Shown: piece by piece, positions 1 to 64,000 of the stretch
How positions within the stretch are numbered: the first letter of the stretch is position 1
Layout of the letters: every line of letters starts with the position of its first letter
NCBI GenBank assembly: GCA_002726495.1
Contig: PBTH01000062.1
Location: 9,239-73,238 of the forward strand
Direction of reading: 5' to 3'
Length of the DNA stretch: 64,000 nucleotides
Source of the DNA: Methanobacteriota archaeon
GTDB taxonomy: Archaea; Thermoplasmatota; Poseidoniia; Poseidoniales; Poseidoniaceae
Notes under the pieces: model-generated
Told to the model about the DNA's origin: nothing
Databases searched by the model: none
The model's input: only the letters and a program-made list of their open reading frames with translations
Translations under genes and position numbers: made by a program

Positions 1-55
1 TCTTTCAGCGGCCAATGAAAAGGCAAAAGATTGGGCAAATAAACGCCTTGACAGC

Positions 56-2818
56 TTGTACTCAAATATACTCAAATCGCCTGGTACGATTTTAATTCTT
101 CTTGTCTTAATCACGGGAATCTTTGCCCAACAAGGAATGTCTTTTCAAGAACAGATTGACGATGATGTAGAAATTTTCCTACCCGACGGTGCTCCTTCTA
201 CCGATTTACTCCTTGAAGTGAGAACTGAATGGTCCACCGATTTGGCGGTCATATACATTCAAACACCAAACGCTTTCAATATCGCCGACTCAACCAATAT
301 TACCGAGCAATCTTTTCTTCAAGAAATAAGTTGGATTGAGGGTGATTCAACAAACATCAACAGCGATTCTCGTGGGAGAGGGATTGACTATGACAAAAAT
401 GACCATGGCAGAAAAGACGGTGTCCTCTGGATCATATCTCCTGCACAGGTGATCAAGGAAATAAATTCATCAGACGGCCGGTTCAACAGAGCGCTTTGCT
501 CCAATCTCATCGATGAACGTATACCGCTTGCTTTGGATTGTGATCAAGACCAAACTGGAGGCGAATACAGCATTCCAGACCAAGACCGAATTGACCAAAT
601 TATTGAAGAATCGGATGGCGGATTTGATGCATTGTTCAAGGACACCAACGACATGGACCCTACCGTTGATAGCGACGGTGATGGAAATTATACCAACGAT
701 ATGGATGGGGACGGAATTTGGGATACAACAGCCATTGTTGTTGGTATGCATCATGACCCAAGTGTGACCAAAGAATATGCTGACTTTTCTGAACTACTCA
801 ATCATTTCCAAGATGTCATTGACAATCGTCCGACTGAATATCAGAACACTGAAATGACTGTGACTGGCCTGACAAAGGTCCTCGAAGATATTTCAGATGC
901 AATCTATGAGGACCTCCTCATGATTCTCCCCTACTCAGTATTGTTCACTATACTCGTCATTACCTTCCTCCACAGGTCTGCGAAGGTTGTTGTCATCACC
1001 GGAACTCCAATCCTCATGGCTCTTGCAATCACCTTTGGTACATCTGTAATCCTTGACATCACCCTTACACCGATGATCGTTGCAACATTCCCAATTCTCA
1101 TTGGGCTAGGGGTGGACTATGCCCTGCATATGGTCAATCGAATTGAAGAGGTGCGGCGAAAGGAGATCGATAAGGCGCATGACGATAATGAACGAAGAAG
1201 AAAGCGTGGTGAGCGTGAATTAGAAGTTCCCGACATATGGAGTCTTGACTTCTACAAGTCATGTGTAATGGAAATGACACGTTCAACTGGTGTTGCTGTA
1301 TTCCTTTCTGCTTTGACGACGATTGTTGGATTTTCAGTACTCATTGCACCTGCAATTGTGCCGATTTCTCCAATTCGTTCTGTGGGAATTACTCTTGTGA
1401 TTGGGATCTTCTCCACACTTGTCCTCAGTATTATCCTCGTACCAACTCTTGCATGGTTGCTCAAATTTAACAAGAGAACAAATCCCTCAATGTGGAAAAA
1501 TATTGGGAAATTACCTGTGCGAGGCTTCCTTGTCTTGCTTCTCGTTACTGCCGCAATCACATCATATGGCATCGCGAACTTGGATGAAATGAATGAGCCG
1601 ATAACTGGGTCATCTGAGGCCCCGGATGGTATTGATTCCCTAAACTCACTTGCCCAGTACTCGCGCCAATTCAGCAGCGGACAAACTTCCCTTTTCATTT
1701 ATGATGCATCGGAACGAGAAAATGTCAACAGCTCAGTCAACATACGAGACCTCCCAGTTCTTGATTCCATGGATTCAATAGAAGGAGAAATTGACCTGGT
1801 TGATGAGACCTCTACGACCAGTATCATCACCTTCCTCAAAACCGTACCAGCTGCTATCACGCTTACCGAGGGTGTTACAATTGGCGACGGGTCACTCTGG
1901 GACTTGCTTCACGACCCGTGTTGGGAAAGTCAAGAGATTCTTGATCCAAACTGTCCCGTGTGGACCCTTATTCCAGTTTCTGAACGCGAGGCTCTTAGGA
2001 ATGATATGGTGGAAGTAGCCTTTGATACATTGTCAGAAGAGGTACGTTCAATGCTTCTCAATGAGGATGGGGATAAGGCAATTGTTTACGTCACCCAACC
2101 ATACATGAATTTGAATGTGGCAGGAGAACTTCGAGACGATATTGACGATATACTTGGTGAAGGCCCCACATTGCTCAATACAAGAACTTCCTTACTTACC
2201 GGTGGCCTGCCGGTATCTCTTGATATCAATGACGGGATTCACGACACCCAAGCCAAAACAACAATCATTACACTTATTGTCCTTACACTCCTTCTTTCAG
2301 TCGTATTCCGTTCACCGAGATTGGGAATATACACCATGATTCCTGTTGCTGTCGTCATTCTTTGGCAGCCCCTACTCATGCAAAGTGGGGACGTCAATGT
2401 CAACATCTTTACAGCGATGATTGGGACAATCGTATTTGGTATCGGGGTAGACGACGCCATTCACGTCATGCACCGAATACAGGAGGAAGGGGAATCTCCT
2501 CACGGAATGGCCTCTGCAATTGAGGAAACTGGCCAGACTATTTTTGAAACAACCATCACAACAGTTTCGGGAATCGGTGCGGGATTCCTAGCTGCATTCC
2601 CGGGATTGGAAAATTTCTTCATGCTGATGTGTCTCTTGATTTTCTTCGCTTTCATTACCAGTTCATTCCTGTTGCCAGCAATCATTACCGCAGAGCATGT
2701 GGCAAGAGCGAAAATAAATGGTCACCCACCATGGATTGATTTTGGTGATGGCATCGCTGTATCACAACCAGCGGCAATGAAATCGCTTGATGCTATCGTC
2801 ATTGATGACTCGATTTAG
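56..2818 (+). CDS. RND-superfamily/MMPL-type membrane exporter
   Basis: Two blocks of about 6 TM helices, each preceded by a large extracytoplasmic domain. Both TM blocks carry the RND/MMPL signature GxGVDYALH/GIGVDDAIH (GLGVDYALHMVNR and GIGVDDAIHVMHR). The ORF opens with a TTG (no in-frame ATG upstream; stop at 17-19), and an N-terminal TM helix is needed for RND topology. Confidence 0.75.
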   Translation: MYSNILKSPGTILILLVLITGIFAQQGMSFQEQIDDDVEIFLPDGAPSTDLLLEVRTEWSTDLAVIYIQTPNAFNIADSTNITEQSFLQEISWIEGDSTNINSDSRGRGIDYDKNDHGRKDGVLWIISPAQVIKEINSSDGRFNRALCSNLIDERIPLALDCDQDQTGGEYSIPDQDRIDQIIEESDGGFDALFKDTNDMDPTVDSDGDGNYTNDMDGDGIWDTTAIVVGMHHDPSVTKEYADFSELLNHFQDVIDNRPTEYQNTEMTVTGLTKVLEDISDAIYEDLLMILPYSVLFTILVITFLHRSAKVVVITGTPILMALAITFGTSVILDITLTPMIVATFPILIGLGVDYALHMVNRIEEVRRKEIDKAHDDNERRRKRGERELEVPDIWSLDFYKSCVMEMTRSTGVAVFLSALTTIVGFSVLIAPAIVPISPIRSVGITLVIGIFSTLVLSIILVPTLAWLLKFNKRTNPSMWKNIGKLPVRGFLVLLLVTAAITSYGIANLDEMNEPITGSSEAPDGIDSLNSLAQYSRQFSSGQTSLFIYDASERENVNSSVNIRDLPVLDSMDSIEGEIDLVDETSTTSIITFLKTVPAAITLTEGVTIGDGSLWDLLHDPCWESQEILDPNCPVWTLIPVSEREALRNDMVEVAFDTLSEEVRSMLLNEDGDKAIVYVTQPYMNLNVAGELRDDIDDILGEGPTLLNTRTSLLTGGLPVSLDINDGIHDTQAKTTIITLIVLTLLLSVVFRSPRLGIYTMIPVAVVILWQPLLMQSGDVNVNIFTAMIGTIVFGIGVDDAIHVMHRIQEEGESPHGMASAIEETGQTIFETTITTVSGIGAGFLAAFPGLENFFMLMCLLIFFAFITSSFLLPAIITAEHVARAKINGHPPWIDFGDGIAVSQPAAMKSLDAIVIDDSI

Positions 2819-2851
2819 AATGATTGGATCTCTTCACAGTCAAGACAACAT

Positions 2852-4150
2852 TCAACGGATTCTATTGGGGTTGACCCATTCATCCCAAGAAGATTCAAAA
2901 CCGACGTAATGAATGAGGTAATCTGAGTTTCTGCGTTCTCGGATAATCGCATCCCACCAGGAACCTTGCCACTCAACTTTGACCGCTTGACCAGGTTCAA
3001 AAATTTGTACATTAAATGGATGGTCCTCCGGTCGAACGGACCACCCAGTAGGACCAACAATGTAAACAGTATTTTGCGTTTCAACACGCGCTGTTGCACG
3101 TTCATCGTAGGTTACTGACACAATAGGGCTGCTTCGGAGGTTTTTGGCGTCACCAAGTTTCGGGTGAGCATAAGCGTGTCCGTAGAGCAGACCGTCTCGA
3201 ATTTCCGTATTTTGAATGAGAACTTCTGGCTTTCGTGGTTCTGCATTTGCTAACATTTCCGAACCAACAAGATATTTTGCTAATTCACGATAATTAATTT
3301 CTGAATCTTCTCCGATACCCAATTCTTGGAATTCTCTCATCACATCTTCGGGAGAAAGTGGTTCGTCACCTAATTCCGTCAATATTTTAAAATATTCACT
3401 TGCAGAAATCATGCCGCTGTTGTCGTCATCAAATACTTTAAACGCTTCAATTAATTCAAACTCAGCTTCTGAAATATGTTCGACATATTCTTGGATTTCA
3501 GGAGATTCAAGGGCCAATTTTTCAACTCGATTCCACTCAACTTCATCTTCAATATCTCCATCATCAAAATGAATCAAATAGGTATGATTCTCATGGTCCT
3601 TTGCGATTGTAGCAGGATAGTATGTACCATAATTTTTCCAATTCACGAGCACCTTATCGCCCACAACATACGGCGGTGATGCGGGGCGGATCGTTCCTGG
3701 CGTAGTTCCAATGATGACTGCTGGCTTGATTTGGACCGTATCGGTGTATGGGACTTCAATTTCATATGTGCCATCTGCATTGATGCCAATGACCTTGCAC
3801 CGATCCAACCAACGCTCATTCGTTGGACTGTAATATTCAACATGGTCACCAACCTGAAACGCAGCAGGCAATTCAACAGCTTCTGGAGGCAAGGTCGTTA
3901 CCGTTTCAGAAGGATTGGCTCCAATAACGCCAAGATGTTTCAATGCTTCAATAACCGCAGTTGTGACAACAGTTGCATCATTGTTAACCACAGTATTGTG
4001 TACAATATCACCACTCATCACGGAGTCGTTCATCGTGAAGGTGTTAGGAGCAGATTGCTTGGGGGCATCAGTGACATTTGGGGGGGCAGGAATCCATTCG
4101 GTACCTGTCCACATAAAGTTCCCATCAGGACTTAAAATAGGGTCTACCAT
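2852..4150 (-). CDS. EF-hand calcium-binding protein with three Tudor/chromo-barrel-like domains
   Basis: Three repeats of a Tudor-like pattern: VGDHVEYYSP..WLDRCKVIGI..DGTYEIEV; VGDKVLVNWKNYGTYYPATIA...YLIHFDDGDIEDEVEW; PGQAVKVEWQGSWWDAIIRE...YLIHYVGFESSWDEWV (chromo-barrel-like HYxGxxxxWDEWV). A canonical EF-hand loop DDDNSGMISASE is followed by a second degenerate EF loop. The start is placed at the internal ATG (4148-4150) because the upstream 35 codons of the long ORF overlap the RNase P RNA. Confidence 0.55.
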   Translation of the reverse strand: MVDPILSPDGNFMWTGTEWIPAPPNVTDAPKQSAPNTFTMNDSVMSGDIVHNTVVNNDATVVTTAVIEALKHLGVIGANPSETVTTLPPEAVELPAAFQVGDHVEYYSPTNERWLDRCKVIGINADGTYEIEVPYTDTVQIKPAVIIGTTPGTIRPASPPYVVGDKVLVNWKNYGTYYPATIAKDHENHTYLIHFDDGDIEDEVEWNRVEKLALESPEIQEYVEHISEAEFELIEAFKVFDDDNSGMISASEYFKILTELGDEPLSPEDVMREFQELGIGEDSEINYRELAKYLVGSEMLANAEPRKPEVLIQNTEIRDGLLYGHAYAHPKLGDAKNLRSSPIVSVTYDERATARVETQNTVYIVGPTGWSVRPEDHPFNVQIFEPGQAVKVEWQGSWWDAIIRERRNSDYLIHYVGFESSWDEWVNPNRIR

Positions 4151-4202
4151 AAATCCCCATTTCCCACGTACTCTTTGATTGTTCGGTTGAATTCTTTGAA
4201 GT

Positions 4203-4505
4203 GGAGGGAGTAGGGAGTAAGCCCCTTTCTGTTTCCTTTCGGTGATCGCATTCAACTGTGCGTCCTACCTGTTCCTCGTCGTGCCGAGTTAACGGAACGG
4301 TTTGGACTTGCTCCAGCGGGGTTGCTCGTCTCATCGACAACAGGGCAATCTCGGTCTTTCAACGTCATTGTACACACCCTGTATCGTTCGTTTCTGCTGC
4401 ATTGACCCAACCATTTCTGTTTGCTTCCTTATGTCAGCCGCTTGCACTACGGAGAGGGGACTTTCCTCAGAGTCGAACTCTGTCAGCGATCCTCCTACTC
4501 CCTCC
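4203..4505 (-). ncRNA. rnpB: RNase P RNA (archaeal type A-like)
   Basis: On the minus strand: P1 5'-GGAGGGAGUAGGAGG pairs with 3'-CCUCCCUACUCCCUC (13/15 bp). P2 GAUCGC pairs with GCGAUC. P3 is a hairpin, CAGAGU-UCGA-ACUCUG. The P4 5' strand GAGGAAAGUCCCC pairs with the P4 3' strand ACAGAAAGGGGCUUA; the bacterial/archaeal consensus is AGGAAAGUCCGGGC...ACAGAACCCGGCUUA, and the CGG->CCC / CCG->GGG swaps are compensatory. Conserved GGAGCAAGUCCAAAC, ACAGGUAGG and UGAAUG elements are also present. Confidence 0.85.
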
Positions 4506-4557
4506 AAGGTGGACTGCTCGCCTCTAACATTTCAATCCGCCGTTTTGATAAAAACCG

Positions 4558-7500
4558 TCACTGATACGGATTTTCACCGGGTGATAGTGCTTCATTAGGA
4601 GCACCATAAGGTCCGGTGGGAGGTTTTGCCTCTGCCCTTTTCACAGCAGGAGGTTGATTGGATTGTCCCAATTGAGGTTGTTGTATCTCCTCCCGGCGCA
4701 AACCGTAAACAAGCAAACCTACCAAGCCCATTGTTAGCAGACCAACAACAACGAGGAGTGATGAATTAACACTGGAAATACTACCAAGAACACCCTCACT
4801 ACGTGGCTCATCAACACGGACCGTAGAGGATTGAATACTTGGGCCATTGACGATGTTTATTTCCAGCCACATGGTACCGTCACGAGTGGGTTTCCAAGAA
4901 TAATCATACAGAATTGTCTCCCCTGATTGAATTGCAAGTGTACGTGCATCAAGTTGAGTTCGGGCCCCTGTTGATTCAACAAGGTTGACGATGATTTGGG
5001 CCTCACCATCAGCTAAACCAGTATTCGAAATCATTGTGGCTACTTCAACATAATCTCCTTGGTGAATATCTGATGTTGGGTCCATTTGTACCTTCGTAAA
5101 TGAGTAAATCGGAACGCGCTGTTCAAGAGACCAAACTCGGAGAGGTGAATCGATATCATTGAACACTTCATCGACTTGAAGGCCAGCTGCATCCATTCCA
5201 GTCACCCAAATTCGTAGTTCAACAGCGCTCGTCCGGTAAACAGGAAGCATTAACTCGTCAAGATCCAGAACGCAACGCACAGGAATTGATTCGCCAGCAA
5301 GACGTTCTCCTAAGATTTCAAGCGGTAAACTTCCATTTTCGTAAACATATGAATTGATACCCAAACCTGCTTCATTAAGAGACCAATGCAGACGAAGTGA
5401 GGATTCGTCAAGTCGTGCATTTTCATTAAGACGTAATTCAAACTGTAGGTTTTTCCAATCTTCTTCTTTCAACTCTGAATTTTCTGAAGGACGGTCGATA
5501 GCCGTGACTTTGGGTGCTTGATTGTCAACGATGAACCATATGAATGCGGAATTGTCCCCGCGGTAAATCGCTCCATTTGGTGCATCATAAAGGCCTCCTT
5601 TCAAGCCATAAGTGTCTTCAATAAGTGGCGCCATTATGGTCCCGGAAAATGTACCATTGATGGTCTCAAGTACGGCTGAATTTTCACCAAGGTCTATCGC
5701 AACATCAAGATCCTGAAGAATCGGTTGTTCAGTTCGATACCAAATAAGCGACCCTGATAGGTCAAAGGTCGTCCTTGGCTTGACCCAATACCCCATTGAA
5801 TCCGTTGCTTCATTACCGAGAGTTACAGAAAGTGATTCTTCGTCAAATACAATCTCACTGGAATACTTCCAGCCGAGTGGTTCGAGTGTAAAACGGTTGG
5901 ATTGTCCTGTTTGGTCAAGCATTGTAATGTGAGGTATACGAACCAAGGAAGTATCAGCATCATATCCCCAATCAATCGAGAAATTGGCCACAAATTCACC
6001 GTTTCTTGAGAACAAGTCATCTTCTTCCGTAGGAATCAGCGTGCATGATTCAATGTTGATGTAATTGTGGGATGAAGTACAGATTCCAGAAGATTGATTC
6101 CATGAAATTGTGGCAGGGAATGGTGTGTTTGAAGCGAGGGAGAGATTGATTTCTGCGATGTCAAAAATTCCATTCTTTTCCCAAATAGGAACTTGAATCA
6201 TGGTTGATTCACCGGGGTGAATCCATGGATTCACTCCTTGACTCCATCCGATTGAGGCAGCACCAAGAGATGGTGCACCATTGTCATTGATTTGGACATG
6301 GAAAAGAGGTGAATTGTACGTCCCTGATCCGGCCATAAGATGCCCTGCGCTGTCAGCTACCTCCAACCAACCAACAAAATAATCTCCAATAGTAGCATCA
6401 GAGGTATCAAGAACGAGTGAATAATCATCCATAAGTGGAGTCAAGTTTTCGGGCTGGTTCAAATCTTTGATTTGAACTTCATCTTGGTCCATCATTCCAT
6501 CCTGGTCCGCATCATCAATCCATGACTTCCAAACATATGCTTTGGCGTGAGTTGGTAAGTTTGGTCGGTCACTGATTGTAAAGTGAAGAGGTGTAATTGG
6601 ACTTGAATCACGATGATCAAACATTTCAACATCGGATTTAATCAGCGTTGGTGCGATGTTGTCAAAGAGGAAAGTGTATGATGTATTGACCTGGTGCACG
6701 GCTTCTTGCCCCCGCAGTGGAATAACTTCAACGCCAAGTTCCATTGAAGAGCGACCGGTTGGAATACTGTATGGGAACAGTGCTACTCCATTGGTGTAAG
6801 ATGAGGATGTCGCATATTCAGTACCATCAACCAAAAATCGGACCAAAGCCTGACCGGAGCGTGGGGTTCCTTCTTCAGTTCCTTCAAATCCAAGCACCAC
6901 CTCAATATTGACCACCTCGCCAGCCCTTAGATAATTATGAGTTGGGGTTGAACGAATTCCATTGCTTGATAGGACTGACCATGATTCAAGAGAAATGTCA
7001 TTCTCTACACCTTGGTCATCGCCAAGTCCAAAACTCGCAGAGACAGGCAACATGGGACCAGAAGGCGCAAGAAGGTTCACAGCGATGACTGCAGAAGGTT
7101 CATCGTTCCAAGAATCAGGGAACTTGAAGCGATGATTAAGTTCCAAGAAACTTCCTGAACCGAGAGCATCGATTAAGCCGGATTCACCATCGTCAAACCA
7201 AACCAAAGGAATTCCATTTGATGTACAGGTTGAGATGGTAATTGGGGTGATTGGTAGAGCACTAACAGGGCAACGAATGCTAGCTTGAGAGTTTGGAGCA
7301 ATGAGGTTTAACTCAACTTCCCAAGAGGATTGTTCAGCGTGGGTCAACGCATCTGTGACACTGATTCCTGCAAAGTCAAAAGTAGCTGAAGTTTCAATCC
7401 AATCGTTGCTTGGGACAAGCGTATTGCTGACATTGTTGACATTGATTGAGACCGGTTCAACGGAGGCTTGAGTTTGGACATCGTTGACCGTAAGCAAAAC

Positions 7501-9612
7501 AGAACCGGTGCCGTCCATTCGTACAGGGAGTGTAATTTCCTTCTCTCCTTGAACGGCTACAATCCCTGACAATGCATCATTGAGCCCGATGACGAGAGGG
7601 TCAGCTGCATTCAAGTTCAGCGACAAACTGCTATTGTAAGGCGAGAATATGCCTCCAAGGAGAACATCGCTAGAAGAGAGTGATGAGCCAATTCGAATTT
7701 GAAGTGTTGCCATTTCTAAGGACGAAATACCAACGGTATTCGTTGATGTACTAAGAGCGGTGTTGAGGGAGGAAAGTTCGGTAGAAGTTAATGTTATGAT
7801 CTGAAGGTCTTGAAGATTGGACAGTCCACGATTGAGAATGTCTTGACCGTTTACTGACATGGCCATGAATGGATTAGCAAGTTCTGTTGAGGGTGAAGCA
7901 AGAGCAAATTGAAAGGCATCAACTCCTGAGGTCGGAAGAGCAACATCAAAGTTAGCAGTACCGGACGGAGAAGAGTAAAGAAGGTTCCACATATCTCCAT
8001 TTAGCAATTCATCTTGTAATCCAAGCGAACCGATGCCGTCCCTCTCGAGAGACCACTCTGGAATTCCATCCAATCCGATGTCAAATCTAAGGCCACTGAC
8101 AACCGATGTGCGGACGAGTTCAGCCTCAAATGCATCCCAAGAGTAAGTTCCTCCTGAACTTCTCATTCGGAATTGGACCATGAATTTCGGCTCATCGAGG
8201 TCGAGATTGCCTTGAGAATTGAGGGGCAACCACGTATCGCCCCCATCGGTGGTCACTTCCATGTAACCTGGACCTGTGACTGTATTTGCAGTTTTGATGG
8301 CTGAAAAACCACTTCGCACGTGATAAACTTCGGAAACAACATCTCCACTGCTACTGATCGCTCCACTTGATTGCCATGAACCGGATTGGATGTTCCATCC
8401 ATTGTTGGTGGGGTCGTCGTCAAAGGTTTTGGAAAGATGGCCGTCAAAAGAAATACTACGTATTTTAGACACCCCGCCCCCTGAACCTTGGAGCATGTGA
8501 ATCTTCAACCGAGCCGATGGATGTTCTCGCCAATCAACAATACCAAGATCAACTTGAGTTGCAGTCATGTGCTCAAAACCAGGAATTGGCATCATCGTTT
8601 GTGCGTCCAAGAGTTGCCATTCAAAGACCGAAGATGGATCAATTGTTGCATCCATGTGCATGAATCCGTAAGAGCGTTCTTCTCCACGACCCAAATCGGT
8701 TGGTGCAAAGGTACTTGAGGTCCAATTCCCTTCTCCAGTGGAGATTCCAGATGCTGCAGGAAGAATTTCTACATCGTCAATATTCCAACCTGTATATTGG
8801 ACAGAACCATCGGATGATCCCAATCCAAAACGAACTTGGAAATTCGGATTGTTTAGAACATAATTTGTGATGGACACTGTTTGCTGAACGTAACTTCCAT
8901 CGTTGGTCGTACTTTGAGGATTTGACCATACATTGACCCAGTTTCCATTTGAGCCTTTAACAGACACATATGCATGGTCATAATACGAACTCTCAACACC
9001 GAGTCGCTTCATGAATTTAAGATTCCAAGCTCCTGAACAACCTCCACAGTTCATCACAGGTGAAGTGGCCCAGTAGGGACCTCCCATATATGTGGGATAA
9101 TTTCCGTTATAGGTGTAGATTGCCTTAGTTCCACTGCTGGCGCCAATGCTGCCATCAGTGCCGTGAAACCAAACGTTGGTGCCGCCAAGGGTGAAGGGGT
9201 TAACTCCCTCAAAATCATAACTCCATCCTTGGGGTAACAGTGCCAGTTCAGAACCGTTGACATCCATGCCATCGTATACCGAGCCCTGATCAAAATCACC
9301 TGCTTCACTCCAAGAGGAAGCCACGGAATCGCTGAGATCCGATGCTTCTATTCCAAGTTCAAGGGATTCAATCGCATGCCCATCTGGAACAGAAATACTC
9401 ACTCTCTGATTCGCACCATCCGGCCATGAGCCAACGGTAATGGCAGTTGCTTGACCCAATGTTGAGGCTTCAAATGGACTGGATATTTCGTCTTCAGGCA
9501 GGGGTTGAACTGTAGGTGTGTGAATCAATGGAATCAATGAGAATAAGAAAAGTGTGACCAGGCCGGCTGCAACGACACTACTACGGTGCGCTCCCCTCAT
9601 GGATTGAGACAT
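4558..9612 (-). CDS. giant extracellular surface protein, signal peptide plus C-terminal TM anchor, possible MAM-like domain
   Basis: 1684 aa. N-terminal hydrophobic signal (VVAAGLVTLFLFSLIPL), Ser/Thr/Asn/Gly-rich beta-type sequence throughout, one C-terminal TM (LLVVVGLLTMGLVGLLVYGL) followed by a short Pro/Lys-rich cytoplasmic tail. Residues about 150-280 resemble a MAM/jelly-roll domain (NCGGCSGAWNLKFM ... GWNIDDVEIL). Confidence 0.8.
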   Translation of the reverse strand: MSQSMRGAHRSSVVAAGLVTLFLFSLIPLIHTPTVQPLPEDEISSPFEASTLGQATAITVGSWPDGANQRVSISVPDGHAIESLELGIEASDLSDSVASSWSEAGDFDQGSVYDGMDVNGSELALLPQGWSYDFEGVNPFTLGGTNVWFHGTDGSIGASSGTKAIYTYNGNYPTYMGGPYWATSPVMNCGGCSGAWNLKFMKRLGVESSYYDHAYVSVKGSNGNWVNVWSNPQSTTNDGSYVQQTVSITNYVLNNPNFQVRFGLGSSDGSVQYTGWNIDDVEILPAASGISTGEGNWTSSTFAPTDLGRGEERSYGFMHMDATIDPSSVFEWQLLDAQTMMPIPGFEHMTATQVDLGIVDWREHPSARLKIHMLQGSGGGVSKIRSISFDGHLSKTFDDDPTNNGWNIQSGSWQSSGAISSSGDVVSEVYHVRSGFSAIKTANTVTGPGYMEVTTDGGDTWLPLNSQGNLDLDEPKFMVQFRMRSSGGTYSWDAFEAELVRTSVVSGLRFDIGLDGIPEWSLERDGIGSLGLQDELLNGDMWNLLYSSPSGTANFDVALPTSGVDAFQFALASPSTELANPFMAMSVNGQDILNRGLSNLQDLQIITLTSTELSSLNTALSTSTNTVGISSLEMATLQIRIGSSLSSSDVLLGGIFSPYNSSLSLNLNAADPLVIGLNDALSGIVAVQGEKEITLPVRMDGTGSVLLTVNDVQTQASVEPVSINVNNVSNTLVPSNDWIETSATFDFAGISVTDALTHAEQSSWEVELNLIAPNSQASIRCPVSALPITPITISTCTSNGIPLVWFDDGESGLIDALGSGSFLELNHRFKFPDSWNDEPSAVIAVNLLAPSGPMLPVSASFGLGDDQGVENDISLESWSVLSSNGIRSTPTHNYLRAGEVVNIEVVLGFEGTEEGTPRSGQALVRFLVDGTEYATSSSYTNGVALFPYSIPTGRSSMELGVEVIPLRGQEAVHQVNTSYTFLFDNIAPTLIKSDVEMFDHRDSSPITPLHFTISDRPNLPTHAKAYVWKSWIDDADQDGMMDQDEVQIKDLNQPENLTPLMDDYSLVLDTSDATIGDYFVGWLEVADSAGHLMAGSGTYNSPLFHVQINDNGAPSLGAASIGWSQGVNPWIHPGESTMIQVPIWEKNGIFDIAEINLSLASNTPFPATISWNQSSGICTSSHNYINIESCTLIPTEEDDLFSRNGEFVANFSIDWGYDADTSLVRIPHITMLDQTGQSNRFTLEPLGWKYSSEIVFDEESLSVTLGNEATDSMGYWVKPRTTFDLSGSLIWYRTEQPILQDLDVAIDLGENSAVLETINGTFSGTIMAPLIEDTYGLKGGLYDAPNGAIYRGDNSAFIWFIVDNQAPKVTAIDRPSENSELKEEDWKNLQFELRLNENARLDESSLRLHWSLNEAGLGINSYVYENGSLPLEILGERLAGESIPVRCVLDLDELMLPVYRTSAVELRIWVTGMDAAGLQVDEVFNDIDSPLRVWSLEQRVPIYSFTKVQMDPTSDIHQGDYVEVATMISNTGLADGEAQIIVNLVESTGARTQLDARTLAIQSGETILYDYSWKPTRDGTMWLEINIVNGPSIQSSTVRVDEPRSEGVLGSISSVNSSLLVVVGLLTMGLVGLLVYGLRREEIQQPQLGQSNQPPAVKRAEAKPPTGPYGAPNEALSPGENPYQ

Positions 9613-9661
9613 GAATTCAAAGGTCTAAAGGCTTCGTACACAGGTTCTTGGTAAAAAATGG

Positions 9662-10387
9662 ATGAAGAAATACAATAGGGCGGGTGCACAACCGCAAAAT
9701 ATGGACGTGGAAGCGCTCAAAAAAGAGGCAGGAATTTCTGCATGTTCTTATGTTTCAAGTGGAATGAAAGTTGGGCTTGGAACTGGTTCAACTGTTAAGT
9801 ATACAATCTTAGAACTTGGCCGTAGGGTTAGAGAGGAAGGGTTGGATATTGTGGGAGTCCCTACTTCCATCGCAACTGAAGTTCTAGCAAAGCAGCAAGG
9901 TATTACTCTGTGTGAATTGGACGATTTGGACGGCTTGGATGTTGTGATCGACGGCACCGATGAATTTGACCCAAACTTCCATCTCATCAAGGGAGGAGGT
10001 GCGGCTCTCTTACGAGAAAAAGTCGTCGCACAATCCTCTTCAAAGATGGTAGTGGTTGCTGATGATAGGAAGAGGGTTGATTGCCTGGGTGCCTTCCCAC
10101 TCCCCATCGAGGTCACTCCGTTTTCTCATGCGACGACCCTCAATGCAATTGAACGAGTGTTGGATTGTTCTGCAGCCGTCCGTCAAGGCGAGGAAGGACC
10201 CCTTGTAACTGATAACGGAAATTACATCGTCGATGCCAAAACCGGCCCAACCATCACTGAACCATCCGTGACAGAGGCGCAACTCCTCCATATTGCAGGA
10301 GTGGTTCAAGTTGGATTGTTTACCGAAATGTGCGATGTGGTGATTCTTGCTGGCCTTGATGGAGTCTCGGTTTTGGAGAAATCCTAA
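9662..10387 (+). CDS. rpiA: ribose-5-phosphate isomerase A
   Basis: GLGTGSTVKY, DGTDEFD, IKGGGAALLREK and VVVADDRK motifs are typical of RpiA. An alternative start at Met14 (9701) is possible. Confidence 0.85.
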   Translation: MKKYNRAGAQPQNMDVEALKKEAGISACSYVSSGMKVGLGTGSTVKYTILELGRRVREEGLDIVGVPTSIATEVLAKQQGITLCELDDLDGLDVVIDGTDEFDPNFHLIKGGGAALLREKVVAQSSSKMVVVADDRKRVDCLGAFPLPIEVTPFSHATTLNAIERVLDCSAAVRQGEEGPLVTDNGNYIVDAKTGPTITEPSVTEAQLLHIAGVVQVGLFTEMCDVVILAGLDGVSVLEKS

Positions 10388-10452
10388 CCATCATGGGACC
10401 ATGCTTTGAGAAGGGCATGAATCATTAAATATGCGAGTCGGAAGGCCGGAGT

Positions 10453-10529
10453 GGGCCTGTAGCTTAGTCAGGTAGAGCGATGGACTCTTAATCCATCGGC
10501 CGCGGGTTCGAACCCCGTCAGGCCCGCCA
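10453..10529 (+). tRNA. tRNA-Lys (anticodon CTT), CCA encoded
   Basis: Cloverleaf by eye. Acceptor GGGCCTG/CAGGCCC, anticodon stem ATGGA/TCCAT with loop CTCTTAA (anticodon CTT), T-arm GCGGGTTCGAACCCCGT, discriminator G, 3' CCA encoded in the genome. Confidence 0.9.
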
Positions 10530-10536
10530 CTAACAA

Positions 10537-10830
10537 CTACTCAACATGGCATGCCACAATGTTTGAACGGGAGACTGTTCCGAAGTTGTGAGAGTCTTCA
10601 GAAGCAAGAGGATCTGGCTGGTCACCAACAAGGAAGAAACGGCCCTTGGCGATGGAGTGAATACGCTTCACAACGAGAATATCTTTCTTTAGAGGATGGT
10701 GAGAAAGTACCACCTGACCAACTTTTAGTTCGCTGTTGTCATCGATTGGTTTGAATTCTAGAACCGTACCATCCTTGTATGTTGGCCACATGCTGTCGCC
10801 GTTAATACGAACCTGAATGGGTTCGGACAT
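10537..10830 (-). CDS. sodX: Ni-superoxide dismutase maturation protease (S26/S24-like signal peptidase fold)
   Basis: A 97 aa protein with a GDSMWPT signal-peptidase/LexA-type Ser motif. It lies immediately downstream of sodN on the same strand. Confidence 0.7.
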   Translation of the reverse strand: MSEPIQVRINGDSMWPTYKDGTVLEFKPIDDNSELKVGQVVLSHHPLKKDILVVKRIHSIAKGRFFLVGDQPDPLASEDSHNFGTVSRSNIVACHVE

Positions 10831-10839
10831 ATCATGCCC

Positions 10840-11286
10840 TCAAGAAGCGCGAATCCAAGGGACTTCTCGGCCTTTTACAGCCCAAAACATGTTGTGAATT
10901 GCCTCACATGCGTCCATGAGTTCTTGGGCGTGGTGTGCAGAAACCTCTACCTTGCATGCTGAGCATAGTTTTGCAGCATGCCAAAACGTGTCGTGCAAAT
11001 CTGGGTTTGCTTCAAGATGTTGTGGCTTAAAGAAGTCAGTCCAAAGAACAAGCAATTCATCTTTACATTTCTGGGCCTCTTCTTCCTTGATTGCTGCATA
11101 GCGAGACATGGTGTTGAGGTAGGATGCCATGGCTTGTCCATCGTTGGTCTCAGGGCATGTTAGGCCAAGCATTTTGTTGGTCATGGATTGAACTGCCTCC
11201 GCAGCAATTCGTGCGCTAGCGGGGTCGTATACACCGCATGGTCCGTCACAATGTGCTTCAGCTTCAATGAAAGGGGTTGTCTTCAT
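10840..11286 (-). CDS. sodN: nickel superoxide dismutase precursor
   Basis: The Ni-hook motif HCDGPCGVYDP follows an 11-residue propeptide (MKTTPFIEAEA). Length and helical composition are typical of NiSOD. Confidence 0.85.
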   Translation of the reverse strand: MKTTPFIEAEAHCDGPCGVYDPASARIAAEAVQSMTNKMLGLTCPETNDGQAMASYLNTMSRYAAIKEEEAQKCKDELLVLWTDFFKPQHLEANPDLHDTFWHAAKLCSACKVEVSAHHAQELMDACEAIHNMFWAVKGREVPWIRAS

Positions 11287-11350
11287 GCCCTACCCGAGCA
11301 ATCGGCATCATATGAATGTGATTCTTTCCCTTATTGAAGCGTTGAATCGC

Positions 11351-12256
11351 TCAAACCGTAAATGTGGTGCCTTCCTCGCCCCGTAATGCGTCGAGTACAG
11401 AACCTGGTGTGCAAAAAATACCTTGACCGGCTTCAACAATCGAGACATAGGAACATAATGCACGAACCTTAGGGCGCATGGATCCTGCTGGGAATTGTCC
11501 TTTTTCATCCATTGATTCCGCTTCTTCAACTGAAATGTTTCTAAGAGATTTAGCTTTTTTAGTTCCGAAATCAGTGTAAACGGCATCTGCATCTGTTGAG
11601 ATAATCAATGCATCAGCTTTGAGATCAATTGCTAAACGGGACGAGAGAAGGTCTTTGTCAATCACCGCAGGAACTCCAACAAGATGCCCGTCGCGGTCAA
11701 CAACAGGCACACCCCCTCCACCTCCGCATATGACCACTGCTTGCAGTTCAACCAACTTACGAATCACATCCAATTCCATGATTTGTAACGGCTCCGGACT
11801 TGCCACTACCCTACGAGGACCGTGTATTGTCTCAGCAATATCCCAATCAGCTGACATGACAGTCTTTGCATCGAGGATTGGACCCACTGGCTTTGTTGGA
11901 AGAGCAAAGGCGGGGTCGTCGCTATCAACTTCAACTCTCGTGAGGATTACGGCTGTACGTTCTGGCCGAAGGCGGCGTTGAAGTATTGCCTGTAAATTCA
12001 TCGAAAGGTCATGACCTATCATTCCTTGAGTTGCAGCAACCCACGACTCAAGGGAATGAATCCCATCAGCGTCCATTTCCATGAGGTGGCCAACTTGTGG
12101 TCCGTTTCCATGGGTAATGATAACGGTCCAATCCATCTCAAGTAAATCAATAACGTCGCTCATAACGCGAGCAAGAACCTCAGAACTGTTCGTTGAATCG
12201 CCTTTTGGAGGTTGCAACGCGTTGCCACCAAGTGCGTAAACCGCCAGTTTTTTCAT
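11351..12256 (-). CDS. arcC: carbamate kinase
   Basis: N-terminus MKKLAVYALGGNAL, ITHGNGPQVG and VVICGGGGGVPVV motifs of the carbamate kinase/amino-acid kinase family. 301 aa. Confidence 0.85.
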   Translation of the reverse strand: MKKLAVYALGGNALQPPKGDSTNSSEVLARVMSDVIDLLEMDWTVIITHGNGPQVGHLMEMDADGIHSLESWVAATQGMIGHDLSMNLQAILQRRLRPERTAVILTRVEVDSDDPAFALPTKPVGPILDAKTVMSADWDIAETIHGPRRVVASPEPLQIMELDVIRKLVELQAVVICGGGGGVPVVDRDGHLVGVPAVIDKDLLSSRLAIDLKADALIISTDADAVYTDFGTKKAKSLRNISVEEAESMDEKGQFPAGSMRPKVRALCSYVSIVEAGQGIFCTPGSVLDALRGEEGTTFTV

Positions 12257-12381
12257 ACTTGTTTGTACTCGCCAAGGGTTTTGACCCTTTGCACGATTTC
12301 ATGGTTCAAACACTGATTTTCATCAAGCGCATGAAGGGTGACATTGAATTACACGCCCCGAATGGAAGGACAGGTGGGAGT

Positions 12382-13731
12382 ATGGCCAAGACGGTATGGA
12401 TTGGAGATATCCAAGATGGATTGCACAATGGACAAACCATTGAATTGAAAGGATGGATAAAGCGCACCCGTGGCTCTAACAAACTCCGATTTGTCGTTTT
12501 GAGGGATTCAACAGGAGACATCCAATGTGTCGGCAAACTCACAGATCTTGGAGAAGAAGTCTTTGAAGCGATGAAGGGCGCACTTATTGAATCAAGTGTT
12601 ATCCTCAACGGCACAGTAGTAGAATCCGAAAAGGCACCGGGTGGCCACGAAATCGTCGCTCAATCGTTTCAGATTGTAGGGGCTGTTGACCCAGAGCGCC
12701 CATTTCCAATCAACAAAGAGGCATTGAATGTCGTTGATGAGGATGGTGAACCCATGCCAGGTGGTTCGGAATTCTTGCTCAATAATCGCCATCTTTACCT
12801 CCGCACTAGCAGGATGACAACGATGTTAAAACTGCGAAGTTCTGCATTCGGTGCAATTCACAACTACTTCAGAAATGAAGATTTCATTGAATACCAAGCG
12901 CCCAACTTTGTGGCTGGAGCAGTTGAAGGCGGTTCTACACTGTTTGAAGTTCCATATTTCGGAGAAACTGCATACCTCACGCAGTCATGGCAACTCTATG
13001 CTGAGGCTGCCATGCCGGCTCTTGAGCGGCTCTACACCATCGCACCATCATTCCGTGCAGAAGAATCCCGAACTCGCCGACATCTCACTGAGTTTTGGCA
13101 TGCTGAAATGGAAATGGCTTGGGCCTCCAATGATGAAATTATGGCTCATGGTGAAGGCGTTGTTCGACACATAGCAAGGACGCTGCTTGACGAGCGAGAA
13201 GCAGAACTATCCTCCATTGACCGTGACTTGGAATTGGTTGCTCGTTATGCGGACAACCCCTATCCAAGAATGCGCTATGATGAGGCTGTTGAGACCCTAC
13301 AAGGAATGGGAGTTGATGTCAAGTGGGGCGATGATTTGGATTATTCAAAGGAAAAAGTCCTTACTCAGGATTTTGATGTCCCTCACTTTCTTACGCACTA
13401 CCCTAAGATTGCCAAGCCGTTTTATCACCGCGTTGACACAGAAGATGAAAAATACGTTCTTTGTCACGACCTCTTGGCGCCAGAAGGATATGGAGAGATC
13501 ATTGGTGGTGGTGAAAGGACGTGGTCTGAAGAGGAAATTCTTCGTCGCCTTGATGAAGAAGGCACGCCTCGTGAACCGTATCAGTTCTACATTGACACAC
13601 GAGCGTACGGTGGCGTACCTCACGGTGGATTCGGACTCGGTGTGGACCGAGTCGTAAGTTGGCTAGCCGGTGCATCACATATTCGCGAAGTCATTCCGTT
13701 CCCCCGAACGTCTCGCCGAGTAAAACCATGA
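12382..13731 (+). CDS. aspS: aspartyl-tRNA synthetase, archaeal/eukaryotic type
   Basis: Class II motifs: FRAEESRTRRHLTEFWHAEMEMAW (motif 2) and GGFGLGVDRVVSWLAG (motif 3), plus an N-terminal OB anticodon-binding region (ELKGWIKRTRG). The start is set at the ATG at 12382, preceded by GGTGGGAG; the longer ORF from 12193 would overlap the convergent arcC. Confidence 0.85.
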   Translation: MAKTVWIGDIQDGLHNGQTIELKGWIKRTRGSNKLRFVVLRDSTGDIQCVGKLTDLGEEVFEAMKGALIESSVILNGTVVESEKAPGGHEIVAQSFQIVGAVDPERPFPINKEALNVVDEDGEPMPGGSEFLLNNRHLYLRTSRMTTMLKLRSSAFGAIHNYFRNEDFIEYQAPNFVAGAVEGGSTLFEVPYFGETAYLTQSWQLYAEAAMPALERLYTIAPSFRAEESRTRRHLTEFWHAEMEMAWASNDEIMAHGEGVVRHIARTLLDEREAELSSIDRDLELVARYADNPYPRMRYDEAVETLQGMGVDVKWGDDLDYSKEKVLTQDFDVPHFLTHYPKIAKPFYHRVDTEDEKYVLCHDLLAPEGYGEIIGGGERTWSEEEILRRLDEEGTPREPYQFYIDTRAYGGVPHGGFGLGVDRVVSWLAGASHIREVIPFPRTSRRVKP

Positions 13732-13867
13732 TCAAAGCAATGGCTTTCCACATTCCGGACAGGGTAAACCTGGTATGAACTCACCCAACAAAAATCCACA
13801 ATGTGGGCAGATGGATGTCAGAAAATCATCAACAAAAGACATGAAACTCACTTCAATCGTTCCATCT

Positions 13868-14629
13868 TCAAGGTTTGGGTATGGAAAGTGATTCACAAAT
13901 TTGATTCAGTACAAGGGCTAAATCTTTTTCTTCGATGATGAAATGAGCGTGATTTTTAGGTTTGTCATCCCAAGGGTTGAATAAAATCGCACAATTACTT
14001 TCTCGGAACATTCCAATATCACCGGATGAGTCACCGACTGATGCAGTGTACTCTTTGGAAACTCCCATGCGACGTTGGAGCATCTTGACAATTGAGCCCT
14101 TTCCATCCATTTGAACCTGGTATCTTCCAAAATCTCCGATCAAACTTTCTCCGGATTCAGACGGCGTTGTTGCCAACCAACCGTTGGTGAAAACATGCAA
14201 CAACGTATCCATCCCTCCGGATTGTTCACGCGCTGTGTGGCGGTCAATACCTCCCCATCTACGCCGCCATGGTTGGTTCGATGGAAAACAAGCAGCGATA
14301 TCTCGTGCTGTTTTCTGCAGCCCTCCACTCACAATGGCTACATTCACATTGTGTTTGAGTAGATGTTCAATCAGCAGTTTCCATCCCTTCATCATTGGCA
14401 TCCCATCCATCAACGACCGAAGGTGTCCATCGGTTATGGGTTCTTCGAATGAGGATTTAATCAAATCCAAATCCAGTTTTATCCAATCCCATTCGTCCAG
14501 TTTTCCCTGATTGTAGAGTTCAAAGGACTCATCGTTTGAAATTCCGAGTTGGTCGTATACAAACTGCCAAGTTGACAGATGGTCAACTAAAACACGGTCC
14601 ATATCCAAGCATACAAGTTTCTCAACCAT
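13868..14629 (-). CDS. HAD-superfamily hydrolase (phosphoserine-phosphatase-like)
   Basis: HAD motif I (LVCLDMDRVL), motif III region (VAIVSGG) and motif IV (VGDSSGDIGMF). Confidence 0.55.
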   Translation of the reverse strand: MVEKLVCLDMDRVLVDHLSTWQFVYDQLGISNDESFELYNQGKLDEWDWIKLDLDLIKSSFEEPITDGHLRSLMDGMPMMKGWKLLIEHLLKHNVNVAIVSGGLQKTARDIAACFPSNQPWRRRWGGIDRHTAREQSGGMDTLLHVFTNGWLATTPSESGESLIGDFGRYQVQMDGKGSIVKMLQRRMGVSKEYTASVGDSSGDIGMFRESNCAILFNPWDDKPKNHAHFIIEEKDLALVLNQICESLSIPKP

Positions 14630-14652
14630 AACTCAACACCCCTCTCACAAGT

Positions 14653-15483
14653 TCAATTTTGTTTCGGCCAATTGTACTGGTGCTGAATACGTTCAACTTG
14701 TTTGCCCATGATATAGAGAATAATCGCTACCATCATGGCGAAAAGTCCGACCAGCGTCATAGCGATTGTCACCAATGTAACTCCAATAGACGTACTGTTC
14801 AGCTCAGTGAACATGGACGCTAAATCACCCGACAAACGATAACCAAGCACGAAGATGACCACCCCCGGAATACCGAACAGCAAAAGAGGATGTTTTGATT
14901 CCAACATCCAATAAAACAACTGAGCAAAACGAGAAGCTGTTGCTAAGGATTCCCGTTGAGGTAGGTTGATGGGAGCCTCTGCTTCAACAAATCGGACTTG
15001 CAATTTGTCCGAAACGTCTTGTTGCGTCCCAAGAGGTGACATCGCCGCAAGAGCTTGACAGCCGGCTTCACTCAAAACCAAGTGGCGCATTTTTGTAGAT
15101 GAAAGCACAACATCGGCGTCATCTTCAACTCCCGAAGATTCATCCTTGTAGGTGTAATGAATATCCCAAGGCTCTCTCGCTCTGTTTACAGCAAGAGGAA
15201 GGTTCGAAAGTTTCCATCCTCTTGACACACGTAGTATCAGGGTATTTCCTTCCGTAAGGTCATGTTCTAAGAGATAGGAAGCGATGGATTGAGGAGAAAA
15301 CTCTCCATTGTAATGGCAGACTTTGCTGCCTACTTCTTGAGCCAATTCAACCGTTTCATCATTTGAACCGGTGTCAAGAAGTATGACTTCATTTGCAACT
15401 TCTCGGCAACGGATGATCAACGAAACAATTCGCAACTCAATGTCTCGGGCGAGCAAGACAATGCGCGTGAGTGAATCTGACAC
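14653..15483 (-). CDS. glycosyltransferase family 2-like membrane protein
   Basis: N-terminal GT2-like segment (IVLLARDIE...VILLDTGSNDETVELA) and C-terminal TM helices, resembling dolichyl-phosphate sugar synthases. Confidence 0.55.
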   Translation of the reverse strand: MSDSLTRIVLLARDIELRIVSLIIRCREVANEVILLDTGSNDETVELAQEVGSKVCHYNGEFSPQSIASYLLEHDLTEGNTLILRVSRGWKLSNLPLAVNRAREPWDIHYTYKDESSGVEDDADVVLSSTKMRHLVLSEAGCQALAAMSPLGTQQDVSDKLQVRFVEAEAPINLPQRESLATASRFAQLFYWMLESKHPLLLFGIPGVVIFVLGYRLSGDLASMFTELNSTSIGVTLVTIAMTLVGLFAMMVAIILYIMGKQVERIQHQYNWPKQN

Positions 15484-15585
15484 ACATTATCCTGATTCAT
15501 TTAACCTATGAATCCTGTTCTTCATTTCAACACTCCAATACGGTTTCAGGCGTACTTTCATGAGAAGCAGACCTTAGGGGGTGAC

Positions 15586-16503
15586 ATGCAACAGGGCTGG
15601 AAGGTGGGTGTTGTCATTCCAGCGCGCAATGAAGAGGCACATATTGCGACCGTCTTAGAAACACTACCAAAGTCAGTAGATCTTGCTGTTGTCGTCAACG
15701 ATGGGTCAACGGATAACACAGAGAGAATCGCTGAAACTACGAAAATCACGACTGAAATCGCTATCCTAAACACCGGAGGAATCGGTGTGGGTGGAGCAAT
15801 TGACGCCGGCCACAACTACCTAATTGACCGATTCAAAGTTCCGTTTGTTAGCGTCATTATGGCAGGCGATGGACAAATGAATCCTAACGACTTGAATTCA
15901 TTGGTTGACCCGGTAATTAACGGTCAATTCGACCATGTAAAGGGTGACCGCTCCAAGCATAACAAAGGGTACAATCAAATGCCCCTTATCAGAAAATTAG
16001 CTTCCGTGATTCTTTCCTTTTTTACAACACTTGCCGCAGGTCAGCGAATACGAGACCCACAATGTGGATTTACTGCAACATCACACCTAGTGCTTAAGGA
16101 ATGGAATTGGAATCGTTCTTGGAACGGCTATGGTTACCCAAACTTTTGGCTGATCAACTTGGCTCAACAGGGATGGAGGATTGGACATGTTCCTGTTGAA
16201 TCAATCTATAGAAAAGAAAACTCCGGGATAAAACCTCTTGGCTTTTTCATTCGTGTCGGAACGATGATGGCCATTGAGCATCACCGACGTAACATCTCTT
16301 GGTTGTTGGGGCGAAACACCTCAGTATACACATTTTGCGCATTCATCAGTTACATTCTTGGGTGGGTTGGAATGGTTGGCGGATTTTCAATATCAAAGCA
16401 AGTATTCTGGAGCATCGAGCCAACTACATTTCTAGTCACCGGTTTGCTCTGGACAATAGCGCACATTTTTGATAGAATGGCAACAGTGGCTCAACACAGG
16501 TGA
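15586..16503 (+). CDS. glycosyltransferase family 2 (Dpm1/DPG-synthase-like) with C-terminal TM helices
   Basis: VVIPARNEE...VVVNDGSTDNT GT2 signature, a DGQ motif, and two or three C-terminal TM helices. The start is set at the ATG at 15586, preceded by AGGGGGTGAC. Confidence 0.7.
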   Translation: MQQGWKVGVVIPARNEEAHIATVLETLPKSVDLAVVVNDGSTDNTERIAETTKITTEIAILNTGGIGVGGAIDAGHNYLIDRFKVPFVSVIMAGDGQMNPNDLNSLVDPVINGQFDHVKGDRSKHNKGYNQMPLIRKLASVILSFFTTLAAGQRIRDPQCGFTATSHLVLKEWNWNRSWNGYGYPNFWLINLAQQGWRIGHVPVESIYRKENSGIKPLGFFIRVGTMMAIEHHRRNISWLLGRNTSVYTFCAFISYILGWVGMVGGFSISKQVFWSIEPTTFLVTGLLWTIAHIFDRMATVAQHR

Positions 16504-16509
16504 CATAAG

Positions 16510-16845
16510 ATGCGGCGTCATGACAGGAGAAAAATACCGCGTAAAGCTCATGCTCGTCACATTTTAGTCACAAATAAACCCGATGCACGAGAGATCCTAG
16601 AATTGATTCAAAACGCCAAGAAGCCCTTCAAAGTGTTCAAAAAACTAGCAAAGAAGTATTCCAATTGCCCAAGTGCAAGTAAGGGGGGAGACTTGGGAGA
16701 ATTTATTGAAGGACAAATGGCGCAGGACTTTGAAGAAGCTGTTTGGTCAGCTGAACTTGAAACTGCCCCTGACTCGTATGTGAAGACTCAATTCGGATTC
16801 CACATCATATGGGTTCATTCTGTTGGCGAATACCAACGCTCATGA
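16510..16845 (+). CDS. parvulin-type peptidyl-prolyl cis-trans isomerase
   Basis: ARHILV...FKKLAKKYSNCPSASKGGDLGEF..GQM...FEEAVW...GFHII fits the Par10/PpiC consensus. Confidence 0.8.
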   Translation: MRRHDRRKIPRKAHARHILVTNKPDAREILELIQNAKKPFKVFKKLAKKYSNCPSASKGGDLGEFIEGQMAQDFEEAVWSAELETAPDSYVKTQFGFHIIWVHSVGEYQRS

Positions 16846-16850
16846 AGTAA

Positions 16851-16928
16851 TGGTGGGCGTACCAAGATTTGAACTTGGGTCCAAGCGTCCCAAACGCCCG
16901 AGTATAGGCCAAACTAACCCATACGCCC
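16851..16928 (-). tRNA. tRNA-Pro (anticodon TGG), CCA encoded
   Basis: Minus-strand acceptor GGGCGTA/TACGCCC, T-arm CCAAG-TTCAAAT-CTTGG, anticodon stem GGGCG/CGCTT with loop TTTGGGA (U33, anticodon UGG, G37), discriminator A, encoded CCA. The D-arm is atypical (weak 3 bp stem) and the body is 75 nt. Confidence 0.7.
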
Positions 16929-16962
16929 GTTATCCTTTCCCACGAGGTCTTACCTATGAACT

Positions 16963-17403
16963 TCACTCAAGGAACTGCCAGCGTCCATCAGCGATACGGA
17001 GGACCAATCCTTCCTGTTCAGCACGCTCCATAAGCCCATCAGCCTCCATTTCTGCATGATAGTCAGCGAGTACTGAATTGACTGTGATTCTACCTACAGA
17101 ATGTGTCTCGTCACTACGACGGCGGATCATTTCAATCAAAACGTTCGGTGAGGGAGTATCTTGTTCATCAAACAACAATTCATTTTTAGATAACTTTTCT
17201 CTCAAAGCGCCCCTTAGGTCTTCAGGAGTGTTTGCTAAGGCTACCTCAATACGCAGTTGGGACGATGATTTCGCAATACCGAGTACTTCAGCGGAATCTG
17301 TAACTCGTTGTCCACAGTGAGGACAGCGCCCGGACAGGGAGCGATTCCCGAAACACATGTTACAAGCTGGGCAACGGATGATGAGCCATTTTTTTTCAGT
17401 CAT
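16963..17403 (-). CDS. zinc-ribbon domain protein, hypothetical
   Basis: N-terminal C4 zinc ribbon, RCPACNMCFGNRSLSGRCPHCGQRV. The start is set at the internal Met (MTEKKW) to avoid overlap with the upstream gene. No further family call. Confidence 0.45.
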   Translation of the reverse strand: MTEKKWLIIRCPACNMCFGNRSLSGRCPHCGQRVTDSAEVLGIAKSSSQLRIEVALANTPEDLRGALREKLSKNELLFDEQDTPSPNVLIEMIRRRSDETHSVGRITVNSVLADYHAEMEADGLMERAEQEGLVLRIADGRWQFLE

Positions 17404-17434
17404 AGCACAACAACTCTCCGACAACAAATAAACT

Positions 17435-18037
17435 TCACAGAGTGAAATCGTGCTTGTTTTGAGGTTGTCCAGGACGCCGTGCAGGTGCTGCAGGTGCCTT
17501 TGTGTCGACTCGCTTCTTGGGCTCCTCTGCTCTGCGAGTGAGTGCTCCACGTATTGGCCCAGTTCTTGTCTTTGCACCAAGAGAAAGGGAATCCGGCAAG
17601 ATGAGAGCAGCTATTGCCACACCATGATGGTCTTGCCCAGCGGTTACTTCATCCACAGCAACATCAAATTCTACGACTTCTAAATCCCTACTGGCAAGTC
17701 TACGCTGTAGGTTTCTTCGAAGAAGAATCGTGGTTTCCTCATAATCAAGAGCGGTGGTGATGGTAGCAACAATGGTACATTCATCACCTTCTGGAGTCAC
17801 ACAAGATGCCCAGGCAACACCTGCAGATGCGGAGGAACCGTTCCAAGCATATGCTGTTGCAAGGTGGCATTCAACCAATGACCCCATTGGCAACGACCGA
17901 GGAGGTGTTGCGCCAAAACCAAGGGGAAGCATCGCACCTTGAGCTTGGATAATTCGGCTATCTCCCAATCCAAGTTCAACAAGACCTTGGTCAAAAGCAT
18001 CCTCAGCATTTTCTCCCCAAGGGGCGACTGCCGTCAT
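17435..18037 (-). CDS. pyruvoyl-dependent arginine decarboxylase (PdaD)-like protein
   Basis: WGENAEDAFDQGLVELGLGD...AMLP...SLPMGSLVECHLATAYAW resembles the PdaD consensus (SGxGxxxLNAFDxALLxAGIGNxNLxxxSSIxPP...LPMGALVxTAYGY). The conserved Ser-Ser cleavage dipeptide appears replaced by QG. The C-terminal tail is basic and low-complexity. Confidence 0.5.
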   Translation of the reverse strand: MTAVAPWGENAEDAFDQGLVELGLGDSRIIQAQGAMLPLGFGATPPRSLPMGSLVECHLATAYAWNGSSASAGVAWASCVTPEGDECTIVATITTALDYEETTILLRRNLQRRLASRDLEVVEFDVAVDEVTAGQDHHGVAIAALILPDSLSLGAKTRTGPIRGALTRRAEEPKKRVDTKAPAAPARRPGQPQNKHDFTL

Positions 18038-18127
18038 TAACCAACCGGGGCAAGATGGCCCAGAACTACGCTGCATGCCGTGACACTGTCGCAACGGGTT
18101 CATGAACAACATGGTCGTGCAGTTACC

Positions 18128-18418
18128 ATGGGCTCACGTACGAGACGCATCATGTTGATGGCGGCTATCATCAATATAGGCATGTGGATTGGGGCCATAT
18201 TCTTAGAAAGTAAGCATTCGCTTGCTCTTGTCACTACGACGCTAATTATTACCATTATAGGAGCTGTTTTGACGATTTGGAAGAGCGGCGATAAACCCCC
18301 TTTTCATTTACCGTCAAGTGGTGGCAATCCGGCAAACAATGGTTTGATCGAATCACCATTGGTTAACGAACCGTTACCGGACCCAATGGACTACGACATA
18401 GAAATGCCTTTTTCGTAA
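18128..18418 (+). CDS. small membrane protein, hypothetical
   Basis: Two predicted TM helices (IMLMAAIINIGMWIGAIFL; ALVTTTLIITIIGAVLTIW). The ORF sits between two minus-strand genes. This call is weak. Confidence 0.3.
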   Translation: MGSRTRRIMLMAAIINIGMWIGAIFLESKHSLALVTTTLIITIIGAVLTIWKSGDKPPFHLPSSGGNPANNGLIESPLVNEPLPDPMDYDIEMPFS

Positions 18419-20323
18419 TCAAAGGAGACGAACTGTCTCAAGATTCTTTGGCGCATAAGTTCTGCAACGATACCGCTCCCTTAGAGTGTGACCAAGTTCG
18501 TTGCATTTTTGATAATCGCCGTGATGGCAAATGATGTTTCGTGGTTTGGGGTTCAATTGGTCAACAAATTCAAGAAGTTGCCTTCGGTCTGAATGACCAG
18601 AGAAACCGTCAATTGTAACCATCTCACAACCAATCTTGACAATTTCCGTTTTTCCATTAATCATCATAGGTACTTCACCAAACCCTTTCTGAAGCCTGCG
18701 TCCAAGTGTACCCTCGGCTTGGTAGCCGACAAAGCAAAGCGAGTTACGTTCTTCATGAGCCCAATTCTTGAAATATTCCATAACAGGACCGCCATTGAGC
18801 ATTCCAGAAGTCGCTAAAACGATGCATGGTGACGGGTCCATAACAATACTTTCACGAAGTTCCCGTCCTTTGACTGGGCGGAACCATTCACTTGTAAACG
18901 GATTCTCCCCATCATCCTTAAGCAAAGATTTGCTCAATGAATTGGTCAAGTACTTTGGATGAGCTGCGTGAATAGCAGTTGCTTCTTGGATCATTCCATC
19001 AAGCCAAACTGGAACGGGTTTAACCGTCCCAGATCTAAACAATTCATCGATAGCGATCATGACCTCTTGACTGCGGCCAACAGCGAACACGGGGCAGATC
19101 ATCTTTCCACCACGAAGCAATGTCCTTGAAACAATATCCTGAAGTTCTTGATTCGCCTCTTGACGTGATGGTTGATAATCACCGGATGCTCCGTAAGTTG
19201 ATTCAATCACGAGGGTTTCAACCCTTGGGAAACGAGTGTTTGCAGCATCAAAGAGCCATGATTTCTCATACTTTTGATCTCCACTGAAGACGATGTTATG
19301 CTTACCATCTGCAATGTTGAGGTGTACTGCAGAAGAGCCAAGAATATGTCCTGCATTTGAGAATGTCAATTTGACATCTGGGGCAATATCGGTTGTTTCA
19401 CCCCAGTCAACATCCACAACATGCTTCATACACATTCGTATGTCTTCCATGTCATAGGGTGAACGCTTGCCCTCAGCACCCCCGACTTTGAGATAATCTG
19501 TTTGTAACAAGAGCATCAAATCTCGGGTGGGTGGAGTGCAAAAAACCGGACCTCTGTATCCATATTTGAACAAAACAGGCAGCATTCCTGCATGGTCAAG
19601 GTGAGAGTGCGTCAAAACCACAGCATCCAGTTTTTCCAGTGGGAGCGCCTCTGGAGCCGTAAAATACGGCATCGGGTCGGTGTCGGAGGCAATGTTAACC
19701 CCAACATCGATCATAATTCTTGATTCATTGGTCGTTACAAAATGACATGCCCGGCCAACTTCACGGTAGGATCCAAGAGCAGTTACACGCGCCCAAGTGG
19801 CTCCTGGGCGAGTAGGGCGGTGAATGTTAAGGCCAAAATCCTTCAACAATTTCCTACGTTCATCAGCTTTTTCTTGGCGGTAACCGCGGATGTCGTGAAC
19901 CGTCTTTGAGAAGAGAGGCGGGGTACGTTCAACCTTGACGGACCAACCGGTTTCGTCACGAATCTTTCGAGTATTTTCTCCACGACGTCCCACAGCAGTA
20001 CCTGGATTTTTACATTGAATCGTCACTTCACGATAGCAGCCATCAAAGTACATCTCTGTGATTTCTGAATCTTCTGGGATGAGGTTTTCAATCACTTCTT
20101 TTGCAGCATCAAGATCCATCATAGCATCAAGAGGTGAGCGCAAAACAATCTTTCTCTTGATTCGCTTTGCAATCTTTCCAATGAGCCCGTCACGACCGCC
20201 AAACTGGTCCATTTGGGTCGTAATGATAGCAATGTTACCCGCTTCTAAATCAACGCTGTAATCGACCGTCTTTGGTACAATTTTCGCGATTTCGTCTTTC
20301 AATTCTTTGTAGGTCATTTGCAT
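18419..20323 (-). CDS. archaeal CPSF1-type beta-CASP ribonuclease (aCPSF1/FttA transcription termination factor)
   Basis: Two N-terminal KH domains, a metallo-beta-lactamase motif (VVLTHSHLDHAGMLP), beta-CASP motifs, and the typical aCPSF1 length of 634 aa. Confidence 0.9.
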   Translation of the reverse strand: MQMTYKELKDEIAKIVPKTVDYSVDLEAGNIAIITTQMDQFGGRDGLIGKIAKRIKRKIVLRSPLDAMMDLDAAKEVIENLIPEDSEITEMYFDGCYREVTIQCKNPGTAVGRRGENTRKIRDETGWSVKVERTPPLFSKTVHDIRGYRQEKADERRKLLKDFGLNIHRPTRPGATWARVTALGSYREVGRACHFVTTNESRIMIDVGVNIASDTDPMPYFTAPEALPLEKLDAVVLTHSHLDHAGMLPVLFKYGYRGPVFCTPPTRDLMLLLQTDYLKVGGAEGKRSPYDMEDIRMCMKHVVDVDWGETTDIAPDVKLTFSNAGHILGSSAVHLNIADGKHNIVFSGDQKYEKSWLFDAANTRFPRVETLVIESTYGASGDYQPSRQEANQELQDIVSRTLLRGGKMICPVFAVGRSQEVMIAIDELFRSGTVKPVPVWLDGMIQEATAIHAAHPKYLTNSLSKSLLKDDGENPFTSEWFRPVKGRELRESIVMDPSPCIVLATSGMLNGGPVMEYFKNWAHEERNSLCFVGYQAEGTLGRRLQKGFGEVPMMINGKTEIVKIGCEMVTIDGFSGHSDRRQLLEFVDQLNPKPRNIICHHGDYQKCNELGHTLRERYRCRTYAPKNLETVRLL

Positions 20324-20409
20324 AGTATCTACCTCGTTCCTGCGCCATCACACTGCCTGTGACATGCCATAAGGCGAATGCGGCTCATGCCGCAGGAATT
20401 GGAAAATGC

Positions 20410-21051
20410 TCACTTGAGGAGCTTTGCAATGTCTTCTTGAGAGACTTGTTGGTAACCAGATGCCGGTGTGATGACAGCCAAATCCATACCGTTTCCGGAG
20501 GCTGCATCTCGTTGGCCTGATGCATAGAGGGCGCGGGCCGCCAGTTTTAATGCATCCGCTTGTGACATCCCTTCACTAAAGCCGTCTTCTAGGACACCGT
20601 ACATGTATGGAGAGCCCGACCCTGTGGCGCAGTAAACATCTGGTATGGACCCGCCAGCTGAATCAATGGAGTAGACATGGCCTCCATCGTCATCGACTCC
20701 AACGATGAGGAGTTGAACCCAGTGGGGTCGGCCGGCGAGAATATTTGCCGTAAGAGTTGCAGCACCTTTGACCGTCATAGGTTGTTGACGACGAAGTTCA
20801 AACAATGCAACCTCTGCTGTTAGAGTTCTGGACAACGACTGGGCGTGACCGACCAGTCCGGCTGTTGTGAGAGCAAGATTGCCTCCAATTTTGAAGAGTT
20901 TTTGGACACTCTTGTTCGCAATGAAATGACCCATTGTTGCTCGGTGGTCGGCTCCAACAACGACACCTCCTTTGAACGTAATTCCCACAGTACTAGTTCC
21001 GGTTTTGAGGACGCCTTGTTGCTCGGTCATGATTTTCCCTTCCGTTGACAC
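20410..21051 (-). CDS. psmB: proteasome subunit beta
   Basis: Propeptide followed by the catalytic Thr motif LKTGTSTVGITFKGGVVVGADHR and the Ntn-hydrolase fold pattern. Confidence 0.9.
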   Translation of the reverse strand: MSTEGKIMTEQQGVLKTGTSTVGITFKGGVVVGADHRATMGHFIANKSVQKLFKIGGNLALTTAGLVGHAQSLSRTLTAEVALFELRRQQPMTVKGAATLTANILAGRPHWVQLLIVGVDDDGGHVYSIDSAGGSIPDVYCATGSGSPYMYGVLEDGFSEGMSQADALKLAARALYASGQRDAASGNGMDLAVITPASGYQQVSQEDIAKLLK

Positions 21052-21200
21052 TCTTTGAACCTTGAGGCTCTAAGATACGGTCGTTGTTGTCCTTTATCAA
21101 GTTCACGAAAATTCGGGGGACAGGAGAAAACGCTGATAACAGTCTGTTTAACCGTAATTGAAGGGGAGTGTTGATGAAGCACCTGTAACAAGCCAATCAT

Positions 21201-21821
21201 GTGCGAAGGAAGAAACAAAAGGTTCCGGACGAAGCACAATCTTCGCTTGACCGGTTCTCAGGAGCCCCGAGTGAACCCGTATCACCTCATCAAGACGAAA
21301 CACCGGTTGTTCCATCAATGCCTAATTTGGATTTGTTGGAACAGGCCGAGGCAAAATTATCTCAACCTCAAGAGGATCAAATCGCGGAGAGTACAGATCA
21401 ATTGCGACGATTCCGAATGCCCAGTTCTGAACATGAAGACGCCAGTCGTCCACCAACCTCTACGATGACCTATCATGACCTTAACACCCTGTACCCCAGT
21501 GCACCCGTCCCTCTAGAAGAAGGAGGCATGGTCTTGCATAACGCTACATTGCACGACTTGACAGGATGCCACCAACTCATGGATTGGGTTGCTGATGGGC
21601 ATGCTTGTATCGTTGAAATGAAACGCCTCATCAAGAGGAAAACTGAATTCTCACAAGCGCTGAATTGGCTTCACACATTCATCGAGGGTGACCTCCAAGG
21701 CCAAATTATCCAGATGACTGAGACTCGTTTGATGCTGCTACCAGAAGGTTGCCGCGGCCTGAAAGGAACCGAGATGGAAGGCTTTGCAGTCGAACGAAAT
21801 GAGTTTACGGGCGTGAATTGA
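21201..21821 (+). CDS. SepF-like (DUF552) cell-division protein
   Basis: The C-terminal about 90 aa (MVLHNATLHDLTGCHQLMDWVADGHACIVEMKRL...QMTETRLMLLPEG) fit the SepF/DUF552 pattern. The N-terminal half is Pro/Ser-rich and disordered-like. Confidence 0.5.
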   Translation: MRRKKQKVPDEAQSSLDRFSGAPSEPVSPHQDETPVVPSMPNLDLLEQAEAKLSQPQEDQIAESTDQLRRFRMPSSEHEDASRPPTSTMTYHDLNTLYPSAPVPLEEGGMVLHNATLHDLTGCHQLMDWVADGHACIVEMKRLIKRKTEFSQALNWLHTFIEGDLQGQIIQMTETRLMLLPEGCRGLKGTEMEGFAVERNEFTGVN

Positions 21822-22459
21822 TGGACGAGCAATCCATTGACATACCATGCCCCATATGCAATGCAAGCGGGAATGTGAAAATGATCGCTCATGTTGATGA
21901 GATCCCATACTTTGGAGAGCATACACAAGTCACAGTTCAATGTCATGATTGTGGTTGGAGACAAACTGATTTTATCCCTGCAGAAGGAAAAAAACCGGGT
22001 GGTTGCTCACTTGTTATTGACAACCCAGACCTCTTGAGTGCTCGAGTTGTTAGGTCTTCTTCGTGCACTGTTCGCCTACCTGAGCTTGACCTTCAGGTCA
22101 ATCCAGGAAGCAACTCAACAGGCTATGTTTCAAACGTGGAGGGAGTATTGAATCGATTTGTAGACATCATCAATTTGGTAAAAAGAGGCCATGAAGCTGA
22201 ACTCATTGAAGCAGATTCCTCGGAAAGCAGAGAAGAACTCATGGGCGAACTTTCAACACTCAACGAGATGCTCGCCAGAATTGAATCTCTAAAAGGGCCA
22301 AAAACAATTGATGCTGTTACCATTGAATTGCTTGACCCACATGGCCATTCGTTGATACTTCATGAAAACACTGTAGAGAGAGAATTAACCGAAGCAGAAT
22401 TGCGTGAACTGCCGGTTGGCCCAGACCCAGCCGTATTTTCTCAAGATGACATGAATTAA
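21818..22459 (+). CDS. ZPR1-type zinc-finger protein
   Basis: CPICNASGNVKM...IPYFGEHTQVTVQCHDCGWRQTDF is the ZPR1 C4 zinc-finger consensus. The start overlaps the SepF-like gene stop (ATGA). Confidence 0.75.
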   Translation: MMDEQSIDIPCPICNASGNVKMIAHVDEIPYFGEHTQVTVQCHDCGWRQTDFIPAEGKKPGGCSLVIDNPDLLSARVVRSSSCTVRLPELDLQVNPGSNSTGYVSNVEGVLNRFVDIINLVKRGHEAELIEADSSESREELMGELSTLNEMLARIESLKGPKTIDAVTIELLDPHGHSLILHENTVERELTEAELRELPVGPDPAVFSQDDMN

Positions 22460-23841
22460 CGGGAATCCTCAGCGAGGAAATCAGAGACGACATGGGCCGT
22501 TTGGTCCCGCATTTCATGGAGCGATGACATCCATTCAGTCGCTCTGTCAATACAAAGTTGCTTCATTTCACCTGCAAGGATTTTTCCTGCTCTATAATCG
22601 GAATTTATCTCAGCCAAATAAGCATCATCATCCTCAAAGAAATACATCATGTATTGATAGGCTACATCGATGTCTGGATTTCCACCCAAGCGACGATGTT
22701 CTTCAACGGTTGCTTGACTGCCCGAAAAGGCACGCTTGATTTTCTTTTCAACAGCCTTGAGGTCATCGCTCAAAAATAAAGTAGTTTTTGGCTTACTGCT
22801 GCTCATTTTATCACCAGTCATTCCAACTGCAAAGTGATGATATGTGGATGATGGCGCAAGCAGACCTGGACCTCCCAACTCCCTCTCAAGTGACAACAGT
22901 GCCATTCGTATTCCGTGACGGTCCCTGGTTGTGGCGGAAGGAACATGAACAGCACCCTGTTTTGGATTTGACATGATATCTGAAAATCCGAGATCCGTTA
23001 AGGCATCAACAATCCGAGAAAAGACGCTTTCTACCTTGGCTCGGTCAACCCTTCCATTTGCCATTTGTCCAAATGCTCCTGCATTTTCATCATGGATTGA
23101 AAGGCTGATGCTCAGCCCTCGTGAAGATGCATCTTTGAGATTAAACCAGTTTGTTTTGTTCGCCAATCCTCGGGTCAACCTTAGATGTGGGTCTTGGTCA
23201 ACTCCCACAGGTACAACGATGGGACGTAGACCTCCGAATTCATCTGTTTGTGGATGTAAGATATCTCCGACTTGAACAAGAGGTGCTTGTACATGAGCGA
23301 GATTTGTCTCTCCATTGAAACCATAAATCGCTTCAAATTCGTTGAGATTTGTACGCTTACCGAGTTGAAATCCTAACCTCTGAACAATCGGTCTTCTGGA
23401 CTGGAAGTAAACATTCGTTTTTTCGGGGTCAAGACCCAATGCTGCATAGTTTGCGATGTATTCCTCAAGAGCGATTTTGCGACCTTTATCTAGACTCACG
23501 CCACGTGTGGCTTGACTCTCTAAATCTGCAACGGCGATGGTAACATCTCCACCGTGCTGTTGAAACCACTTTACCTGCTCAATAACCATTGAGTGTCCAA
23601 GGTGCATTTGGCCACTTGGCATTAGCCCTGTGAGTACTCCAAACGGATCTCCTTTTCGTTGAGCTTCTTGTACAACATCAAGGTCACGATGAGCAAAGAT
23701 GATTCCGCGGCGGTGAAGTTTGGAGGGGTTCGAGACGGTTGATGGTATGAGTGGAGTCAGCCCGAATTGGTCAATAATTCGCCCATAATCGGTTGATTGC
23801 GCACTTCCCCACGGGTCAATGGTGATGTCCTCGTCGCCCAT
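22456..23841 (-). CDS. trpS: tryptophanyl-tRNA synthetase (archaeal/eukaryotic type)
   Basis: Class I motifs HIGH (MHLGHSM) and KMSKS (GDKMSSSKP). The N-terminal DPWGS..DYGRIIDQFG is typical of TrpRS. Confidence 0.8.
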   Translation of the reverse strand: MGDEDITIDPWGSAQSTDYGRIIDQFGLTPLIPSTVSNPSKLHRRGIIFAHRDLDVVQEAQRKGDPFGVLTGLMPSGQMHLGHSMVIEQVKWFQQHGGDVTIAVADLESQATRGVSLDKGRKIALEEYIANYAALGLDPEKTNVYFQSRRPIVQRLGFQLGKRTNLNEFEAIYGFNGETNLAHVQAPLVQVGDILHPQTDEFGGLRPIVVPVGVDQDPHLRLTRGLANKTNWFNLKDASSRGLSISLSIHDENAGAFGQMANGRVDRAKVESVFSRIVDALTDLGFSDIMSNPKQGAVHVPSATTRDRHGIRMALLSLERELGGPGLLAPSSTYHHFAVGMTGDKMSSSKPKTTLFLSDDLKAVEKKIKRAFSGSQATVEEHRRLGGNPDIDVAYQYMMYFFEDDDAYLAEINSDYRAGKILAGEMKQLCIDRATEWMSSLHEMRDQTAHVVSDFLAEDSR

Positions 23842-23867
23842 ACAGGTTGCCTCGTGATGAATCTCGG

Positions 23868-25157
23868 TTACTCCTCGGCATCAAGGCTTCGCTTCATCTC
23901 GTGGGGATACGGTTGTTTTTCGTGGATTCGTCCCTTTCCGAAATAAGGAGCAAGTGGGCCGATATTTTCCCGCCCAAGAACTGCCATCATGGCAACGGTT
24001 GTAGTAAAGCCAATTCCAAGAACAGCATAAGGCATCCAGGCTGCCTCTCCATCTGCTGAACGAGGCGTTAGCAGCCATGTGAATCTCACATTATCCTCTT
24101 CAAGAAACCGTTTGGACCATTTGAACAAATCGCTGGTTGCGTGGCCCGCAACAGTAACCGCTGAGGAATGATTGTTCCAAAATTCCGTTAGCCCAAGGAC
24201 ATCATAATCGACCTGTGTATCATTGAAATGAATCTCGGTTGGTTCTCCGTCCTTAACAGAGATAAGAACTGTGCCATCGCTTTGTTGTCTCCAGCCCTGC
24301 ATTGCATTAACTTCACCCTCTATAGAAAGTGCATATGTGCCGTTTATTGAGACATTTACCACATCGGCAGAACCAACATTTAATCTCCAGGTGAGTGGGA
24401 GATTCCAACCAACATGGTCTCCCGAGGTACACGCCTCGGTTAGAAGTGATTCAAAATTCACAATTGACCCTTGTTCTGTCTCTATTTTGGAATGAGACAA
24501 TTCATAGCAACGGTGAGCTTCCCAGTAGGACCATGCTTCACCCCATGTGGTGAGCCATATGTCTTCTGACTCATGAAGATAATTAAGCACATCACGGTCA
24601 TGGCGAACCGTTGCATCATTGACTCTTCCGATCCAGTAAAGATTCACCAAACCTCCTGCTTCAATCTCTTCTTGGACCGATTCTAAAGAGGCCATCCCTT
24701 TCTCAAGACTCCCTCCTCTTCTGCCTAAATTGTACCAGTCCCATAGGTCGACTGGGGTATCGGAGGAATTGTGCCACGCCGTTGATTCTACTCCTGTATT
24801 ATCACCGTGAACTGCAAATCCTTGAGAAGCAATTTGTTCATGTTGAGATGAACTTAATGTTGAAGGGGTAAAGGTCGACAACGGATGTTCGCCCCATTTA
24901 CTTGCGTTGATTCTTTCTTCAATATAGGATTTGCACGATTGAGCGACTGCCCCGGGGTCATTAATCCAACTTAGACCTGGCATTCCGTAGCAACCAAATT
25001 CATCACCAAGGTCCAATCGGTCAGAACCATATGAGGTTTGGAGCCATCCATCTTCTTCCCAAGAACTCTGTGCAAGAGCCACCGGGTGAAGCATAACAAG
25101 AACAAGCGTACTGGTTAGCAAAATGGAGACCATATGTCGTGTTGTGGAGCCCCCCAT
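23868..25157 (-). CDS. exported hypothetical protein with signal peptide and C-terminal TM anchor
   Basis: Signal peptide MGGSTTRHMVSILLTSTLVLVMLHPVALA and a C-terminal TM (MPYAVLGIGFTTTVAMMAVLG). The start is chosen at the Met that gives a canonical signal peptide. No recognisable catalytic family. Confidence 0.5.
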   Translation of the reverse strand: MGGSTTRHMVSILLTSTLVLVMLHPVALAQSSWEEDGWLQTSYGSDRLDLGDEFGCYGMPGLSWINDPGAVAQSCKSYIEERINASKWGEHPLSTFTPSTLSSSQHEQIASQGFAVHGDNTGVESTAWHNSSDTPVDLWDWYNLGRRGGSLEKGMASLESVQEEIEAGGLVNLYWIGRVNDATVRHDRDVLNYLHESEDIWLTTWGEAWSYWEAHRCYELSHSKIETEQGSIVNFESLLTEACTSGDHVGWNLPLTWRLNVGSADVVNVSINGTYALSIEGEVNAMQGWRQQSDGTVLISVKDGEPTEIHFNDTQVDYDVLGLTEFWNNHSSAVTVAGHATSDLFKWSKRFLEEDNVRFTWLLTPRSADGEAAWMPYAVLGIGFTTTVAMMAVLGRENIGPLAPYFGKGRIHEKQPYPHEMKRSLDAEE

Positions 25158-25382
25158 AAACTTGGCTTGAACCCTTTCCCTTTGACGGTTGTTGTTTGAC
25201 CGTGTGCTGTTCTCAAAACCGTACATTGGTCGGGAATAAGAGAACAAGAGTGAAAACCAAATCGCTTTCATCACGATTACATGGAGAAAGGTGACGAGGT
25301 GAGAGAAGGCTGGTCACTGCTTGTGAATCACTGGCAAATTCCTCCCGCCTCTGCATCTGTCCCCTCAACGCCTACTTACAGC

Positions 25383-26066
25383 ATGCTGCGAATGTTTCTC
25401 TCTCCACTGCTACGACCTCTTCTGCGATGGAGAATAAGGGGGGCGGGCAACATCCCGAGAACGGGTGCAACGATACTTGCAGCCAACCATCTCTCTCACG
25501 TCGACCCCATCGCCGTCATAGCTGCTGCGAGAAGGACGACCTATTATCTCGCTAAAGATGGGCATTTCAGCAAACCTATGATGCGCTTTTTGATGCAGGC
25601 TACTGGCCAAATTGAAACACAACGAGAAAAGGGTGGCAATGAAGCACTTGCAAGTGCTGCAACCGTTCTCTCCAGCGGAAAGGCATTGGGAATCTTTCCC
25701 GAAGGAACTCGCTCCAAACGCACAGAAGCACCGTTTCTCTTGCCCGGTAAAACTGGAGTTGCTCGACTTGCGGCAGCATATCCGGATGCTTGTGTTGTTC
25801 CAATCGCCATTCGTGGCGCTAGAGATTTTATGATGCCAAAAGAGCATAAATTTCCGAGGATTTGGAAGCCGTTGAGTGTCAATGCTGGGGTTTCAATCTC
25901 TTGGCACACATGGTTAGGCCACCAATCTGGAGGGAACCATACCCTTGCTAGCCTCACTGAATTAGCACAACGGGACGAGCATGAGATTCGGGTAGAATTG
26001 GCGCATTTGTACCGTAAGTTCACTGACCAGTTGATGGGTTCAGTATCGGCACTTGGCGCCCCATGA
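25383..26066 (+). CDS. 1-acyl-sn-glycerol-3-phosphate acyltransferase family (PlsC/LPLAT)
   Basis: HxxxxD motif (AANHLSHVDP), FPEGTRS motif and a downstream PIAIRG block. The start is chosen at MLRMF; the ORF extends to 25281. Confidence 0.75.
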   Translation: MLRMFLSPLLRPLLRWRIRGAGNIPRTGATILAANHLSHVDPIAVIAAARRTTYYLAKDGHFSKPMMRFLMQATGQIETQREKGGNEALASAATVLSSGKALGIFPEGTRSKRTEAPFLLPGKTGVARLAAAYPDACVVPIAIRGARDFMMPKEHKFPRIWKPLSVNAGVSISWHTWLGHQSGGNHTLASLTELAQRDEHEIRVELAHLYRKFTDQLMGSVSALGAP

Positions 26067-26096
26067 GACTTTATTTAATGTCGACAATGCGTTCTT

Positions 26097-26807
26097 GTGA
26101 TGTTCGAAGTAGCGACAGCTCTAGGTCTCGTAAGTTTCCCAATGCATACAAAGGAAGAGAATGTCAAAGCAGAGAACAGAGCATTGAAATTACTTGCTGA
26201 CATCATTGAGCAATCGGATGAATGGCAAGTTCGGCTTAACGAAAAGGAACAAGTGGTTCTCCACACGGTTGATGACAACCCACGACTCATGATTGACCCA
26301 TGCGCAACCATAGAGCGATTTTACAAGGACGGAAATGAGCACATCGTCACGTACATGTTCATCGGACCAAATACGATATCTGCATGCGTTATTGTCGACC
26401 AAAATGCCCCACAATGTGTGATTACCGATACCATCATCTCACTTGTATTGCTTGCAGAAGCAGGTTGGCCAAAGGAACATACGCCGTTGACATTGAATCT
26501 TATGCGGGAAAATCTGAAAGACACGATTAAAAACGTCCCCAAGCGTTCCATGATTACAGAAGATGATCTTGAGCGATTGGAAGTGATCGAGGACCATATT
26601 TTGAGCGAAAAATGGGCGGATGCGCTCTTGAATTTGGGTGGACACGCTCGTTTTTGCTACACCTGTAAAGGTTGGACAGAACAAGAGGTCAAGACTCACA
26701 TCAATGCGTTTCTTGATCGCATCCCCATGGATCAAATCATCAGATATATCTCCGCTCCCTTTGATGCATCAGAAACCATTTTCATCACAGTACCAACCTT
26801 GCAGTAG
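26097..26807 (+). CDS. hypothetical protein
   Basis: 236 aa ORF with good coding texture and no recognisable motif. Confidence 0.45.
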   Translation: MMFEVATALGLVSFPMHTKEENVKAENRALKLLADIIEQSDEWQVRLNEKEQVVLHTVDDNPRLMIDPCATIERFYKDGNEHIVTYMFIGPNTISACVIVDQNAPQCVITDTIISLVLLAEAGWPKEHTPLTLNLMRENLKDTIKNVPKRSMITEDDLERLEVIEDHILSEKWADALLNLGGHARFCYTCKGWTEQEVKTHINAFLDRIPMDQIIRYISAPFDASETIFITVPTLQ

Positions 26808-26857
26808 CGTGAGAAGCCTCAAGTGCTTTCGGCGTTGAACCACGACTAGGTGACACA

Positions 26858-27652
26858 GTGAAGGCATACTTGGACCTCATGCGGCACATTTTGGAACACG
26901 GTGCTGACAAAGGAGACCGTACTGGCACGGGAACCAAATCCGTATTTGGATATCAAATGCGATTTGATTTGAGTGATGGCTTTCCAATGGTGACCACCAA
27001 AAAACTCCACCTCCCATCGATTGTTCACGAATTGTTATGGTTCATCAAAGGCGATACGAATGTCAAATATCTTCAGGAGAACGGTGTCCGTATCTGGAAC
27101 GAATGGGCCGATGAAAACGGTGATCTCGGTCCCGTTTATGGCAAGCAATGGCGTAAATGGGAAGGCAAAGATGGGAGGGTGATCGACCAACTTCAACAAG
27201 CGATTGAGACCATCAAATCAAATCCAAACAGCCGCAGAATCATCGTTTCAGCCTGGAATGTTGGCGAATTGGAAGACATGGCCCTCATGCCTTGCCATGC
27301 ATTTTTCCAGTTTCATGTATCAGAGGGGAGACTGAACTGTCAACTCTATCAAAGAAGTGCTGATGTTTTTCTTGGAGTGCCTTTTAACATCGCTTCGTAC
27401 GCCTTGCTGACTCACATGATGGCCCAAGTTTGTGGGCTGAAAGCAGGAACATTTGTTCATACCCTTGGTGATGCTCACCTCTACAGCAATCACCTTGAAC
27501 AAGCCACTTTGCAAATAACAAGAGAGCCAATGGAGCTGCCGTCACTAAAACTCAATCCAGACATTACCTCAATTGATGATTTCACATATGCGGATGTTGA
27601 GATTGTTAACTATCATCACCACCCACATATCAAAGCCCCAATCTCAATTTAG
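26858..27652 (+). CDS. thyA: thymidylate synthase
   Basis: Near-canonical ThyA throughout: [31 protein letters not shown] (catalytic Cys), [21 protein letters not shown]. Confidence 0.95.
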
Positions 27653-27662
27653 GTGATCAAGC

Positions 27663-28130
27663 ATGATTTCAATGATTTTTGCTTGTGATGAACAAGGTGC
27701 AATTGGCAAAAATGGAGATTTGCCGTGGAGGCAATCAACCGACCTTCAGCATTTCAAACGTGTAACACTGAACAAGACCATCGTAATGGGAAGAAAAACG
27801 TGGGATAGCCTTGGTAAAGCATTGCCCTCCAGAAGAAACATCGTGATGTCCAGGAAAGGTGTTGAAGGAATTGAATCTATGACCTTCGAGCAGGTTTTGG
27901 AACTTGCAGAGAATGAAGAAGTTGTGATTATTGGAGGGGGAGAAATCTATGCGCTTTTTTTGGAGCATGCCAAGGAGATACACCGGACAATCATCCATAC
28001 ATGCGTTGAACATGCAGATACCTTCGCCCCAGAGATAGATGATGTAATCTTTTACTTACTTAGTGAAAAGCAACTGGAACCCAGCGATAGGGATGATCAT
28101 GCGATGACATTCCAACATTGGATTTCATAA
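27663..28130 (+). CDS. folA: dihydrofolate reductase
   Basis: MISMIFACDEQGAIGKNGDLPW, VIMGRKTWDS and GGGEIY motifs. Immediately downstream of thyA. Confidence 0.9.
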   Translation: MISMIFACDEQGAIGKNGDLPWRQSTDLQHFKRVTLNKTIVMGRKTWDSLGKALPSRRNIVMSRKGVEGIESMTFEQVLELAENEEVVIIGGGEIYALFLEHAKEIHRTIIHTCVEHADTFAPEIDDVIFYLLSEKQLEPSDRDDHAMTFQHWIS

Positions 28131-28505
28131 TCACTCTGGCCGGTATTCAGTTACCCGGATACCCAACCTTCCTTGAAGAGCCTCTCGCTTCATGATACGC
28201 AAGTATTTCTTCTCAAAGGCTGCTTTGAGGTCAATCCCCATTGCAAGACTATGACCCATGAGCAAGATGAGAACATCGGCCATTTCTTCTGCACATTCTT
28301 CCAGAGGCTTTCCTTTGGTAATCGCTGCAGCCAGTTCGCCCAGTTCCTCAATAGTAAGAGCCATCCGATAACCCATATCATGTCCGTTTTGACCTGCAAA
28401 GTCGTGTTTGTGATGGAACGCAGCGACTCGCTTCATCATCGATTCCCATTCATCTTGAGGTTCATGATTCATCCATTGGTCTACATTTCGTCCTTCCATG
28501 ACCAA
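28131..28505 (-). CDS. MazG-like nucleoside triphosphate pyrophosphohydrolase
   Basis: EELGELAAAI...EEMADVLILLMGHSLAMGIDL is the MazG/all-alpha NTP-PPase EExGE...E..D signature. Confidence 0.7.
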   Translation of the reverse strand: MVMEGRNVDQWMNHEPQDEWESMMKRVAAFHHKHDFAGQNGHDMGYRMALTIEELGELAAAITKGKPLEECAEEMADVLILLMGHSLAMGIDLKAAFEKKYLRIMKREALQGRLGIRVTEYRPE

Positions 28506-28535
28506 TGCTCATAGCGACAAACCATGATGTTTGTG

Positions 28536-29321
28536 TCATGAAAGAAGGGATACAAGGCACGCCCATATGGGTTCCAAACGGTCGTTTGCTTGGGCGGAGA
28601 CTTCCTCATGATCGAGGGCCTTCGTTTCATCACCAGGCTCTCTGCCGGCAGCCCAATTGGACGAGATGCATACCGCACTGTATGGCAAATCCAGTTCTCT
28701 CGCTAATTTAGCTTCACGAGGCATGGTCATACCAACCATGTGGCCACCCAGCAAACCAATAGCATCAACTTCCGCTCTGGTTTCAAATTGCGGACCTTGA
28801 CTAAGCCAGTAGGTGTATCCCATTTTTTCTCCAGCATCAAAGCCCTGGCTCTCGCGCAGTGCAGTATCCAATTGTTCATTCATTGACAAATCAAAAGGTT
28901 CAGTTACCGAAGTAAATACCGATTCATCGTCATGAAACGTTGATTCAACACCGGTAAAATCAATGTATTGTTCTGCCAATGCAACCTTACCTGGAGGAAA
29001 TGAAACATCCAATGAACCAACGGAACATACAGCCATGATGCCATCGATTTGTGCATCGTTCATAGCCATCATGTTCGCACGATGATTGATTTGATGAGGA
29101 GGACACCCATGGCCACTTTCATTGTGATGACGTTGGAGAAATATGAGTTCTTTTTCAACCCCCTGGTCATCAAGAGAAATACAGGTTAGAGGAACCGAAC
29201 CATATGGCGTGCTGACCGATATGGAATCCTTTCGGACCACACGAATTCCGACTTCACCGAATCGCTCATCAAGATTCATGCTAACGAGGCCGGTTCCTCC
29301 GATAATTCCCAAGCGCATCAT
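28536..29321 (-). CDS. mtnP: S-methyl-5'-thioadenosine phosphorylase (PNP family II)
   Basis: LGIIGGTGL, RHHNESGHGCPPHQINHRANM and MVGMTMPREAKLARELDLPY motifs of MTAP. The start is set at MMRLGIIGG. Confidence 0.85.
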   Translation of the reverse strand: MMRLGIIGGTGLVSMNLDERFGEVGIRVVRKDSISVSTPYGSVPLTCISLDDQGVEKELIFLQRHHNESGHGCPPHQINHRANMMAMNDAQIDGIMAVCSVGSLDVSFPPGKVALAEQYIDFTGVESTFHDDESVFTSVTEPFDLSMNEQLDTALRESQGFDAGEKMGYTYWLSQGPQFETRAEVDAIGLLGGHMVGMTMPREAKLARELDLPYSAVCISSNWAAGREPGDETKALDHEEVSAQANDRLEPIWACLVSLLS

Positions 29322-29373
29322 AACGCGCTCACGCGGCCCCATCATGTGAACCCTACGGAAGAGTGCAAAACAT

Positions 29374-30345
29374 TCAATCCCATTCATTCATTTGATTGAT
29401 GGCTTGAACTGCTGCAATTACGTCACCATCTTCCCACCAATCAACAGCAACAAATGTAGGACGTTTTCCATGTTGCTCCCAACAGTCCTTCGCTCGACTG
29501 ATCAAAAAATCTGGATTGTTCGCTTCATCTCCTCGGCTCGGGTCCGACAATCCGAGTGGACCACTCAGCCAGTTGTTCATGTGATAGACCGATTGTTCCG
29601 AATCACCTCTTAATACATCACAATTCATGTCCTCAGTATTTTCTTCAGCGTAATTTGTGGTCCAACTGTGGGTCAAAAAATCATGCACCCAAGGGTGGCC
29701 TGTATCCGCACTCTGTTCCCAAAAAACGACGAGTCGGGTCTCGGATTGGATCATCTCATCAAGGGTTGGCCATGCAGTGTTGATTTCGTGAACAAACACA
29801 TGGCCCATGAGTCCAGATTCAGTAAACACATCTTCCAAATGCTCTGGCTGGACATAATTTTCCACAAGTAAAGTAACGATATCGTTTTCATGCTGTACTA
29901 TAAGTTCAGCTAGATTTGTTAGCCAAGCTAAAGCATTAACACTCCCGTATACGCATGGACTGGTACCTCTGTCGTCGTCTCCATGGCACAAACGAACGGT
30001 TCCTTGACTCTCATCGTTAAGGTTCTCGTAATGAGTATCGATCATGAACGCTCTAATTCCAGCATTCCATTGGGCATAAAGCCCGGTCTGATGATTGCTA
30101 GCAGGATAGATAATACCGTCTTCGTGAGTAGCAAAAGCATTGTGTGTCTCCGGGAAGGTCACATCATCGTATGTCCTTGAACAAAGTTCAGATAAGCCGT
30201 TACAAACTTGTTCGGGATTTGATGAATCTTCTGTTGGTGATGATGAGGAGGAAAACGATCCGGTTGTACACCCTGGCAAAATGAAAACGAACATCACGAA
30301 GACCGAAATCAGCGTGTTGTTCATGGACTGCCCAAGACACATCAA
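29374..30345 (-). CDS. PLC-like phosphodiesterase (PI-PLC X-domain-like), probable lipoprotein
   Basis: N-terminal signal with a lipobox-like LPGC. THNAFATHEDG..., GIRAFMIDTHYEN... and RLCHGDDD are reminiscent of the PI-PLC X-box catalytic His region. Confidence 0.5.
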   Translation of the reverse strand: MMCLGQSMNNTLISVFVMFVFILPGCTTGSFSSSSSPTEDSSNPEQVCNGLSELCSRTYDDVTFPETHNAFATHEDGIIYPASNHQTGLYAQWNAGIRAFMIDTHYENLNDESQGTVRLCHGDDDRGTSPCVYGSVNALAWLTNLAELIVQHENDIVTLLVENYVQPEHLEDVFTESGLMGHVFVHEINTAWPTLDEMIQSETRLVVFWEQSADTGHPWVHDFLTHSWTTNYAEENTEDMNCDVLRGDSEQSVYHMNNWLSGPLGLSDPSRGDEANNPDFLISRAKDCWEQHGKRPTFVAVDWWEDGDVIAAVQAINQMNEWD

Positions 30346-30383
30346 GCAAAAAACCCGTTGGTAACCTCTTTTGAGGTACGGCT

Positions 30384-31358
30384 TTATTCGGAAAGGCGAG
30401 TGATCAAGTCTGCCTTCTTTCCAGAGACTGGTTTTCCGGCTGCTTTGAGCAGTTCCTTCAATTCAGCAACGGTCATTTTGCTGTAGTCTGGGGCCTCGGA
30501 GTCATCATCTTCTTCGACGTCAACAACTTCGACTTCTGGAGTTGCTTCGACTTCTGGAGTTGCTTCGACTTCCTTCTCGTTTCCGTCTTCTTCAACCGTG
30601 ACTTCAATTTCATCATCTTCACCGTCGGGTTCTTCGGCCATAGCTGCTGCCAAAGCTGCTGCTTTCTTGGCTTTGAATTCGGCATCGTCTCTTGCTTCCT
30701 TTGCGTGAATCTCGTCCAATGTTGGACCTGATGATGCAACAACACCATCTTGTAGAAGTTGACTCTTGCGAATGGCAACAGAGCGTACGGGGTAGATTGG
30801 CTTGACGCCCTTACGAATTTCCTCTTCAAGAGCACCCTCAAGAATTGCTGTTTGTACTGCTGCATAGGTGTTCTTAGCAGCAAAGGCGATGATGACTTCT
30901 CGCGTTTTGGTGCGCATGTCTTGCTTTACAGACGTCTGAACACGTTGTTGTGTAATGATAAGAGGCTTCATACGAACCAGATAACCATCGGTAGTGACGA
31001 CATCAACGACATCGTCAACCTTACCACGGTATCGGCGGATTTGACGGCGAATGTGGTCGGTTTGGTGATGGTGACCGATAAAGGTCGTAAGAGCGTCTTG
31101 GCCGACACATTCCGTTACTCGGAATCGTAGGATTACGTGCATCTTGGAGAAATCTCCTCCAAATTCTTGTTGAGTCATTTCGTAGACACGACCGATGATA
31201 TGTTCATCGGATTCACCGATTGTTTCCCCAATACGCTTGAAATCCCATGGATGGCGAGGTGCTCGAATCGTGTACCATCGCTTTGTCTTCCACTTGTCAC
31301 GTTGCTTACGTGCTGCTGCACGTGCTTTTGCACTGATTTTCTTTGCCATATTGTTCAA
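30384..31358 (-). CDS. rps3ae: 30S ribosomal protein S3Ae (eS1) with C-terminal acidic linker and SAP domain
   Basis: The N-terminal 200 aa match S3Ae (KWKTKRWYTIRAP..F..IGETIGE..IGRVYE...LRFRV). They are followed by an acidic repeat region (ATPEVEATPEVEV...EEDDDSE) and the SAP motif YSKMTVAELKELLKAAGKPVSGKKADLITRLSE. Confidence 0.85.
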   Translation of the reverse strand: MNNMAKKISAKARAAARKQRDKWKTKRWYTIRAPRHPWDFKRIGETIGESDEHIIGRVYEMTQQEFGGDFSKMHVILRFRVTECVGQDALTTFIGHHHQTDHIRRQIRRYRGKVDDVVDVVTTDGYLVRMKPLIITQQRVQTSVKQDMRTKTREVIIAFAAKNTYAAVQTAILEGALEEEIRKGVKPIYPVRSVAIRKSQLLQDGVVASSGPTLDEIHAKEARDDAEFKAKKAAALAAAMAEEPDGEDDEIEVTVEEDGNEKEVEATPEVEATPEVEVVDVEEDDDSEAPDYSKMTVAELKELLKAAGKPVSGKKADLITRLSE

Positions 31359-31517
31359 CTCGGTTCGTGTCTTGCGGGGGCTACCCCACTTGCAGTCCGC
31401 CCACTAACCTCCCCTATTTGAAAGCGCCTCATCACCTCAGCCGCACCATCGGGAGGGAAACGGATGAACCTAACGCCAATTCGGTAACCTCTTGACCTTG
31501 AAAGGAACCCGCTACAT

Positions 31518-31982
31518 GTGGGCCTGCATCATATCACCTGGCGAGGAGCGGCGAGCGCTCTTGATGATGTTGACGCCGTTGCGGATTCATTTGCTTGGCT
31601 GATTGGTGATGAGCAATGGGTTGATGTTGAACGAACACAATCTCACCATGGATCGGAAATGTTTCTCATCAGTGCTCACTGCAAAAAGAAAAGCGCTGCA
31701 CTTGAATCATTTGCAAAGTTGGGAGCAGACAACCTCCAACACCTCTCAACTGAATACGAGAAGCGAATGGATGAACACAATACCTTCCACTTCCGACTGG
31801 ACCTCAACTCGCTTATTGGAGGTAAAATCATCCTATCGGACGCATCCAAGCCCAACACCGTGAAAGGGCAAATAAAAATCGAAGTGTATCCTGGCCAAAC
31901 GATTGAAAATGAATTCATGAGCCTAATCAACGATGCTAAAAACCGGTCAACATCACTCTCCGACTCGCTGGAACATAGCTAA
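31518..31982 (+). CDS. hypothetical protein (conserved archaeal-looking, possibly RNA-binding)
   Basis: 154 aa ORF divergent from rps3ae. No firm motif. Confidence 0.4.
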   Translation: MGLHHITWRGAASALDDVDAVADSFAWLIGDEQWVDVERTQSHHGSEMFLISAHCKKKSAALESFAKLGADNLQHLSTEYEKRMDEHNTFHFRLDLNSLIGGKIILSDASKPNTVKGQIKIEVYPGQTIENEFMSLINDAKNRSTSLSDSLEHS

Positions 31983-31993
31983 GGTGGGGCCTC

Positions 31994-34288
31994 ATGGAAA
32001 GAAGAAGTAGGGGCGTGCTTTTTCTTGTACTCCTACTAACTTGCAGCCTCGTTTCACTTCCAGGTGAAGCGGAAAACAATTCATTGGAAGAAATCAATCA
32101 GACTCCGGGTTGCAACGCACACCGTGAAAACTGGACCGTCGGTTTGGTCTTTTGCACCAATGAATCTCAAGCCGGTTATACTCTAGTTTCGCCGTTTCGT
32201 ACTTCAATGGCCTACTTAATTGACCAAGAAGGACGGGAAATAAACACCTGGCAGTCACCAGGAGGCTACACGCCGGGTGCAGCAGCGTACTTGCTAGAAG
32301 ACGGAAGTCTTCTTCGGACCGGTAACATCGGTAATTCATCTGTTGGTAATTTTACAGGTGGAGGAATCGGAGGCAAGTTGGAACGTATCGGATGGGATGG
32401 AACGCTCGAATGGTCGTGGGAATATTCCTCCTACGATGCAATTCTACATCACGATATAGAACCGATGCCAAACGGGAATATTCTCGCTATTGCTTGGGAG
32501 GAAAAAAGTGAACAAGAGGCGATTGAAGCAGGTCGCAATCCTGCAATTGCAAGTGACGGCCCCGGTGGACAGAACAATGTTTGGCCAGACCACATTATTG
32601 AAATCCAACCCGTTGGAACTGACCAAGCAAACATCGTGTGGGAATGGCATGCTTGGGACCACTTGATTCAGGATTATGACGCCACCAAGAATAATTTTGG
32701 AATCGTTGAGGACCATCCCGAATTGCTAAACATCAACTATGTAACTCAAACAGGAAACCAAGCTGGGAGAGCAGACTGGATGCACTGCAATGGAATTGAC
32801 TACAACGAACAATTGGACCAAATTCTTCTGTCGTGCAAGGGAATGGATGAAATTTACATCATCGATCACAGCACGACCACTGGAGAAGCTGCTGGGCACT
32901 CTGGAGGAACGTACGGAAAAGGTGGGGATTTCCTCTACAGATGGGGCAATCCACAAGTCTACAAAAAAGGACTTTCAAGCAATCAACAACTGTTCGGCCA
33001 GCATGATGCTCAATGGATCGTGGACGGCCACCCCGATGCCGGTAAATTGATTGTATTCAACAACGGCGCTGGTAGACAAACACCCCACTCCAGCGTTGAG
33101 ATTCTCGATACGGGTGTTGAGGACGGCACCTATCCAATCCTTGCAAACGGAACGTTTAGTCCTGGCCATCCAACATGGTCTTGGAGTGAGGAAGGGATGT
33201 ATGCATCCATTGTTTCAGGAGCGCAGAGCTTGTCTAATGGAAACATTGTGGTCTCTATTGGCACCGTTGGCACTTTACACGAAATCACATCAACAGGTGA
33301 ATTGGTTTGGACGTACATCAACCCCATTGCAAACAATGCCACCCACCCTCAATCCGAGCCATTGTTACCGGGAAATATTGCAGGTACAACCAACAACATG
33401 TTGTTCAAAAGCCAGCGTTACGAAGCAAATTTTGCAGGTTTTGTTGGAAAGGACCTCACGCCCGGTGCATATCTTGAGCAATGGACGGATTTATGCCCGC
33501 AAGAATCTGCTTGGAAGTGGGATTCGGACGGTGATGGTTGTATTGATGACAGCGATGGAGACGGAGTTAACGACCCATACGACCGATGTGTAGTTGGTGA
33601 TGATAGTGTTGATGTTGATCAGGATTCAACTCCTGATGCTTGCGATTCATTTGTAGATTCAGACGCAGATGGCATAGAAGACCTTGCTGACCTCTGCCAG
33701 GGCCACTCGGACTCAATTGACATTGACAATGACAGAATTCCAGATGGCTGCGATGAACTCATTGATTCTGATTTAGATGGAGTTGCTGATAGCCTTGACC
33801 AGTGCCCTGGACATGACGATGAAATGGATGCAGATGGTGATGGTATTGCGAACGGTTGTGATGAGACTCCTTTCGCAACAAGCCTCGAGACTGAACATGA
33901 ATCCCAAAACATAACCACTGGACACACCGAGAAGGACAATGATGATACTGTATTGAATACAGAATCCTCTGAAGGCGACCGTGGAGGGGTTTCAATGTTG
34001 ACATTGCTCGGTTATGTGCTGATGCTACTTGGTTTGTGGCTGTTTATCTATCTTGCAATGGTCGCAGTTGGTAAGGGAAATTCATCTCAGCCAAACTTGA
34101 CATTCCAGGATGAGTTTGCACCAAATCAAGAGATTGTGAAACATGTTCCGGCTGTTGACCAGTCGCCGAGTTACGACAGCCCTCTCCCACCGCCCCTGCC
34201 CGCTACAGGCCTGCCAGATGGCTGGACTATGGAACAATGGAATTATTACGGAAATCAATGGCTTGAGCAAAATGAACGACGAGGATAA
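31994..34288 (+). CDS. surface protein: signal peptide, arylsulfotransferase(ASST)-like beta-propeller, thrombospondin type-3-like Ca-binding repeats, TM anchor, short cytoplasmic tail
   Basis: Signal MERRSRGVLFLVLLLTCSLVSLPGEA. ASST-like motifs HHDIEPMPNGNILAI, WEWHAWDHL, HCNGIDYN. Multiple DxDxDGxxD/CxxxxD repeats (DSDGDGCIDDSDGDGVND...). TM segment VSMLTLLGYVLMLLGLWLFIYLAMVAV. Tail ending LPDGWTMEQWNYYGNQWLEQ. Confidence 0.8.
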   Translation: MERRSRGVLFLVLLLTCSLVSLPGEAENNSLEEINQTPGCNAHRENWTVGLVFCTNESQAGYTLVSPFRTSMAYLIDQEGREINTWQSPGGYTPGAAAYLLEDGSLLRTGNIGNSSVGNFTGGGIGGKLERIGWDGTLEWSWEYSSYDAILHHDIEPMPNGNILAIAWEEKSEQEAIEAGRNPAIASDGPGGQNNVWPDHIIEIQPVGTDQANIVWEWHAWDHLIQDYDATKNNFGIVEDHPELLNINYVTQTGNQAGRADWMHCNGIDYNEQLDQILLSCKGMDEIYIIDHSTTTGEAAGHSGGTYGKGGDFLYRWGNPQVYKKGLSSNQQLFGQHDAQWIVDGHPDAGKLIVFNNGAGRQTPHSSVEILDTGVEDGTYPILANGTFSPGHPTWSWSEEGMYASIVSGAQSLSNGNIVVSIGTVGTLHEITSTGELVWTYINPIANNATHPQSEPLLPGNIAGTTNNMLFKSQRYEANFAGFVGKDLTPGAYLEQWTDLCPQESAWKWDSDGDGCIDDSDGDGVNDPYDRCVVGDDSVDVDQDSTPDACDSFVDSDADGIEDLADLCQGHSDSIDIDNDRIPDGCDELIDSDLDGVADSLDQCPGHDDEMDADGDGIANGCDETPFATSLETEHESQNITTGHTEKDNDDTVLNTESSEGDRGGVSMLTLLGYVLMLLGLWLFIYLAMVAVGKGNSSQPNLTFQDEFAPNQEIVKHVPAVDQSPSYDSPLPPPLPATGLPDGWTMEQWNYYGNQWLEQNERRG

Positions 34289-34371
34289 TTAATTTCGCAT
34301 CTCCTAAAAAAATCAATTGTTGGTACAAGAAATTAAGTATAGAACACCTTAGCGAGATGTGAGGATTACCC

Positions 34372-34647
34372 ATGCCACATATCGTAACAACAGCCTGCGT
34401 TGACCACAAATATCAGGAATGCGTTGCCGTTTGCCCCGTAGAAGCGTTCAGAGAAGCCGACACATACCTCGTCATAGATCCTGACGAATGCATTGATTGT
34501 GGCGCATGCATTCCAGAATGTCCTGTCGATGCGATATTTGCTGATACTGATATCCCAGAAGAGGAAGAGCACTGGATTGACCGTAATGCAGACGAATCAG
34601 AGGATGCTGAGGTCGCAGAAGGTGATTCGCCAGTTCTTGCTGATTGA
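34372..34647 (+). CDS. 7Fe ferredoxin ([3Fe-4S][4Fe-4S], Azotobacter FdI-like)
   Basis: [18 protein letters not shown]...[21 protein letters not shown] matches the 7Fe ferredoxin cysteine pattern. The C-terminal tail is acidic. Confidence 0.85.
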
Positions 34648-34715
34648 ACCAACAACCGTTGCGGACAAGAACCAAGCGTCATAAAGGTCATCGTTTTCCA
34701 CGGTCTGTGAGCCAG

Positions 34716-35705
34716 ATGAAAACGGATTTCTCAACCCTAAGAAAAGGCAGTGAATTACTCAAGCGAGGATTCGCTCGAATGCAGCAGGGCGGGGTCATCA
34801 TGGATGTCGTCAACGCTGAACAAGCTGCAGTAGCAGAAGACTCTGGAGCGGTTGCTGTGATGGCTTTGGAACGAGTTCCTGCCGATATTAGAAAAGCCGG
34901 TGGGGTCGCAAGAATGAGCCACCCCGATATGATTCAAGGCATTCTTGATTGCACATCCATTCCCGTTATGGCCAAATCACGAATCGGACACGAAGGCGAA
35001 GCAAGAATTCTTGAAGCAATGGGAGTCGACATGGTTGATGAAAGCGAAGTTCTTACTCCCGCAGACCCTTACTTTCACATCAACAAGCACACTTACGACA
35101 TTCCATTTGTCTGTGGAGCCACCGGTCTTGGAGAAGCAACTCGCAGAATCTGGGAAGGCGCTGCAATGATTCGTACCAAAGGAGAAGCAGGAACTGGGAA
35201 TGTGGTTGCAGCAGTAACGCATGCTCGCCTAATCGACCAAGAAATACGACAAATTCAATCACTTGACAGCAAAGGTCTTGACGCTGCCACTGAAGCCATC
35301 ATTCAACGTTACAAAGTTCTCTCGGACCACTCCGATTTGCCAGGGATACATGCGCAAACGCCATTCGGACCAATCGATTCGGAAATGCACGATGGGATTC
35401 GTAGTGTCTTGGATGATGTTCAACGATTGGGCCGTCTTCCTGTAGTGACATTTTCTGCAGGTGGAATCGCTACGCCAGCTGATGCATCACTCATGATGCG
35501 GATGGGTATGGACGGTATCTTTGTGGGATCGGGAATTTTCAAATCAACTGATCCAAAAACCATGGCTGATGCGATTGTTATGGCAACGGCTCACTATGAT
35601 GATGCTACAAAAGTCGCCGAAGCCATGGCCATGATGGCCGGTGAACCAATGAAAGGAGACGAACTTGAAACATTGGAAGTTCGCCTGGACCAGCGCGGTT
35701 GGTAA
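34716..35705 (+). CDS. pdxS: pyridoxal 5'-phosphate synthase subunit PdxS
   Basis: [49 protein letters not shown] and GTGN motifs, with near-identity of pattern to bacterial PdxS. The start is set at the ATG at 34716. Confidence 0.9.
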
Positions 35706-35706
35706 T

Positions 35707-35967
35707 TCAACTCAGTGGATCGGAAACGCCTTGTTCACCAAGCGTCCACTTAAGGGTCTTAACAACACCTTGCAATGCCTTGTGATTTCGAGCGGCTTCC
35801 TTCATCCCATCTTTGTCCTGATTGGACTTGCATTCTTCATACCACTCCTTCCATTGAATCATTTTGACGGTGGCTTTGTCAAGCATGACCTCAATCTCTT
35901 CCCAAGTTCGGTCATAACTTCTCACGGGTTCAGCGTCTTTAGCCATAGGAAACAGAACCTTCGGCAC
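35707..35967 (-). CDS. small hypothetical protein
   Basis: 86 aa ORF, 33 nt downstream of the sugar nucleotidyltransferase on the same strand. No motif. Confidence 0.35.
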   Translation of the reverse strand: MPKVLFPMAKDAEPVRSYDRTWEEIEVMLDKATVKMIQWKEWYEECKSNQDKDGMKEAARNHKALQGVVKTLKWTLGEQGVSDPLS

Positions 35968-36000
35968 TTGGGTCCTATTTAGGCCCTATGCCGTCAAAAG

Positions 36001-37068
36001 TCACTCGGGACGAGGGATGAGTTCAGATTCCAAAACCGAACCTGATTCAATCACTTGATGGTCGCCAATGACGCAATCCGTGAGCACAGCGCCAGCCAGA
36101 ATGTTGACATCACGACCAAGTATTGAACCGCTTATTCTTGCATCTGCTGCAACTCGACATCCATCCATCAACAACGAACCTGATATTGTTGCTGAAGATT
36201 CAACAATGCAGCCTTTGGAAACAACCGATGAAGATGTATCTCCGTTCACCATTGCATCATCTAAAATGAATCCATCATTACCAACCCATGACCCTTTCGG
36301 CAGCGAAAATGGAAGTTCCTTTACCTGCTCAAGCAGCGTTTTTTGAGCACGAAGCAGTTCCCTGGGATGCCCAACATCAAACCAAACACCATTGATTGTT
36401 TCCGCATACATTGGCCAACCCCGTTCAAGAACCAAAGGGAACAACTGTTTGCTAAAATCAAACTTTTCATGTTCCGGTATCAAATCAATGACCTCGGGTT
36501 CAATAATGTAGAGTCCAGCATTAATCACGTTGCTAAAGGCTTCATCTGGAGTTGGCTTTTCCTTAAATTTCCGAATATATCCAGATCGAAGCGAACCGTC
36601 AACTTCACCGTCTTGGGTTGATGACAATCCTACAATACCAAATTCGGAGGGATTTTCTACTTCCCAGAGGGCCATGGTTACTTTTGCATTGTTTGAACGA
36701 TGTTGTTGCAAAAGGCGATTGATGTCAAACGATGCTACTGAATCACCCGAACCAACCACACATGTTGTTTTAATTTGTTCTCGAAGCAAGCCGACACTAC
36801 CCGCCGTCCCCATTGGAGTTGCTTCCTGATTTACGGAAGCTTGTATACCTCCAACAGTTGATTGATTCCATGTAGAAACATGGTCTTTCAATTGCTCACC
36901 ACGATATCCGGTGGTCACAATAATTTCATTGATTCCAGCATTTTCCATCGCTTCTTTGACAAAGTCAATGACGGGTCTTCCAAGAACTTCCACCATAGGC
37001 TTGGGGCGGGTCAATGTTAGAGGCCGTAGACGCGAACCCTGGCCACCTGCCATGATGATTCCAAGCAT
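36001..37068 (-). CDS. sugar-1-phosphate nucleotidyltransferase with C-terminal left-handed beta-helix (GlmU/RmlA-like)
   Basis: MLGIIMAGGQGSRLRPLT...KPMV signature of NDP-sugar pyrophosphorylases, plus C-terminal hexapeptide repeats. Confidence 0.8.
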   Translation of the reverse strand: MLGIIMAGGQGSRLRPLTLTRPKPMVEVLGRPVIDFVKEAMENAGINEIIVTTGYRGEQLKDHVSTWNQSTVGGIQASVNQEATPMGTAGSVGLLREQIKTTCVVGSGDSVASFDINRLLQQHRSNNAKVTMALWEVENPSEFGIVGLSSTQDGEVDGSLRSGYIRKFKEKPTPDEAFSNVINAGLYIIEPEVIDLIPEHEKFDFSKQLFPLVLERGWPMYAETINGVWFDVGHPRELLRAQKTLLEQVKELPFSLPKGSWVGNDGFILDDAMVNGDTSSSVVSKGCIVESSATISGSLLMDGCRVAADARISGSILGRDVNILAGAVLTDCVIGDHQVIESGSVLESELIPRPE

Positions 37069-37080
37069 AGTAATGCCACC

Positions 37081-38079
37081 TCATCGGCGACGGATGGGTC
37101 CAAGTCGTTGCATGTTCTTCTTTTTTGATGAACTGTTGTTACGAGATGAGGAGGCTGTATCGCTCTTACCAAGCCCACCGAACATAAGTTCACCATCTTT
37201 GAGCAAAGATTGAACCAAACTTTCGGCAACTTCATCCGATTCAGCACCTGTCTTCATCTCAGCCTTAACCGCATTGTTGTGGTCAGACATCCATGATTTA
37301 CGCTCTTCAACAGCCAAATTGAGTTGTTCCCTTGCTTTGTTAACATCCACCATAAGTTCCTCAATCTTAGCGTGAATGTTGTTCGCCTTTTCGTGAGATT
37401 CTACAGATTCGAGGTGATGACGGTCTCCTTCAGCTTTGAGAAAATTGCGATGATCAAGACCTTCTTTATACTCAGCCCACTTTTCATCAGCACGCTTGAG
37501 AGCTTCTACAAACATCTTGTGTGCATCATCAGCTTCGGATTTGAGTGTACTGATTGCCTCATCAAGGTTTGAGAGGTCAACACTGACCATTTCAAACTTG
37601 ACGACTTCAGGCTCAAGCTCTCCTACACGACGCTTCATTCTCTTGATTCTCTCCATCGTTTCCTTCTCTTTTTTAGTGCTTGAGGAGGTCGTTTGGAATT
37701 TATCTTCAAGAGTCTTAATTTCATTCATCAGATGGGAAAATTCTGCTGTTGCAGATTTCTTTTCTCCTTTTTCATTCCGACGACCTTTGGCTTGACCGAT
37801 GAGTTCACGAAGTTGGGCTTGAATGGTGTCACGCTTTGCTTTGTGAAGATTGCGCTCCCCATGTATGGCGTCAAGCTCAGCCTTCATGAGGTCAAGTTTT
37901 TTCTTATGTTCACGATATTGTTCCTGAACTGCATTTCGCTTTTGAGCGATCGCTTTTCCCTGTTCGCGATAAGAATTTCTATTCTCACGCATCTTTCGAA
38001 CCTTACTCTCCATTGATTGGAGTTGTTCACGAAGTTCCGAATCAGGGTTGTTCTTAGCCTCATCTCTCTGGCCGCGCAT
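37081..38079 (-). CDS. coiled-coil protein (COG1340-like archaeal coiled-coil family)
   Basis: 332 aa, highly charged (K/E/R), heptad-like throughout. Paralogous in style to 46490..47365. Confidence 0.55.
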   Translation of the reverse strand: MRGQRDEAKNNPDSELREQLQSMESKVRKMRENRNSYREQGKAIAQKRNAVQEQYREHKKKLDLMKAELDAIHGERNLHKAKRDTIQAQLRELIGQAKGRRNEKGEKKSATAEFSHLMNEIKTLEDKFQTTSSSTKKEKETMERIKRMKRRVGELEPEVVKFEMVSVDLSNLDEAISTLKSEADDAHKMFVEALKRADEKWAEYKEGLDHRNFLKAEGDRHHLESVESHEKANNIHAKIEELMVDVNKAREQLNLAVEERKSWMSDHNNAVKAEMKTGAESDEVAESLVQSLLKDGELMFGGLGKSDTASSSRNNSSSKKKNMQRLGPIRRR

Positions 38080-38138
38080 GACCTGTCCACTTGGTCGTGC
38101 ATTTCAAGTCTATGGATTGACCGAAGTATGAGCAATCT

Positions 38139-39674
38139 CTACAATGAGCCGCCGAAGATGTTGTAAATCATCAGCAAAAATGAAGCAGACAAGCCAATTC
38201 CACCAAAAATATATGCAACAAAAGACCCTGTTGTTCGTAGCCATTGGCGGAATTCAGAACGAACTCGGACATTGATTTGACGGCCAAGCAATAATTCCCC
38301 ATTTGTTTCCTCAAGACGAACTGAGACCGTTGCATCGCCATGGGTGATTGGAATCAGTGTCTGCCAGGAAACAGTGCTGTCTTTTAGGAGGCCAGACATC
38401 TTCCCTAGAACATCCTCGTTTCCCTTGGCTGCAAGCGGAAGTGCTTCGTTTGACCACCAGTATTTCTGGCCAGGTTCAAGCCGATATGTGAGTGCGAGGT
38501 CCTTTGGTTGGAAATTCGGTGTTTGAATCCGGAATACCACCGTTCGCGTCTCCTTAGAAAGATTGTGAAACAATGTAAACAAGTTCGCTTTATCAGTCAC
38601 TACATTTTCCATATCAACTTCAAAGATTAAATCATCCATGGCGGGAGAACGACCGGATTCAAGATCTTGCTTCAAACGGTCAACCATTCTAAAGAAGGCG
38701 GGGCATGTTTGAGAAATGATTCCAATGAGTACAAGCCACACCTCAAGCGTGAACACCTCATGTGAAAATACAAAATCCATGCCATTCTTGTTTAGAATTT
38801 CGGCTAATTCCGATTCCAACGTCTTCCGGTCAAGACCGGTTGCATGGCGATAAATGGTCATAAGGAATTTTTCATGAGCAAAATGTGAGTCGATTGTTTT
38901 CTTAAATCCGGATTCTAATTCCTTAAGATAATCATCGTACTGAGACCTTAGGAGAGGGTCCATATGGGTTTTAAGAAGGTCATTGAAGACCATGTTCAAC
39001 GTCGATGGATGCACCGGTGGTGAATAGGCAGACAAAAGCCCCGTTCTGTCAACCATATTAAACGGAGTAGAGCGAGTAGGCAGATGCTGCCCTACAGAGA
39101 GAATCAAGAAAGAAGAAGATGCCAACAAGAATAATTTACCAAGAACAGAATCGGTTTCCAAATAAAGTACTATGAGCAACATGAAAGCCGACGATACTGC
39201 AAAGATCAACGACCTCGTATGGTGTGTCATCGAACTTTCAAGTTGGAACAGAAGCCCATCATAGCCATGAAGCGATTGAACCGAACGATGCTCATTGTTC
39301 GATGCTTCGACTTGTTTATGGAATTCAATAAGAGAGATCCCTACTCTGTATCGGTGAAAGCCGACTGCAAGAATGAAACCAAGTACTACCACGAATGACA
39401 AACTCGCCATAGCTGTGGAGAAACTCAAGCCCACATTGGGTTCAATATTTTTGGCCCACCACGAAGGGGAATCTTGAGAAAAGGCCCACGTAGCGAAATA
39501 TGTGAAGGCAGCAAATGCTGGAAGGAACATAATCAGTCGGAGTCCGGAACTGACGATTTGCCGGTCAATAGCATGGATAATTGATTCAGAAGGACGGAAC
39601 CCAAATCGGCTCTTTGATTCACTAGAGTCTTCTGGCTCCGAGGAGGAATCCAAGACTTCATCTACCTCTGCCAT
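38139..39674 (-). CDS. hypothetical membrane protein
   Basis: Acidic N-terminus, about 4-5 TM helices in the first 210 aa, a soluble middle domain and a C-terminal TM. No motif. Confidence 0.55.
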   Translation of the reverse strand: MAEVDEVLDSSSEPEDSSESKSRFGFRPSESIIHAIDRQIVSSGLRLIMFLPAFAAFTYFATWAFSQDSPSWWAKNIEPNVGLSFSTAMASLSFVVVLGFILAVGFHRYRVGISLIEFHKQVEASNNEHRSVQSLHGYDGLLFQLESSMTHHTRSLIFAVSSAFMLLIVLYLETDSVLGKLFLLASSSFLILSVGQHLPTRSTPFNMVDRTGLLSAYSPPVHPSTLNMVFNDLLKTHMDPLLRSQYDDYLKELESGFKKTIDSHFAHEKFLMTIYRHATGLDRKTLESELAEILNKNGMDFVFSHEVFTLEVWLVLIGIISQTCPAFFRMVDRLKQDLESGRSPAMDDLIFEVDMENVVTDKANLFTLFHNLSKETRTVVFRIQTPNFQPKDLALTYRLEPGQKYWWSNEALPLAAKGNEDVLGKMSGLLKDSTVSWQTLIPITHGDATVSVRLEETNGELLLGRQINVRVRSEFRQWLRTTGSFVAYIFGGIGLSASFLLMIYNIFGGSL

Positions 39675-39713
39675 GACAACTGATGGTCAAGCCCTGTTCT
39701 AAAGTGTTCACAC

Positions 39714-40376
39714 CTATTCGGTTGATAATTGAACGAAAATTGCCGATGCCCATTCCTCCGAAACCAAAAGTTCTCGGTCATCAATGAAGAATCGCCCGCT
39801 GTAATCACGCCGTACTTCTGAACCGATGGAAAGGCCGTTCGCTTCAAATCCATCAACGATCTTCTGTGGCAGAAGGATGGTCATGACTGAACCCCTCTTA
39901 TTATCCCCCATACCTTGAAGTGAAACTGCCCCTAAATTCCCCGAAATACGCTGTTCTATATCTTCAGTAGGAGCGGGAATTGGCCTCCCACTTGGGTCCT
40001 CAGTCACCCCGCCCATCAATAGGGATAGAGCTACTTCCAAATCATCATCTATTGCATGTTCGAGCCTGCATGCTGTTTCATGAGCATTACCGTTGTATGG
40101 TAGGACCTCAAGAAGAAGTTCAGCAAGACGATGGCGTCGCTTCATTTTCTGACCATGAGTCAATCCATCCTCGGTCAAAATTGCCCCTTTGTATGGAATG
40201 TATTCAATAAAACCCCTTGCAGCGAGACGTTGAATCATTTCCGTTGCGGAAGCTGGTGCAACACCAAGTCGCGATGCGAGATCACCAGTGCGAACCCTTT
40301 GATTCGGATCCTGCTCATAGAATTCATACATCGTTTCAAGGTATTCATCCTCAAACTCCTGGAAATGGCCAACCAT
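39714..40376 (-). CDS. DtxR/MntR-family metal-dependent transcriptional repressor
   Basis: Winged-helix segment (DLASRLGVAPASATEMIQRLAARGFIEY), a dimerisation/metal-site region (HRLAELLL...ETACRLEH) and a C-terminal SH3/FeoA-like extension. Confidence 0.85.
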   Translation of the reverse strand: MVGHFQEFEDEYLETMYEFYEQDPNQRVRTGDLASRLGVAPASATEMIQRLAARGFIEYIPYKGAILTEDGLTHGQKMKRRHRLAELLLEVLPYNGNAHETACRLEHAIDDDLEVALSLLMGGVTEDPSGRPIPAPTEDIEQRISGNLGAVSLQGMGDNKRGSVMTILLPQKIVDGFEANGLSIGSEVRRDYSGRFFIDDRELLVSEEWASAIFVQLSTE

Positions 40377-40396
40377 ATGAATACGCCTCGGGTTTA

Positions 40397-42913
40397 CTAC
40401 CCATCCTCTGCCTTGAAAACTTTACTACAAGCGGGACATCTCACCGAACCGCCATAAGACTCTGGAATTCGAAGTGTTTGAGAGCAATCTGGACAGGATA
40501 TCTCAATTTTTCCATCCTTAGATTTCTTTGACTCTGATGAAGTTTGAGCTTCGGTTGTTGAAGTTGAATCCGGTTCTTCTTGCTCGGGGACTTGAGCCTC
40601 AACCTCAAATTTAGTTGAGCAATCTGGACAGCCAACTGAACCCGAATAATCGGATGGAACTCGAAGCCTTCGGTCACACTCAGGACATTGTACCTCAATC
40701 TTCTCTTGACTGGGGGAGGAAGAGGCTTTCTTACGTGGCGAAGATGGTTTTTGGACGCTTGACGAACCTTCAACACGATTCATGCGAATACGCAACACAA
40801 GTGATACGACTAAACCTCCAACCAGACCCCATATGATGGCACCTACTGGCATTGATTCGGATTCGCCCTCCAAAGGCTCGCCTGAAACATAGGATTCTTG
40901 GTCTGAAACCATGGTCCCATCGATCGACCAAACCGCTTGAATCACAACATTGGAACCTTTAGGCCATACCAAATCCATTTCTACGCTAAGGGACTGAGAT
41001 GAGCCCCAACTTGGCGATGCAGTCGATGAAAGAATCTCATCGTATTCATTCTTCAGGATGAGGTTGCCAACACTCGTTGAAATCGGACCGGACTGATGAA
41101 GTGTCAATTTGATGGTAGCTGTATCACCTTGTGCAGGTAAAATAGGCTGGGGAATGTCCTCCATTTCGACCCAATATACCGTTCTCTCTTCAGGAACATT
41201 GACAGATACTGATAGCGCACCTGGCCCAATTGACCAATCTTCCGCTGATATCTTCAAAACTATTTTTTCAGCATTAACTTGTCCAAATGACATTTGTTCA
41301 GTATGGATGCCCTGCTCAAGAAATTTGACATATTCAAAGAGGTACACCGTTGTATCGGATGTTTCATACCCTAATTGAACCAAAACATCTCGAGGTTTGC
41401 CTTCGTCCAATTCATAAACGACCTCAAAAGATAATCCTGAATCTTGGGACCATACGACTTCATTGATAGTCAATCCAATTGATTGTTGTTCCATAACGGG
41501 CAAGGTGAAATTCCCCGCATTGACACCATCAATACTACCATCATCACTCTCGAGGGCCCATTCAAGCACATGTTCACCAGAATCAATGAAAAGGAAACTC
41601 GATGAAACTTCTCCGGCCTCACCGGATTTTAAGATGAGCCAATCACCCACTGACGGTTGGCTTGTGAGGTCTGATTGGTCAACAAGAACCATTCGTACCC
41701 TGCCTTCAAGGTCGCCAACATTACGAATCAGCATGTTTGCCCTCAATGAATCTCCCAGATGCCATGGACCTCCAGTTAAGGAGGGCGTTACTGAACCTGC
41801 GGAGGCAAAGGAGGCTGATTCCATATTGGCTGTGATGAGGATCGGAAGTGTCGATTGGGCCCCGATTCGGCCCTCTGAAAGACTGCAGTTAACGGTCACA
41901 GGTTTCGCAGTCATTGAAAATTCCCATGTGAAATTAGAACCAGCTGGTATGGCTTCAGTAGTTGTCAGTAAAACTTCATTTTGAGTGTTGCATTCGATGA
42001 TTCCGTTAAAATCAACAGTTCCATTGTTTGACACATTGAGGTGGAATACCAATAACTCACCAGCTACAATTGATTCTGAATTTGAAATTAAAGAAGTCAT
42101 AAGTTCAGGCAAAGGTGGGGCAAGGACAGACAATGTTCCGTTTCTCGAGTGCTGTCCGTTATTCTCTCCAAGCGTTCCATTAAGTTCATACGACCAGTTC
42201 ATCAAACCTTCCACGGCAGAAAAAGAGGTGGTGATGCTGGCATAAACGGACGACATGGCCTCTACAGAAAAATCCTCAAGAACAATTGATTCATTGTAAG
42301 GGCCGTTTTCAATCTCTACATTGATTGAGCCCGTCCAGTTGACATCCCCTTGATTTGAAACAGGCAGTTGAAGTTGGACATAATCTCCATCGTGAATCGA
42401 AAGATTACCCGTGATGGCCCCCAATGAATCAACACCCTGGGAGAGGATGCTACCTGCGGCCCCGAGTTCCAAAGAAAGGGGTCTTAATCTCTGGATGGTT
42501 CTAGAAAGGGAAAGTAAATGAGTTCCTGATTCAATTCCAACTTCACCTAAAAGTTCAACGTGTATTTCGCTAAATCCATAATCCAGTGAAGTCAAATTGA
42601 CCGTCACATTCCTTTGTTCGAGCGAACTCAGATTAAACATCTGAGATGGGAGTTGTTGAAGAACAACACCTTCAAGTGATTTGACGGACACATTCAGTTC
42701 AACATTAGCGTAACTTCCATCGGTTTCATGAAGTTCCAAAGTGAACGAATAATTTTCAGTTGAAAAGGTATCGTAATCGTAAATTCCAAAACTAACTTCG
42801 TCGATGACTCCTGAGCCATTCGTGGCATGAACAGAGGGCACTAATGACAGAAGAAGGAGCGTGACGAGGACGGCGGGAATCCGACTCCGAAATGCGCCGT
42901 TACCTCCGCCCAT
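40397..42913 (-). CDS. large surface protein with signal peptide, C-terminal TM anchor and cytoplasmic tail carrying two MJ0042-type zinc ribbons
   Basis: N-terminal signal (AVLVTLLLLSLVPSVHA), long beta-rich ectodomain, TM (AIIWGLVGGLVVSLVL), then the tail modules VQCPECDRRLRVPSDYSGSVGCPDCSTKFEV and ISCPDCSQTLRIPESYGGSVRCPACSKVFKA (CPxC...15...CPxC each). Confidence 0.8.
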   Translation of the reverse strand: MGGGNGAFRSRIPAVLVTLLLLSLVPSVHATNGSGVIDEVSFGIYDYDTFSTENYSFTLELHETDGSYANVELNVSVKSLEGVVLQQLPSQMFNLSSLEQRNVTVNLTSLDYGFSEIHVELLGEVGIESGTHLLSLSRTIQRLRPLSLELGAAGSILSQGVDSLGAITGNLSIHDGDYVQLQLPVSNQGDVNWTGSINVEIENGPYNESIVLEDFSVEAMSSVYASITTSFSAVEGLMNWSYELNGTLGENNGQHSRNGTLSVLAPPLPELMTSLISNSESIVAGELLVFHLNVSNNGTVDFNGIIECNTQNEVLLTTTEAIPAGSNFTWEFSMTAKPVTVNCSLSEGRIGAQSTLPILITANMESASFASAGSVTPSLTGGPWHLGDSLRANMLIRNVGDLEGRVRMVLVDQSDLTSQPSVGDWLILKSGEAGEVSSSFLFIDSGEHVLEWALESDDGSIDGVNAGNFTLPVMEQQSIGLTINEVVWSQDSGLSFEVVYELDEGKPRDVLVQLGYETSDTTVYLFEYVKFLEQGIHTEQMSFGQVNAEKIVLKISAEDWSIGPGALSVSVNVPEERTVYWVEMEDIPQPILPAQGDTATIKLTLHQSGPISTSVGNLILKNEYDEILSSTASPSWGSSQSLSVEMDLVWPKGSNVVIQAVWSIDGTMVSDQESYVSGEPLEGESESMPVGAIIWGLVGGLVVSLVLRIRMNRVEGSSSVQKPSSPRKKASSSPSQEKIEVQCPECDRRLRVPSDYSGSVGCPDCSTKFEVEAQVPEQEEPDSTSTTEAQTSSESKKSKDGKIEISCPDCSQTLRIPESYGGSVRCPACSKVFKAEDG

Positions 42914-43004
42914 GGTGCTTGTTGTTTGAAGGGGTTCTTCACCTTCACGCTGAAAGAAGTTGTGAGGGCATGTTTATTCAACATTGAACTGCCCCCCGTA
43001 ATCA

Positions 43005-43520
43005 ATGCAGGACGAACGTTTGTTGGAAGTGAGTCCCGAATTCTTGGTTCGGGCCATTCTTCATCGCCGTCAACGGCTTGCAGAAATGATTCCAAAACAG
43101 CTTGAATCTCGCAAAGATGAGAAGGAAATTGCAGAGGCATTGGCAAGAGATGCTAAACAACGTAGAGACGAGATCAAAACAAACCTGGACGAATTCTCTA
43201 AACAACTGAAAAAACTCGACGAGGGCAGCCCCCAACACGAAAAAATGCTTGTTGAGCGGGATACATTCATTCAGGAGGCTCAAAAATCCGAGCATGAGTA
43301 TCTAGAAAATGAACTCTTCAGAAGAAGGAGCGATTCCAGAACCAAGCGACTCACACATGCACTGAACGATTGTGAACGTTCGATTGAATACTGGGAAGGA
43401 GTGCTTGATAATGGATTTGAAGAGCTCCTTGTCGATGCTACACGGGTCAAACAAGGAGGACCCTCAAGTTATGCTCTATCAAAAGGAGCAAAACCTGAAA
43501 GGAGGTTGAAAAATGAGTGA
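43005..43520 (+). CDS. hypothetical coiled-coil protein
   Basis: 171 aa, charged and helical. Its stop overlaps the next gene's start by 8 nt (operon). Confidence 0.5.
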   Translation: MQDERLLEVSPEFLVRAILHRRQRLAEMIPKQLESRKDEKEIAEALARDAKQRRDEIKTNLDEFSKQLKKLDEGSPQHEKMLVERDTFIQEAQKSEHEYLENELFRRRSDSRTKRLTHALNDCERSIEYWEGVLDNGFEELLVDATRVKQGGPSSYALSKGAKPERRLKNE

Positions 43521-45534
43521 GAAACCATGCCCTCACACAGGCTTTTCATCATCCCAACAAAAGCAGTGGCCACTTCTTCATTCCCAATTGCTGGGAACTC
43601 TTGAACTTGAAGGAATAGAATCCATTTCAGAATCATATCTGAAACAACTCTCCGAAGAGATTTCCTCTACGATTCAGAATTCCGCAATGAGCAGGGAAGA
43701 AACAAAGGCCCGTGAGCGAATCTATCAACATCTCAAACACAATATTGAACACAAACTTGCAGGCAGTAAACTCCACGCCTTTGGCTCAACTCAGTCTCAA
43801 ACCTCATTGGGTGTCGGAGATCTTGACCTTTGTCTTGTTGTTAATGGCCCATCTCCAAGAAAAATCCTCAACAAAATACGAAACATTTTGACCGAACTTG
43901 AAATGAATGAAATTGAGGTTATTGGCCGTGCGAAAGTACCCATTATCAAATTCAAAGAACCCGAAACCGGACTGCCTATCGACATCTCTGTCAACAATGA
44001 GCTTGCACTTTACAATACTGAACTTATTCGGTCATATGCAGATACTCATCCGATGGTCCGCAATGCTGTTCTAACCGTGAAATTCTGGGCATCTTCTCGC
44101 GGTATCAATCAGGCCTTTATGGGGACCTTGTCTTCATATGCATGGACGCTGATGGCATTGGCTGCCATGCAATTGGATCCAAAGGTCCAACTGCCAAACC
44201 TGCAAAAAAACGCTGACAAAAACATCATCCGTTTGGACGAAGAATACGATGTAGGATACAATTCAGAATCCAATTTTGAATGGAATCCTGAACTGGACCT
44301 GGCCACATCTTTTGTCGCTTTTATTCACCGATTTGTATTTGATTGGCCATTTGAAGAAGATGTTATCTCAATACGCAACGGCGGAACGCTCTCTCGCAAA
44401 GATAAGAATTGGAATCAAGGTGAGCCAGAAGCATTTGATCTGCTTCCAGACTCTCTTGACCGAAGACTTGGCCTGCATTCCATGCCGATTGAAGACCCAT
44501 TTTCACTCAACCATGATTTAGGCCGTGTATTGAGGCCGTCAGGCTATCTCACAATTAGAGAAGAATTCCTCAAGGCATGGCTCGGTTTGCTAAAATCCGA
44601 ACCGTGGTCAGAACTTTCCAAAAAGGAGAATGTAAGTGTAATCGAAGAATTTGATTTGTTTGAAGACTTACGACCACGAGCAATGGATGAAGTCCATGCG
44701 CTGCATCAAGAAGTACTTGACAATCTTTCCCGAGTTGAGGAAGAAGGGAGAACCTTTAGCGCACAACGTAAATCCATCAGTCAAGCCATTCAGTTTGCCT
44801 TGGGCAAGAGGGATACTCCACCTCAAGGTTCAATCGGCCCAGAAGATGACCGCTCTGAAGAAATCAATGATTCTAAATCACAACTGGACGATTTGACCTC
44901 CCAAAGGGATGAATTGGTAGGCAACATTGTCATCTCATCTCCAAAGATATCCGAAACACTTCGACAAACATTTGATCGGATTACGGAACAATTGGATGTG
45001 ATGAACATCCCTTCATTGGAACGTGAACAAGAGCTTGCATCCCTCTTTTTAGAACTTCAAAGCATGCATCCAATCGGTAAAGAAGTTGACCGATTGAATC
45101 GAGAAATCCATCTCATAAAGAAGCCACTTCATGGCAACATCAAACACCTCAACAAAGCCGAAAAGAAAATGAAACGTTCACTGCGAACCAATAAGAAAGA
45201 AGCCAAAAAATTACGTCGTGAAAAAGGCCGCCTTGAATCGTGGATTCGTATCAAAAATGGACCGAAAAAACCACGAAAAAACGACAGGCAGCGTGGAAGA
45301 AAACATCGGGGACCAAAACCAAGTGATGTCAAAAAGAAAATGGATTCTGGTGAATCGCTTTCTATGGAAGATCTCAGTGCGTTATTACAGCATGGAGGTG
45401 TCCTCAATATGGACGCAAAGAACGGTAACTCTCGCCAGGGTAAGCGGAAAAATAAGGGCAAAAACAACTCTTCTAATCACCAAGTCAAGCGTGGTAAGCG
45501 AGGAAAAGGCAAGCACAATCAACGAAGGGATTGA
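43513..45534 (+). CDS. Cid1/GLD-2/Trf4-family nucleotidyltransferase (non-canonical poly(A) polymerase / terminal uridylyltransferase-like) with PAP-associated domain and basic C-terminal tail
   Basis: Pol-beta NTase catalytic motif LHAFGSTQSQTSLGVGDLDLCLVV (GS...DxD) with the third Asp in IDISV. PAP-associated-domain hallmarks: AKVPIIKF...GLPIDISVNNELALYNTELIRSYADTHPMVRNAVLTVKFWASSRGIN...GTLSSYAWTLMALAAMQ and IEDPFSLNHDLGRVL. The C-terminal roughly 150 aa are Lys/Arg-rich (KKPRKNDRQRGRKHRGPKP...KRGKRGKGKHNQRRD). Confidence 0.75.
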   Translation: MSEKPCPHTGFSSSQQKQWPLLHSQLLGTLELEGIESISESYLKQLSEEISSTIQNSAMSREETKARERIYQHLKHNIEHKLAGSKLHAFGSTQSQTSLGVGDLDLCLVVNGPSPRKILNKIRNILTELEMNEIEVIGRAKVPIIKFKEPETGLPIDISVNNELALYNTELIRSYADTHPMVRNAVLTVKFWASSRGINQAFMGTLSSYAWTLMALAAMQLDPKVQLPNLQKNADKNIIRLDEEYDVGYNSESNFEWNPELDLATSFVAFIHRFVFDWPFEEDVISIRNGGTLSRKDKNWNQGEPEAFDLLPDSLDRRLGLHSMPIEDPFSLNHDLGRVLRPSGYLTIREEFLKAWLGLLKSEPWSELSKKENVSVIEEFDLFEDLRPRAMDEVHALHQEVLDNLSRVEEEGRTFSAQRKSISQAIQFALGKRDTPPQGSIGPEDDRSEEINDSKSQLDDLTSQRDELVGNIVISSPKISETLRQTFDRITEQLDVMNIPSLEREQELASLFLELQSMHPIGKEVDRLNREIHLIKKPLHGNIKHLNKAEKKMKRSLRTNKKEAKKLRREKGRLESWIRIKNGPKKPRKNDRQRGRKHRGPKPSDVKKKMDSGESLSMEDLSALLQHGGVLNMDAKNGNSRQGKRKNKGKNNSSNHQVKRGKRGKGKHNQRRD

Positions 45535-46028
45535 GGTATTTGAAATCGGTCATCTGGCAGCAAGGTATTGAACCAAAAAACATGACATATGCTGCTTGTA
45601 ATCAAGTGCTTACATTGTTTTTTGACGAGACCGGTGAACGTTATACTGAGACCTCAGTTCGCCACCTACCTATTCCCAATTGGAGTGGAAACTTAATTCT
45701 CACAAATCCTTCAGGTGACGACCCCACAAAAATCCTCGGCGTACTGTGGGCAACACCCTTCAAGGATGACATCGTACGCGTGGCTGCTTTCGTTATTCAC
45801 TCCGAGTTCCAAGGCGTTGGCCTGGGAAGTTTGGCTTGGAACCGGTTTGTTGAGGCTGCATTGGATGCGGGTTATCGCCGTGTACAATTGGAAGTAATGG
45901 CTAGCAATATTGACGCTCAACGATTCTATCAGCGTAGGGGCATGGCGGTTGAAAAGCATCTTGAAGGCTACTACAAGTCTGGATTGGGCTACATGATGCG
46001 TGGACCACTACAATCTGTTAATGAATAA
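45531..46028 (+). CDS. GNAT-family N-acetyltransferase
   Basis: Acetyl-CoA binding motif A (VIHSEFQGVGLGSLA) and motif B (RRVQLEVMASNIDAQRFYQRRG). Start overlaps the stop of the preceding gene (ATGA). Confidence 0.7.
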   Translation: MRYLKSVIWQQGIEPKNMTYAACNQVLTLFFDETGERYTETSVRHLPIPNWSGNLILTNPSGDDPTKILGVLWATPFKDDIVRVAAFVIHSEFQGVGLGSLAWNRFVEAALDAGYRRVQLEVMASNIDAQRFYQRRGMAVEKHLEGYYKSGLGYMMRGPLQSVNE

Positions 46029-46065
46029 CTGAAAGTATTATTTTCCCGCCGCCTAAAGACGCTCC

Positions 46066-46383
46066 ATGCTCGAACGAACGATGGCTCCTCTGGTCAAGAT
46101 CCCCGGAGTCCGAAGTGTCGCATTGTTTGAAGGAGATGGATTTGTCATCTACCGCTCCCATGAGGATGCAACAAATCACGACAACCAAATGGGCCATTGG
46201 ACCACTTCATTGGAGGCATCGGCTCACTCAGAGCAACTTACCTTTATTCTTGAAGACGGAACGGTGATGTTGCGAAGAGGGAAACGGCTCAATATGACCG
46301 TTCACTGTGCGCCCAACACAAATCTTGGCGAGGTCCGTAAAACACTGGAATCCTGTCATAATCTTCTTCACAATTTGAACTAG
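46066..46383 (+). CDS. Roadblock/LC7 (MglB-like) domain protein
   Basis: 105 aa with the pattern KIPGVRSVALFEGDGFVI...LTFILEDGTVMLRR..RLNMTVHC, consistent with the Roadblock/LC7 alpha-beta-alpha sandwich. The call is made on length and pattern only. Confidence 0.45.
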   Translation: MLERTMAPLVKIPGVRSVALFEGDGFVIYRSHEDATNHDNQMGHWTTSLEASAHSEQLTFILEDGTVMLRRGKRLNMTVHCAPNTNLGEVRKTLESCHNLLHNLN

Positions 46384-46489
46384 TCCGCACATCATCTGCG
46401 TGTACGAGCCCATGAAGGGTTAAATGGGGGAGCAAGGTCCCCGTGGATGCGGGAAGATGGGAATCTTCTCCGACCAGGTGAGATGAACA

Positions 46490-47365
46490 ATGGCAGAACT
46501 CAAAGATCTTCTGAATGAGCGAAGGAAAATGGTTGACGAAAAAGCCACGCATCACCGCGAAATTCGAGACGATTGGAATGAGAAAACCAAGGATTTCACC
46601 TCAACCCGTAATGAGCTCAACAACGAAGTTCGTGAATTGATTGTACAAGTTCGTGAACAACGTGAATTGCGCGATAACATGAACGAAATGGTTCGTGAAA
46701 AGAAAAAAGAGCGTGAAGAAGCAAACCAAATGGTTCGTGAGGCAAAGGAAACCATCCGTGGAAAGCAGCCAGACACGCCACCTCAACTTGACAAGCGCGG
46801 ACGACCGATCCGTCCGGACACCGTTCAATCATTGACACGAACCATGGAACGACTCGAGCGAGAGTTTGAGCAAGGAAAACACCAAGGAAAGAATGAGGTC
46901 AAGTACTTCAAAAAGATGAAGGAACTCAGTGCCAAGCGAAGAAAACTAAAGGACGCACAAACTGCTAGCGGGGAAACTGAAGGCAACGAATCCTTGCGAG
47001 AGGCTATGGCAAAGCAAGACGCTGCTCACAATTCAGTCAAGGAGGCTGCTGAGGCTGCTCAAAGCGCCCACGATTTGATGATTGAATGGAATTCAGAAGT
47101 TGACCGTCAACGAGAAAAGGCTGAAGCTGCTCACCGACGACTGCGAACTTCCAAAAAGGAAGCCGACAAGGAACACAGCCTCTACATTGTATCCCTACGA
47201 TGCTTGCACTCCATCCAAGACATCTTGCGTGCCATGCGTGGAGCAAGCGCCGGCCAAGGCCAACGCCCAACTGCAAACAATGAAACTCAGGATTTGATGG
47301 CGAAACTACTCTCTGGTGAAACGCTTTCGACAGAAGAATTGATGCAACTTCAGCGCTTTGATTGA
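46490..47365 (+). CDS. coiled-coil protein (COG1340-like), paralog of 37081..38079
   Basis: 291 aa, K/E/R-rich heptad repeats, with a C-terminal Gln/Ala tail. Confidence 0.55.
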   Translation: MAELKDLLNERRKMVDEKATHHREIRDDWNEKTKDFTSTRNELNNEVRELIVQVREQRELRDNMNEMVREKKKEREEANQMVREAKETIRGKQPDTPPQLDKRGRPIRPDTVQSLTRTMERLEREFEQGKHQGKNEVKYFKKMKELSAKRRKLKDAQTASGETEGNESLREAMAKQDAAHNSVKEAAEAAQSAHDLMIEWNSEVDRQREKAEAAHRRLRTSKKEADKEHSLYIVSLRCLHSIQDILRAMRGASAGQGQRPTANNETQDLMAKLLSGETLSTEELMQLQRFD

Positions 47366-47430
47366 AGAATGAAACGGGGAACACCTCAAAGACCCCCGTT
47401 CACAGCAATCAAACTAGCAAGGTGAGCCTG

Positions 47431-48588
47431 ATGATTCAGAACGACGAAATTGCTAGCATCGTAGAGGAGTATGACCGACTCAAGTTGAGAATCGGAATGA
47501 CTGCATCGCACTCTGCATTGGATATTTGCGATGGAGCCATTGAAGAGGGGTTTCCTACCGTTGCATATTGTAAAGAAGGGCGCCATAAAACCTATGCGAA
47601 CTACTTCAAGACTCACAGGAGTTCTTCGGGAAGAGTTGTTCGTGGGATGGTTGACAAGGCCATTGTTCTTGATGACTTCAACGACGTCATGAAGCCAGAG
47701 ATGCAGGCTGAGATGCGTAAGAGAAACGTGATATACATCCCAAATCGCTCGTTTACATCCTACTCGAAAATATCAGATATTGAAGAAGACTTCAGAGTCC
47801 CTATGTTCGGTTCAAGAAACATGCTTCGGATGGAAGAGCGTACTGAAGAGCAGGATTACTATTGGATCTTGGAAAAGGCGGGACTTCCCTATCCTGAAGC
47901 CATCGCATCACCCGAGGACATTGATTGCTTGGTGATTGTCAAACTCCACCATGCTCAAAAGAAATTAGAGCGTGGATTTTTCACGTGCGCATCTCATCAA
48001 GAATATCAAGAGAAATCTGCGGCCCTGCTTGCAGAAGGAGTCATTGACCAAGAGTCTCTTGATGGCGCTCGCATTGAACGCTATGTCATTGGGCCTGTAT
48101 TCAATCTCAATTTCTTTTACAGCCCACTTGCTGAAGAGGGTGAGCGATTGGAACTGCTTGGAGTTGATTGGCGGTTTGAATCATCATTGGACGGCCATGT
48201 CCGGCTTCCTGCTCCTCAACAAATGACCATGCCATTGCATCAACAAATACCGGAGATGACCGTTGTAGGACACAATACTGCTACAATTCGTGAATCGTTA
48301 TTGGAGAAAGCATTCGAACTTGGCGAGAAATTCATTGAAGCCAGTAAGGAACATTACCATCCTGGAATTATCGGCCCATTCTGTCTCCAAACTTGCATTG
48401 ACAAGGATATGAATTACTACATTTATGATGTAGCCCCACGTTTAGGTGGAGGTACCAATGTCCATGTAAGCGTCGGCCATCCCTATGGGAATGCAACATG
48501 GAGGAAACCAATGTCAAGCGGACGACGTATTGCCATGGAATTACGAATGGCCGCGGAACAAGACCGTTTGTTGGAAGTCCTCACGTGA
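47431..48588 (+). CDS. purP: 5-formaminoimidazole-4-carboxamide ribonucleotide (FAICAR) synthetase, archaeal ATP-grasp PurP
   Basis: IGMTASHSALDICDGAIEEGFPTVAYC...IVLDDFNDV...VIYIPNRSF..Y...PMFGSRNMLRMEER matches the PurP N-terminal and ATP-grasp pattern. The start at 47431 is preceded by GGTGAG. Confidence 0.8.
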   Translation: MIQNDEIASIVEEYDRLKLRIGMTASHSALDICDGAIEEGFPTVAYCKEGRHKTYANYFKTHRSSSGRVVRGMVDKAIVLDDFNDVMKPEMQAEMRKRNVIYIPNRSFTSYSKISDIEEDFRVPMFGSRNMLRMEERTEEQDYYWILEKAGLPYPEAIASPEDIDCLVIVKLHHAQKKLERGFFTCASHQEYQEKSAALLAEGVIDQESLDGARIERYVIGPVFNLNFFYSPLAEEGERLELLGVDWRFESSLDGHVRLPAPQQMTMPLHQQIPEMTVVGHNTATIRESLLEKAFELGEKFIEASKEHYHPGIIGPFCLQTCIDKDMNYYIYDVAPRLGGGTNVHVSVGHPYGNATWRKPMSSGRRIAMELRMAAEQDRLLEVLT

Positions 48589-48594
48589 TGAGGC

Positions 48595-50421
48595 TTACTC
48601 CACATCGTAGAATACTTCGTTACGTAGGTCATACCAAGGTATGATCCCAATATCTGAGGACCCATCATAGTGTCCCGTAGTCTCAACAAAATAGAACATG
48701 GTATTGGATTTCGCACCATCTCCCATGTAACCGTCTCCTGAAAAGTTCTCTAGAGCTATAACGACCCAAGCGTGGCCGCCCCACTCTTCGTTTTCATCGG
48801 ATTTACTATCGCCAAGCATCAACGCTGCATCGTATCCCAAGTTCTCAACTAAACTGATGTAAAGGGCACTGGCATCTTCACAATCGCCACCTTCTTCCCA
48901 CAACATCTCTACAGGATATTTTGGATACTCTGTTTGATTTTGAGTGCTATCGAGGTCGTACAAGTAAGGGATATCTCCGACAAATGCATGAATGAAACGA
49001 GCAATGTCATGGCTTGAATTGTATCCATTTGCTTGAGCCATTGATTGCAATTCAATCGCTAACTGAGAAATGACTGGTTCGTTTGGAGTGGAGAAGGCAG
49101 CATATTGTGGAATAATATCGGAATAGGAATTTGCATTTGACCAATCTATTGCGTGATTCATTGTTCTATAGGATGCATATGTGCTATAATTAAGCGCCCA
49201 TGAAAGGCTGTAATACTGACCTTCAAAATCCCAGTAGTACTCTCGTATGTTCGTAAGGAGGTAGTCAAAAGGTTGGATGGAAAATTGTAGAATACCATCA
49301 TCCTTTTCTCCATCAGCCGAACCATCAGCTGTCATGGTAATGTTCTCCATCATCGTCATGCTATCGAATGTAAATTCAAAGGCTTCAATTCCTTCTGACG
49401 GATTGAGGTCGATATCATCGTCAGAAAACGGATCCGAATCATGAGCTGTGATTTGAATGAAATGGTAGCGAAGATTTTCTTCCAGATCGATGTGGTAATT
49501 TTGATTGAGAGTTACTTCGCCTCCAGTTTCAACTTCAACATACGAGGACATGTGGGATGGCATGCAACCGATTGAAATATTATTTACAGTCGTACAAAAG
49601 TAAATTTCACCTACGCTATCAAAGAAATCAACATCATCCAAAAGTGTGAATGATTCCAAACGAATGTAAATTGCTGAATCTCGGAAATCATTCAAATCTT
49701 GCATATCTGGAATACCATCATTATCATCATCATCATCACTGTTGTCGCCAATTCCATCGTTGTCAAAATCTTCCCATTCCAATGAGTTGCTTGGGAATAC
49801 ATCTGAATTGTCACCGTATCCATCTCCATCGCTATCAACCCACTCTGAAGCGTCATTTGGAAAGGGGTCTGCATTGTCTCCGGTTCCATCACCGTCTGAA
49901 TCTGCCCATTCCGTAGGGTCAAGTGGGTAAAGGTCCAGAAAGTCAACAACTCCATCATTGTCATCATCCAGGTCCTCACCTGAATCTTGACAGCCGTCAA
50001 CATCACGATCGGTGTCAAACGTACGCATCCAGTCAAGTTCGCCTCGCGAACAATCATCACTCACATCCGGTAAACCATCGTTATCATCGTCTTCATCCTC
50101 AGATGCATCTCGGCATCCATCACCATCATAATCGGTTTGCAATGATGATGTCCAGCCCTGTTCACCGTCGTAACATGAATCAATGAGATTGGAAACTCCA
50201 TCTCCATCAACATCGTTTTGGTCGGTGGATGTTTGTCTAAGAATGGCATACAAACCACCCATGACAATTGAAACAAACAGGATTCCAACAACCAAAATAA
50301 CCGGGAAGATGTTGCTCTTTGCAACCGTTTCCCGAATTTCTGAAACCTCATCAGAGATGTCTTCTGGCGCTGGATTTGGCCATATCATGCCCTCAAATTC
50401 AGCAAATTCATCATCCGACAT
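48595..50421 (-). CDS. membrane-anchored protein with thrombospondin type-3-like Ca-binding repeats and C-terminal transglutaminase-like cysteine-protease domain
   Basis: N-terminal TM (IFPVILVVGILFVSIVMGGLYAIL). DxDGDGxxD repeats (DVDGDGVSN, DYDGDGCRD, DSDGDGTGDN, DSDGDGYGDN, DNDGIGDN...). Transglutaminase-like core near the C-terminus with Cys in GGDCEDASALYISL and His in GGHAWVVI. Confidence 0.75.
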   Translation of the reverse strand: MSDDEFAEFEGMIWPNPAPEDISDEVSEIRETVAKSNIFPVILVVGILFVSIVMGGLYAILRQTSTDQNDVDGDGVSNLIDSCYDGEQGWTSSLQTDYDGDGCRDASEDEDDDNDGLPDVSDDCSRGELDWMRTFDTDRDVDGCQDSGEDLDDDNDGVVDFLDLYPLDPTEWADSDGDGTGDNADPFPNDASEWVDSDGDGYGDNSDVFPSNSLEWEDFDNDGIGDNSDDDDDNDGIPDMQDLNDFRDSAIYIRLESFTLLDDVDFFDSVGEIYFCTTVNNISIGCMPSHMSSYVEVETGGEVTLNQNYHIDLEENLRYHFIQITAHDSDPFSDDDIDLNPSEGIEAFEFTFDSMTMMENITMTADGSADGEKDDGILQFSIQPFDYLLTNIREYYWDFEGQYYSLSWALNYSTYASYRTMNHAIDWSNANSYSDIIPQYAAFSTPNEPVISQLAIELQSMAQANGYNSSHDIARFIHAFVGDIPYLYDLDSTQNQTEYPKYPVEMLWEEGGDCEDASALYISLVENLGYDAALMLGDSKSDENEEWGGHAWVVIALENFSGDGYMGDGAKSNTMFYFVETTGHYDGSSDIGIIPWYDLRNEVFYDVE

Positions 50422-50490
50422 ATTTACCAGTAATCCGAGGTAATGCGATCATGATTTAGAGTTGTTCCCTGCCCGCCAATCGCGATGATT

Positions 50491-51111
50491 TTACCAAAAG
50501 GTATTATTTTCATTTGATCCCTCGTCCTTAGGTATTGATTGAACACCCTCTGAGTCCAATGAATCCAGCGGAACCAATTGATTTTGAACATCCAAATTAA
50601 GAATCCTTTCAACATCATGGCCACGGTTATTGAACAGGAAACGATTGATTTTTGAAGCAATAACCTCAAGTCGTCGGCGTCCAAAGATTGAAACGAATTC
50701 GAATGGTTCTCCCGTCTTGAACACAAGTTTGAGTTCCTCAACGGTATGAACTTGTCCACTTTCGCTGTCAACATACTCCCTGGTTATGAATTTCGCAGCT
50801 CGCATCTCAGACACACGTCCCGCTTCTACCCAAGACAAGGACAACAGCAAAAACGTCTGATGATACCTAAAGAGGTCCGTTTTCGCGTTAAAGTGATATG
50901 TCTTACCAGTGCTTAGGATTGTTATGAGAAAAAATAGAACTCCAATAAGTTGTGTTTGAAAGGCTTCAAAGGGGTGCGAAAAGGCAAACATTACAAACAA
51001 AAAACTGAATGCGAAACCGGATAATGTTTTTCGCGTGGTATCCCAAACAAAACCAAGATACAATTCATCTGAACCCGCAGCATCCACCACATCTTCGACG
51101 GGAACGGTCAT
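50491..51111 (-). CDS. hypothetical membrane protein with possible bacterial-PH (DUF304-like) domain
   Basis: Two TM helices (LSGFAFSFLFVMFAF; LIGVLFFLITIL) followed by an approximately 110 aa soluble domain. This topology is typical of membrane-flanked PH-like proteins. Confidence 0.45.
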   Translation of the reverse strand: MTVPVEDVVDAAGSDELYLGFVWDTTRKTLSGFAFSFLFVMFAFSHPFEAFQTQLIGVLFFLITILSTGKTYHFNAKTDLFRYHQTFLLLSLSWVEAGRVSEMRAAKFITREYVDSESGQVHTVEELKLVFKTGEPFEFVSIFGRRRLEVIASKINRFLFNNRGHDVERILNLDVQNQLVPLDSLDSEGVQSIPKDEGSNENNTFW

Positions 51112-51120
51112 GAAATTCCC

Positions 51121-54100
51121 TCACGATTGGAAGGGAAGCCATTCTTGAGAAGCAGCATCAAAGTACGAAAGATTGCCTTCGGCATCACGGGACCAATGTA
51201 CACCGTTCTCTTCCCATTGTTCTACATTTGATTCAATGGAAGGGAGGGCTTTGTCTTCGCTTGCTGCATATTGCTCGGATGCAGCATCGGTCGTCACGTT
51301 GGAATCGAACATTGTGCTTGTATCGTCCGGTTTACGCATGAACATGAAGCCAGCGCCACCTGCAAGAGCGAGTACCAAGAGTGTGATGATTCCATAGAGC
51401 ATTCCGTTGCCGGAATCTGCGACCTCGGTAACCGAGCGAGTTGCATCTTCAGGGTAAGCATCCAGACGGTCTGCAACACCGTCTCCATCGGTATCCAGAG
51501 ATTCGTTAGCATTGAATTTGAAATCGTCCTCTGCGTCACTTACTCCATCACCATCAGAATCCAACTGCAGTAATGCACAGCCATTGGCATCAATGAGTTC
51601 GCCTGCGGGGGTGTTCGGGCAATTGTCAAGATGGTTTTTGATACCGTCTTCATCATCGTCTTTTTGTTGCTCAGCACACCCGTCAAGGTCCACTGGTTGC
51701 GTGATTGGTGTGTCGGGGCATTGGTCCACATTGTTCATGATATCATCCAAATCTTCGTCCTTTTGAGAGTCAGAACAACCATCGCTATCCGGTTGTTCAC
51801 CCGCAGGGGTAACCGGACATACATCACTGGCATCAGAAATTCCGTCATTATCAGCGTCCAACTGGTTGGTTGCGCAACCAAGGAGGTTGACACTCAATCC
51901 ATTTCCAGTACCCGGGCAATTATCAACATCATCAGCAACTGTATCTCCATCCGTATCCTTCTGAGATGGGGCGCAGCCTTGAGCATCTGCAACCTCATTG
52001 GTTGGAGTTGAATCACAAATATCGCTTGCGTCAACAACGTTGTCTCCATCGGTATCTCTCTCATTTGCAGCACAGCCAACGCCGTTAACCGGCAAACCTG
52101 CGGTGGTGGTTGGGCAAAGATCTCTGTCGTCGGTAATGTCGTCGTCATCGGTATCGAGTTGACTGAGGGCGCATCCTGCTGCATCAACGGTTAGCCCAAG
52201 AGGCGTATTTGGACATGCATCAAATGCATTCATGACCATGTCGCTATCGCTGTCCTCTTGACTTGAGGAGCAACCTACATTGTCAACTTGTTCTCCAGCT
52301 GGCGTTCCTGGGCAAGCATCACTTGCGTCGTTAACTCCATCCATATCGCCATCGAGTTGAGATGCAGCACAGCCGTTTGAATCAACAGATTGGCCGGCTG
52401 GTGTACCGAGACATTGGTCCCCGTTGACACCACTGGCATTGTCGCCGTATCCGTCATTATCTTGGTCGGCCCACTGAGTCGGGTCATTCGGGAACGCATC
52501 GCCATTCAAACCGGCTGCATTATCACCGTAACTATCGCCATCCGAATCACTCCATTGGGTTGAGTCCAATGGGAAGGCGTCGGGGTTGTTACCTGCTTGA
52601 TTGTCACCAAATCCATCTCCATCTTCATCAAACCATTGCGTGTTATCACTTGGGAATTGATCTCCATTGTTTCCATTTGGATTGTCACCGTAGCCATCAC
52701 CATCTGCGTCTTCCCACTGAGTTGAGTCGCTTGGGAAAGCGTCGGGTGTTGTTCCTGATGGATTATCACCATAACCATCACCATCTGCATCGGACCATTG
52801 TGTAGAATCACTTGGGAAAGCGTCGCCGTTAGTCCCCGAGGGGTTGTCGCCATACCCGTCTCCATCGGAGTCTTCCCATTGGGTTGAATCCGCTGGCCAT
52901 GCATCGGGGTAGTTACCTGTGGCATTGTCCCCATAACCATCACCGTCTGAGTCTGACCATTGGGTTGAATCGGTAGGGAATGCATCAGGATAGTTGCCCG
53001 TTGCGTTATCTCCATATCCATCACCGTCTACATCGGACCATTGAGTTGAGTCGTTAGGGAAAGCATCAGGGGAGTTTCCACTTGCATTGTCCCCATACCC
53101 GTCTCCATCCATGTCTGAATACTGAGTGGAATCATAGGGGAATGCGTCGATGTTGTCGTTGTATCCATCGTTATCACTGTCTTTTTGATCCAATGCACAG
53201 CCGGACAAGTCAACCGTTGCTCCGGGGGTTGTATTGGGACACAGGTCCAATTCATTCGCAACACCATCGCCGTCATCGTCGATGGAAAGAACGAAACAAT
53301 CTGAATCTCCGATGAGTTGAACATTCACGGCCGAGTAGAGGTCAGCAAAGACACAGTAGGTACCTGATGAGGATGGTGTGGTGTAATTGAAGTAGGGCAA
53401 GGACATGTTTTGTGCAGTAGCAGTTACAGAAGTTAACGTTGAAAGCGCTATGTTCGCGCCCGATGAATCCTCAACCCGATATTGATATTTGTAACTGTCA
53501 CCTGTTACCAAATCTAAGCCTTCAGCCCTAACGTTATTGGTTGAAGCAGTGGAACTTGCAGAATAGGAATTGATCACCAATGCTGGCAGCTGAGGGATGA
53601 ATTCAACAAAATGGTCACCGGTGATATTGTCACTGGTGTCAATGTTAACTACAGAATTATTGAGAGAGAGTTCAACATAGAACATGTGGTCATTCATGGT
53701 CGTTGGTCCAGCCCAAGTGATTTGATGGCTTATCGATGAATTAACTGGAGTAAAGGTCCAAGTGTCTGAATCGATCATTGAAGCGTTGATGGCTGTGTTT
53801 GTATCGTTTGAGACAGTGAAATTATTAAACAACTCTTGATAATCCAAGGTAATCCAACGCAATGAATAATCTGTTCCTATGGAAAGATTGGTCAAGAAAA
53901 TATCACCAGTTGTTGAGGATGTCGCTGATGCTTCAACCATCTCAAGGTACACTTCACCCATGCCGCTATTCAAGGCCATTCCTGAAGCATCGCTTAGGGT
54001 TGATGAAACCATGAGGTCGGATTCGGCCAATGTCGTTTGAATTGAAATGTTCACCGAATGTGTGGTATTGGTTGCGTTGAATGTACCGTTTGAGGAGGCA

Positions 54101-55185
54101 GCCCAAACTTCACCATCGTCAAGATACATTTGACCGTAGGATGAATTGTAAGAATAATTTGTTCCAACGGTAAGACCTGAGAATGTAAGCATTGCAGAGG
54201 TTCTATTGGTGATGCTAACCTCCACTAGTTCCATACTTTGACCGCCACCAGGATTGTCGGTTGTGATTTCAATATCATAGATGTTCGTCGCAGAAGACCA
54301 TCCGTAAACATCAAGATACGTAGTTTGATTAGAAGAAGCAGTTACCTGCATCGATTCAACATTCGAAGTCCCACCAGAACTCGATAGATAACTTCCAGAA
54401 GCCGAATCCCATCCAGTGTCAATGTCACCACCGACATGGTTGAAGGTGATGTTGGCGTAGTAAGTGACGCCGCTGATCATGTCAATTTGGAAGTAATCAA
54501 CATCGGTTGATGAGTCAATGGAAAGTCCAGTACATGTCAAGGGTAGAAGTGAAGCTTGCGAGGCAGTTGCCGTCGTATCATTCGGTTCAAGAATATCAGA
54601 AGCGAGCGTGTTGTTTCCAGAGCAGTTTGTCACTGATGAGCCGTTACCACCGCCACCAGTACCACTACTAACGGTGAATTTGTTTAACGTTAGATTCCAA
54701 CTGCCCACTCCAGCATAACGTGAGATCTCGATGTAAACCATTCCTCCATGGGCGCTGGTCGTATTTGTGGTCAATGTTTCGGGATTGTTTGCGTAGGAGT
54801 CATCGAGGTAGGTGAGATTGGCATCATAAAACAAGAGGTCAAAGTCGTTGAGAACCGTAGTCCCGTTTGCAAAAGTCGTGGACGATGGGAAGGAAAGCGA
54901 AGCATACAGGCCTTGATTGGCGGTTAACGCTACTCTGAGATAATCGGAATCATCACCGTAATCGAGTTCTCCGTTGCCATTGTAGGTCCCTGAAAAGATG
55001 TAATTGGTGATATTAACCGTCGTGTTATCGGGTAGATCTCCGCCAGAACCGAGGTCATTTTGGTTAACACCCACGGCAGAAACACCGGGAGTCGTTAGAG
55101 ATAGGAGTGAAGTAATCATCAACATTAGGGCTACCGAAATAGACCTTGCGGGCTGATTGCTCTTCGGATTAGGACGTTGCGCCAT
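51121..55185 (-). CDS. giant surface protein with massive thrombospondin type-3/OmpA-like Ca-binding repeat arrays, signal peptide, C-terminal TM anchor and W-rich cytoplasmic tail
   Basis: 1354 aa. Signal (ISVALMLMITSLLSLTTPGVSA), about 650 aa of Ser/Thr/Asn-rich beta domains, nine near-identical 23-aa repeats (DAFPxDSTQWSDxDGDGYGDNxxGxxP), then about ten DxCPxTPxGxxVDxxGCAxSQxDxDxDG repeats. TM (MLYGIITLLVLALAGGAGFMFM). Tail ...VEQWEENGVHWSRDAEGNLSYFDAASQEWLPFQS. Confidence 0.85.
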   Translation of the reverse strand: MAQRPNPKSNQPARSISVALMLMITSLLSLTTPGVSAVGVNQNDLGSGGDLPDNTTVNITNYIFSGTYNGNGELDYGDDSDYLRVALTANQGLYASLSFPSSTTFANGTTVLNDFDLLFYDANLTYLDDSYANNPETLTTNTTSAHGGMVYIEISRYAGVGSWNLTLNKFTVSSGTGGGGNGSSVTNCSGNNTLASDILEPNDTTATASQASLLPLTCTGLSIDSSTDVDYFQIDMISGVTYYANITFNHVGGDIDTGWDSASGSYLSSSGGTSNVESMQVTASSNQTTYLDVYGWSSATNIYDIEITTDNPGGGQSMELVEVSITNRTSAMLTFSGLTVGTNYSYNSSYGQMYLDDGEVWAASSNGTFNATNTTHSVNISIQTTLAESDLMVSSTLSDASGMALNSGMGEVYLEMVEASATSSTTGDIFLTNLSIGTDYSLRWITLDYQELFNNFTVSNDTNTAINASMIDSDTWTFTPVNSSISHQITWAGPTTMNDHMFYVELSLNNSVVNIDTSDNITGDHFVEFIPQLPALVINSYSASSTASTNNVRAEGLDLVTGDSYKYQYRVEDSSGANIALSTLTSVTATAQNMSLPYFNYTTPSSSGTYCVFADLYSAVNVQLIGDSDCFVLSIDDDGDGVANELDLCPNTTPGATVDLSGCALDQKDSDNDGYNDNIDAFPYDSTQYSDMDGDGYGDNASGNSPDAFPNDSTQWSDVDGDGYGDNATGNYPDAFPTDSTQWSDSDGDGYGDNATGNYPDAWPADSTQWEDSDGDGYGDNPSGTNGDAFPSDSTQWSDADGDGYGDNPSGTTPDAFPSDSTQWEDADGDGYGDNPNGNNGDQFPSDNTQWFDEDGDGFGDNQAGNNPDAFPLDSTQWSDSDGDSYGDNAAGLNGDAFPNDPTQWADQDNDGYGDNASGVNGDQCLGTPAGQSVDSNGCAASQLDGDMDGVNDASDACPGTPAGEQVDNVGCSSSQEDSDSDMVMNAFDACPNTPLGLTVDAAGCALSQLDTDDDDITDDRDLCPTTTAGLPVNGVGCAANERDTDGDNVVDASDICDSTPTNEVADAQGCAPSQKDTDGDTVADDVDNCPGTGNGLSVNLLGCATNQLDADNDGISDASDVCPVTPAGEQPDSDGCSDSQKDEDLDDIMNNVDQCPDTPITQPVDLDGCAEQQKDDDEDGIKNHLDNCPNTPAGELIDANGCALLQLDSDGDGVSDAEDDFKFNANESLDTDGDGVADRLDAYPEDATRSVTEVADSGNGMLYGIITLLVLALAGGAGFMFMRKPDDTSTMFDSNVTTDAASEQYAASEDKALPSIESNVEQWEENGVHWSRDAEGNLSYFDAASQEWLPFQS
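52440..53150 (-). repeat. about nine tandem 69-bp in-frame coding repeats (TSP3-like Ca-binding units) inside the giant protein gene
   Basis: Repeated DNA blocks, e.g. ...ccattgggttgaatc...ccatcaccgtc...gcatcagg..., encode the reiterated DAFPxDSTQWSDxDGDGYGDN unit. The boundaries are approximate. Confidence 0.7.
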
Positions 55186-55233
55186 GACCTACCTACATGT
55201 GCAGGGTTTATCAGCCTCACCACTGCATTGCGA

Positions 55234-55500
55234 TTAAATTGCAGTTGGAGCAACATGACCGTCTTTCTTGTCATCGGGCTTACGTACTCGGGACCAGACG
55301 CCTCCCATGAGTTTTTCATGGCAGCCGGCACAATAATGGAAACGGCGATAGGCCTCTCGGAACGAGTAGGCTTTCTTACCAGTAGCAACCAAGTAACCTT
55401 CTGGAGACAAGCGTGAGACTACTGTACCACCCTCTCCACACCCAGGCAAGTCGCAAACCGGTTCATTCGTCATGTTAGAGACTCCACTTTTATGATTCAT
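55234..55500 (-). CDS. small Cys/His zinc-finger-like protein, hypothetical
   Basis: CDLPGCGEGG...(about 35 aa)...HYCAGCHEKL. Last gene of the carboxylase operon. Start uncertain: candidates at 55542, 55500 and 55473, the last preceded by GGAG. Confidence 0.4.
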   Translation of the reverse strand: MNHKSGVSNMTNEPVCDLPGCGEGGTVVSRLSPEGYLVATGKKAYSFREAYRRFHYCAGCHEKLMGGVWSRVRKPDDKKDGHVAPTAI

Positions 55501-55528
55501 TAACTCTTGCCTTGGACCAACAAAATTT

Positions 55529-55939
55529 TCAATCTTCTTCATCCGGTTCTTGAACCGGTTCGATGACGACCAAGGGGACGTTTGCTTCAATGGCCTCACC
55601 TTCATCGCAATGAACAGAAATCACAGTCCCGGAAACAGGTGCTTGTATCTCATTTTGCATCTTCATGGCTTCAAGTATCAAAATGACTTGACCTTCTGAA
55701 ACCTCGTCTCCTTCCGAAACTTCTACCGTGACAACCTTGCCTGGTATATTGGCTGAAACTGTTCCAGATTTTTTCTTCTTTCCGCCACCTGAGCGACGTT
55801 GTTTTGGAGCAGGGGGGGCATCAGGCATTTCAATTTCGAAGGTCTTCCCTTCAACGGTAGCCTTCCAAGATGTACCCTCTCCTTCAAGTTCAACTTCATA
55901 TTCCGTACCATTGACGATAATTTTTCGTGTTTCAGACAT
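55529..55939 (-). CDS. biotin carboxyl carrier protein (biotinyl domain)
   Basis: Biotinylation motif EAMKMQNEI within a hammerhead lipoyl/biotinyl fold pattern (GKVVTVEVSEGDEVSEGQVILILEAMKM...VSGTV). Pro/Ala/Lys-rich linker. Confidence 0.85.
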   Translation of the reverse strand: MSETRKIIVNGTEYEVELEGEGTSWKATVEGKTFEIEMPDAPPAPKQRRSGGGKKKKSGTVSANIPGKVVTVEVSEGDEVSEGQVILILEAMKMQNEIQAPVSGTVISVHCDEGEAIEANVPLVVIEPVQEPDEED

Positions 55940-55943
55940 ACAA

Positions 55944-56135
55944 TTACCTCCATGGTGAACGTTGACTTCGGGCGTGCATCAATGAAGAGCGGCCTGTAAC
56001 CATTCGCCGATGGTCCTGGGACCATGCTTTTCCAAGGTGACGAGCGACCTCCGCAGGATCTTCACCCTGCTGTTGAGTGACGGCCAAGACCGCAGCAATG
56101 GCTGCCATTCGTAATTCATCTTCCTTTGTCATCAA
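55944..56135 (-). CDS. acyl-CoA carboxylase epsilon-subunit-like small protein
   Basis: 63 aa, EDELRMAAIAAVLAV...W pattern typical of AccE/PccE. Sits between the CT-beta and BCCP genes. Confidence 0.45.
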   Translation of the reverse strand: MMTKEDELRMAAIAAVLAVTQQQGEDPAEVARHLGKAWSQDHRRMVTGRSSLMHARSQRSPWR

Positions 56136-56141
56136 AAAACC

Positions 56142-57695
56142 TCACAATGGTATGTTCCCATGCTTCCGAGCAGGCCGGAGTTCTTCCTTATCCTTGAGCA
56201 TCGCAAGTGCCTTGCACAATTTTTGACGGGTTTGATTTGGCTCAATCACATCATCTAGATACCCCAAGGCTGCTGCTTTGTATGGATTCGCAAAGGTTTC
56301 TTTGAAATCTTCAGTTAAGCGTTCACGCTCTTGTTCTTGATTTCTTGAATGAGCAATTCTACGACGATGTATAATCTCAACAGCTCCATCGGCCCCCATA
56401 ACGGCCAACTCAGCACTCGGCCATGCCACGTTGTAATCTCCACGGATGTGTTTACTCGACATGACATCGTAAGCACCGCCGTATGCTTTACGGAGAATTA
56501 CAGTCAACTTAGGTACGGTCGCCTCAGCAAAAGCATAGAGAAGTTTTGCACCGTGTCGGATGATTCCACCCCATTCTTGATTGGTTCCTGGAAGGAAGCC
56601 TGGAACATCTTCAAACGTGATCAAAGGGATGTTGAATGCATCACAGAATCGAACAAAGCGTGCGGCTTTATCGCTTGCATCAATATCCAAACAACCTGCA
56701 AGGACTTTTGGTTGATTCGCCACAATTCCAACGGTATTGCCATCAAGATGGCCAAAACCAATGACGATATTTTGGGCCCATTCAGATTGAACTTCCATGA
56801 AACCGCCGTCATCAAGAACCTCGGTGATAACATCAACAACATCGTAAGGTTTTGATGAATCTTCTGGGATAATTGTATCAAGGGATTCACAAAGACGGTC
56901 CCTTGAATCACTAGTTTTCTTGATTGGTGGCCGTTCAAGATTGTTTTGTGGTAGCATGTCACACAAATCACGAGCCATTGCAATGGCGTCTTCATCATCT
57001 GATGCTGTAAAGTGTGAAACTCCAGATTTAGAACCGTGGGTAGAAGCACCGCCAAGGTCCTCAAATGAAACCACTTCGTTGGTGACGGTTTTGATCACTT
57101 CAGGACCGGTGATGAACATGTGAGCGGTTTGGTCAACCATGATTACAAAATCTGTAATTGCTGGCGAGTAAACTGCACCACCGGCACATGGACCCATAAT
57201 AACAGAAATTTGAGGTACGACCCCCGAGGCCCTGACATTTCGGAAGAAAATCTCGGCATAGGATCCGAGAGAAGCAACGCCTTCCTGTATTCTCGCGCCC
57301 CCCGAATCGTTCATCCCAATAACGGGACGTCCGGTTTTGAGCGCCATATCCAGAACCTTGCAGATTTTCAAACCGTGCATCTCACCAAGTGAACCACCGT
57401 AAACGGTGAAGTCTTGGGCGAACGCAAACACTTCTCTTCCATTGATGGTCCCATGGCCGGTGACGACGCCATCACCAGGAATTACATTCTTGTCCATGTT
57501 GAAATCACGGCATCGGTGTTCAACAAGGGCATCAATTTCCTGGAAACTTCCATCGTCGAGCAACATCTCGAGACGTTCTCTTGCTGTCATTTTACCGCGG
57601 TTATGCTGAGCATCAACCCGTGCTTGACCGCCTCCAGCCTCGCTTCGAGACTTACGATTTCTGAGGTCTTTAAGACGCTCTTCTGTACTTGACAT
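56142..57695 (-). CDS. pccB: acyl-CoA carboxylase carboxyltransferase subunit (propionyl-CoA carboxylase beta / methylmalonyl-CoA decarboxylase alpha family)
   Basis: [62 protein letters not shown] and the second CT domain. The start at 57695 (MSSTEERL) is preceded by GGAAGGGGGAAGTCC; the longer ORF to 57965 adds a non-homologous extension. Confidence 0.9.
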
Positions 57696-57830
57696 GGACT
57701 TCCCCCTTCCTATGGATGAAAACGCCGCCCTTATGCGTTGCTCTTGTAATTCGCTGAAAATGGGCGTTGAAGAGGGTTTTAGATTCCCCCCAAGGGGCGC
57801 GTTGATAGGGAGGCGCCTCTTCCTAAGTCC
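57696..57830. promoter_or_regulatory. divergent intergenic promoter region between pccB operon and mcm/meaB, flanked by inverted GGACTT...AAGTCC elements abutting both start codons
   Basis: Both divergent start codons are immediately preceded (in their own orientation) by AAGTCC-ATG. AT-richer tracts (TTTTAGATT, TTGTAATTCGCTGAAAATG) lie centrally. No experimental support. Confidence 0.3.
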
Positions 57831-58277
57831 ATGGCCCAACCGCTGCGTATTGTCGTTGCCAAGCCCGGACTTGATGGTCATGACCGAGGTGCAAAGGTAG
57901 TGGCGCGTACACTTCGTGATGCAGGGCACGAAGTGATTTACACTGGACTTCGGAGGACTGCCCAACAGATTGTTGAAACCGTTCGCGATGAAGATGCTCG
58001 TTTCCTGGGCCTCTCTTCGCTTTCAGGCGCTCACAGTCACCTCTTCCCCAAAGTGTGTGAACTGCTCAAGCAAGAAGGACTTGAGGATGTCATCGTATTC
58101 GGAGGTGGAATCATACCTCATGAAGACCGTGCTGATTTGTTTGCGGCCGGTATCAAAGCAATATTCGGACCGGGAACACCGACTGCTGAAATTCTAGATT
58201 TTATCCAACATGCGAATGCTATGGATGATGCTGGCGTAGGCCAAGAAAACGACTGGCATTGGGAATCTAAAGCATAG
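57831..58277 (+). CDS. methylmalonyl-CoA mutase, C-terminal B12-binding subunit
   Basis: [34 protein letters not shown] (DxHxxG cobalamin motif) and GGGIIP. Confidence 0.85.
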
Positions 58278-58287
58278 GTGTCTCATC

Positions 58288-59190
58288 ATGAACGATGAAA
58301 TTTCCCGAGCACTCAACGGTGAACGGCGAGCTCTTGCAAGGGTGCTTTCCGCCATTGAAAATAGGACAGTTTCAATTGAGGAAATGAGCGGCAGTGACAG
58401 TTCGAGTACCGAGGATATCATGTGGAGTACCATGGCAATTACAGGCGCCCCAGGAGTCGGAAAGTCTGTTCTCGTTGACGCTTTGATGACTCTGTGGGCA
58501 AAACAAGGCCATCGTATAGCATTGCTCGCCGTCGATCCAAGTTCACCAAGAACTGGTGGGGCGTTATTGGGAGACCGGGTACGAATGACATCTGTTGACA
58601 ATCCGGCTATCAAGGACCAGGTATATGTCCGCTCAATTGCAACACGAACGGCATCTGGAAGTGTCCCTCTCATTGTTGAAGACATGGCTTCTTTCCTTCA
58701 TTCATGTGGATGGAACCGGGTGCTCATAGAGACCGTTGGCTCGGGACAGTCGGAACTGCGCTGCGCTGCTGTTGCAGACCGAATTGTTGTTGTTGAAGGG
58801 CCAGCCCGCGGAGATGGAATCCAAGCGGAGAAGGCTGGATTGCTCGAACTTGCTGATGCTGTTCTTGTCAACAAAGCCGACCTTGACGGAGCGAAAAAAC
58901 ACGCTTCCGAACTTCAAGAATCGTTCGCGCTTGGACAAAACGAAGCACCTCCAGTTCTGCTCACTTCTGGCCTCCAAGGAATCGGAATTGAGCAGGCTGC
59001 CGAGATGTTGTTTGAACTGAAAGCCTCCGACAGAGCAACCAAGGCAAGGATGAGGGAGCGACTTCTTGCCCGTCATGAGCGCCGGCTGGTCAACCACCCC
59101 TCCTATAATGAGTGTTTGAAGCGGCTTACGGAGGGGACAATTGATATTGAGAATGCACTTTCAATCCTCCAAGGGGAGCATGATGAGTGA
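58288..59190 (+). CDS. meaB: methylmalonyl-CoA mutase-associated GTPase MeaB/ArgK
   Basis: P-loop ITGAPGVGKS, DPSSPRTGGALLGDRVRM and NKADL motifs. Confidence 0.85.
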   Translation: MNDEISRALNGERRALARVLSAIENRTVSIEEMSGSDSSSTEDIMWSTMAITGAPGVGKSVLVDALMTLWAKQGHRIALLAVDPSSPRTGGALLGDRVRMTSVDNPAIKDQVYVRSIATRTASGSVPLIVEDMASFLHSCGWNRVLIETVGSGQSELRCAAVADRIVVVEGPARGDGIQAEKAGLLELADAVLVNKADLDGAKKHASELQESFALGQNEAPPVLLTSGLQGIGIEQAAEMLFELKASDRATKARMRERLLARHERRLVNHPSYNECLKRLTEGTIDIENALSILQGEHDE

Positions 59191-59809
59191 CCAAGTTGAG
59201 CTGACCAACCCAGTAGATACCTCGGTTGGAGGCATGAAAGGCCACATCCTGCGTAGAACAATACACATTGGCATGTGTGCCATCCCTTTCGTTTACTTTT
59301 CTTGGGGCGAAAACGTGTCGTCCAAACTCGACATGGAACTGCAACAAATTGTTGCTTCTGTGATATTGATTGCGCTTGTTGCGGAAAGCATACGATTGAA
59401 ATTTGGGATTACGATCTTTGGACAGCGTGATTACGAAGCAACGCAGATCTCTGCACTTGCATGGGGGGCCTTCGGAATAGGAATGGTCCTTCTATTGGCC
59501 CCTCACGAGGCATATGCATACCCATTAATTCTGTCACTTGCACTGGGCGACCCATTGATGGGTGAACTGCGAAGAAAGGGTATCGAATCCCGTAAGGTCA
59601 TGATTTATTCAACGATATTGATACTCGCCATATGGCTTGCCTGCTCCGTTCAATTTGACACGCCCGTAGTGATCTCATTGATTCTAGCCCCCGTTTGTAT
59701 GATTTCTGAATGGCCCCGGCTGCGATACATTGATGACAACGCCACCATGCTTCTAATTCCTCTTTCTTTGATTTTAATTCTTGAACCGTTTTTCAAGGTC
59801 ATGGTTTGA
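59180..59809 (+). CDS. hypothetical polytopic membrane protein
   Basis: About 6 TM helices. The start at ATGATGAGTGAC overlaps the meaB stop (translational coupling). No family motif recognised. Confidence 0.5.
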   Translation: MMSDQVELTNPVDTSVGGMKGHILRRTIHIGMCAIPFVYFSWGENVSSKLDMELQQIVASVILIALVAESIRLKFGITIFGQRDYEATQISALAWGAFGIGMVLLLAPHEAYAYPLILSLALGDPLMGELRRKGIESRKVMIYSTILILAIWLACSVQFDTPVVISLILAPVCMISEWPRLRYIDDNATMLLIPLSLILILEPFFKVMV

Positions 59810-59884
59810 GTAGGGCACTCACGCATCAATTTCTCTCAACATATTCAAATGGGGGCTAGCCTTGGTTTCATTTGAGGAGAGCCC

Positions 59885-59995
59885 ATGTCCGATGAGCAAA
59901 CATCAAACGATCCACCCCAAAGTGCGTACTTCCTTGGCTTTGCCCTTGCAATAGTTCTTCTTGGAATTACCATGTTCCAATACCCACTTTGGTGA
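59885..59995 (+). CDS. candidate 36-aa hydrophobic micro-protein
   Basis: ATG at 59885 preceded by GAGGAGAG at an 8 nt spacing. Encodes MSDEQTSNDPPQSAYFLGFALAIVLLGITMFQYPLW, a single TM helix. Below the 60-aa ORF track cut-off. Confidence 0.3.
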   Translation: MSDEQTSNDPPQSAYFLGFALAIVLLGITMFQYPLW

Positions 59996-60051
59996 TTTTT
60001 TCATACAAGGATTGAACATTCCTTCAAAAAGGAAGCCACCAACCAAAGCAT

Positions 60052-61836
60052 ATGTGCGGCATTGGCGGTATGCTTGGCCATCCAGATATCGCCGTGGCGC
60101 AGCGAATGAACAAGTTGCAAATTCACCGCGGCCCTGACGGCCAAGATACTTGGTCTGATGAATTCATAGCGCTTGGACATACACGCCTTGCCATTGTTGA
60201 CCTGAACGGGAGTCAACAACCGATTCATGGTCCAAATCAGCAGACACTAATTGTCAACGGTGAAATCTACAACCATTTGGAATTGCGAAGCAGGCATCCA
60301 AACTACCCGTTTACGACCTCAGGTGATAGCGAGGCAATACTCGCCCTCCACAACCATTGTGTGACGCAATACCAACGAATTCCAACCGCTGAAGACCATG
60401 CATCGTGGCTATCACAACTTGACGGAATGTATGCTATCGCACTATGGGATGGCAACAACCGTCAACTGGTTCTTGCTCGAGATACACTTGGAATCAAACC
60501 CTTGGTCAAATGCGAAGTTGAAGGTACACTTCTTTTTGCGAGCGAAGTCAAAGCATTACGCAGTGATGAGCGCCATGTTCCAGAACTTGATGACTTGGCG
60601 CTTGCGGCAAGAATGGTGTGGGAATATCCATTGGATGCAACGACCCTCCTCAAAGGAGTGACACAAGTTCGGCCTGGAACGGTTGAGACATGGGAACTCA
60701 ACGAACAAGGAGATGCTTTTCTTTCCGGTAAAGCAACCATTGAGCACCGAACCATTTCACCTAAACAATCATGGTCGCCGGTCACACAAGCACCGATACT
60801 GCTGGATTCGTTTATTTCGAGCGTACAACAACGACTCATGGCTGATGTCCCAGTTGGAATTGTGTTGTCAGGTGGGCTGGATTCCAGTCTTGTCGCGGCG
60901 GTTGCTCAAGAAGCATCCATGCGAGCGAAACAACCCGTTCCGGAATGTTGGACAGTCGCCGAAAGTGAAGACAATCCAGATTGGAAAGCAGCAGAGATTG
61001 TCGCTTCACACTTTGATCTCAAACATCATCAGCATATCCTTGACCCCGATGCGTTTGACCGCGCCCTTCCAAATCTCATCTGGCATGGAGAAGACTTGGA
61101 TGTGACGGTATTGTTTTTCCAGCCCCTCTTTGAAACGATGTCAAAACATGTCAAGGTTGGCCTTTGCGGCCAAGGAGCCGATGAATTGCATGCTGGATAT
61201 CCTCGCTACAGAAATCTTCCGAGCCATGCAAAACTTCTCAGAGAACGATTAAACGCACTTCCTTCTCAACTTCAACATGCATTAGAACACGGGTCTCTGG
61301 ATGAAACCGAAGGCTGGCTAAAGCCATACCACCGACCAGAAGAAACTGCAAACTCTCTATCTGAGACCCTACAGTTTGAATTGGATCATGGGCAACTCAG
61401 TAATTTCCAGCTTCGGCTGGTTGACCGACATTCAATGGCTCATTCACTTGAAGTGAGAGTGCCCTTCCTCGGAAGGCCTCATCTTGAATGCGTGAATTCA
61501 TTGCCAATGGCGTGGAGGTTGCCTCCAAGTTTTGAAGAAAAAGCGGCTCTACGTGAGGCCGCTGACCTCACCGGTTTGCCGAAGGAAATCGTACGTCGAC
61601 CGAAGATGCCAGCCGGAAGGGCGACATCTCCTACGATGTTGGAGATGTTTTTGAAGGAATATTCCACCCAAACTCAGCAACTCGTCAAAAAGTACGAAAC
61701 ATTGTCACCCTTATTCAAGGGACAATCTGAACTTGCCCTCGGACTCGGCCTATTTGAGGCGATGCACATCGTTAATGGTGGAAGGATTAAGAAAGACGGA
61801 GACATAATCACATTGCTTGATGAGGTGATAGCATGA
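60052..61836 (+). CDS. asnB: asparagine synthetase (glutamine-hydrolysing) family
   Basis: N-terminal MCGIGG (Ntn Cys nucleophile) and PP-loop SGGLDSS. 594 aa. Confidence 0.85.
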   Translation: MCGIGGMLGHPDIAVAQRMNKLQIHRGPDGQDTWSDEFIALGHTRLAIVDLNGSQQPIHGPNQQTLIVNGEIYNHLELRSRHPNYPFTTSGDSEAILALHNHCVTQYQRIPTAEDHASWLSQLDGMYAIALWDGNNRQLVLARDTLGIKPLVKCEVEGTLLFASEVKALRSDERHVPELDDLALAARMVWEYPLDATTLLKGVTQVRPGTVETWELNEQGDAFLSGKATIEHRTISPKQSWSPVTQAPILLDSFISSVQQRLMADVPVGIVLSGGLDSSLVAAVAQEASMRAKQPVPECWTVAESEDNPDWKAAEIVASHFDLKHHQHILDPDAFDRALPNLIWHGEDLDVTVLFFQPLFETMSKHVKVGLCGQGADELHAGYPRYRNLPSHAKLLRERLNALPSQLQHALEHGSLDETEGWLKPYHRPEETANSLSETLQFELDHGQLSNFQLRLVDRHSMAHSLEVRVPFLGRPHLECVNSLPMAWRLPPSFEEKAALREAADLTGLPKEIVRRPKMPAGRATSPTMLEMFLKEYSTQTQQLVKKYETLSPLFKGQSELALGLGLFEAMHIVNGGRIKKDGDIITLLDEVIA

Positions 61837-63035
61837 CCAATGTCCACGATTTGACCTCTGTCCTCGAGTCCATGCGGAAAGAAATTACGGCATGGATGGC
61901 AACAAAGCGGGAAGAGATCTCCATCCCAATTTATGGCAGCGTTGACATTCGCGATGCCGGTTGGAAAGTGGGAGTGGTTGATGCCAACCACTTTCCCGCT
62001 GGATTCAATAACATCGCAGAGGATGATTTCCCCCATCTTTCTGAATTGTTTAAGGCTCACATCTTGAGAACAAAACCAGAGTGTAAATCCGTCCACATCT
62101 ATCCCGAAAGCCACACGAGGAACCTTGGATATATTGAGAACATCGCAACGATTCAGCGCTTGATAAAAGGGGCTGGTTTTGTTTGCACAGTTGGGTCACC
62201 TGAGCTGTCTGAACTGGGCTTTCTCAAAGGAATATCTGGCCCACTGAAACTTGAGCCAGTTGATGTTGATTCCGAGGGAGAACTCATCGTTGGAGGTGTA
62301 AAGCCTGACCTCATTTTGTTAAACAACGACCTCACCAACGGAAAACTTCCAGGATTGACATCTCCAAGTGTGACACCCCCTACTGAGATGGGTTGGCATC
62401 AGCGGAAAAAATCTGAACATTACAGGTGTCTACAAGGATATGTTGATGAAATTTCAGAAATGATTGGAATTGACCCCTGGCACCTCATGCCAGAGTGGTT
62501 TGTTTCCAAAGACAAGTGCTTAACAGAAGAGGCATGCAAGACAAAACTCGCCAGTGAAATCAATGAATTCATTGCAAAAATACAAGCACGCTATGATGCA
62601 TATGGAATTGATAGAACTCCGGCTGTTGTCATGAAAAACGATAGAGGCACCTATGGTTTGGGGATTATGATACTCACTTCAGGAGACCAGATACTCAACC
62701 TGTCAAACAGAAAAATCAACAAATTAAGGTATGCAAAAGGCGGAGCAGATGTTGAAAGTTATTTGATTCAAGAAGGAATTCCTACTGGCATGCTAACGGA
62801 TGATGGTGAGCCTGTTGAACCGGTCGTTTACCTTGTTGATGGAGAAGCGGCAGCTTGGTTCTATCGCATCAACCCCAAAAAATCAGACATGGACAACCTT
62901 AATTCACCAAGTGCTCGCTTTGAGAATTACACACGCTCCGGTGACAAGTACGGAACCCATGCTCACGGGTGGCATGCTCTTCTCGCAGAGTTAAGCATGC
63001 TTGCCATGGGCGCTGAATTAAACATTAAACGGTGA
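61833..63035 (+). CDS. putative ATP-grasp/carboxylate-amine ligase (glutathionylspermidine-synthase YgiC/YjfC-like or GshA-like), tentative
   Basis: 400 aa. Segments LLNNDLTNGKLPGL (compare NNADTP of GspS-like pre-ATP-grasp), VVMKNDRGTYGLGIMIL (ATP-grasp-like) and YAKGGADVESYLIQEGIP. Start overlaps the asnB stop (ATGA). The family call rests on weak motif similarity only. Confidence 0.4.
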   Translation: MTNVHDLTSVLESMRKEITAWMATKREEISIPIYGSVDIRDAGWKVGVVDANHFPAGFNNIAEDDFPHLSELFKAHILRTKPECKSVHIYPESHTRNLGYIENIATIQRLIKGAGFVCTVGSPELSELGFLKGISGPLKLEPVDVDSEGELIVGGVKPDLILLNNDLTNGKLPGLTSPSVTPPTEMGWHQRKKSEHYRCLQGYVDEISEMIGIDPWHLMPEWFVSKDKCLTEEACKTKLASEINEFIAKIQARYDAYGIDRTPAVVMKNDRGTYGLGIMILTSGDQILNLSNRKINKLRYAKGGADVESYLIQEGIPTGMLTDDGEPVEPVVYLVDGEAAAWFYRINPKKSDMDNLNSPSARFENYTRSGDKYGTHAHGWHALLAELSMLAMGAELNIKR

Positions 63036-63039
63036 TTAT

Positions 63040-64000
63040 ATGGCGACGATTCATTGTCTAGGCAGCGGCTTAGTAGGGGCATTTGTTGTCCGGCACTTGG
63101 TTGAAGCTGACCACGATGTTCATGTCTACGATTTGAAAGCAAGTGATGTCGATGGCATCACAATGCACATTGGAGACATTACGGGGGAACTTGGCCGTAT
63201 TCCCGAGGGATTGATTGTCAACATGTTGCCTGGTGATATCGGGGGTGGCTGTACTGAAAGTCTTGTAGAACTCGGAAGAACCGTTGTGGACTTATCGTTT
63301 GCTGAAGAGACACCTGACCGGCTCCAACAAAAAGCATTGGATTCCAATGCGACTGTGGTCTGGGATGTTGGTATTGCCCCTGGTTTGTCGAACATGCTTC
63401 TTGCTGAGGCTCAAGAAAAATTAGGAGCGTTCAAAAATGCGGAAATAAGGGTAGGTGGGAATCCTGGCCAACCCGACGATGAGTGGTCATATATGGCCCC
63501 ATTTTCTCCAATTGATGTGATCGCAGAATACACCCGCCCTGCACGGGTCATAAGAGATTCAACGCTTGCAACCCTACCTGCTCTCGATGAGCGACACATC
63601 ATCAACGTAGGAGGTAAAGGAGAAATGGAGGCATTCCTTTCAGATGGCCTGCGCTCACTTTTGTTCACAATCAATGCACAAGATATGTCAGAATATACGG
63701 TCCGGTGGCCCGGACACATACAACGTTACATCGATGAGCGAGATGCTGGTACATTGGATGTTGAGAAATTATTGGATTCTTGGTCTCTTGACAAAGGTCG
63801 GAGTGAATTTACTTGGATGGAAGTCAAAGCAGAGGGAAAACATCACCGGCATATCTGGACGGTGATGGACAAAGGTAGTGGCAACGATTCTTCAATGGCT
63901 AGAACGACCGGCCTGGTCACCATAGCAACGGTATTGACCATGTGTGAGCATCCTCAAATCCTATCCCATGGAGTCCATTCACCAGAACAACTCCCGCCAG
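63040..64000 (+). CDS. saccharopine dehydrogenase-like NAD(P)-binding protein (carboxynorspermidine/saccharopine dehydrogenase family), 3' partial
   Basis: Rossmann motif MATIHCLGSGLVGAFVVRHLVEADHDVHVYD, then the saccharopine-DH-like pattern VVWDVGIAPGLSNML...IRVGGNPG. The ORF runs off the window end (no stop). Not in the supplied ORF track. Confidence 0.6.
   Translation, partial: MATIHCLGSGLVGAFVVRHLVEADHDVHVYDLKASDVDGITMHIGDITGELGRIPEGLIVNMLPGDIGGGCTESLVELGRTVVDLSFAEETPDRLQQKALDSNATVVWDVGIAPGLSNMLLAEAQEKLGAFKNAEIRVGGNPGQPDDEWSYMAPFSPIDVIAEYTRPARVIRDSTLATLPALDERHIINVGGKGEMEAFLSDGLRSLLFTINAQDMSEYTVRWPGHIQRYIDERDAGTLDVEKLLDSWSLDKGRSEFTWMEVKAEGKHHRHIWTVMDKGSGNDSSMARTTGLVTIATVLTMCEHPQILSHGVHSPEQLPP

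Follow-up and report, generated by a model that had tools for sequence, protein, structure and literature searches.

Within the window, by which we mean the whole stretch of DNA that was analyzed (64,000 nt), the ORF listing contains a minus-strand open reading frame spanning positions 2852–4255. An earlier note on this DNA took the ATG at 4150 as the start of the gene, and this is the right start, as orthologs begin at an equivalent M-x-D-P. The longer TTG start at 4255 was rejected because the extension that it would add (4151–4255) runs into the gene for an archaeal RNase P RNA, which occupies 4206–4502 (226 bits). The gene is real and is strongly conserved in the order Poseidoniales. Its features, with the evidence on which each was assigned, are as follows.

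2852–4150, minus strand: complete coding sequence, 432 aa plus the stop codon at 2852–2854
4079–4150, minus strand: N-terminal Trp/Pro motif (aa 1–24, SPDGxFMWTGxEWIPAPP), from invariant columns
3926–4030, minus strand: DSV(I/M)xGD...INND segment with an amphipathic helix (aa 41–75), from conserved columns
3701–3865, minus strand: module 1 (aa 96–150), predicted Tudor-like beta barrel, from the AF2 model and Foldseek only
3515–3670, minus strand: module 2 (aa 161–212), 53BP1/Crb2/KDM4A-type Tudor domain, from Pfam, PDB profile and hhalign matches
3263–3460, minus strand: EF-hand pair (aa 231–296), similar to the calmodulin C-lobe, from Pfam, calmodulin similarity and the model
3395–3430, minus strand: EF loop 1 (aa 241–252, DDDNSGMISASE), canonical in this protein
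3284–3319, minus strand: EF loop 2 (aa 278–289, G278–E289, GIGEDSEINYRE), degenerate
3008–3232, minus strand: MID domain (aa 307–381), conserved and predicted to be all-beta, from the AF2 model and conservation
2855–3007, minus strand: module 3 (aa 382–432), MRG/Eaf3-type chromo barrel (Tudor-knot), from Pfam, PDB profile and hhalign matches

Read from the N-terminus, a Trp motif and a helix are thus followed by a Tudor-like barrel, a 53BP1-type Tudor domain, an EF-hand pair, the MID domain, and an MRG-type chromo barrel. Pfam matches were judged against the curated gathering cut-offs, and four models passed: Tudor-knot (PF11717; 29.6 bits vs. 20.8, aa 386–432), Tudor_3 (PF18115; 29.3 bits vs. 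25.8, aa 165–209), Agenet (PF05641; 29.8 bits vs. 27), and EF-hand_7 (PF13499; 34.2 bits vs. 30, aa 231–293). These matches bear out what the earlier note had observed at 2852–4150, and no cage-less SH3/KOW fold came up in the domain searches. As for the interpretation given there, the placement in the Tudor/chromo superfamily, the MRG-like third module and the aromatic cages hold, whereas the description as "eukaryotic", Ca2+ control throughout the family and a DUF4339 assignment do not, for reasons given later. The AF2 model has barrels at all four beta regions, and the best Foldseek matches of the full model are the four Agenet domains of AGDP3 (AGD1–4), the SETDB1 triple Tudor, SGF29, and ADCP1 (e values from 7e-8 to 1e-3). 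These proteins are methyl-histone readers that likewise carry several SH3-like barrels per chain; however, they contain no EF-hand insertion, their sequence identity to the archaeal protein is 13–16%, and their TM scores are low (0.13), since the relative placement of the domains in the model is uncertain (pTM 0.46).

Homologs fall into 391 clusters, and identity ranges from 58% to 99% among the 120 matches listed. All named homologs belong to the Poseidoniales (MGII archaea), where the family is kept in both Poseidoniaceae and Thalassarchaeaceae and is represented by 115 loci in GTDB species genomes. A scan of IMG/VR returned no viral copies. On present evidence, the protein is confined to Poseidoniales, and our literature search found no description of a Tudor or EF-hand protein from MGII. 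Comparison of seven loci from different MGII lineages revealed no conserved neighbors; because the gene neighborhood is not conserved, it offers no operon clue to function.

Module 2 is a Tudor domain of the kind found in 53BP1, Crb2, KDM4A (JMJD2A), and PHF20. In addition to passing the Tudor_3 and Agenet cut-offs, it matches Tudor_2, Tudor_5, and 53-BP1_Tudor below their Pfam thresholds, and its profile retrieves KDM4A (e value 3e-5), PHF20(L1), and 53BP1 from the PDB. By alignment, the cage positions are W171, Y178, F195, and D197, plus D199. The hhalign comparison with 53BP1 (probability 91.5%) places residues identical to W1495, Y1502, F1519, and D1521 at the first four of these positions, and the FDDG motif is also shared; the archaeal protein differs at the fifth cage residue, Y1523 of 53BP1, which is replaced by the invariant D199, so that four of five cage residues are identical.

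Module 3 was described in the earlier note as resembling the MRG chromo barrel, and the profile searches agree: beyond the Tudor-knot match, its profile retrieves Eaf3 (e value 3e-9), MRG2 (5e-8), MRG15 (3e-6), and MRG701 from the PDB, and hhalign aligns it with MRG15 at a probability of 97%, with Y46, W49, and W53 of MRG15 corresponding to Y415, F418, and W422. The chromo-barrel cage sites are Y26, Y46, W49, and W53 in MRG15 and Y23, Y81, W84, and W88 in Eaf3. In module 3, the three aligned residues are joined as putative cage residues by W394 and W398/W399, which lie in its first strands. The chromo barrels of MRG15, Eaf3, and MRG2 are readers of H3K36me/H3K4me. Unlike these proteins, the MGII protein has no MRG domain, and its chromo barrel is optional, being absent, single, or doubled depending on lineage and dispensable in several of them. 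The aromatic residues that the earlier note had pointed out as cages are present by sequence alignment and strongly conserved: cage residues of modules 2 and 3, aromatic and acidic, are invariant across both MGII families and in 57 orthologs that have an overall identity of only 58–62% (individual positions being invariant or at least 95% conserved in module 2 and invariant or at least 96% conserved in module 3).

Despite these similarities, the closest relatives of the chromo barrel are not eukaryotic. A search with this domain collected 2,364 cluster representatives at an e value of 1e-3 or less, and against the MGII chromo profile, to which its own orthologs score 90–101 bits, a bacterial domain scores 83 bits and Eaf3 only 39 bits. 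The bacterial versions share the pattern W-x-G-x-W-[WY] ... IHY-x-G-[FWY]-x-x-x-WDEWV, the aromatic cage, and tandem repetition. Earlier work on prokaryotes has already described caged chromo-like domains, occasional fusions of these to EF-hands, and "rare cases in euryarchaea", and it inferred from cage conservation of the same kind that the bacterial domains recognize methyl-ammonium (Kaur, Iyer, Subramanian & Aravind 2018, PMC5906684); no euryarchaeal listing was found in its supplement. The known bacterial domains are extracellular (PMC5906684). They occur in proteins with signal peptides and caspase, ankyrin, TPR/CHAT, WD40, or FGE domains, whereas a hydropathy search of the 432-aa MGII protein found neither a signal peptide nor a transmembrane segment (maximum 19-aa KD 1.33; N-terminal maximum [KD10] 0.30, compared with 2.5–3.0 in the secreted bacterial relatives). 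The MGII protein also differs in adding two more barrels (a 53BP1-type Tudor domain and a divergent one) as well as an EF-hand pair and a novel domain, and in forming an orthologous family throughout an archaeal order.

These relationships bear on the idea that the protein is a recently acquired eukaryotic chromatin reader that recognizes marks on the Poseidoniales histone-fold protein. The alignments of module 2 to 53BP1/KDM4A and of module 3 to Eaf3/MRG would suit such an origin, and a histone cluster found only in Poseidoniales (acidic quadruplets) has the same distribution as the family (PMC13260811). However, the chromo barrel is far nearer to the secreted bacterial domains than to Eaf3, sequence searches with the MID domain and module 1 revealed no eukaryotic relatives, the histone gene is linked to ours in none of the seven loci compared, and the MGII histone is acidic, tail-less, and predicted by its authors not to bind DNA (PMC13260811). 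We consider this origin and role highly improbable.

The assignment of module 1 as a third barrel of this kind comes from structure prediction only, so that among the three Tudor/Agenet/chromo-barrel modules proposed earlier, modules 2 and 3 are recognized by Pfam and module 1 is a predicted member. Its modeled strands span residues 103–108, 113–123, 129–135, and 138–144, residues Y106, W114, and Y129 are invariant, and Foldseek matches it to the SGF29 and Agenet tandems and the SETDB1 triple Tudor. On its own, module 1 has no Pfam match, although weak matches to SGF29_Tudor and DUF4537 below the Pfam threshold span modules 1 and 2 together. No sequence similarity to the second Tudor domain of 53BP1 or SGF29 was detectable, and no match outside the family was found among the 156 representative-search sequences scanned. 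In an hhalign comparison, the chromo barrel was related to module 2 (probability 84%), whereas the same comparison, with a tandem-Tudor profile, gave no alignment between the chromo barrel and module 1.

The protein has a pI of 4.46 and a net charge of about −40 with no basic domain. Each barrel is negatively charged, and acidic residues lie beside the cages (FDDGDxED and SSWDEW); thus, cationic ligands are favored. We propose that the protein is a cytoplasmic multivalent adaptor or reader for methyl-ammonium ligands that was built from prokaryotic-type chromo-like and Tudor barrels, a reading to which we give about an even chance. Each cage would bind a methylated or quaternary ammonium group through cation–pi contacts; lysine with one to three methyl groups and methyl-arginine are candidate ligands, as is a comparable trimethylammonium moiety carried by a partner protein. 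The cage of module 2 shares Asp197 with that of 53BP1 and may therefore favor a lower methylation state. A chain of barrels joined by flexible linkers would allow multivalent binding, and the absence, presence, or doubling of the optional chromo barrel could tune the valency. The nearest homologs in bacteria lie outside the cell, so the kind of ligand that they bind may be no guide to that of a cytoplasmic protein, and part of the conservation of the aromatic residues could reflect the stability of the fold. We know of no documented lysine or arginine methylation of proteins in MGII, which is an uncultured group.

Some Tudor-knot, chromo, and Tudor domains are reported to bind RNA or DNA, and Pfam describes the Tudor-knot as an RNA-binding knot, raising the alternative that the barrels bind nucleic acids and that the protein might act on stable RNPs. 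The position of the gene seems to fit, as it lies 55 nt downstream of the RNase P RNA gene in the window and, in other lineages, follows SRP RNA or tRNA-Ser at a distance of about 55 nt or adjoins other tRNAs. However, an RNA gene is found within 300 nt in only about 12 of 80 GTDB species loci, the RNAs differ, and the constant 55-nt gap holds a promoter-like AT-rich box of the gene's own; on these grounds stable-RNA adjacency was rejected as functional evidence. The strongly acidic composition also argues against nucleic acid binding, and the conserved positions are those of methyl-ammonium cages, leaving this alternative very unlikely in our judgment.

The same positions help to weigh a role as a structural or assembly scaffold, in which the barrels would be generic SH3-like protein–protein interaction modules that bind, for example, Pro-rich peptides, with the aromatic residues docking hydrophobic peptides. 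Peptide binding is common among SH3-fold barrels, the protein has invariant Pro-rich motifs of its own (WIPAPP and GTIRPAxPP), and the architectures of its bacterial relatives parallel those of SH3b domains (PMC5906684). The conserved residues nevertheless do not map to the Pro-binding surface of SH3 domains and coincide exactly with the positions that form the methyl-ammonium cage in solved readers, the Asp of 53BP1 among them. A scaffold of this type is, in our view, unlikely.

The EF-hand pair lies centrally between the barrel groups in the AF2 model, where its region forms four helices, and residues 227–295 are similar to calmodulin (e values from 1e-14 to 1e-11). As in the calmodulin C-lobe (PF13499), it is a helix-loop-helix pair with a canonical loop 1 in the window protein; unlike calmodulin, it is a single pair inside a multidomain protein. 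PROSITE PS00018 is matched exactly at only one place in the protein, loop 1 (DDDNSGMISASE(Y) at aa 241). The pattern does not hold for both hands, since loop 2 fails to match it: among 57 sequences, 56 have Gly at position 1 and 55 have Ser at position 6, where the consensus is Gly. The canonical loop followed by a degenerate one that the earlier note described is, thus, correct for this protein. These features would suit a Ca2+-switched reader in which the pair senses cytosolic Ca2+ and gates the barrels by a mechanism conserved in the family, and regulated binding of this kind had been considered conceivable. However, only 23 of 109 homologs (approximately 21%) have a canonical loop 1, and in 69 of the 109 (63%) Lys replaces the bidentate chelating Glu at −Z (position 12); therefore, Ca2+ control cannot be a conserved family mechanism. 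The Gly at position 1 of loop 2 persists across the family, and conservation of the EF region equals that of the barrels (mean identity 0.84), which points to a Ca2+-independent role. Taken as a whole, the Ca2+-switched reader is improbable, although Ca2+ control of the window protein itself is plausible from its loop 1 sequence. Under the methyl-ammonium reader that we prefer, the EF-hand pair would be mainly a structural or partner-binding hinge and its response to Ca2+ would probably be limited to those lineages, a minority, in which loop 1 is canonical; the Poseidonia-type protein of the window is one such case.

According to large surveys, prokaryotes have virtually no histone-mark readers (Grau-Bové et al., bioRxiv 10.1101/2021.11.30.470311). 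Here, throughout an order of very abundant ocean archaea, strong purifying selection maintains a cytoplasmic protein that joins 53BP1-like and MRG-like cages. Should these cages bind methylated residues, the protein would be an instance of multivalent "reader" logic arising outside eukaryotes and, through recombinant domains and cage mutants, would offer a concrete handle for finding the targets of protein methylation in uncultured MGII. We also put forward, with low confidence, the broader idea that Poseidoniales have their own intracellular signaling based on methylation or trimethylammonium marks, for which this protein would be the dedicated reader, modulated by Ca2+ in some lineages and possibly directed at the histone-fold protein or at components of translation or RNPs. 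If true, functional writer–reader logic would exist in a prokaryote, put together independently of eukaryotes from the extracellular chromo-like domains of bacteria. The natural E/K variants of the EF loop, and family members that have or lack the chromo barrel, offer a useful way to dissect function.

The MID domain is a fourth, highly conserved beta domain that the earlier note had overlooked. It carries the motifs GYAYAHPKLGEG, VETxNTxYVVGPTGW, and DHPFN, and modeled alone it reaches an AF2 pLDDT of 86. It has no Pfam match and no sequence match in the PDB, hhalign shows no relation to the chromo barrel, and comparison of the predicted fold with the PDB gave nothing significant, the best match being the RFTS domain of DNMT1 (e value 0.11). 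Weak fold matches were obtained to small uncharacterized phage proteins (TM 0.55–0.64), and beyond the family P0189/P0292, which has a signal peptide and transmembrane segments, was the only protein in which the domain was found. By sequence and predicted structure, MID appears to be a novel domain with no recognized relatives.

The segment at aa 41–75 has no Pfam family match; its mean column identity is 0.87, and residues 59–72 form a helix in the AF2 model. The W-rich N-terminal motif noted previously is real, with invariant columns S7, P8, D9, G10, W14, G16, W19, P21, P23, and P24 in the ortholog alignment, and may form a short beta-hairpin-like element, modeled at low pLDDT. The DUF4339/GYF label given to it was discarded, as Pfam searches gave no DUF4339/GYF_2 match at an e value of 10 or less with the full protein or of 1 or less with aa 1–95. 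In L039 and L043, an unrelated ORF carries a similar Trp motif at its C-terminus.

The open reading frame of the Tudor gene covers window 2852–4255 on the minus strand, and the ATG at 4150, from which the earlier note had read the gene, is the correct start, with orthologs sharing an equivalent first Met. A TTG-extended start (ORF to 4255) is spurious because it overlaps an RNase P RNA gene, the end of which lies 55 nt before the ATG:

4206–4502, minus strand, archaeal RNase P RNA gene (RF00373, 226 bits, full length)

Four Pfam models match this 432-aa window protein above their curated thresholds, namely EF-hand_7 (34.2 bits, threshold 30), Agenet (29.8 bits, threshold 27), Tudor-knot (29.6 bits, threshold 20.8), and Tudor_3 (29.3 bits, threshold 25.8); many further Tudor families match more weakly, and an NCBIfam scan of the protein gave no useful match. 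The domain layout was derived from an alignment of 57 orthologs together with an AlphaFold2 model (predicted pLDDT 70.8, single domains 70–89), in which the relative placement of the domains is uncertain (pTM 0.46):

aa 1–24, N-terminal motif SPDGxFMWTGxEWIPAPP, invariant in the alignment
aa 41–75, conserved DSVxGD...INND segment and helix
aa 96–150, module 1, predicted beta barrel in which Y106, W114, and Y129 are invariant
aa 151–160, almost invariant linker PGTIRPAxPP
aa 161–212, module 2
aa 231–296, EF-hand pair
aa 307–381, MID, a beta domain
aa 382–432, module 3

In Foldseek searches the whole model matched the multi-barrel readers AGDP3 (four Agenet domains, E 7e-8), SETDB1 (triple Tudor), SGF29, and ADCP1, and also Spt5 KOW arrays. 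Module 1 alone had no family match of its own. The N-terminal Trp motif had been labeled DUF4339-like, which is unsupported because aa 1–24 have no match in the Pfam scan. A similar SPDGxxxWxGxxWxP pattern occurs at the C-terminus (...NGVTWHRQPDGVLLYWDGDAWVP) of an unrelated ORF in two compared loci (L039, ~1189, and L043, ~325, plus strand), which suggests that a short Trp hairpin motif may be reused among MGII proteins.

Modules 2 and 3 retain residues at aromatic-cage positions. The module-3 profile matches Eaf3 (3e-9), MRG2 (5e-8), MRG701, MRG15, ARID4A, FMRP Agenet, and MOF, and hhalign against MRG15 gives 97% probability, pairing IHY-x-G-F-x-S-S-W-DEWV of module 3 with IHY-S-G-W-N-K-N-W-DEWV of MRG15. 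In this pairing, Y415, F418, and W422 correspond to Y46, W49, and W53, the cage residues of MRG15. All three, as well as W394 and W398, are invariant among the orthologs (57/57), and W399 is kept as Trp in 55 of 57 sequences. Together with the Tudor-knot match, this identifies module 3 as the MRG-like chromo barrel that had been proposed. The module-2 profile matches KDM4A (3e-5), PHF20L1, PHF20, and 53BP1, and hhalign against the first 53BP1 Tudor domain (91.5%) aligns W171, Y178, F195, and D197 with W1495, Y1502, F1519, and D1521, and both share the FDDG motif unchanged; in place of Y1523, the fifth cage residue of 53BP1, module 2 has an invariant Asp. A relationship between modules 2 and 3 is also supported by hhalign (84%). 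Because cage positions match both 53BP1 and MRG15, the cage-less SH3/KOW fold that the earlier note had named as refuting its reading was not seen.

The EF-hand pair is as well conserved as the barrels, with a mean column identity of 0.84, and aa 227–295 match calmodulins in a PDB sequence search (E ~1e-14). Calcium regulation had been called conceivable, and loop 1 (D241–E252) is indeed canonical in the window protein, being its sole PS00018 match; however, the loop was located in 109 homologs and fits PS00018 in only 23 of them. Of the others, 69 have Lys at the bidentate -Z position, and some have Gln, Leu, Met, Thr, or Arg there. The same trend is seen in the 57-sequence alignment. Loop 2 is degenerate, as had been noticed: its position 1 is essentially always Gly and its position 6 Ser. 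We conclude that the pair is likely a conserved structural or interaction module and that Ca2+ binding, plausible for the window protein and its subclade, is not the conserved mechanism of the Poseidoniales family. Weak EF-hand matches also occur in a 1,232-aa protein encoded by the divergent gene upstream of the ortholog in one Thalassarchaeaceae-type lineage (L006, 1107–4805, minus strand).

MID modeled alone gives a confident prediction with six strands (pLDDT 86). It has no match in a Pfam scan or a PDB sequence search and no significant match in a PDB fold search (best, the DNMT1 RFTS domain, E 0.11), and it weakly resembles small uncharacterized phage proteins (TM 0.55–0.64, E ~1e-3). 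Outside the Poseidoniales family MID was found in one other architecture, a 362-aa metagenomic protein (P0189/P0292) that bears a signal peptide as well as TM segments at its C-terminus; MID is therefore not confined to cytoplasmic contexts.

The homologs form 391 clusters. Among the 120 matches listed, identity is 58–99% over the full length, every lineage-bearing name is Poseidonia, Poseidoniaceae, Thalassarchaeaceae, or Poseidoniales, and the other names are the generic "Euryarchaeota archaeon"; automatic annotation already calls several of the clusters "Tudor-knot domain-containing protein." Scanning one genome per GTDB species revealed 115 loci, all matches listed being MGII-type MAGs, and the viral contigs of IMG/VR yielded no copy. 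By these comparisons the window is closest to Poseidonia sp. (87% identity). Given this distribution, the genes appear to be orthologs shared at the level of an order, the Marine Group II archaea (Thermoplasmatota). The family is modular: in some lineages the protein ends just after MID, without the chromo barrel, for example in P0004 (79% identical to the window protein), P0063, and L069 (on a 1.5-Mb contig), P0016 has two chromo barrels, and P0124 lacks module 1. The N-terminal motif, module 2, the EF pair, and MID are the constant core, whereas the chromo barrel comes and goes like an add-on. P0006 and P0048 (~540 aa) carry a 110-aa insert ahead of the chromo barrel. This Trp/Gly-rich segment between MID and the barrel (aa ~385–495, FYTVQGAGTxKCNGTYxPA...WWYLADRN...YYRVKS) is also seen in P0053 and L005/L062, and it is an uncharacterized domain, since a faint DUF6692 match is its sole Pfam signal.

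When 1.84 billion cluster representatives were searched with a joint profile of MID and module 3, there were 2,364 matching proteins at E ≤ 1e-3, 811 of them at E ≤ 1e-10. Bar a handful of family members, the matches listed cover the chromo-barrel part only, mostly in 2–8 tandem copies. Those inspected are either bacterial proteins with signal peptides and caspase, ankyrin, CHAT/TPR, WD40, FGE-type, or no further domains (those named being Deltaproteobacteria and Polyangiaceae) or dinoflagellate arrays (Prorocentrum and Gymnodinium). This is the prokaryotic chromo-like radiation of Kaur et al. 2018 (PMC5906684), who reported that the cages are conserved and the proteins secreted, with fusions to caspase and EF-hand domains and "rare cases in euryarchaea." The earlier note had read a eukaryotic reader-domain architecture, but against the MGII module-3 HMM a bacterial domain (P0152) reaches 83 bits (MGII orthologs, 90–101), compared with 39 bits for Eaf3 in the search of the module-3 profile against PDB. 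Because of these scores and the known prokaryotic radiation, the modules are, judged by sequence, not a specifically eukaryotic import; the earlier observation is confirmed and its interpretation holds in part. Unlike its bacterial relatives, the window protein has no signal peptide or TM segment, and it is the location in the cell and the domain combination that are unusual. Readers have been described as virtually absent from prokaryotes (Grau-Bové et al., bioRxiv 10.1101/2021.11.30.470311). The protein belongs among prokaryotic chromo-like/Tudor proteins and is already auto-annotated by domain name, and a literature search found no description of its family.

The window protein is strongly acidic (pI 4.46, net charge ~−40, every barrel negative), which argues against nucleic-acid binding and for putative cationic ligands. 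The best-supported reading makes the protein a multivalent reader or adaptor in the cytoplasm: its predicted cages would bind methylated or quaternary ammonium groups of partner proteins, the barrels would act multivalently, and the EF pair would contribute a structural or interaction role. An acidic four-fold histone is exclusive to Poseidoniales; it is tail-less and predicted by its authors not to bind DNA (PMC13260811), and it is therefore only a speculative target.

The neighbors of the Tudor gene vary among the lineages compared. The gene lies 55 nt downstream of RNase P RNA in the window, L009, and L010. At about the same distance (~55 nt) it follows SRP RNA in five species loci and tRNA-Ser in two others, and it adjoins other tRNAs (tRNA-Gln, tRNA-Arg) in a few more:

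L001, 7638–7945, stable-RNA neighbor
L008, 4384–4691, stable-RNA neighbor
L003, 7860–7942, stable-RNA neighbor
L014, L025, L032, L036, L029, L069, L018, and L080, further loci with stable-RNA neighbors

At least four different stable RNAs are involved in ~12 of 80 species loci, above expectation from gene density, and every gap holds its own promoter-like AT-rich box. In most of the 80 loci, no RNA gene lies within 3 kb. We treat the adjacency as a curiosity and not as functional evidence; rearrangement hot spots or tight packing beside strong RNA genes may be behind it.

Window 4558–9612 (minus strand) encodes a 1,684-aa protein that begins with a signal-like segment, has a TM anchor at its C-terminus, and matches nothing in Pfam; it is probably a giant surface protein. 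In other lineages, too, the Tudor gene is flanked by giant ORFs of this kind (1,677–2,172 aa). ARAGORN calls a 78-nt tRNA-Pro(tgg) at 16851–16928 (minus strand, anticodon at position 37), which may be atypical or intron-bearing because the Rfam tRNA model does not report it at gathering threshold. Ribosomal protein S3Ae (eS1; 30384–31358, minus strand) carries at its C-terminus a SAP domain (PF02037, 48 bits, aa 291–322), a DNA-/chromatin-associated motif typical of eukaryotes. Window 21818–22459 (plus strand) encodes a ZPR1-type zinc-ribbon and jelly-roll protein; eukaryotic ZPR1 partners with the Tudor protein SMN, and the presence of this gene here is probably a coincidence.

Follow-up and report, generated by a model that had tools for sequence, protein, structure and literature searches.

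An ordinary archaeal type A RNase P RNA gene in a Marine Group II archaeon, with a clade-level P4 base pair and a short P19 hairpin

RNase P trims tRNAs at their 5' ends; its RNA is universal, and the archaeal type A form of this RNA is well described. The bacterial RNA has the further helices P13, P14 and P18, and its partner is a single protein. The bacterial type A RNA of E. coli (rnpB, M1 RNA) shares with the RNA analyzed here the common core, the CR-I/CR-V logic and a P4 helix with a bulged U, but its P4 reads CCGGG/CCCGG where ours reads CCCCU/AGGGG. With the archaeal type A RNAs (RF00373; for instance the RPRs of Pyrococcus furiosus and Methanothermobacter thermautotrophicus), the likeness covers a full-length model match, CR-I to CR-V, P1-P12, P15-P17, the P4 and P6 pseudoknots, P8, the GGU of L15, a 3-nt J2/3 and a P4 of the form AAG(U)CCCC/GGGGCUU; the differences are an innermost P4 pair that is U-A against a consensus C-G, a GNRA-capped P19 that is not modelled in the Rfam consensus, and a short P12. 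Marine examples are also on record, as the Sargasso Sea metagenome yielded archaeal type A P RNAs, one of which was active after reconstitution with proteins of M. jannaschii (Li et al., 2007; PMC1874661). By their description, these resemble our RNA in being marine, from uncultured organisms and of euryarchaeal type A, found by covariance-model search and judged on the same structural criteria, with the difference that some of them have a single-nucleotide J2/3 whereas the RNA described here has the usual 3 nt (UGA). Our literature search for RNase P in Poseidoniales found nothing beyond an unrelated review.

We analyzed a stretch of 64,000 nucleotides (hereafter the window) from a Poseidonia-like Marine Group II archaeon, in which a first-pass annotation had placed an RNase P RNA on the minus strand at 4203-4505. 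We scanned the whole window with the Rfam 15 covariance models and retrieved a single RNase P match, to the archaeal family RF00373, at positions 4206..4502 of the minus strand with an E-value of 2.9e-66. The match was untruncated (model positions 1-288 of 288), and its score of 226.2 bits stood far above the gathering score of 84, bearing out the proposed identity from end to end. A permissive local Rfam scan of the region returned the RF00373 match with an identical score; the bacterial and nuclear RNase P clan models scored lower than RF00373 and were dropped. Other sub-threshold Rfam matches in the region (CRISPR-DR2 with 20 bits, DUF3800-V and mir-3192) were set aside as chance matches.

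Beyond the Rfam match, P1 is lengthened by 3 bp (GGA/UCC), which leads exactly to 4203..4505; these pairs are kept in 78 of 102 relatives and are replaced by a compensatory UGA/UCA in 9 of the 102. BLAST homology to a more distant locus (L011) also spans exactly 4203..4505. From the covarying GGA/UCC and the ends of the homology with L011, we set the length of the gene at 303 nt, in agreement with the first-pass coordinates. The gene sits in a 407-nt intergenic gap, between the stop of a 1684-aa ORF at 4558 and the ATG of the downstream gene at 4150, and no oligo-T terminator was seen on inspection of the sequence directly 3' of it. We are close to certain that 4203..4505 (minus strand) is a functional gene and that its product is the catalytic RNA of RNase P, of archaeal type A. 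Its family membership, structure, covariation, conservation and synteny are matters of direct observation, and what we have here is an ordinary housekeeping gene of a known kind, which standard tools detect at once. The coordinates of all features are given in Table 1.

Table 1. Features of the RNase P RNA gene, its surroundings and other tRNA-related genes of the window (window coordinates).
Feature	Coordinates	Strand	Basis or observation
RNase P RNA gene, archaeal type A, 303 nt	4203..4505	-	RF00373 match, P1 extension and L011 homology
P1, 5' strand GGAGGGAGUAGGAG	4492..4505	-	Double-sided changes in 7 of the 11 P1 pairs modelled (n = 98)
P1, 3' strand CUCCCUACUCCCUCC, one bulged C	4203..4217	-	Rfam model and alignment
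P2, 5' strand GAUCGC, then 3-nt J2/3 (UGA)	4486..4491	-	Paired in 100 % of cells; double-sided changes in 4 of 6 pairs
P2, 3' strand GCGAUC	4244..4249	-	Rfam model and alignment
P3 hairpin CAGAG UUCGA CUCUG	4468..4482	-	100 % paired, 2 of 5 pairs covary
CR-I and P4 5' strand GAGGAAAGUCCCCU	4455..4468	-	Invariant in 98 relatives
P5, CUCC / GGAG	4451..4454 / 4311..4314	-	Rfam model and alignment
P6 pseudoknot, GUGC / GCAC (P16/17 loop)	4444..4447 / 4281..4284	-	Covaries
Specificity domain: P7, P8, P9, P10/11 and P12 with CR-II and CR-III	4315..4442	-	Double-sided changes in all these helices
P15-P16/17 arm, L15 internal loop with invariant GGU (4267..4269)	4262..4307	-	Rfam model and alignment
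CR-IV AGUUGAAUG	4249..4257	-	Invariant
Short P19 hairpin in J2/4, A CC GAAA GG A	4234..4243	-	7-nt insertion relative to the Rfam consensus, between P2 3' strand and CR-V
CR-V and P4 3' strand ACAGAAAGGGGCUUA	4218..4232	-	Invariant; strand unconstrained by the search pattern
Candidate TATA-like box TTGAAAT	4529..4535	-	Lies 30 to 24 nt ahead of the first G in P1
1684-aa surface-type protein gene, upstream of the RNA	4558..9612	-	Stop codon 4558..4560 bounds the intergenic region
Tudor-knot/EF-hand protein gene, downstream of the RNA	2852..4150	-	Start is ATG 4150 (432 aa), not TTG 4255
Overlapping ORF	4258..4527	+	In-frame stop in 72 of 97 homologs
Overlapping ORF	4302..4598	+	In-frame stop in 53 of 97 homologs
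Overlapping ORF	4125..4340	-	In-frame stop in 60 of 97 homologs
N-terminal extension of ORF 2852..4255		-	In-frame stop in 37 of 97 homologs
tRNA-Lys(CUU)	10453..10529		3'-CCA encoded
tRNA-Pro(UGG)	16851..16928	-	3'-CCA encoded; ARAGORN and local Rfam scan (47.7 bits, gathering 29)

The strings quoted in the first-pass annotation were all present where expected (GGAGGGAGUAGGAGG at 4505..4491, GAUCGC at 4491..4486, GCGAUC at 4249..4244, GAGGAAAGUCCCC at 4468..4456 and ACAGAAAGGGGCUUA at 4232..4218), as were the two stretches that it had called conserved, GGAGCAAGUCCAAAC at 4314..4300 and UGAAUG at 4254..4249; the one correction concerns the 3' strand of P1, which had been mis-transcribed and is in fact CUCCCUACUCCCUCC with one bulged C. 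Helices P1 to P4, whose formation had been claimed, form both in the alignment to the Rfam model and in an alignment of 98 sequences. CR-I to CR-V correspond to GAGGAAAGUCC, AGAAACGA, UGAGACGA, AGUUGAAUG and ACAGAAAGGGGCUUA respectively; they align to upper-case consensus positions of RF00373 and are invariant or nearly so in the 98 relatives. The 5' strand of P4 consists of A40, A41, G42, the bulged U43, C44-C47 and U48, and pairs with A277-U284 on the 3' strand. In the model alignment P11 (UGCA/AGCA) is uninterrupted and J2/3 is the 3-nt UGA. P12 is short in the window RNA, and non-standard pairs occur twice in P8 and once in P9. An invariant UGA...GAG motif lies in P12 at the consensus K-turn positions, and we consider it a candidate K-turn; L7Ae-binding K-turns are found at the corresponding place of P12 in other euryarchaeal RNAs (PMC5499556).

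A J2/3 of 3-4 nt and a P11 without AA interruption have been described as archaeal rather than bacterial signatures (PMC1874661), and both are found here. The features of type A are likewise present, namely P8, the P6 pseudoknot and the P15-P16/17 arm with L15, with P8 and P15/P16 aligned and covarying. Together with the 3-nt J2/3 and the uninterrupted P11, these features assign the RNA to archaeal type A under the same criteria.

For the covariation analysis, we assembled an alignment of 98 distinct full-length sequences (A1), onto which the Rfam consensus structure was projected and to which P4, P6 and the J2/4 hairpin were added. Standard pairs were found in 92.3 % of the 8170 cells of this alignment, against 37-43 % when the 3' partners were slid by 1-3 columns. 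Double-sided changes affected 50 of the 84 pairs, and none of 500 column shuffles reached any of the five measures. The covarying helices were P1, P2, P3, P6, P7, P8, P9, P10/11, P12 and P16; P6, for instance, is GUGC/GCAC in the window and ACGC/GCGU, CAUGC/GCAUG or GACGC/GCGUC in relatives. The 7 pairs of P4, with the bulged U, formed in all 98 sequences, and these pairs and P5 showed no variation in A1, so that they argue neither for nor against the structure. The minimum free energy fold was not significantly more stable than those of shuffled sequences (z = -1.53, 9 of 100 shuffles equal or better), a result that is uninformative either way because the RNA is pseudoknotted and protein-dependent.

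Relatives were collected by scanning species-representative genomes for a pattern that combined two conserved stretches of the RNA. This yielded at least 120 loci, nearly all of them from Marine Group II MAGs (with the labels Poseidoniales, Poseidoniaceae, Poseidonia or Thalassarchaeaceae), the remaining few coming from other Thermoplasmatota. Among the matches listed, the closest over all 297 nt were L064 (CALKGM010000002.1, 97.6 % identity), L049 and L007 (both 97.3 %) and L016 (96.6 %), and identity of the RNA ranged from 97.6 % down to about 71 %. We ran RF00373 on 11 loci, including the most distant, and all scored 192-226 bits. The four closest RNAs share with that of the window the flanking genes, the U-A pair of P4 and P19, and differ from it by few substitutions; the Tudor-knot/EF-hand gene is found in the window genome and L016.

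More than 90 loci agree in having RpiA, the 1684-aa surface protein, the RNase P RNA and the MMPL-family transporter in this order. The 1684-aa protein adjoins the RNA in 97 of the 120 loci listed (out of at least 120), with 45-86 % identity. This protein had no Pfam match and carries near its C-terminus a hydrophobic stretch resembling a membrane anchor; it is likely one of the large cell-surface proteins that are typical of Marine Group II. As a separate observation, a 2.4-kb contig (L022, CALDQY010000214.1) binned in a MAG with the label "uncultured Rhodobiaceae bacterium" has an archaeal RNase P RNA of the Poseidoniales type that is 83.6 % identical to that of the window, for which mis-binning is the most likely explanation.

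The conservation of both sequence and position bears on whether the gene could be a decaying or redundant copy, with the functional RNase P RNA gene elsewhere in the genome. Our view of this genome is limited to the 64 kb of the window, which leaves room for such a second gene, but we hold this explanation to be very improbable: the match is full-length, every conserved region is intact and invariant across 98 relatives, the score is level with those of orthologs (226 against 223-226 bits), and the orthologous syntenic position is shared by more than 90 species. Moreover, the substitutions relative to other species are compensatory, which points to purifying selection on the structure.

The first-pass annotation had singled out a compensatory P4 covariation in which CCCC/GGGG replaced the usual CCGG core. 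We compared P4 in E. coli rnpB (AAG(U)CCGGG / CCCGGCUU), in the Rfam archaeal consensus (AAg(U)CCcCC / GGgGGcUU) and in the window (AAG(U)CCCCU / AGGGGCUU). The CCCC/GGGG is indeed there, and is invariant in all 98 aligned relatives; it is not special, however, since the Rfam archaeal consensus is already CCCC/GGGG, so that the contrast holds against bacteria only and represents a domain-level signature. The pair that does depart from the archaeal consensus is the innermost one, U48-A277 in the window instead of C-G. Using the search pattern described above, in which position 48 was left free and the 3' strand of P4 was unconstrained, we found this pair to be U-A in 109 and C-G in 7 of the 120 loci listed (out of at least 120), never U-G or C-A, the other 4 being on truncated contigs. 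The C-G carriers are other Thermoplasmata and Methanomassiliicoccales, and U-A is the state of Poseidoniales. The switch between U-A and C-G is a clean, if minor, compensatory change at the level of the clade.

A second departure from the Rfam consensus is the short hairpin in J2/4. We considered whether it was a new element and rejected this, as its position is that of the known helix P19, which is of variable length, stacks on P2 and has been sporadically lost among archaea (PMC12974513); it is thus an already described element that lies outside the Rfam family model. In Poseidoniaceae, P19 has a stem of 2-3 bp and a GNRA loop (GAAA, GUAA, GCAA or GAGA). Stems of 5-6 bp with compensating sequences also occur (GCCGGA/UCCGGU in L034 and GCUCC/GGAGC in L080), and in five other Thermoplasmata P19 is absent and the joint is 2-3 nt long. 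It seems unlikely to us that the U-A closing pair of P4 and the GNRA-capped short P19 amount to a small new structural variation of the Poseidoniales RNA, in which the tetraloop would make a tertiary contact (e.g. partly replacing the missing P18/L18 strut) or a lineage-specific protein contact. Both traits are handy phylogenetic signatures of the clade, and they open no new question.

The RNA gene overlaps several reading frames, and we retrieved ORFs 4258..4527, 4302..4598, 4125..4340 and 2852..4255 just as they had been listed. The first three and the first 35 codons of the fourth had been considered non-coding, correctly so in view of stops in homologs and of homologous proteins that start at 4150. 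We translated 97 homologs in the overlapping frames, within the RNA portion only (Table 1). The idea that the region is protein-coding, i.e. that 4258..4527(+), 4302..4598(+), 4125..4340(-), 4331..4507(-) or the first 35 codons of 2852..4255(-), one or more of them, encode protein and that the likeness to an RNA is incidental, can draw on the mechanical presence of these ORFs and on the long one being open from TTG 4255, but has next to no chance of being correct, given that the frames are broken by stops in 37-72 of the 97 homologs while base pairs are kept by compensatory changes, that the downstream protein has homologs of 430-436 aa which align from ATG 4150, and that the downstream gene is missing at this locus in most relatives, in which the RNA is kept. 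With the region read as an RNase P RNA gene, the annotation should label this gene, remove the four overlapping ORFs and shift the start of the downstream gene to 4150. More than a hundred public genomes of Marine Group II hold near-identical copies of the RNA, and the value of the finding is correct annotation only; it holds no surprise for the specialist.

We then turned to the downstream gene itself. Its 432-aa product had 391 homologs at E <= 0.001, typically of 430-436 aa and covering 100 % of the 432-aa version, and several of them, in Poseidonia and Thalassarchaeaceae, are named "Tudor-knot domain-containing protein" at NCBI. Pfam domains of the protein were several of Tudor-like or chromo-like type (Tudor-knot, Agenet and Tudor_2/3/5) together with an EF-hand pair. 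Its placement between the RNA and the MMPL gene (window 2809..4195) is confined to this genome and L016; in L064, L007, L049, L026 and others the RNA and the MMPL gene are immediate neighbours. Since members of the family occur widely in Poseidoniales, at other loci (391 matches, 58-99 % identity), this distribution indicates a relocation at this locus, and for the same reason we set aside the notion of a mobile insertion targeting the RNA gene. A conserved archaeal protein that combines eukaryote-style methyl-lysine-reader folds with a Ca2+-binding module may merit a study of its own.

The RNA folds as a canonical two-domain ribozyme. Its catalytic domain is made of P1-P5, P15-P17 and P19 and includes both pseudoknots, P4 and P6, and its specificity domain is made of P7-P12. 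By analogy with characterized members of the family, together with POP5, RPP30, RPP21, RPP29 and L7Ae it would remove the 5' leaders of pre-tRNAs, with a metal-binding active site expected around P4 and CR-I/IV/V and with P7-P12 predicted to recognize the tRNA elbow. The invariant GGU of L15 appears placed to pair with the 3'-CCA of tRNAs, a contact consistent with CCA being encoded by both tRNA genes of the window. One of these, tRNA-Pro(UGG), was missed by the whole-window Rfam gathering scan, presumably because of speed filters. Genes for the five protein subunits named above were absent from the 26 window ORFs scanned with Pfam and are presumably located elsewhere in the genome.

To describe the region upstream of the gene, we tabulated base frequencies across 99 homologs. 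A T-T-N-A-A-A motif was conserved at -29 to -24, with T at -29/-28 and A at -26 to -24 in about two thirds or more of the 99 relatives. In the window it takes the form of the TTGAAAT box, whose sequence fits an archaeal TATA box and whose position suggests that transcription starts close to the mature 5' end (4505) or right there. Transcription would thus probably proceed from this candidate box, about 27 nt upstream, and begin at or very near 4505. The recurrence of TTGAAA(T)/TTTGAA boxes across Poseidoniales could exemplify a TATA-box variant of this uncultured order.

The window also holds a housekeeping cluster at 18419..22459, comprising FttA/aCPSF1 (634 aa, 18419..20323) and two proteins of 213 aa each, a proteasome subunit and a ZPR1-type zinc-finger protein. 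This is ordinary archaeal core gene content, which confirms the chromosomal context, and the FttA/aCPSF1 homolog identifies the window as archaeal. Lastly, at 10537..11286 of the minus strand we noted a gene for a 148-aa nickel superoxide dismutase (Sod_Ni), after which comes a small ORF (97 aa) for an S26/S24-like peptidase; this arrangement is reminiscent of the sodN-sodX maturation pair that marine bacteria are known to have.

What the first reader, a model, noticed from the sequence alone, without database searches (positions are those of the whole stretch)
40397..40560. Surface glycoprotein-like protein whose cytoplasmic tail carries two MJ0042-type zinc ribbons, co-operonic with a DtxR-family metal repressor
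After the single C-terminal TM helix the tail contains two repeats of CPxCxxxLRxPxxYxGSVxCPxCSxxF(E/K), which is the MJ0042/zinc_ribbon_4-5 consensus. This could be an intracellular docking or signalling module on an extracellular adhesin-like protein. The gene is followed 20 nt downstream by a DtxR/MntR-type regulator, then a membrane protein, a coiled-coil protein and a sugar nucleotidyltransferase on the same strand (42913 down to 35707). This suggests a metal-responsive cell-surface operon.
Basis: partly seen in the sequence, partly recalled or inferred. Interest (0 to 1): 0.55.

Follow-up and report, generated by a model that had tools for sequence, protein, structure and literature searches.

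The report
Archaeal surface protein with zinc-ribbon tail
This is an uncharacterised cell-surface glycoprotein of the abundant ocean archaea called Marine Group II; its short intracellular tail carries two strictly conserved zinc-binding modules, and its gene is fused into one operon with a metal-sensing regulator, which suggests a link between the cell surface and the cell interior that has not been studied.

Summary
Gene 40397..42913 (-) encodes an 838-aa protein with:
- a Sec-type signal peptide;
- about six beta-sandwich ectodomains, enriched in N-glycosylation sequons;
- one TM helix (aa 689-707);
- a 131-aa tail with two CPxC-x15-CPxC zinc ribbons. The flagged coordinates cover only ribbon 2 (40409-40507); ribbon 1 is at 40601-40699.

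Charge distribution, sequon distribution and the single TM helix place the tail in the cytoplasm.

The family occurs in more than 80 Poseidoniales (MGII) species and is named only "hypothetical" or mis-annotated. Every complete member, long or short form, keeps both ribbons. They are the best-conserved part of the protein (0.59-0.66 pairwise identity, against 0.38 for the ectodomain).

A DtxR-family regulator with conserved metal-ligand positions follows at 2-70 nt, or overlaps, in every lineage examined. An SD-like sequence often precedes it, so co-transcription is well supported by comparison, though not shown directly.

No DtxR, IdeR or TroR box lies upstream. Instead there is a conserved, non-palindromic 18-nt element (GCGWGAAGGTGAAGAACC).

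Most likely the ribbons are cytoplasmic protein-docking modules, as in bacterial ZitP and GltJ, that couple the surface protein to partners encoded in the operon. Metal-responsive control is plausible but unproven.

This is a new variant of a known kind, of moderate interest.

The parts
40397..42913 (-). Gene for the 838-aa type I membrane glycoprotein (called ZnR838 here)
   Evidence: ORF; 42 full-length homologues; 80 genomic loci, all Poseidoniales except one mis-binned contig.
42824..42913 (-). Signal peptide, aa 1-30 (MGGGNGAFRSRIPAVLVTLLLLSLVPSVHA)
   Evidence: Hydropathy peak at aa 7-30, basic n-region and a VHA cleavage-type end; helix 12-23 in the AF2 model.
40850..42823 (-). Ectodomain, aa 31-688: about six beta-sandwich (Ig/CARDB/MG-like) domains, acidic and rich in sequons
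   Evidence: AF2 mean pLDDT 82 with all-beta domains at 35-142, 148-264, 271-362, 367-474, 479-572 and 579-676. Foldseek hits are to multi-Ig/MG proteins, including the H. volcanii S-layer protein 7ptp. 17 NxS/T against 6.9 expected. PF07705 CARDB is recorded for some homologues.
40793..40849 (-). Single transmembrane helix, aa 689-707
   Evidence: Kyte-Doolittle 2.22; AF2 helix 691-710; acidic flank outside and RIRMNR inside.
40700..40792 (-). Disordered S/P/K-rich linker 1, aa 708-738
   Evidence: pLDDT below 50 for 710-735; pairwise identity 0.26.
40601..40699 (-). Zinc ribbon 1, aa 739-771 (C743, C746, C762, C765)
   Evidence: Invariant Cys; pairwise identity 0.66; two beta-hairpins at pLDDT about 84; below the Pfam cut-off when scanned alone.
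40508..40600 (-). Disordered acidic/S/T-rich linker 2, aa 772-802
   Evidence: pLDDT below 50 for 775-798; pairwise identity 0.19.
40409..40507 (-). Zinc ribbon 2, aa 803-835 (C807, C810, C826, C829)
   Evidence: Zn_ribbon_5, Zn_ribbon_4 and TIGR02098 hits on 805-835; pairwise identity 0.59.
42933..42950 (-). Conserved non-coding element GCGTGAAGGTGAAGAACC, 20-21 nt upstream of the ATG in most loci
   Evidence: Present at no more than one mismatch in front of the gene in about 75 loci, including ones where the protein is only 33% identical. Unique in the 64-kb window. It is a direct repeat (GTGAAG twice), not a palindrome.
42969..42988 (.). Conserved AT-rich box TTCAATGTTGAATAAACATG in the divergent intergenic region; a candidate TATA/BRE
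   Evidence: Conserved across loci. It sits about -27 to -32 from the ATG of the divergent coiled-coil gene and about -59 to -66 from the ZnR838 ATG, by my own count.
39714..40376 (-). DtxR/MntR-family metalloregulator, 220 aa, 20 nt downstream
   Evidence: PF01325 (56 bits) and PF02742 (64 bits). PDB hits to MntR, IdeR, DtxR, ScaR and SloR, the last two over the full length. Ligand positions H82, E86, H99, C103, E106 and H107 are conserved in 77-82 of 82 orthologues.
38139..39674 (-). Membrane protein of 511 aa, lineage-specific, with no known domain
   Evidence: No Pfam or NCBIfam hit. 238 homologues, all unnamed; the few source labels seen are Poseidoniales, Thermoplasmatota or archaeon. 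AF2 pLDDT 62.7: four N-terminal TM helices, a helical plus beta domain at aa 200-478, and a C-terminal TM helix. No significant PDB fold match.
37081..38079 (-). Coiled-coil protein, 332 aa
   Evidence: Only weak SMC/Rad50 coiled-coil matches. Orthologues give sub-threshold DUF7121 hits. Always follows the membrane protein.
36001..37068 (-). Sugar-1-phosphate nucleotidyltransferase with a left-handed beta-helix tail, 355 aa
   Evidence: PF00483 154 bits and Hexapep_GlmU. Conserved in Poseidoniaceae but absent from this position in L085.
35707..35967 (-). Small conserved ORF, 86 aa, last gene on the strand
   Evidence: tblastn matches at 61-88% identity in the Poseidoniaceae loci that extend that far (61 loci); no family hit.
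43005..43520 (+). Divergently transcribed coiled-coil protein, 171 aa
   Evidence: Conserved divergent neighbour; 263-308 aa with weak DUF7121 similarity in other lineages.

Best explanation
ZnR838 is a lineage-specific (Poseidoniales / Marine Group II) type I envelope glycoprotein. A signal peptide directs export. About six N-glycosylated beta-sandwich domains sit outside the cell, one helix crosses the membrane, and a 131-aa tail stays in the cytoplasm.

The tail carries two non-identical Cys4 zinc ribbons on flexible linkers. I infer that these ribbons act as protein-docking modules. They would tie the surface protein to conserved intracellular partner(s), most probably products of the same operon: the large cytoplasmic domain of the 511-aa membrane protein, the coiled-coil protein(s) or the DtxR-family regulator.

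The gene is the first cistron of a conserved operon (ZnR838, DtxR-like gene, membrane protein, coiled-coil protein). The second cistron is a DtxR/MntR-type regulator with conserved metal-ligand positions, so operon output is probably tied to Mn/Fe status.

Shown: the domain anatomy, the conservation pattern and the gene linkage. Inferred: the topology, zinc binding, the docking role, co-transcription and metal control.
For: Anatomy:
- ORF and motifs.
- AF2 model with pLDDT 82: all-beta ectodomain, TM helix 691-710, two small beta-ribbons separated by disordered linkers.
- Foldseek matches only multi-Ig/MG-domain surface or secreted proteins.

Topology:
- All 17 sequons lie in the ectodomain (z about 4.4 against shuffles) and none in the tail.
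- The ectodomain has 89 D/E against 22 K/R.
- The 15 residues after the TM helix carry four basic residues and one acidic; the 15 residues before it carry none and four.

Selection on the tail:
- Ribbons show 0.66 and 0.59 pairwise identity, the ectodomain 0.38 and the linkers 0.26 and 0.19.
- The eight Cys are invariant.
- With one apparent exception (P0079), the complete representatives in an exhaustive HMM search, whether long (about 800-910 aa) or short (about 490-630 aa), keep one TM helix followed by two ribbons. Large paralogue-like proteins that share ectodomain repeats have none.
- Each ribbon has its own orthologous signature, so the two are not redundant.

Operon:
- Identical order in 80 Poseidoniaceae loci.
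- The core (ZnR838, DtxR-like gene, membrane protein, coiled-coil protein) is kept in divergent lineages where the flanks are rearranged, with 8-, 4- and 1-nt stop/start overlaps.
- Median gap 17 nt.
- SD-like GGAGG/GGTGA lies 5-12 nt before the DtxR start in many loci, and the gap has no T-run.

Regulator:
- DtxR-family domains.
- Metal ligands conserved in 77-82 of 82 orthologues.

Precedent: cytoplasmic zinc ribbons of bitopic membrane proteins dock partners. ZitP binds PopZ (PMC5182065, PMC5182063). GltJ ZnR binds MglB and its own linker (PMC11135422).
Against: - No partner has been identified, and no complex could be modelled with the tools available.
- Membership of the ribbons in the MJ0042-type families is marginal.
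- In the characterised examples the ribbon is N-terminal; here it is C-terminal.
- The whole region is syntenic in Poseidoniaceae, including unrelated genes (PdxS, ferredoxin). Adjacency within that family alone is therefore weak evidence; the argument rests on the divergent lineages and the overlaps.
- No recognisable DtxR-type operator lies upstream.
- An internal promoter inside the 3' end of the gene cannot be excluded.
- Topology rests on hydropathy and charge rules, not on a dedicated predictor or an experiment.
Confidence: 0.55

Rival explanations
1. Shared transcript only. The DtxR-like gene rides on the surface-protein transcript, or has an internal promoter, and regulates metal-homeostasis genes elsewhere in the genome. 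The zinc-ribbon tail would then have nothing to do with it, or with metals.
For: No DtxR, IdeR, MntR or TroR-type palindrome lies upstream of the operon or anywhere in the window. The conserved upstream element is not dyad-symmetric. Synteny in Poseidoniaceae also extends to clearly unrelated genes. An AT-rich stretch (AAAGTTTT) about 34-41 nt before the DtxR ATG lies inside the ZnR838 coding region.
Against: Adjacency survives in divergent lineages where the flanks are rearranged, and start/stop codons overlap there. SD-like sequences precede the DtxR start, as expected for an internal cistron.
Confidence: 0.2
2. Major envelope (S-layer-like) protein. ZnR838 would be the main surface-lattice or glycocalyx protein of MGII cells, and the ribbons would anchor it to a sub-membrane scaffold built from the two adjacent coiled-coil proteins.
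For: It has the classic archaeal S-layer glycoprotein layout: signal peptide, chain of Ig-like domains, enriched sequons and a C-terminal TM helix. The H. volcanii S-layer protein csg (7ptp) is among the Foldseek hits. Every contig examined carries one copy, across the order. Coiled-coil genes flank it on both sides in every lineage. A sugar nucleotidyltransferase is in the cluster.
Against: The Foldseek similarity is generic; csg ranks 42nd and TM-scores are below 0.2. There is no evidence on abundance or lattice formation. Some lineages have a short form lacking about 300 N-terminal residues. A 131-aa cytoplasmic tail is not a feature of known S-layer proteins (my own knowledge).
Confidence: 0.15
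3. Nucleic-acid or ribosome tether. The basic zinc ribbons would bind RNA, DNA or ribosomes at the membrane.
For: Weak sequence resemblance to ribosomal zinc ribbons eS27 and eL43 (E 0.3-0.8), and source annotations as 'ribosomal protein S27E'. There are conserved basic motifs: RRLRVP, TLRIP and RRPAKAR.
Against: All of these matches are non-significant. The best profile matches are to Zn_ribbon_4/5, whose characterised members bind proteins (PMC5182065, PMC11135422).
Confidence: 0.04

Closest known systems
ZitP (Caulobacter crescentus), a bitopic zinc-finger protein
   Same: A single-pass membrane protein whose cytoplasmic Cys4 zinc ribbon is a protein-docking module; it binds PopZ (PMC5182065, PMC5182063). 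The small two-hairpin ribbon is of similar size.
   Different: ZitP is bacterial. It has one ribbon at the N-terminus (type II orientation) and a periplasmic DUF3426 domain. Here the protein is archaeal, has two different ribbons at the C-terminus of a type I protein, a six-domain Ig-like glycosylated ectodomain, and an operon link to a DtxR regulator.
GltJ (AgmX) of the Myxococcus xanthus gliding machinery; its ZnR is the partly characterised gene named in the TIGR02098 MJ0042 family description (my recollection)
   Same: The cytoplasmic ZnR of a membrane protein, separated from other elements by a flexible linker, works as a switchable docking site for MglB and for its own linker (PMC11135422). 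The ribbon-on-disordered-linker design is the same.
   Different: In GltJ the ribbon is N-terminal and paired with a GYF domain. There is no GYF domain here. No MglA/MglB context was seen in the operon or the loci examined.
Archaeal S-layer glycoproteins, e.g. Haloferax volcanii csg (PDB 7ptp)
   Same: Signal peptide, a string of Ig-like domains, N-glycosylation and a C-terminal membrane anchor.
   Different: csg ends at its anchor, which is processed and lipid-linked (my own knowledge). This protein continues into a 131-aa cytoplasmic tail with two zinc ribbons. The fold similarity is generic.
Zinc-binding anti-sigma factors (ZAS family), a functional analogy only
   Same: A membrane protein with a cytoplasmic zinc-binding domain, co-transcribed with a transcription factor that it sequesters (established knowledge).
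   Different: There is no HxxxCxxC motif and no sigma factor; archaea have none. No sequence or fold relationship was found or is claimed.
DtxR/IdeR/MntR/TroR metalloregulators (for the second cistron)
   Same: HTH plus dimerisation/metal-binding domains, conserved ligand positions, and full-length alignment to ScaR and SloR.
   Different: The ligand set is mixed: Glu at the DtxR Met10 position but Cys at the Cys102 position (DtxR numbering is from my own knowledge). It is embedded between two membrane-protein genes rather than next to a metal transporter. No palindromic box was found.

Membership tests
MJ0042-type zinc ribbon (TIGR02098 / Pfam Zn_ribbon_4 PF13717 / Zn_ribbon_5 PF13719) | Profile score at or above the curated cut-off | tested here: met
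   For the whole protein: PF13719 34.2 bits against 29.3, PF13717 34.1 against 30.3, TIGR02098 21.9 against 20.9. This is marginal. Alone, ribbon 2 scores 29.3 (equal to the cut-off) on PF13719 and 28.5 (below) on PF13717. Ribbon 1 scores 26.7 and 25.7, both below.
MJ0042-type zinc ribbon | CxxC ... CxxC pair of knuckles forming a small two-hairpin ribbon | tested here: met
   CPxC-x15-CPxC occurs twice and all Cys are invariant. AF2 gives beta-hairpins at pLDDT about 80-84. The spacer is 15 residues; the TIGR02098 description quotes about 19 (my recollection).
MJ0042-type zinc ribbon | Usual position at the N-terminus of the protein, upstream of a TM segment | tested here: not met
   Both ribbons are C-terminal to the TM helix. 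Other proteins hit through the ribbons alone (P0170, P0184, P0188) do carry them N-terminally.
MJ0042-type zinc ribbon | Binds one Zn2+ through four Cys | not testable with these tools
   Needs metal analysis of the recombinant tail.
DtxR/MntR family (second gene, 39714..40376) | N-terminal winged-helix DNA-binding domain plus dimerisation/metal-binding domain | tested here: met
   PF01325 56.1 bits (cut-off 26) and PF02742 63.6 bits (cut-off 27). PDB hits 8pvt, 5zr4, 2h09, 1fx7 and 1bi0.
DtxR/MntR family | Conserved metal-ligand residues | tested here: met
   H82, E86, H99, C103, E106 and H107 are kept in 77-82 of 82 orthologues. E11/E14 are kept in 77 of 82 and replaced by M/K in the divergent clade. 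The mapping to DtxR and MntR ligand numbering relies on my own knowledge plus the alignments.
DtxR/MntR family | Palindromic operator near a regulated promoter | tested here: not met
   Upstream of 42913 the best match to the IdeR/DtxR box has 9 of 19 mismatches. A window-wide scan for that box at up to 3 mismatches found nothing. The TroR-like TTTAGGC-N3-GCCTAAA pattern gave only chance-level hits (motif from bioRxiv 10.1101/2023.08.16.553580). This does not exclude an unknown operator.
Archaeal S-layer glycoprotein | Signal peptide, multi-domain beta ectodomain, N-glycosylation sequons | tested here: met
Archaeal S-layer glycoprotein | Forms the abundant 2-D lattice of the envelope | not testable with these tools
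   Needs proteomics or cryo-ET of uncultured MGII cells.
Archaeal S-layer glycoprotein | Protein ends at the membrane anchor (TM helix or archaeosortase signal at the extreme C-terminus) | tested here: not met
   A conserved 131-aa tail follows the TM helix.
Operon with the DtxR-like gene | Same strand, short or overlapping junctions, adjacency conserved beyond general synteny | tested here: met
Operon with the DtxR-like gene | A single transcript spans the junction | not testable with these tools
   Needs metatranscriptome read mapping or RT-PCR.

The most novel reading that the evidence does not exclude
The tandem zinc-ribbon tail is a membrane-anchored anti-repressor. It would bind the co-translated DtxR-family regulator and hold it at the membrane, for example through the regulator's SH3-like C-terminal domain. 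It would release the regulator when the six-domain ectodomain engages a ligand, particle or surface, or when metal status changes. That would be a one-protein transmembrane signalling route in archaea, analogous to bacterial anti-sigma/ECF pairs. The conserved GTGAAGGTGAAG element would be the autoregulated target.
Probability: 0.1. Interest if true: 0.8.

Novelty: new variant of a known kind. Interest (0 to 1): 0.42.

Why it matters
Marine Group II archaea (Poseidoniales) are among the most abundant planktonic archaea, and none has been cultured. Their cell envelope and the way they sense particles or metals are unknown.

This locus is found in every contig examined, from more than 80 Poseidoniales species, and is unannotated. 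It physically links three things:
- a fast-evolving, glycosylated surface protein;
- an extremely conserved intracellular zinc-ribbon module;
- a metal-sensing transcription factor.

If the ribbons dock operon-encoded partners, this would extend the ZitP/GltJ principle (cytoplasmic zinc ribbons acting as adaptors on bitopic membrane proteins) to archaea, and to C-terminal tails of type I proteins. It would also give a concrete handle for studying MGII envelope biology: antibodies, heterologous pull-downs and metatranscriptomic regulation by Fe/Mn.

In addition, it corrects misleading public annotations of this family ("ribosomal protein S27E", "CHY-type Zn finger", "HypA").

Tried and rejected
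- **Genome scan with the 28-sequence alignment.** It failed because no stretch was conserved enough. It was redone with 17 closer sequences. The patterns used come from the ribbons of the Poseidoniaceae type, so the absence of other families among the 80 loci reflects the method, not biology.
- **Canonical operators.** IdeR/DtxR, B. subtilis MntR, SloR/ScaR, Fur and TroR-like boxes were not found.
- **Rfam, for the conserved upstream element.** Only a sub-threshold Glutamine-II hit (16.6 bits against 33), which I rejected.
- **The upstream element as Shine-Dalgarno or coding sequence.** GAAGGTGA resembles an SD, but it lies about 23 nt from the ATG, no alternative start codon follows it, and its spacing (20 or 21 nt) does not preserve the reading frame. 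I rejected both readings. Its nature remains unexplained.
- **DUF7121 for the coiled-coil proteins.** Only sub-threshold hits (about 20 bits against 29), so they are not filed there.
- **The 511-aa membrane protein.** No Pfam or NCBIfam hit. The AF2 model is mediocre (pLDDT 62.7) and Foldseek gave nothing below E = 0.01. Function unknown.
- **The Anti-TRAP, HypA, LysW and eS27 matches to the ribbons.** All are below their cut-offs and reflect generic CxxC knuckles.
- **The sigma-70 promoter/terminator scanner.** Not used, because the organism is an archaeon (RNase P RNA of the archaeal type).
- **Literature searches.** Searches for Poseidoniales S-layer, MGII DtxR, and zinc-ribbon cytoplasmic tails in archaea found nothing about this protein.


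Full report
**1. What is in the sequence**

The ORF at 40397..42913 (-) encodes 838 aa. Hydropathy finds an N-terminal signal-like segment (aa 7-30, ending SVHA) and exactly one internal TM helix, aa 689-707.

The 131 residues after the helix contain two repeats:
- CPECDRRLRVPSDYSGSVGCPDCSTKFE, with Cys at 743, 746, 762 and 765;
- CPDCSQTLRIPESYGGSVRCPACSKVFK, with Cys at 807, 810, 826 and 829.

In window coordinates, ribbon 1 is 40601-40699 and ribbon 2 is 40409-40507. The flagged interval 40397-40560 therefore covers only ribbon 2.

Profile scores are as follows:

| Model | Whole protein | Curated cut-off | Ribbon 2 alone | Ribbon 1 alone |
|---|---|---|---|---|
| Pfam Zn_ribbon_5 (PF13719) | 34.2 bits | 29.3 | 29.3 | 25.7 |
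| Pfam Zn_ribbon_4 (PF13717) | 34.1 bits | 30.3 | 28.5 | 26.7 |
| TIGR02098 MJ0042_CXXC | 21.9 bits | 20.9 | not scanned | not scanned |

The "MJ0042-type" label is the nearest family, but the fit is marginal. What is robust is that these are two Cys4 zinc ribbons. In the window, no other ORF of at least 80 aa (from the first Met) has such a pair.

**2. Topology and fold**

Three independent features place the large N-terminal part outside the cell and the tail inside.
- All 17 NxS/T sequons lie between aa 32 and 468, against 6.9 +/- 2.3 in shuffled ectodomains. The tail has none.
- The ectodomain is strongly acidic (89 D/E against 22 K/R).
- The 15 residues after the TM helix (RIRMNRVEGSSSVQK) carry four basic residues and one acidic. 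The 15 residues before it carry none and four.

AF2 with a 28-sequence alignment gives mean pLDDT 82. The model shows:
- about six beta-sandwich domains between aa 35 and 676;
- a helix at 691-710;
- two disordered linkers (710-735 and 775-798, pLDDT below 50);
- two small two-hairpin ribbons (738-771 and 802-834, pLDDT about 80-84).

Foldseek against the PDB returns only multi-Ig/macroglobulin-domain proteins: complement C3/C5, alpha-2-macroglobulins, ciliary central-pair proteins and, at rank 42, the Haloferax S-layer protein 7ptp. TM-scores are low, so the resemblance is at the level of domain type only. Some homologues carry a recorded CARDB (PF07705) hit.

I did not have a dedicated topology predictor. 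The topology is an inference from these rules.

**3. Family and conservation**

A word-indexed search found 42 homologues of 795-887 aa, down to 28% identity. They are named "hypothetical protein", or mis-named HypA-type Zn finger, ribosomal protein S27E or CHY-type Zn finger. The window protein is 98% identical to MAJ00799.1 from a "Euryarchaeota archaeon" MAG.

A pattern-based scan of species-representative genomes returned 80 loci. All but one are labelled Poseidonia, Poseidoniaceae, Poseidoniales or generic Thermoplasmatota/euryarchaeote. The exception, a "Verrucomicrobiales" 6-kb contig (L062), has identical synteny and is evidently mis-binned. An archaeal RNase P RNA at 4206-4502 confirms the domain.

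An exhaustive profile search of 1.84 billion representatives gave 115 hits below 1e-30. With one apparent exception (P0079), the complete members have a signal segment, one TM helix and two ribbons after it. They come in two forms: a long form (about 800-910 aa) and a short form (about 490-630 aa) that lacks the N-terminal domains. Very large proteins that share ectodomain repeats have no ribbons.

Mean pairwise identity by region:

| Region | Mean pairwise identity |
|---|---|
| Ectodomain | 0.38 |
| TM helix | 0.42 |
| Linker 1 | 0.26 |
| Linker 2 | 0.19 |
| Ribbon 1 | 0.66 |
| Ribbon 2 | 0.59 |

All eight Cys, plus P744, L750, V752, P753, Y756, G758, F769, P808, P817, P827 and F833, are invariant. 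Each ribbon keeps its own signature across species. In the divergent clade, ribbon 2 switches to a CPKC...RRPAKARCP form. The two ribbons are therefore orthologously distinct rather than a recent duplication.

This is the pattern expected for a fast-evolving exposed ectodomain coupled to conserved intracellular binding surfaces.

**4. Gene neighbourhood**

tblastn of the window's proteins against the 80 loci shows the same order everywhere:
- on one strand, read divergently: the Cid1-like nucleotidyltransferase and a coiled-coil gene;
- on the other strand: ZnR838, the DtxR-like gene, the 511-aa membrane protein, a coiled-coil gene, the NTP-transferase and the 86-aa ORF;
- then convergent PdxS and ferredoxin.

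Unrelated genes are syntenic too, so this alone is weak evidence for a functional link. Divergent lineages are more telling.
- In L081-L083 (homologues at 28-31% identity) the downstream flank is rearranged, but the block from the divergent coiled-coil gene through ZnR838, DtxR-like gene, membrane protein and coiled-coil gene to the NTP-transferase is retained. In L081 and L083 the DtxR stop overlaps the membrane-protein start by 4 nt.
- In the short-form lineages, ZnR838 overlaps the DtxR gene by 8 nt and the DtxR gene overlaps the membrane-protein gene by 1 nt (L084). In L085 the gaps are 2 and 5 nt, and the NTP-transferase is no longer there.

Across the loci, gaps are as follows:

| Junction | Gap |
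|---|---|
| ZnR838 to DtxR-like gene | median 17 nt |
| DtxR-like gene to membrane protein | 32-52 nt in most loci |
| Membrane protein to coiled coil | 35-60 nt |
| Coiled coil to NTP-transferase | 9-24 nt in most loci |

The ZnR838-DtxR gap usually contains GGAGG, GAGG or GGTGA 5-12 nt before the DtxR start, and it has no T-run. SD-like sequences at that distance also precede several other genes in this window.

Co-transcription and translation of the DtxR-like gene as an internal cistron is therefore the best reading. It remains an inference. An internal promoter overlapping the last codons of ZnR838 (AAAGTTTT, about 34-41 nt before the DtxR ATG) is not excluded.

**5. The regulator**

The 220-aa protein has both DtxR-family domains. 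It matches solved MntR, IdeR and DtxR structures and, over its full length, ScaR and SloR. The full-length matches imply the third, SH3-like domain; Pfam FeoA did not hit.

Positions that align with the metal ligands of the family are conserved in 82 orthologues:
- C103, E106 and H107 in 82 of 82;
- H82, E86 and H99 in 77-79 of 82;
- E11 and E14 in 77 of 82, replaced by M and K in the five divergent loci.

The assignment of these positions to DtxR Met10, His79, Glu83, His98, Cys102, Glu105 and His106, and to MntR Asp8/Glu11, uses my knowledge of those structures together with the alignments. Because the ligand positions are conserved, it is probably a real metal sensor. Its metal, and its targets, are unknown.

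**6. Upstream region**

The best match to the IdeR/DtxR box has 9 of 19 mismatches, the MntR, SloR and Fur boxes also have no close match, and TroR-like boxes occur only at chance level.

Alignment of the 91-nt divergent intergenic region across loci reveals two conserved blocks separated by variable sequence at fixed spacing.
- An AT-rich box, TTCAAYGTWRAWRAAACA (42969-42988). It lies where a TATA box for a leaderless transcript of the divergent coiled-coil gene would lie. It is also about 26 nt upstream of the second block.
- GCGWGAAGGTGAAGAACC (42933-42950). It sits 20-21 nt before the ZnR838 ATG in most loci, is present even where the protein is only 33% identical, and is unique in this window. 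It is a direct repeat (GTGAAG twice), not a dyad. It is neither coding nor a usable SD (section "tried and rejected").

This element could be the start of a conserved 5' UTR, an atypical promoter element or the binding site of an unknown factor. I could not decide between these.

**7. Mechanism**

I commit to the following. ZnR838 is an envelope glycoprotein whose cytoplasmic tail presents two zinc-ribbon docking modules on flexible linkers. These modules bind conserved intracellular partner(s).

The only characterised relatives of this ribbon type behave in exactly this way.
- ZitP's ribbon binds PopZ (PMC5182065, PMC5182063).
- GltJ's ribbon binds MglB and an intramolecular linker, acting as a switch (PMC11135422). 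[quoted passage not shown]

The most economical candidates for partners are the co-inherited operon products:
- the membrane protein's roughly 280-aa domain between TM4 and TM5, which the positive-inside rule places in the cytoplasm (my reading of the sequence);
- the coiled-coil proteins;
- the regulator itself.

Which one it is remains unknown. The DtxR-like cistron makes some coupling to Mn/Fe status likely, but that step is not shown.

**8. Rivals**

- The regulator merely shares the transcript (0.2).
- The protein is the MGII S-layer or glycocalyx protein, anchored to a coiled-coil scaffold (0.15). This is compatible with docking but makes a stronger claim.
- The ribbons tether nucleic acid or ribosomes (0.04).
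- The most novel reading not excluded is that the tail sequesters the co-translated DtxR-family regulator, as an archaeal analogue of anti-sigma/ECF signalling (about 0.1).

**9. Novelty and verdict**

I found no description of this family in the held literature, and public records call it hypothetical or mis-name it.

Its parts are known kinds: Ig-like surface domains, Cys4 ribbons and a DtxR regulator. What is new is the arrangement:
- a C-terminal tandem ribbon tail on a type I archaeal glycoprotein;
- invariance across an order;
- translational coupling to a metalloregulator.

I rate it a new variant of a known kind, with moderate interest (0.42). Its interpretation is partly supported.

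Noticed in passing
window 43513-45534 (+): A 673-aa protein with eukaryote-type non-canonical poly(A) polymerase / TUTase domains: MTPAP-like_central 96.8 bits and PAP_assoc 31.5 bits (cut-off 22.6). It has an intact GS...DLD nucleotidyltransferase motif and a long K/R-rich C-terminal tail. It is conserved next to the divergent coiled-coil gene in Poseidoniales loci. Cid1-like enzymes are unusual in archaea. A literature search for Cid1 + archaea + Marine Group II found nothing.
   Followed up: partly
window 42933-42950 (-) and 42969-42988: Two conserved non-coding blocks lie in the 91-nt divergent intergenic region. One is the unique 18-nt direct-repeat element GCGWGAAGGTGAAGAACC, at a fixed 20-21 nt from the ATG. 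The other is an AT-rich TATA-like box. Their nature (5' UTR, operator or promoter) is unresolved.
   Followed up: partly
L062 (NZEQ01000095.1): A 6-kb contig deposited in a 'Verrucomicrobiales bacterium' MAG carries the ZnR838, DtxR-like, membrane-protein, coiled-coil and NTP-transferase block at 44-79% identity to the window. It is almost certainly a mis-binned Poseidoniales contig.
   Followed up: partly
window 31994-34288 (+): A second surface protein of 764 aa: signal peptide, arylsulfotransferase-like beta-propeller (PF05935, 74.6 bits), thrombospondin type-3 Ca-binding repeats, a TM helix, and a proline-rich tail ending in a DGWTMEQWNYYGNQWLEQ motif. This is another type I protein with a conserved-looking cytoplasmic tail.
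   Followed up: no
window 37081-38079 (-) and orthologues: The operon's coiled-coil protein ends in a basic peptide...KKKNMQRLGPIRRR. The same ending (KKKNMRRMGPIRRR) can be read in the L022 and L027 stretches printed. It may be a membrane- or partner-binding motif.
   Followed up: no
window 4206-4502 (-): Archaeal RNase P RNA (RF00373, 226 bits), plus tRNA-Lys at 10453-10529 and tRNA-Pro at 16851-16928. These confirm an archaeal chromosome.
   Followed up: yes
L081-L085 compared with L001-L080: In the divergent clade, ribbon 2 changes signature (SYxGSVRCP becomes RRPAKARCP). In the same five loci the DtxR-like protein changes its two N-terminal ligand positions from E/E to M/K, which is DtxR-like. 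With five loci this cannot be told apart from shared ancestry.
   Followed up: partly
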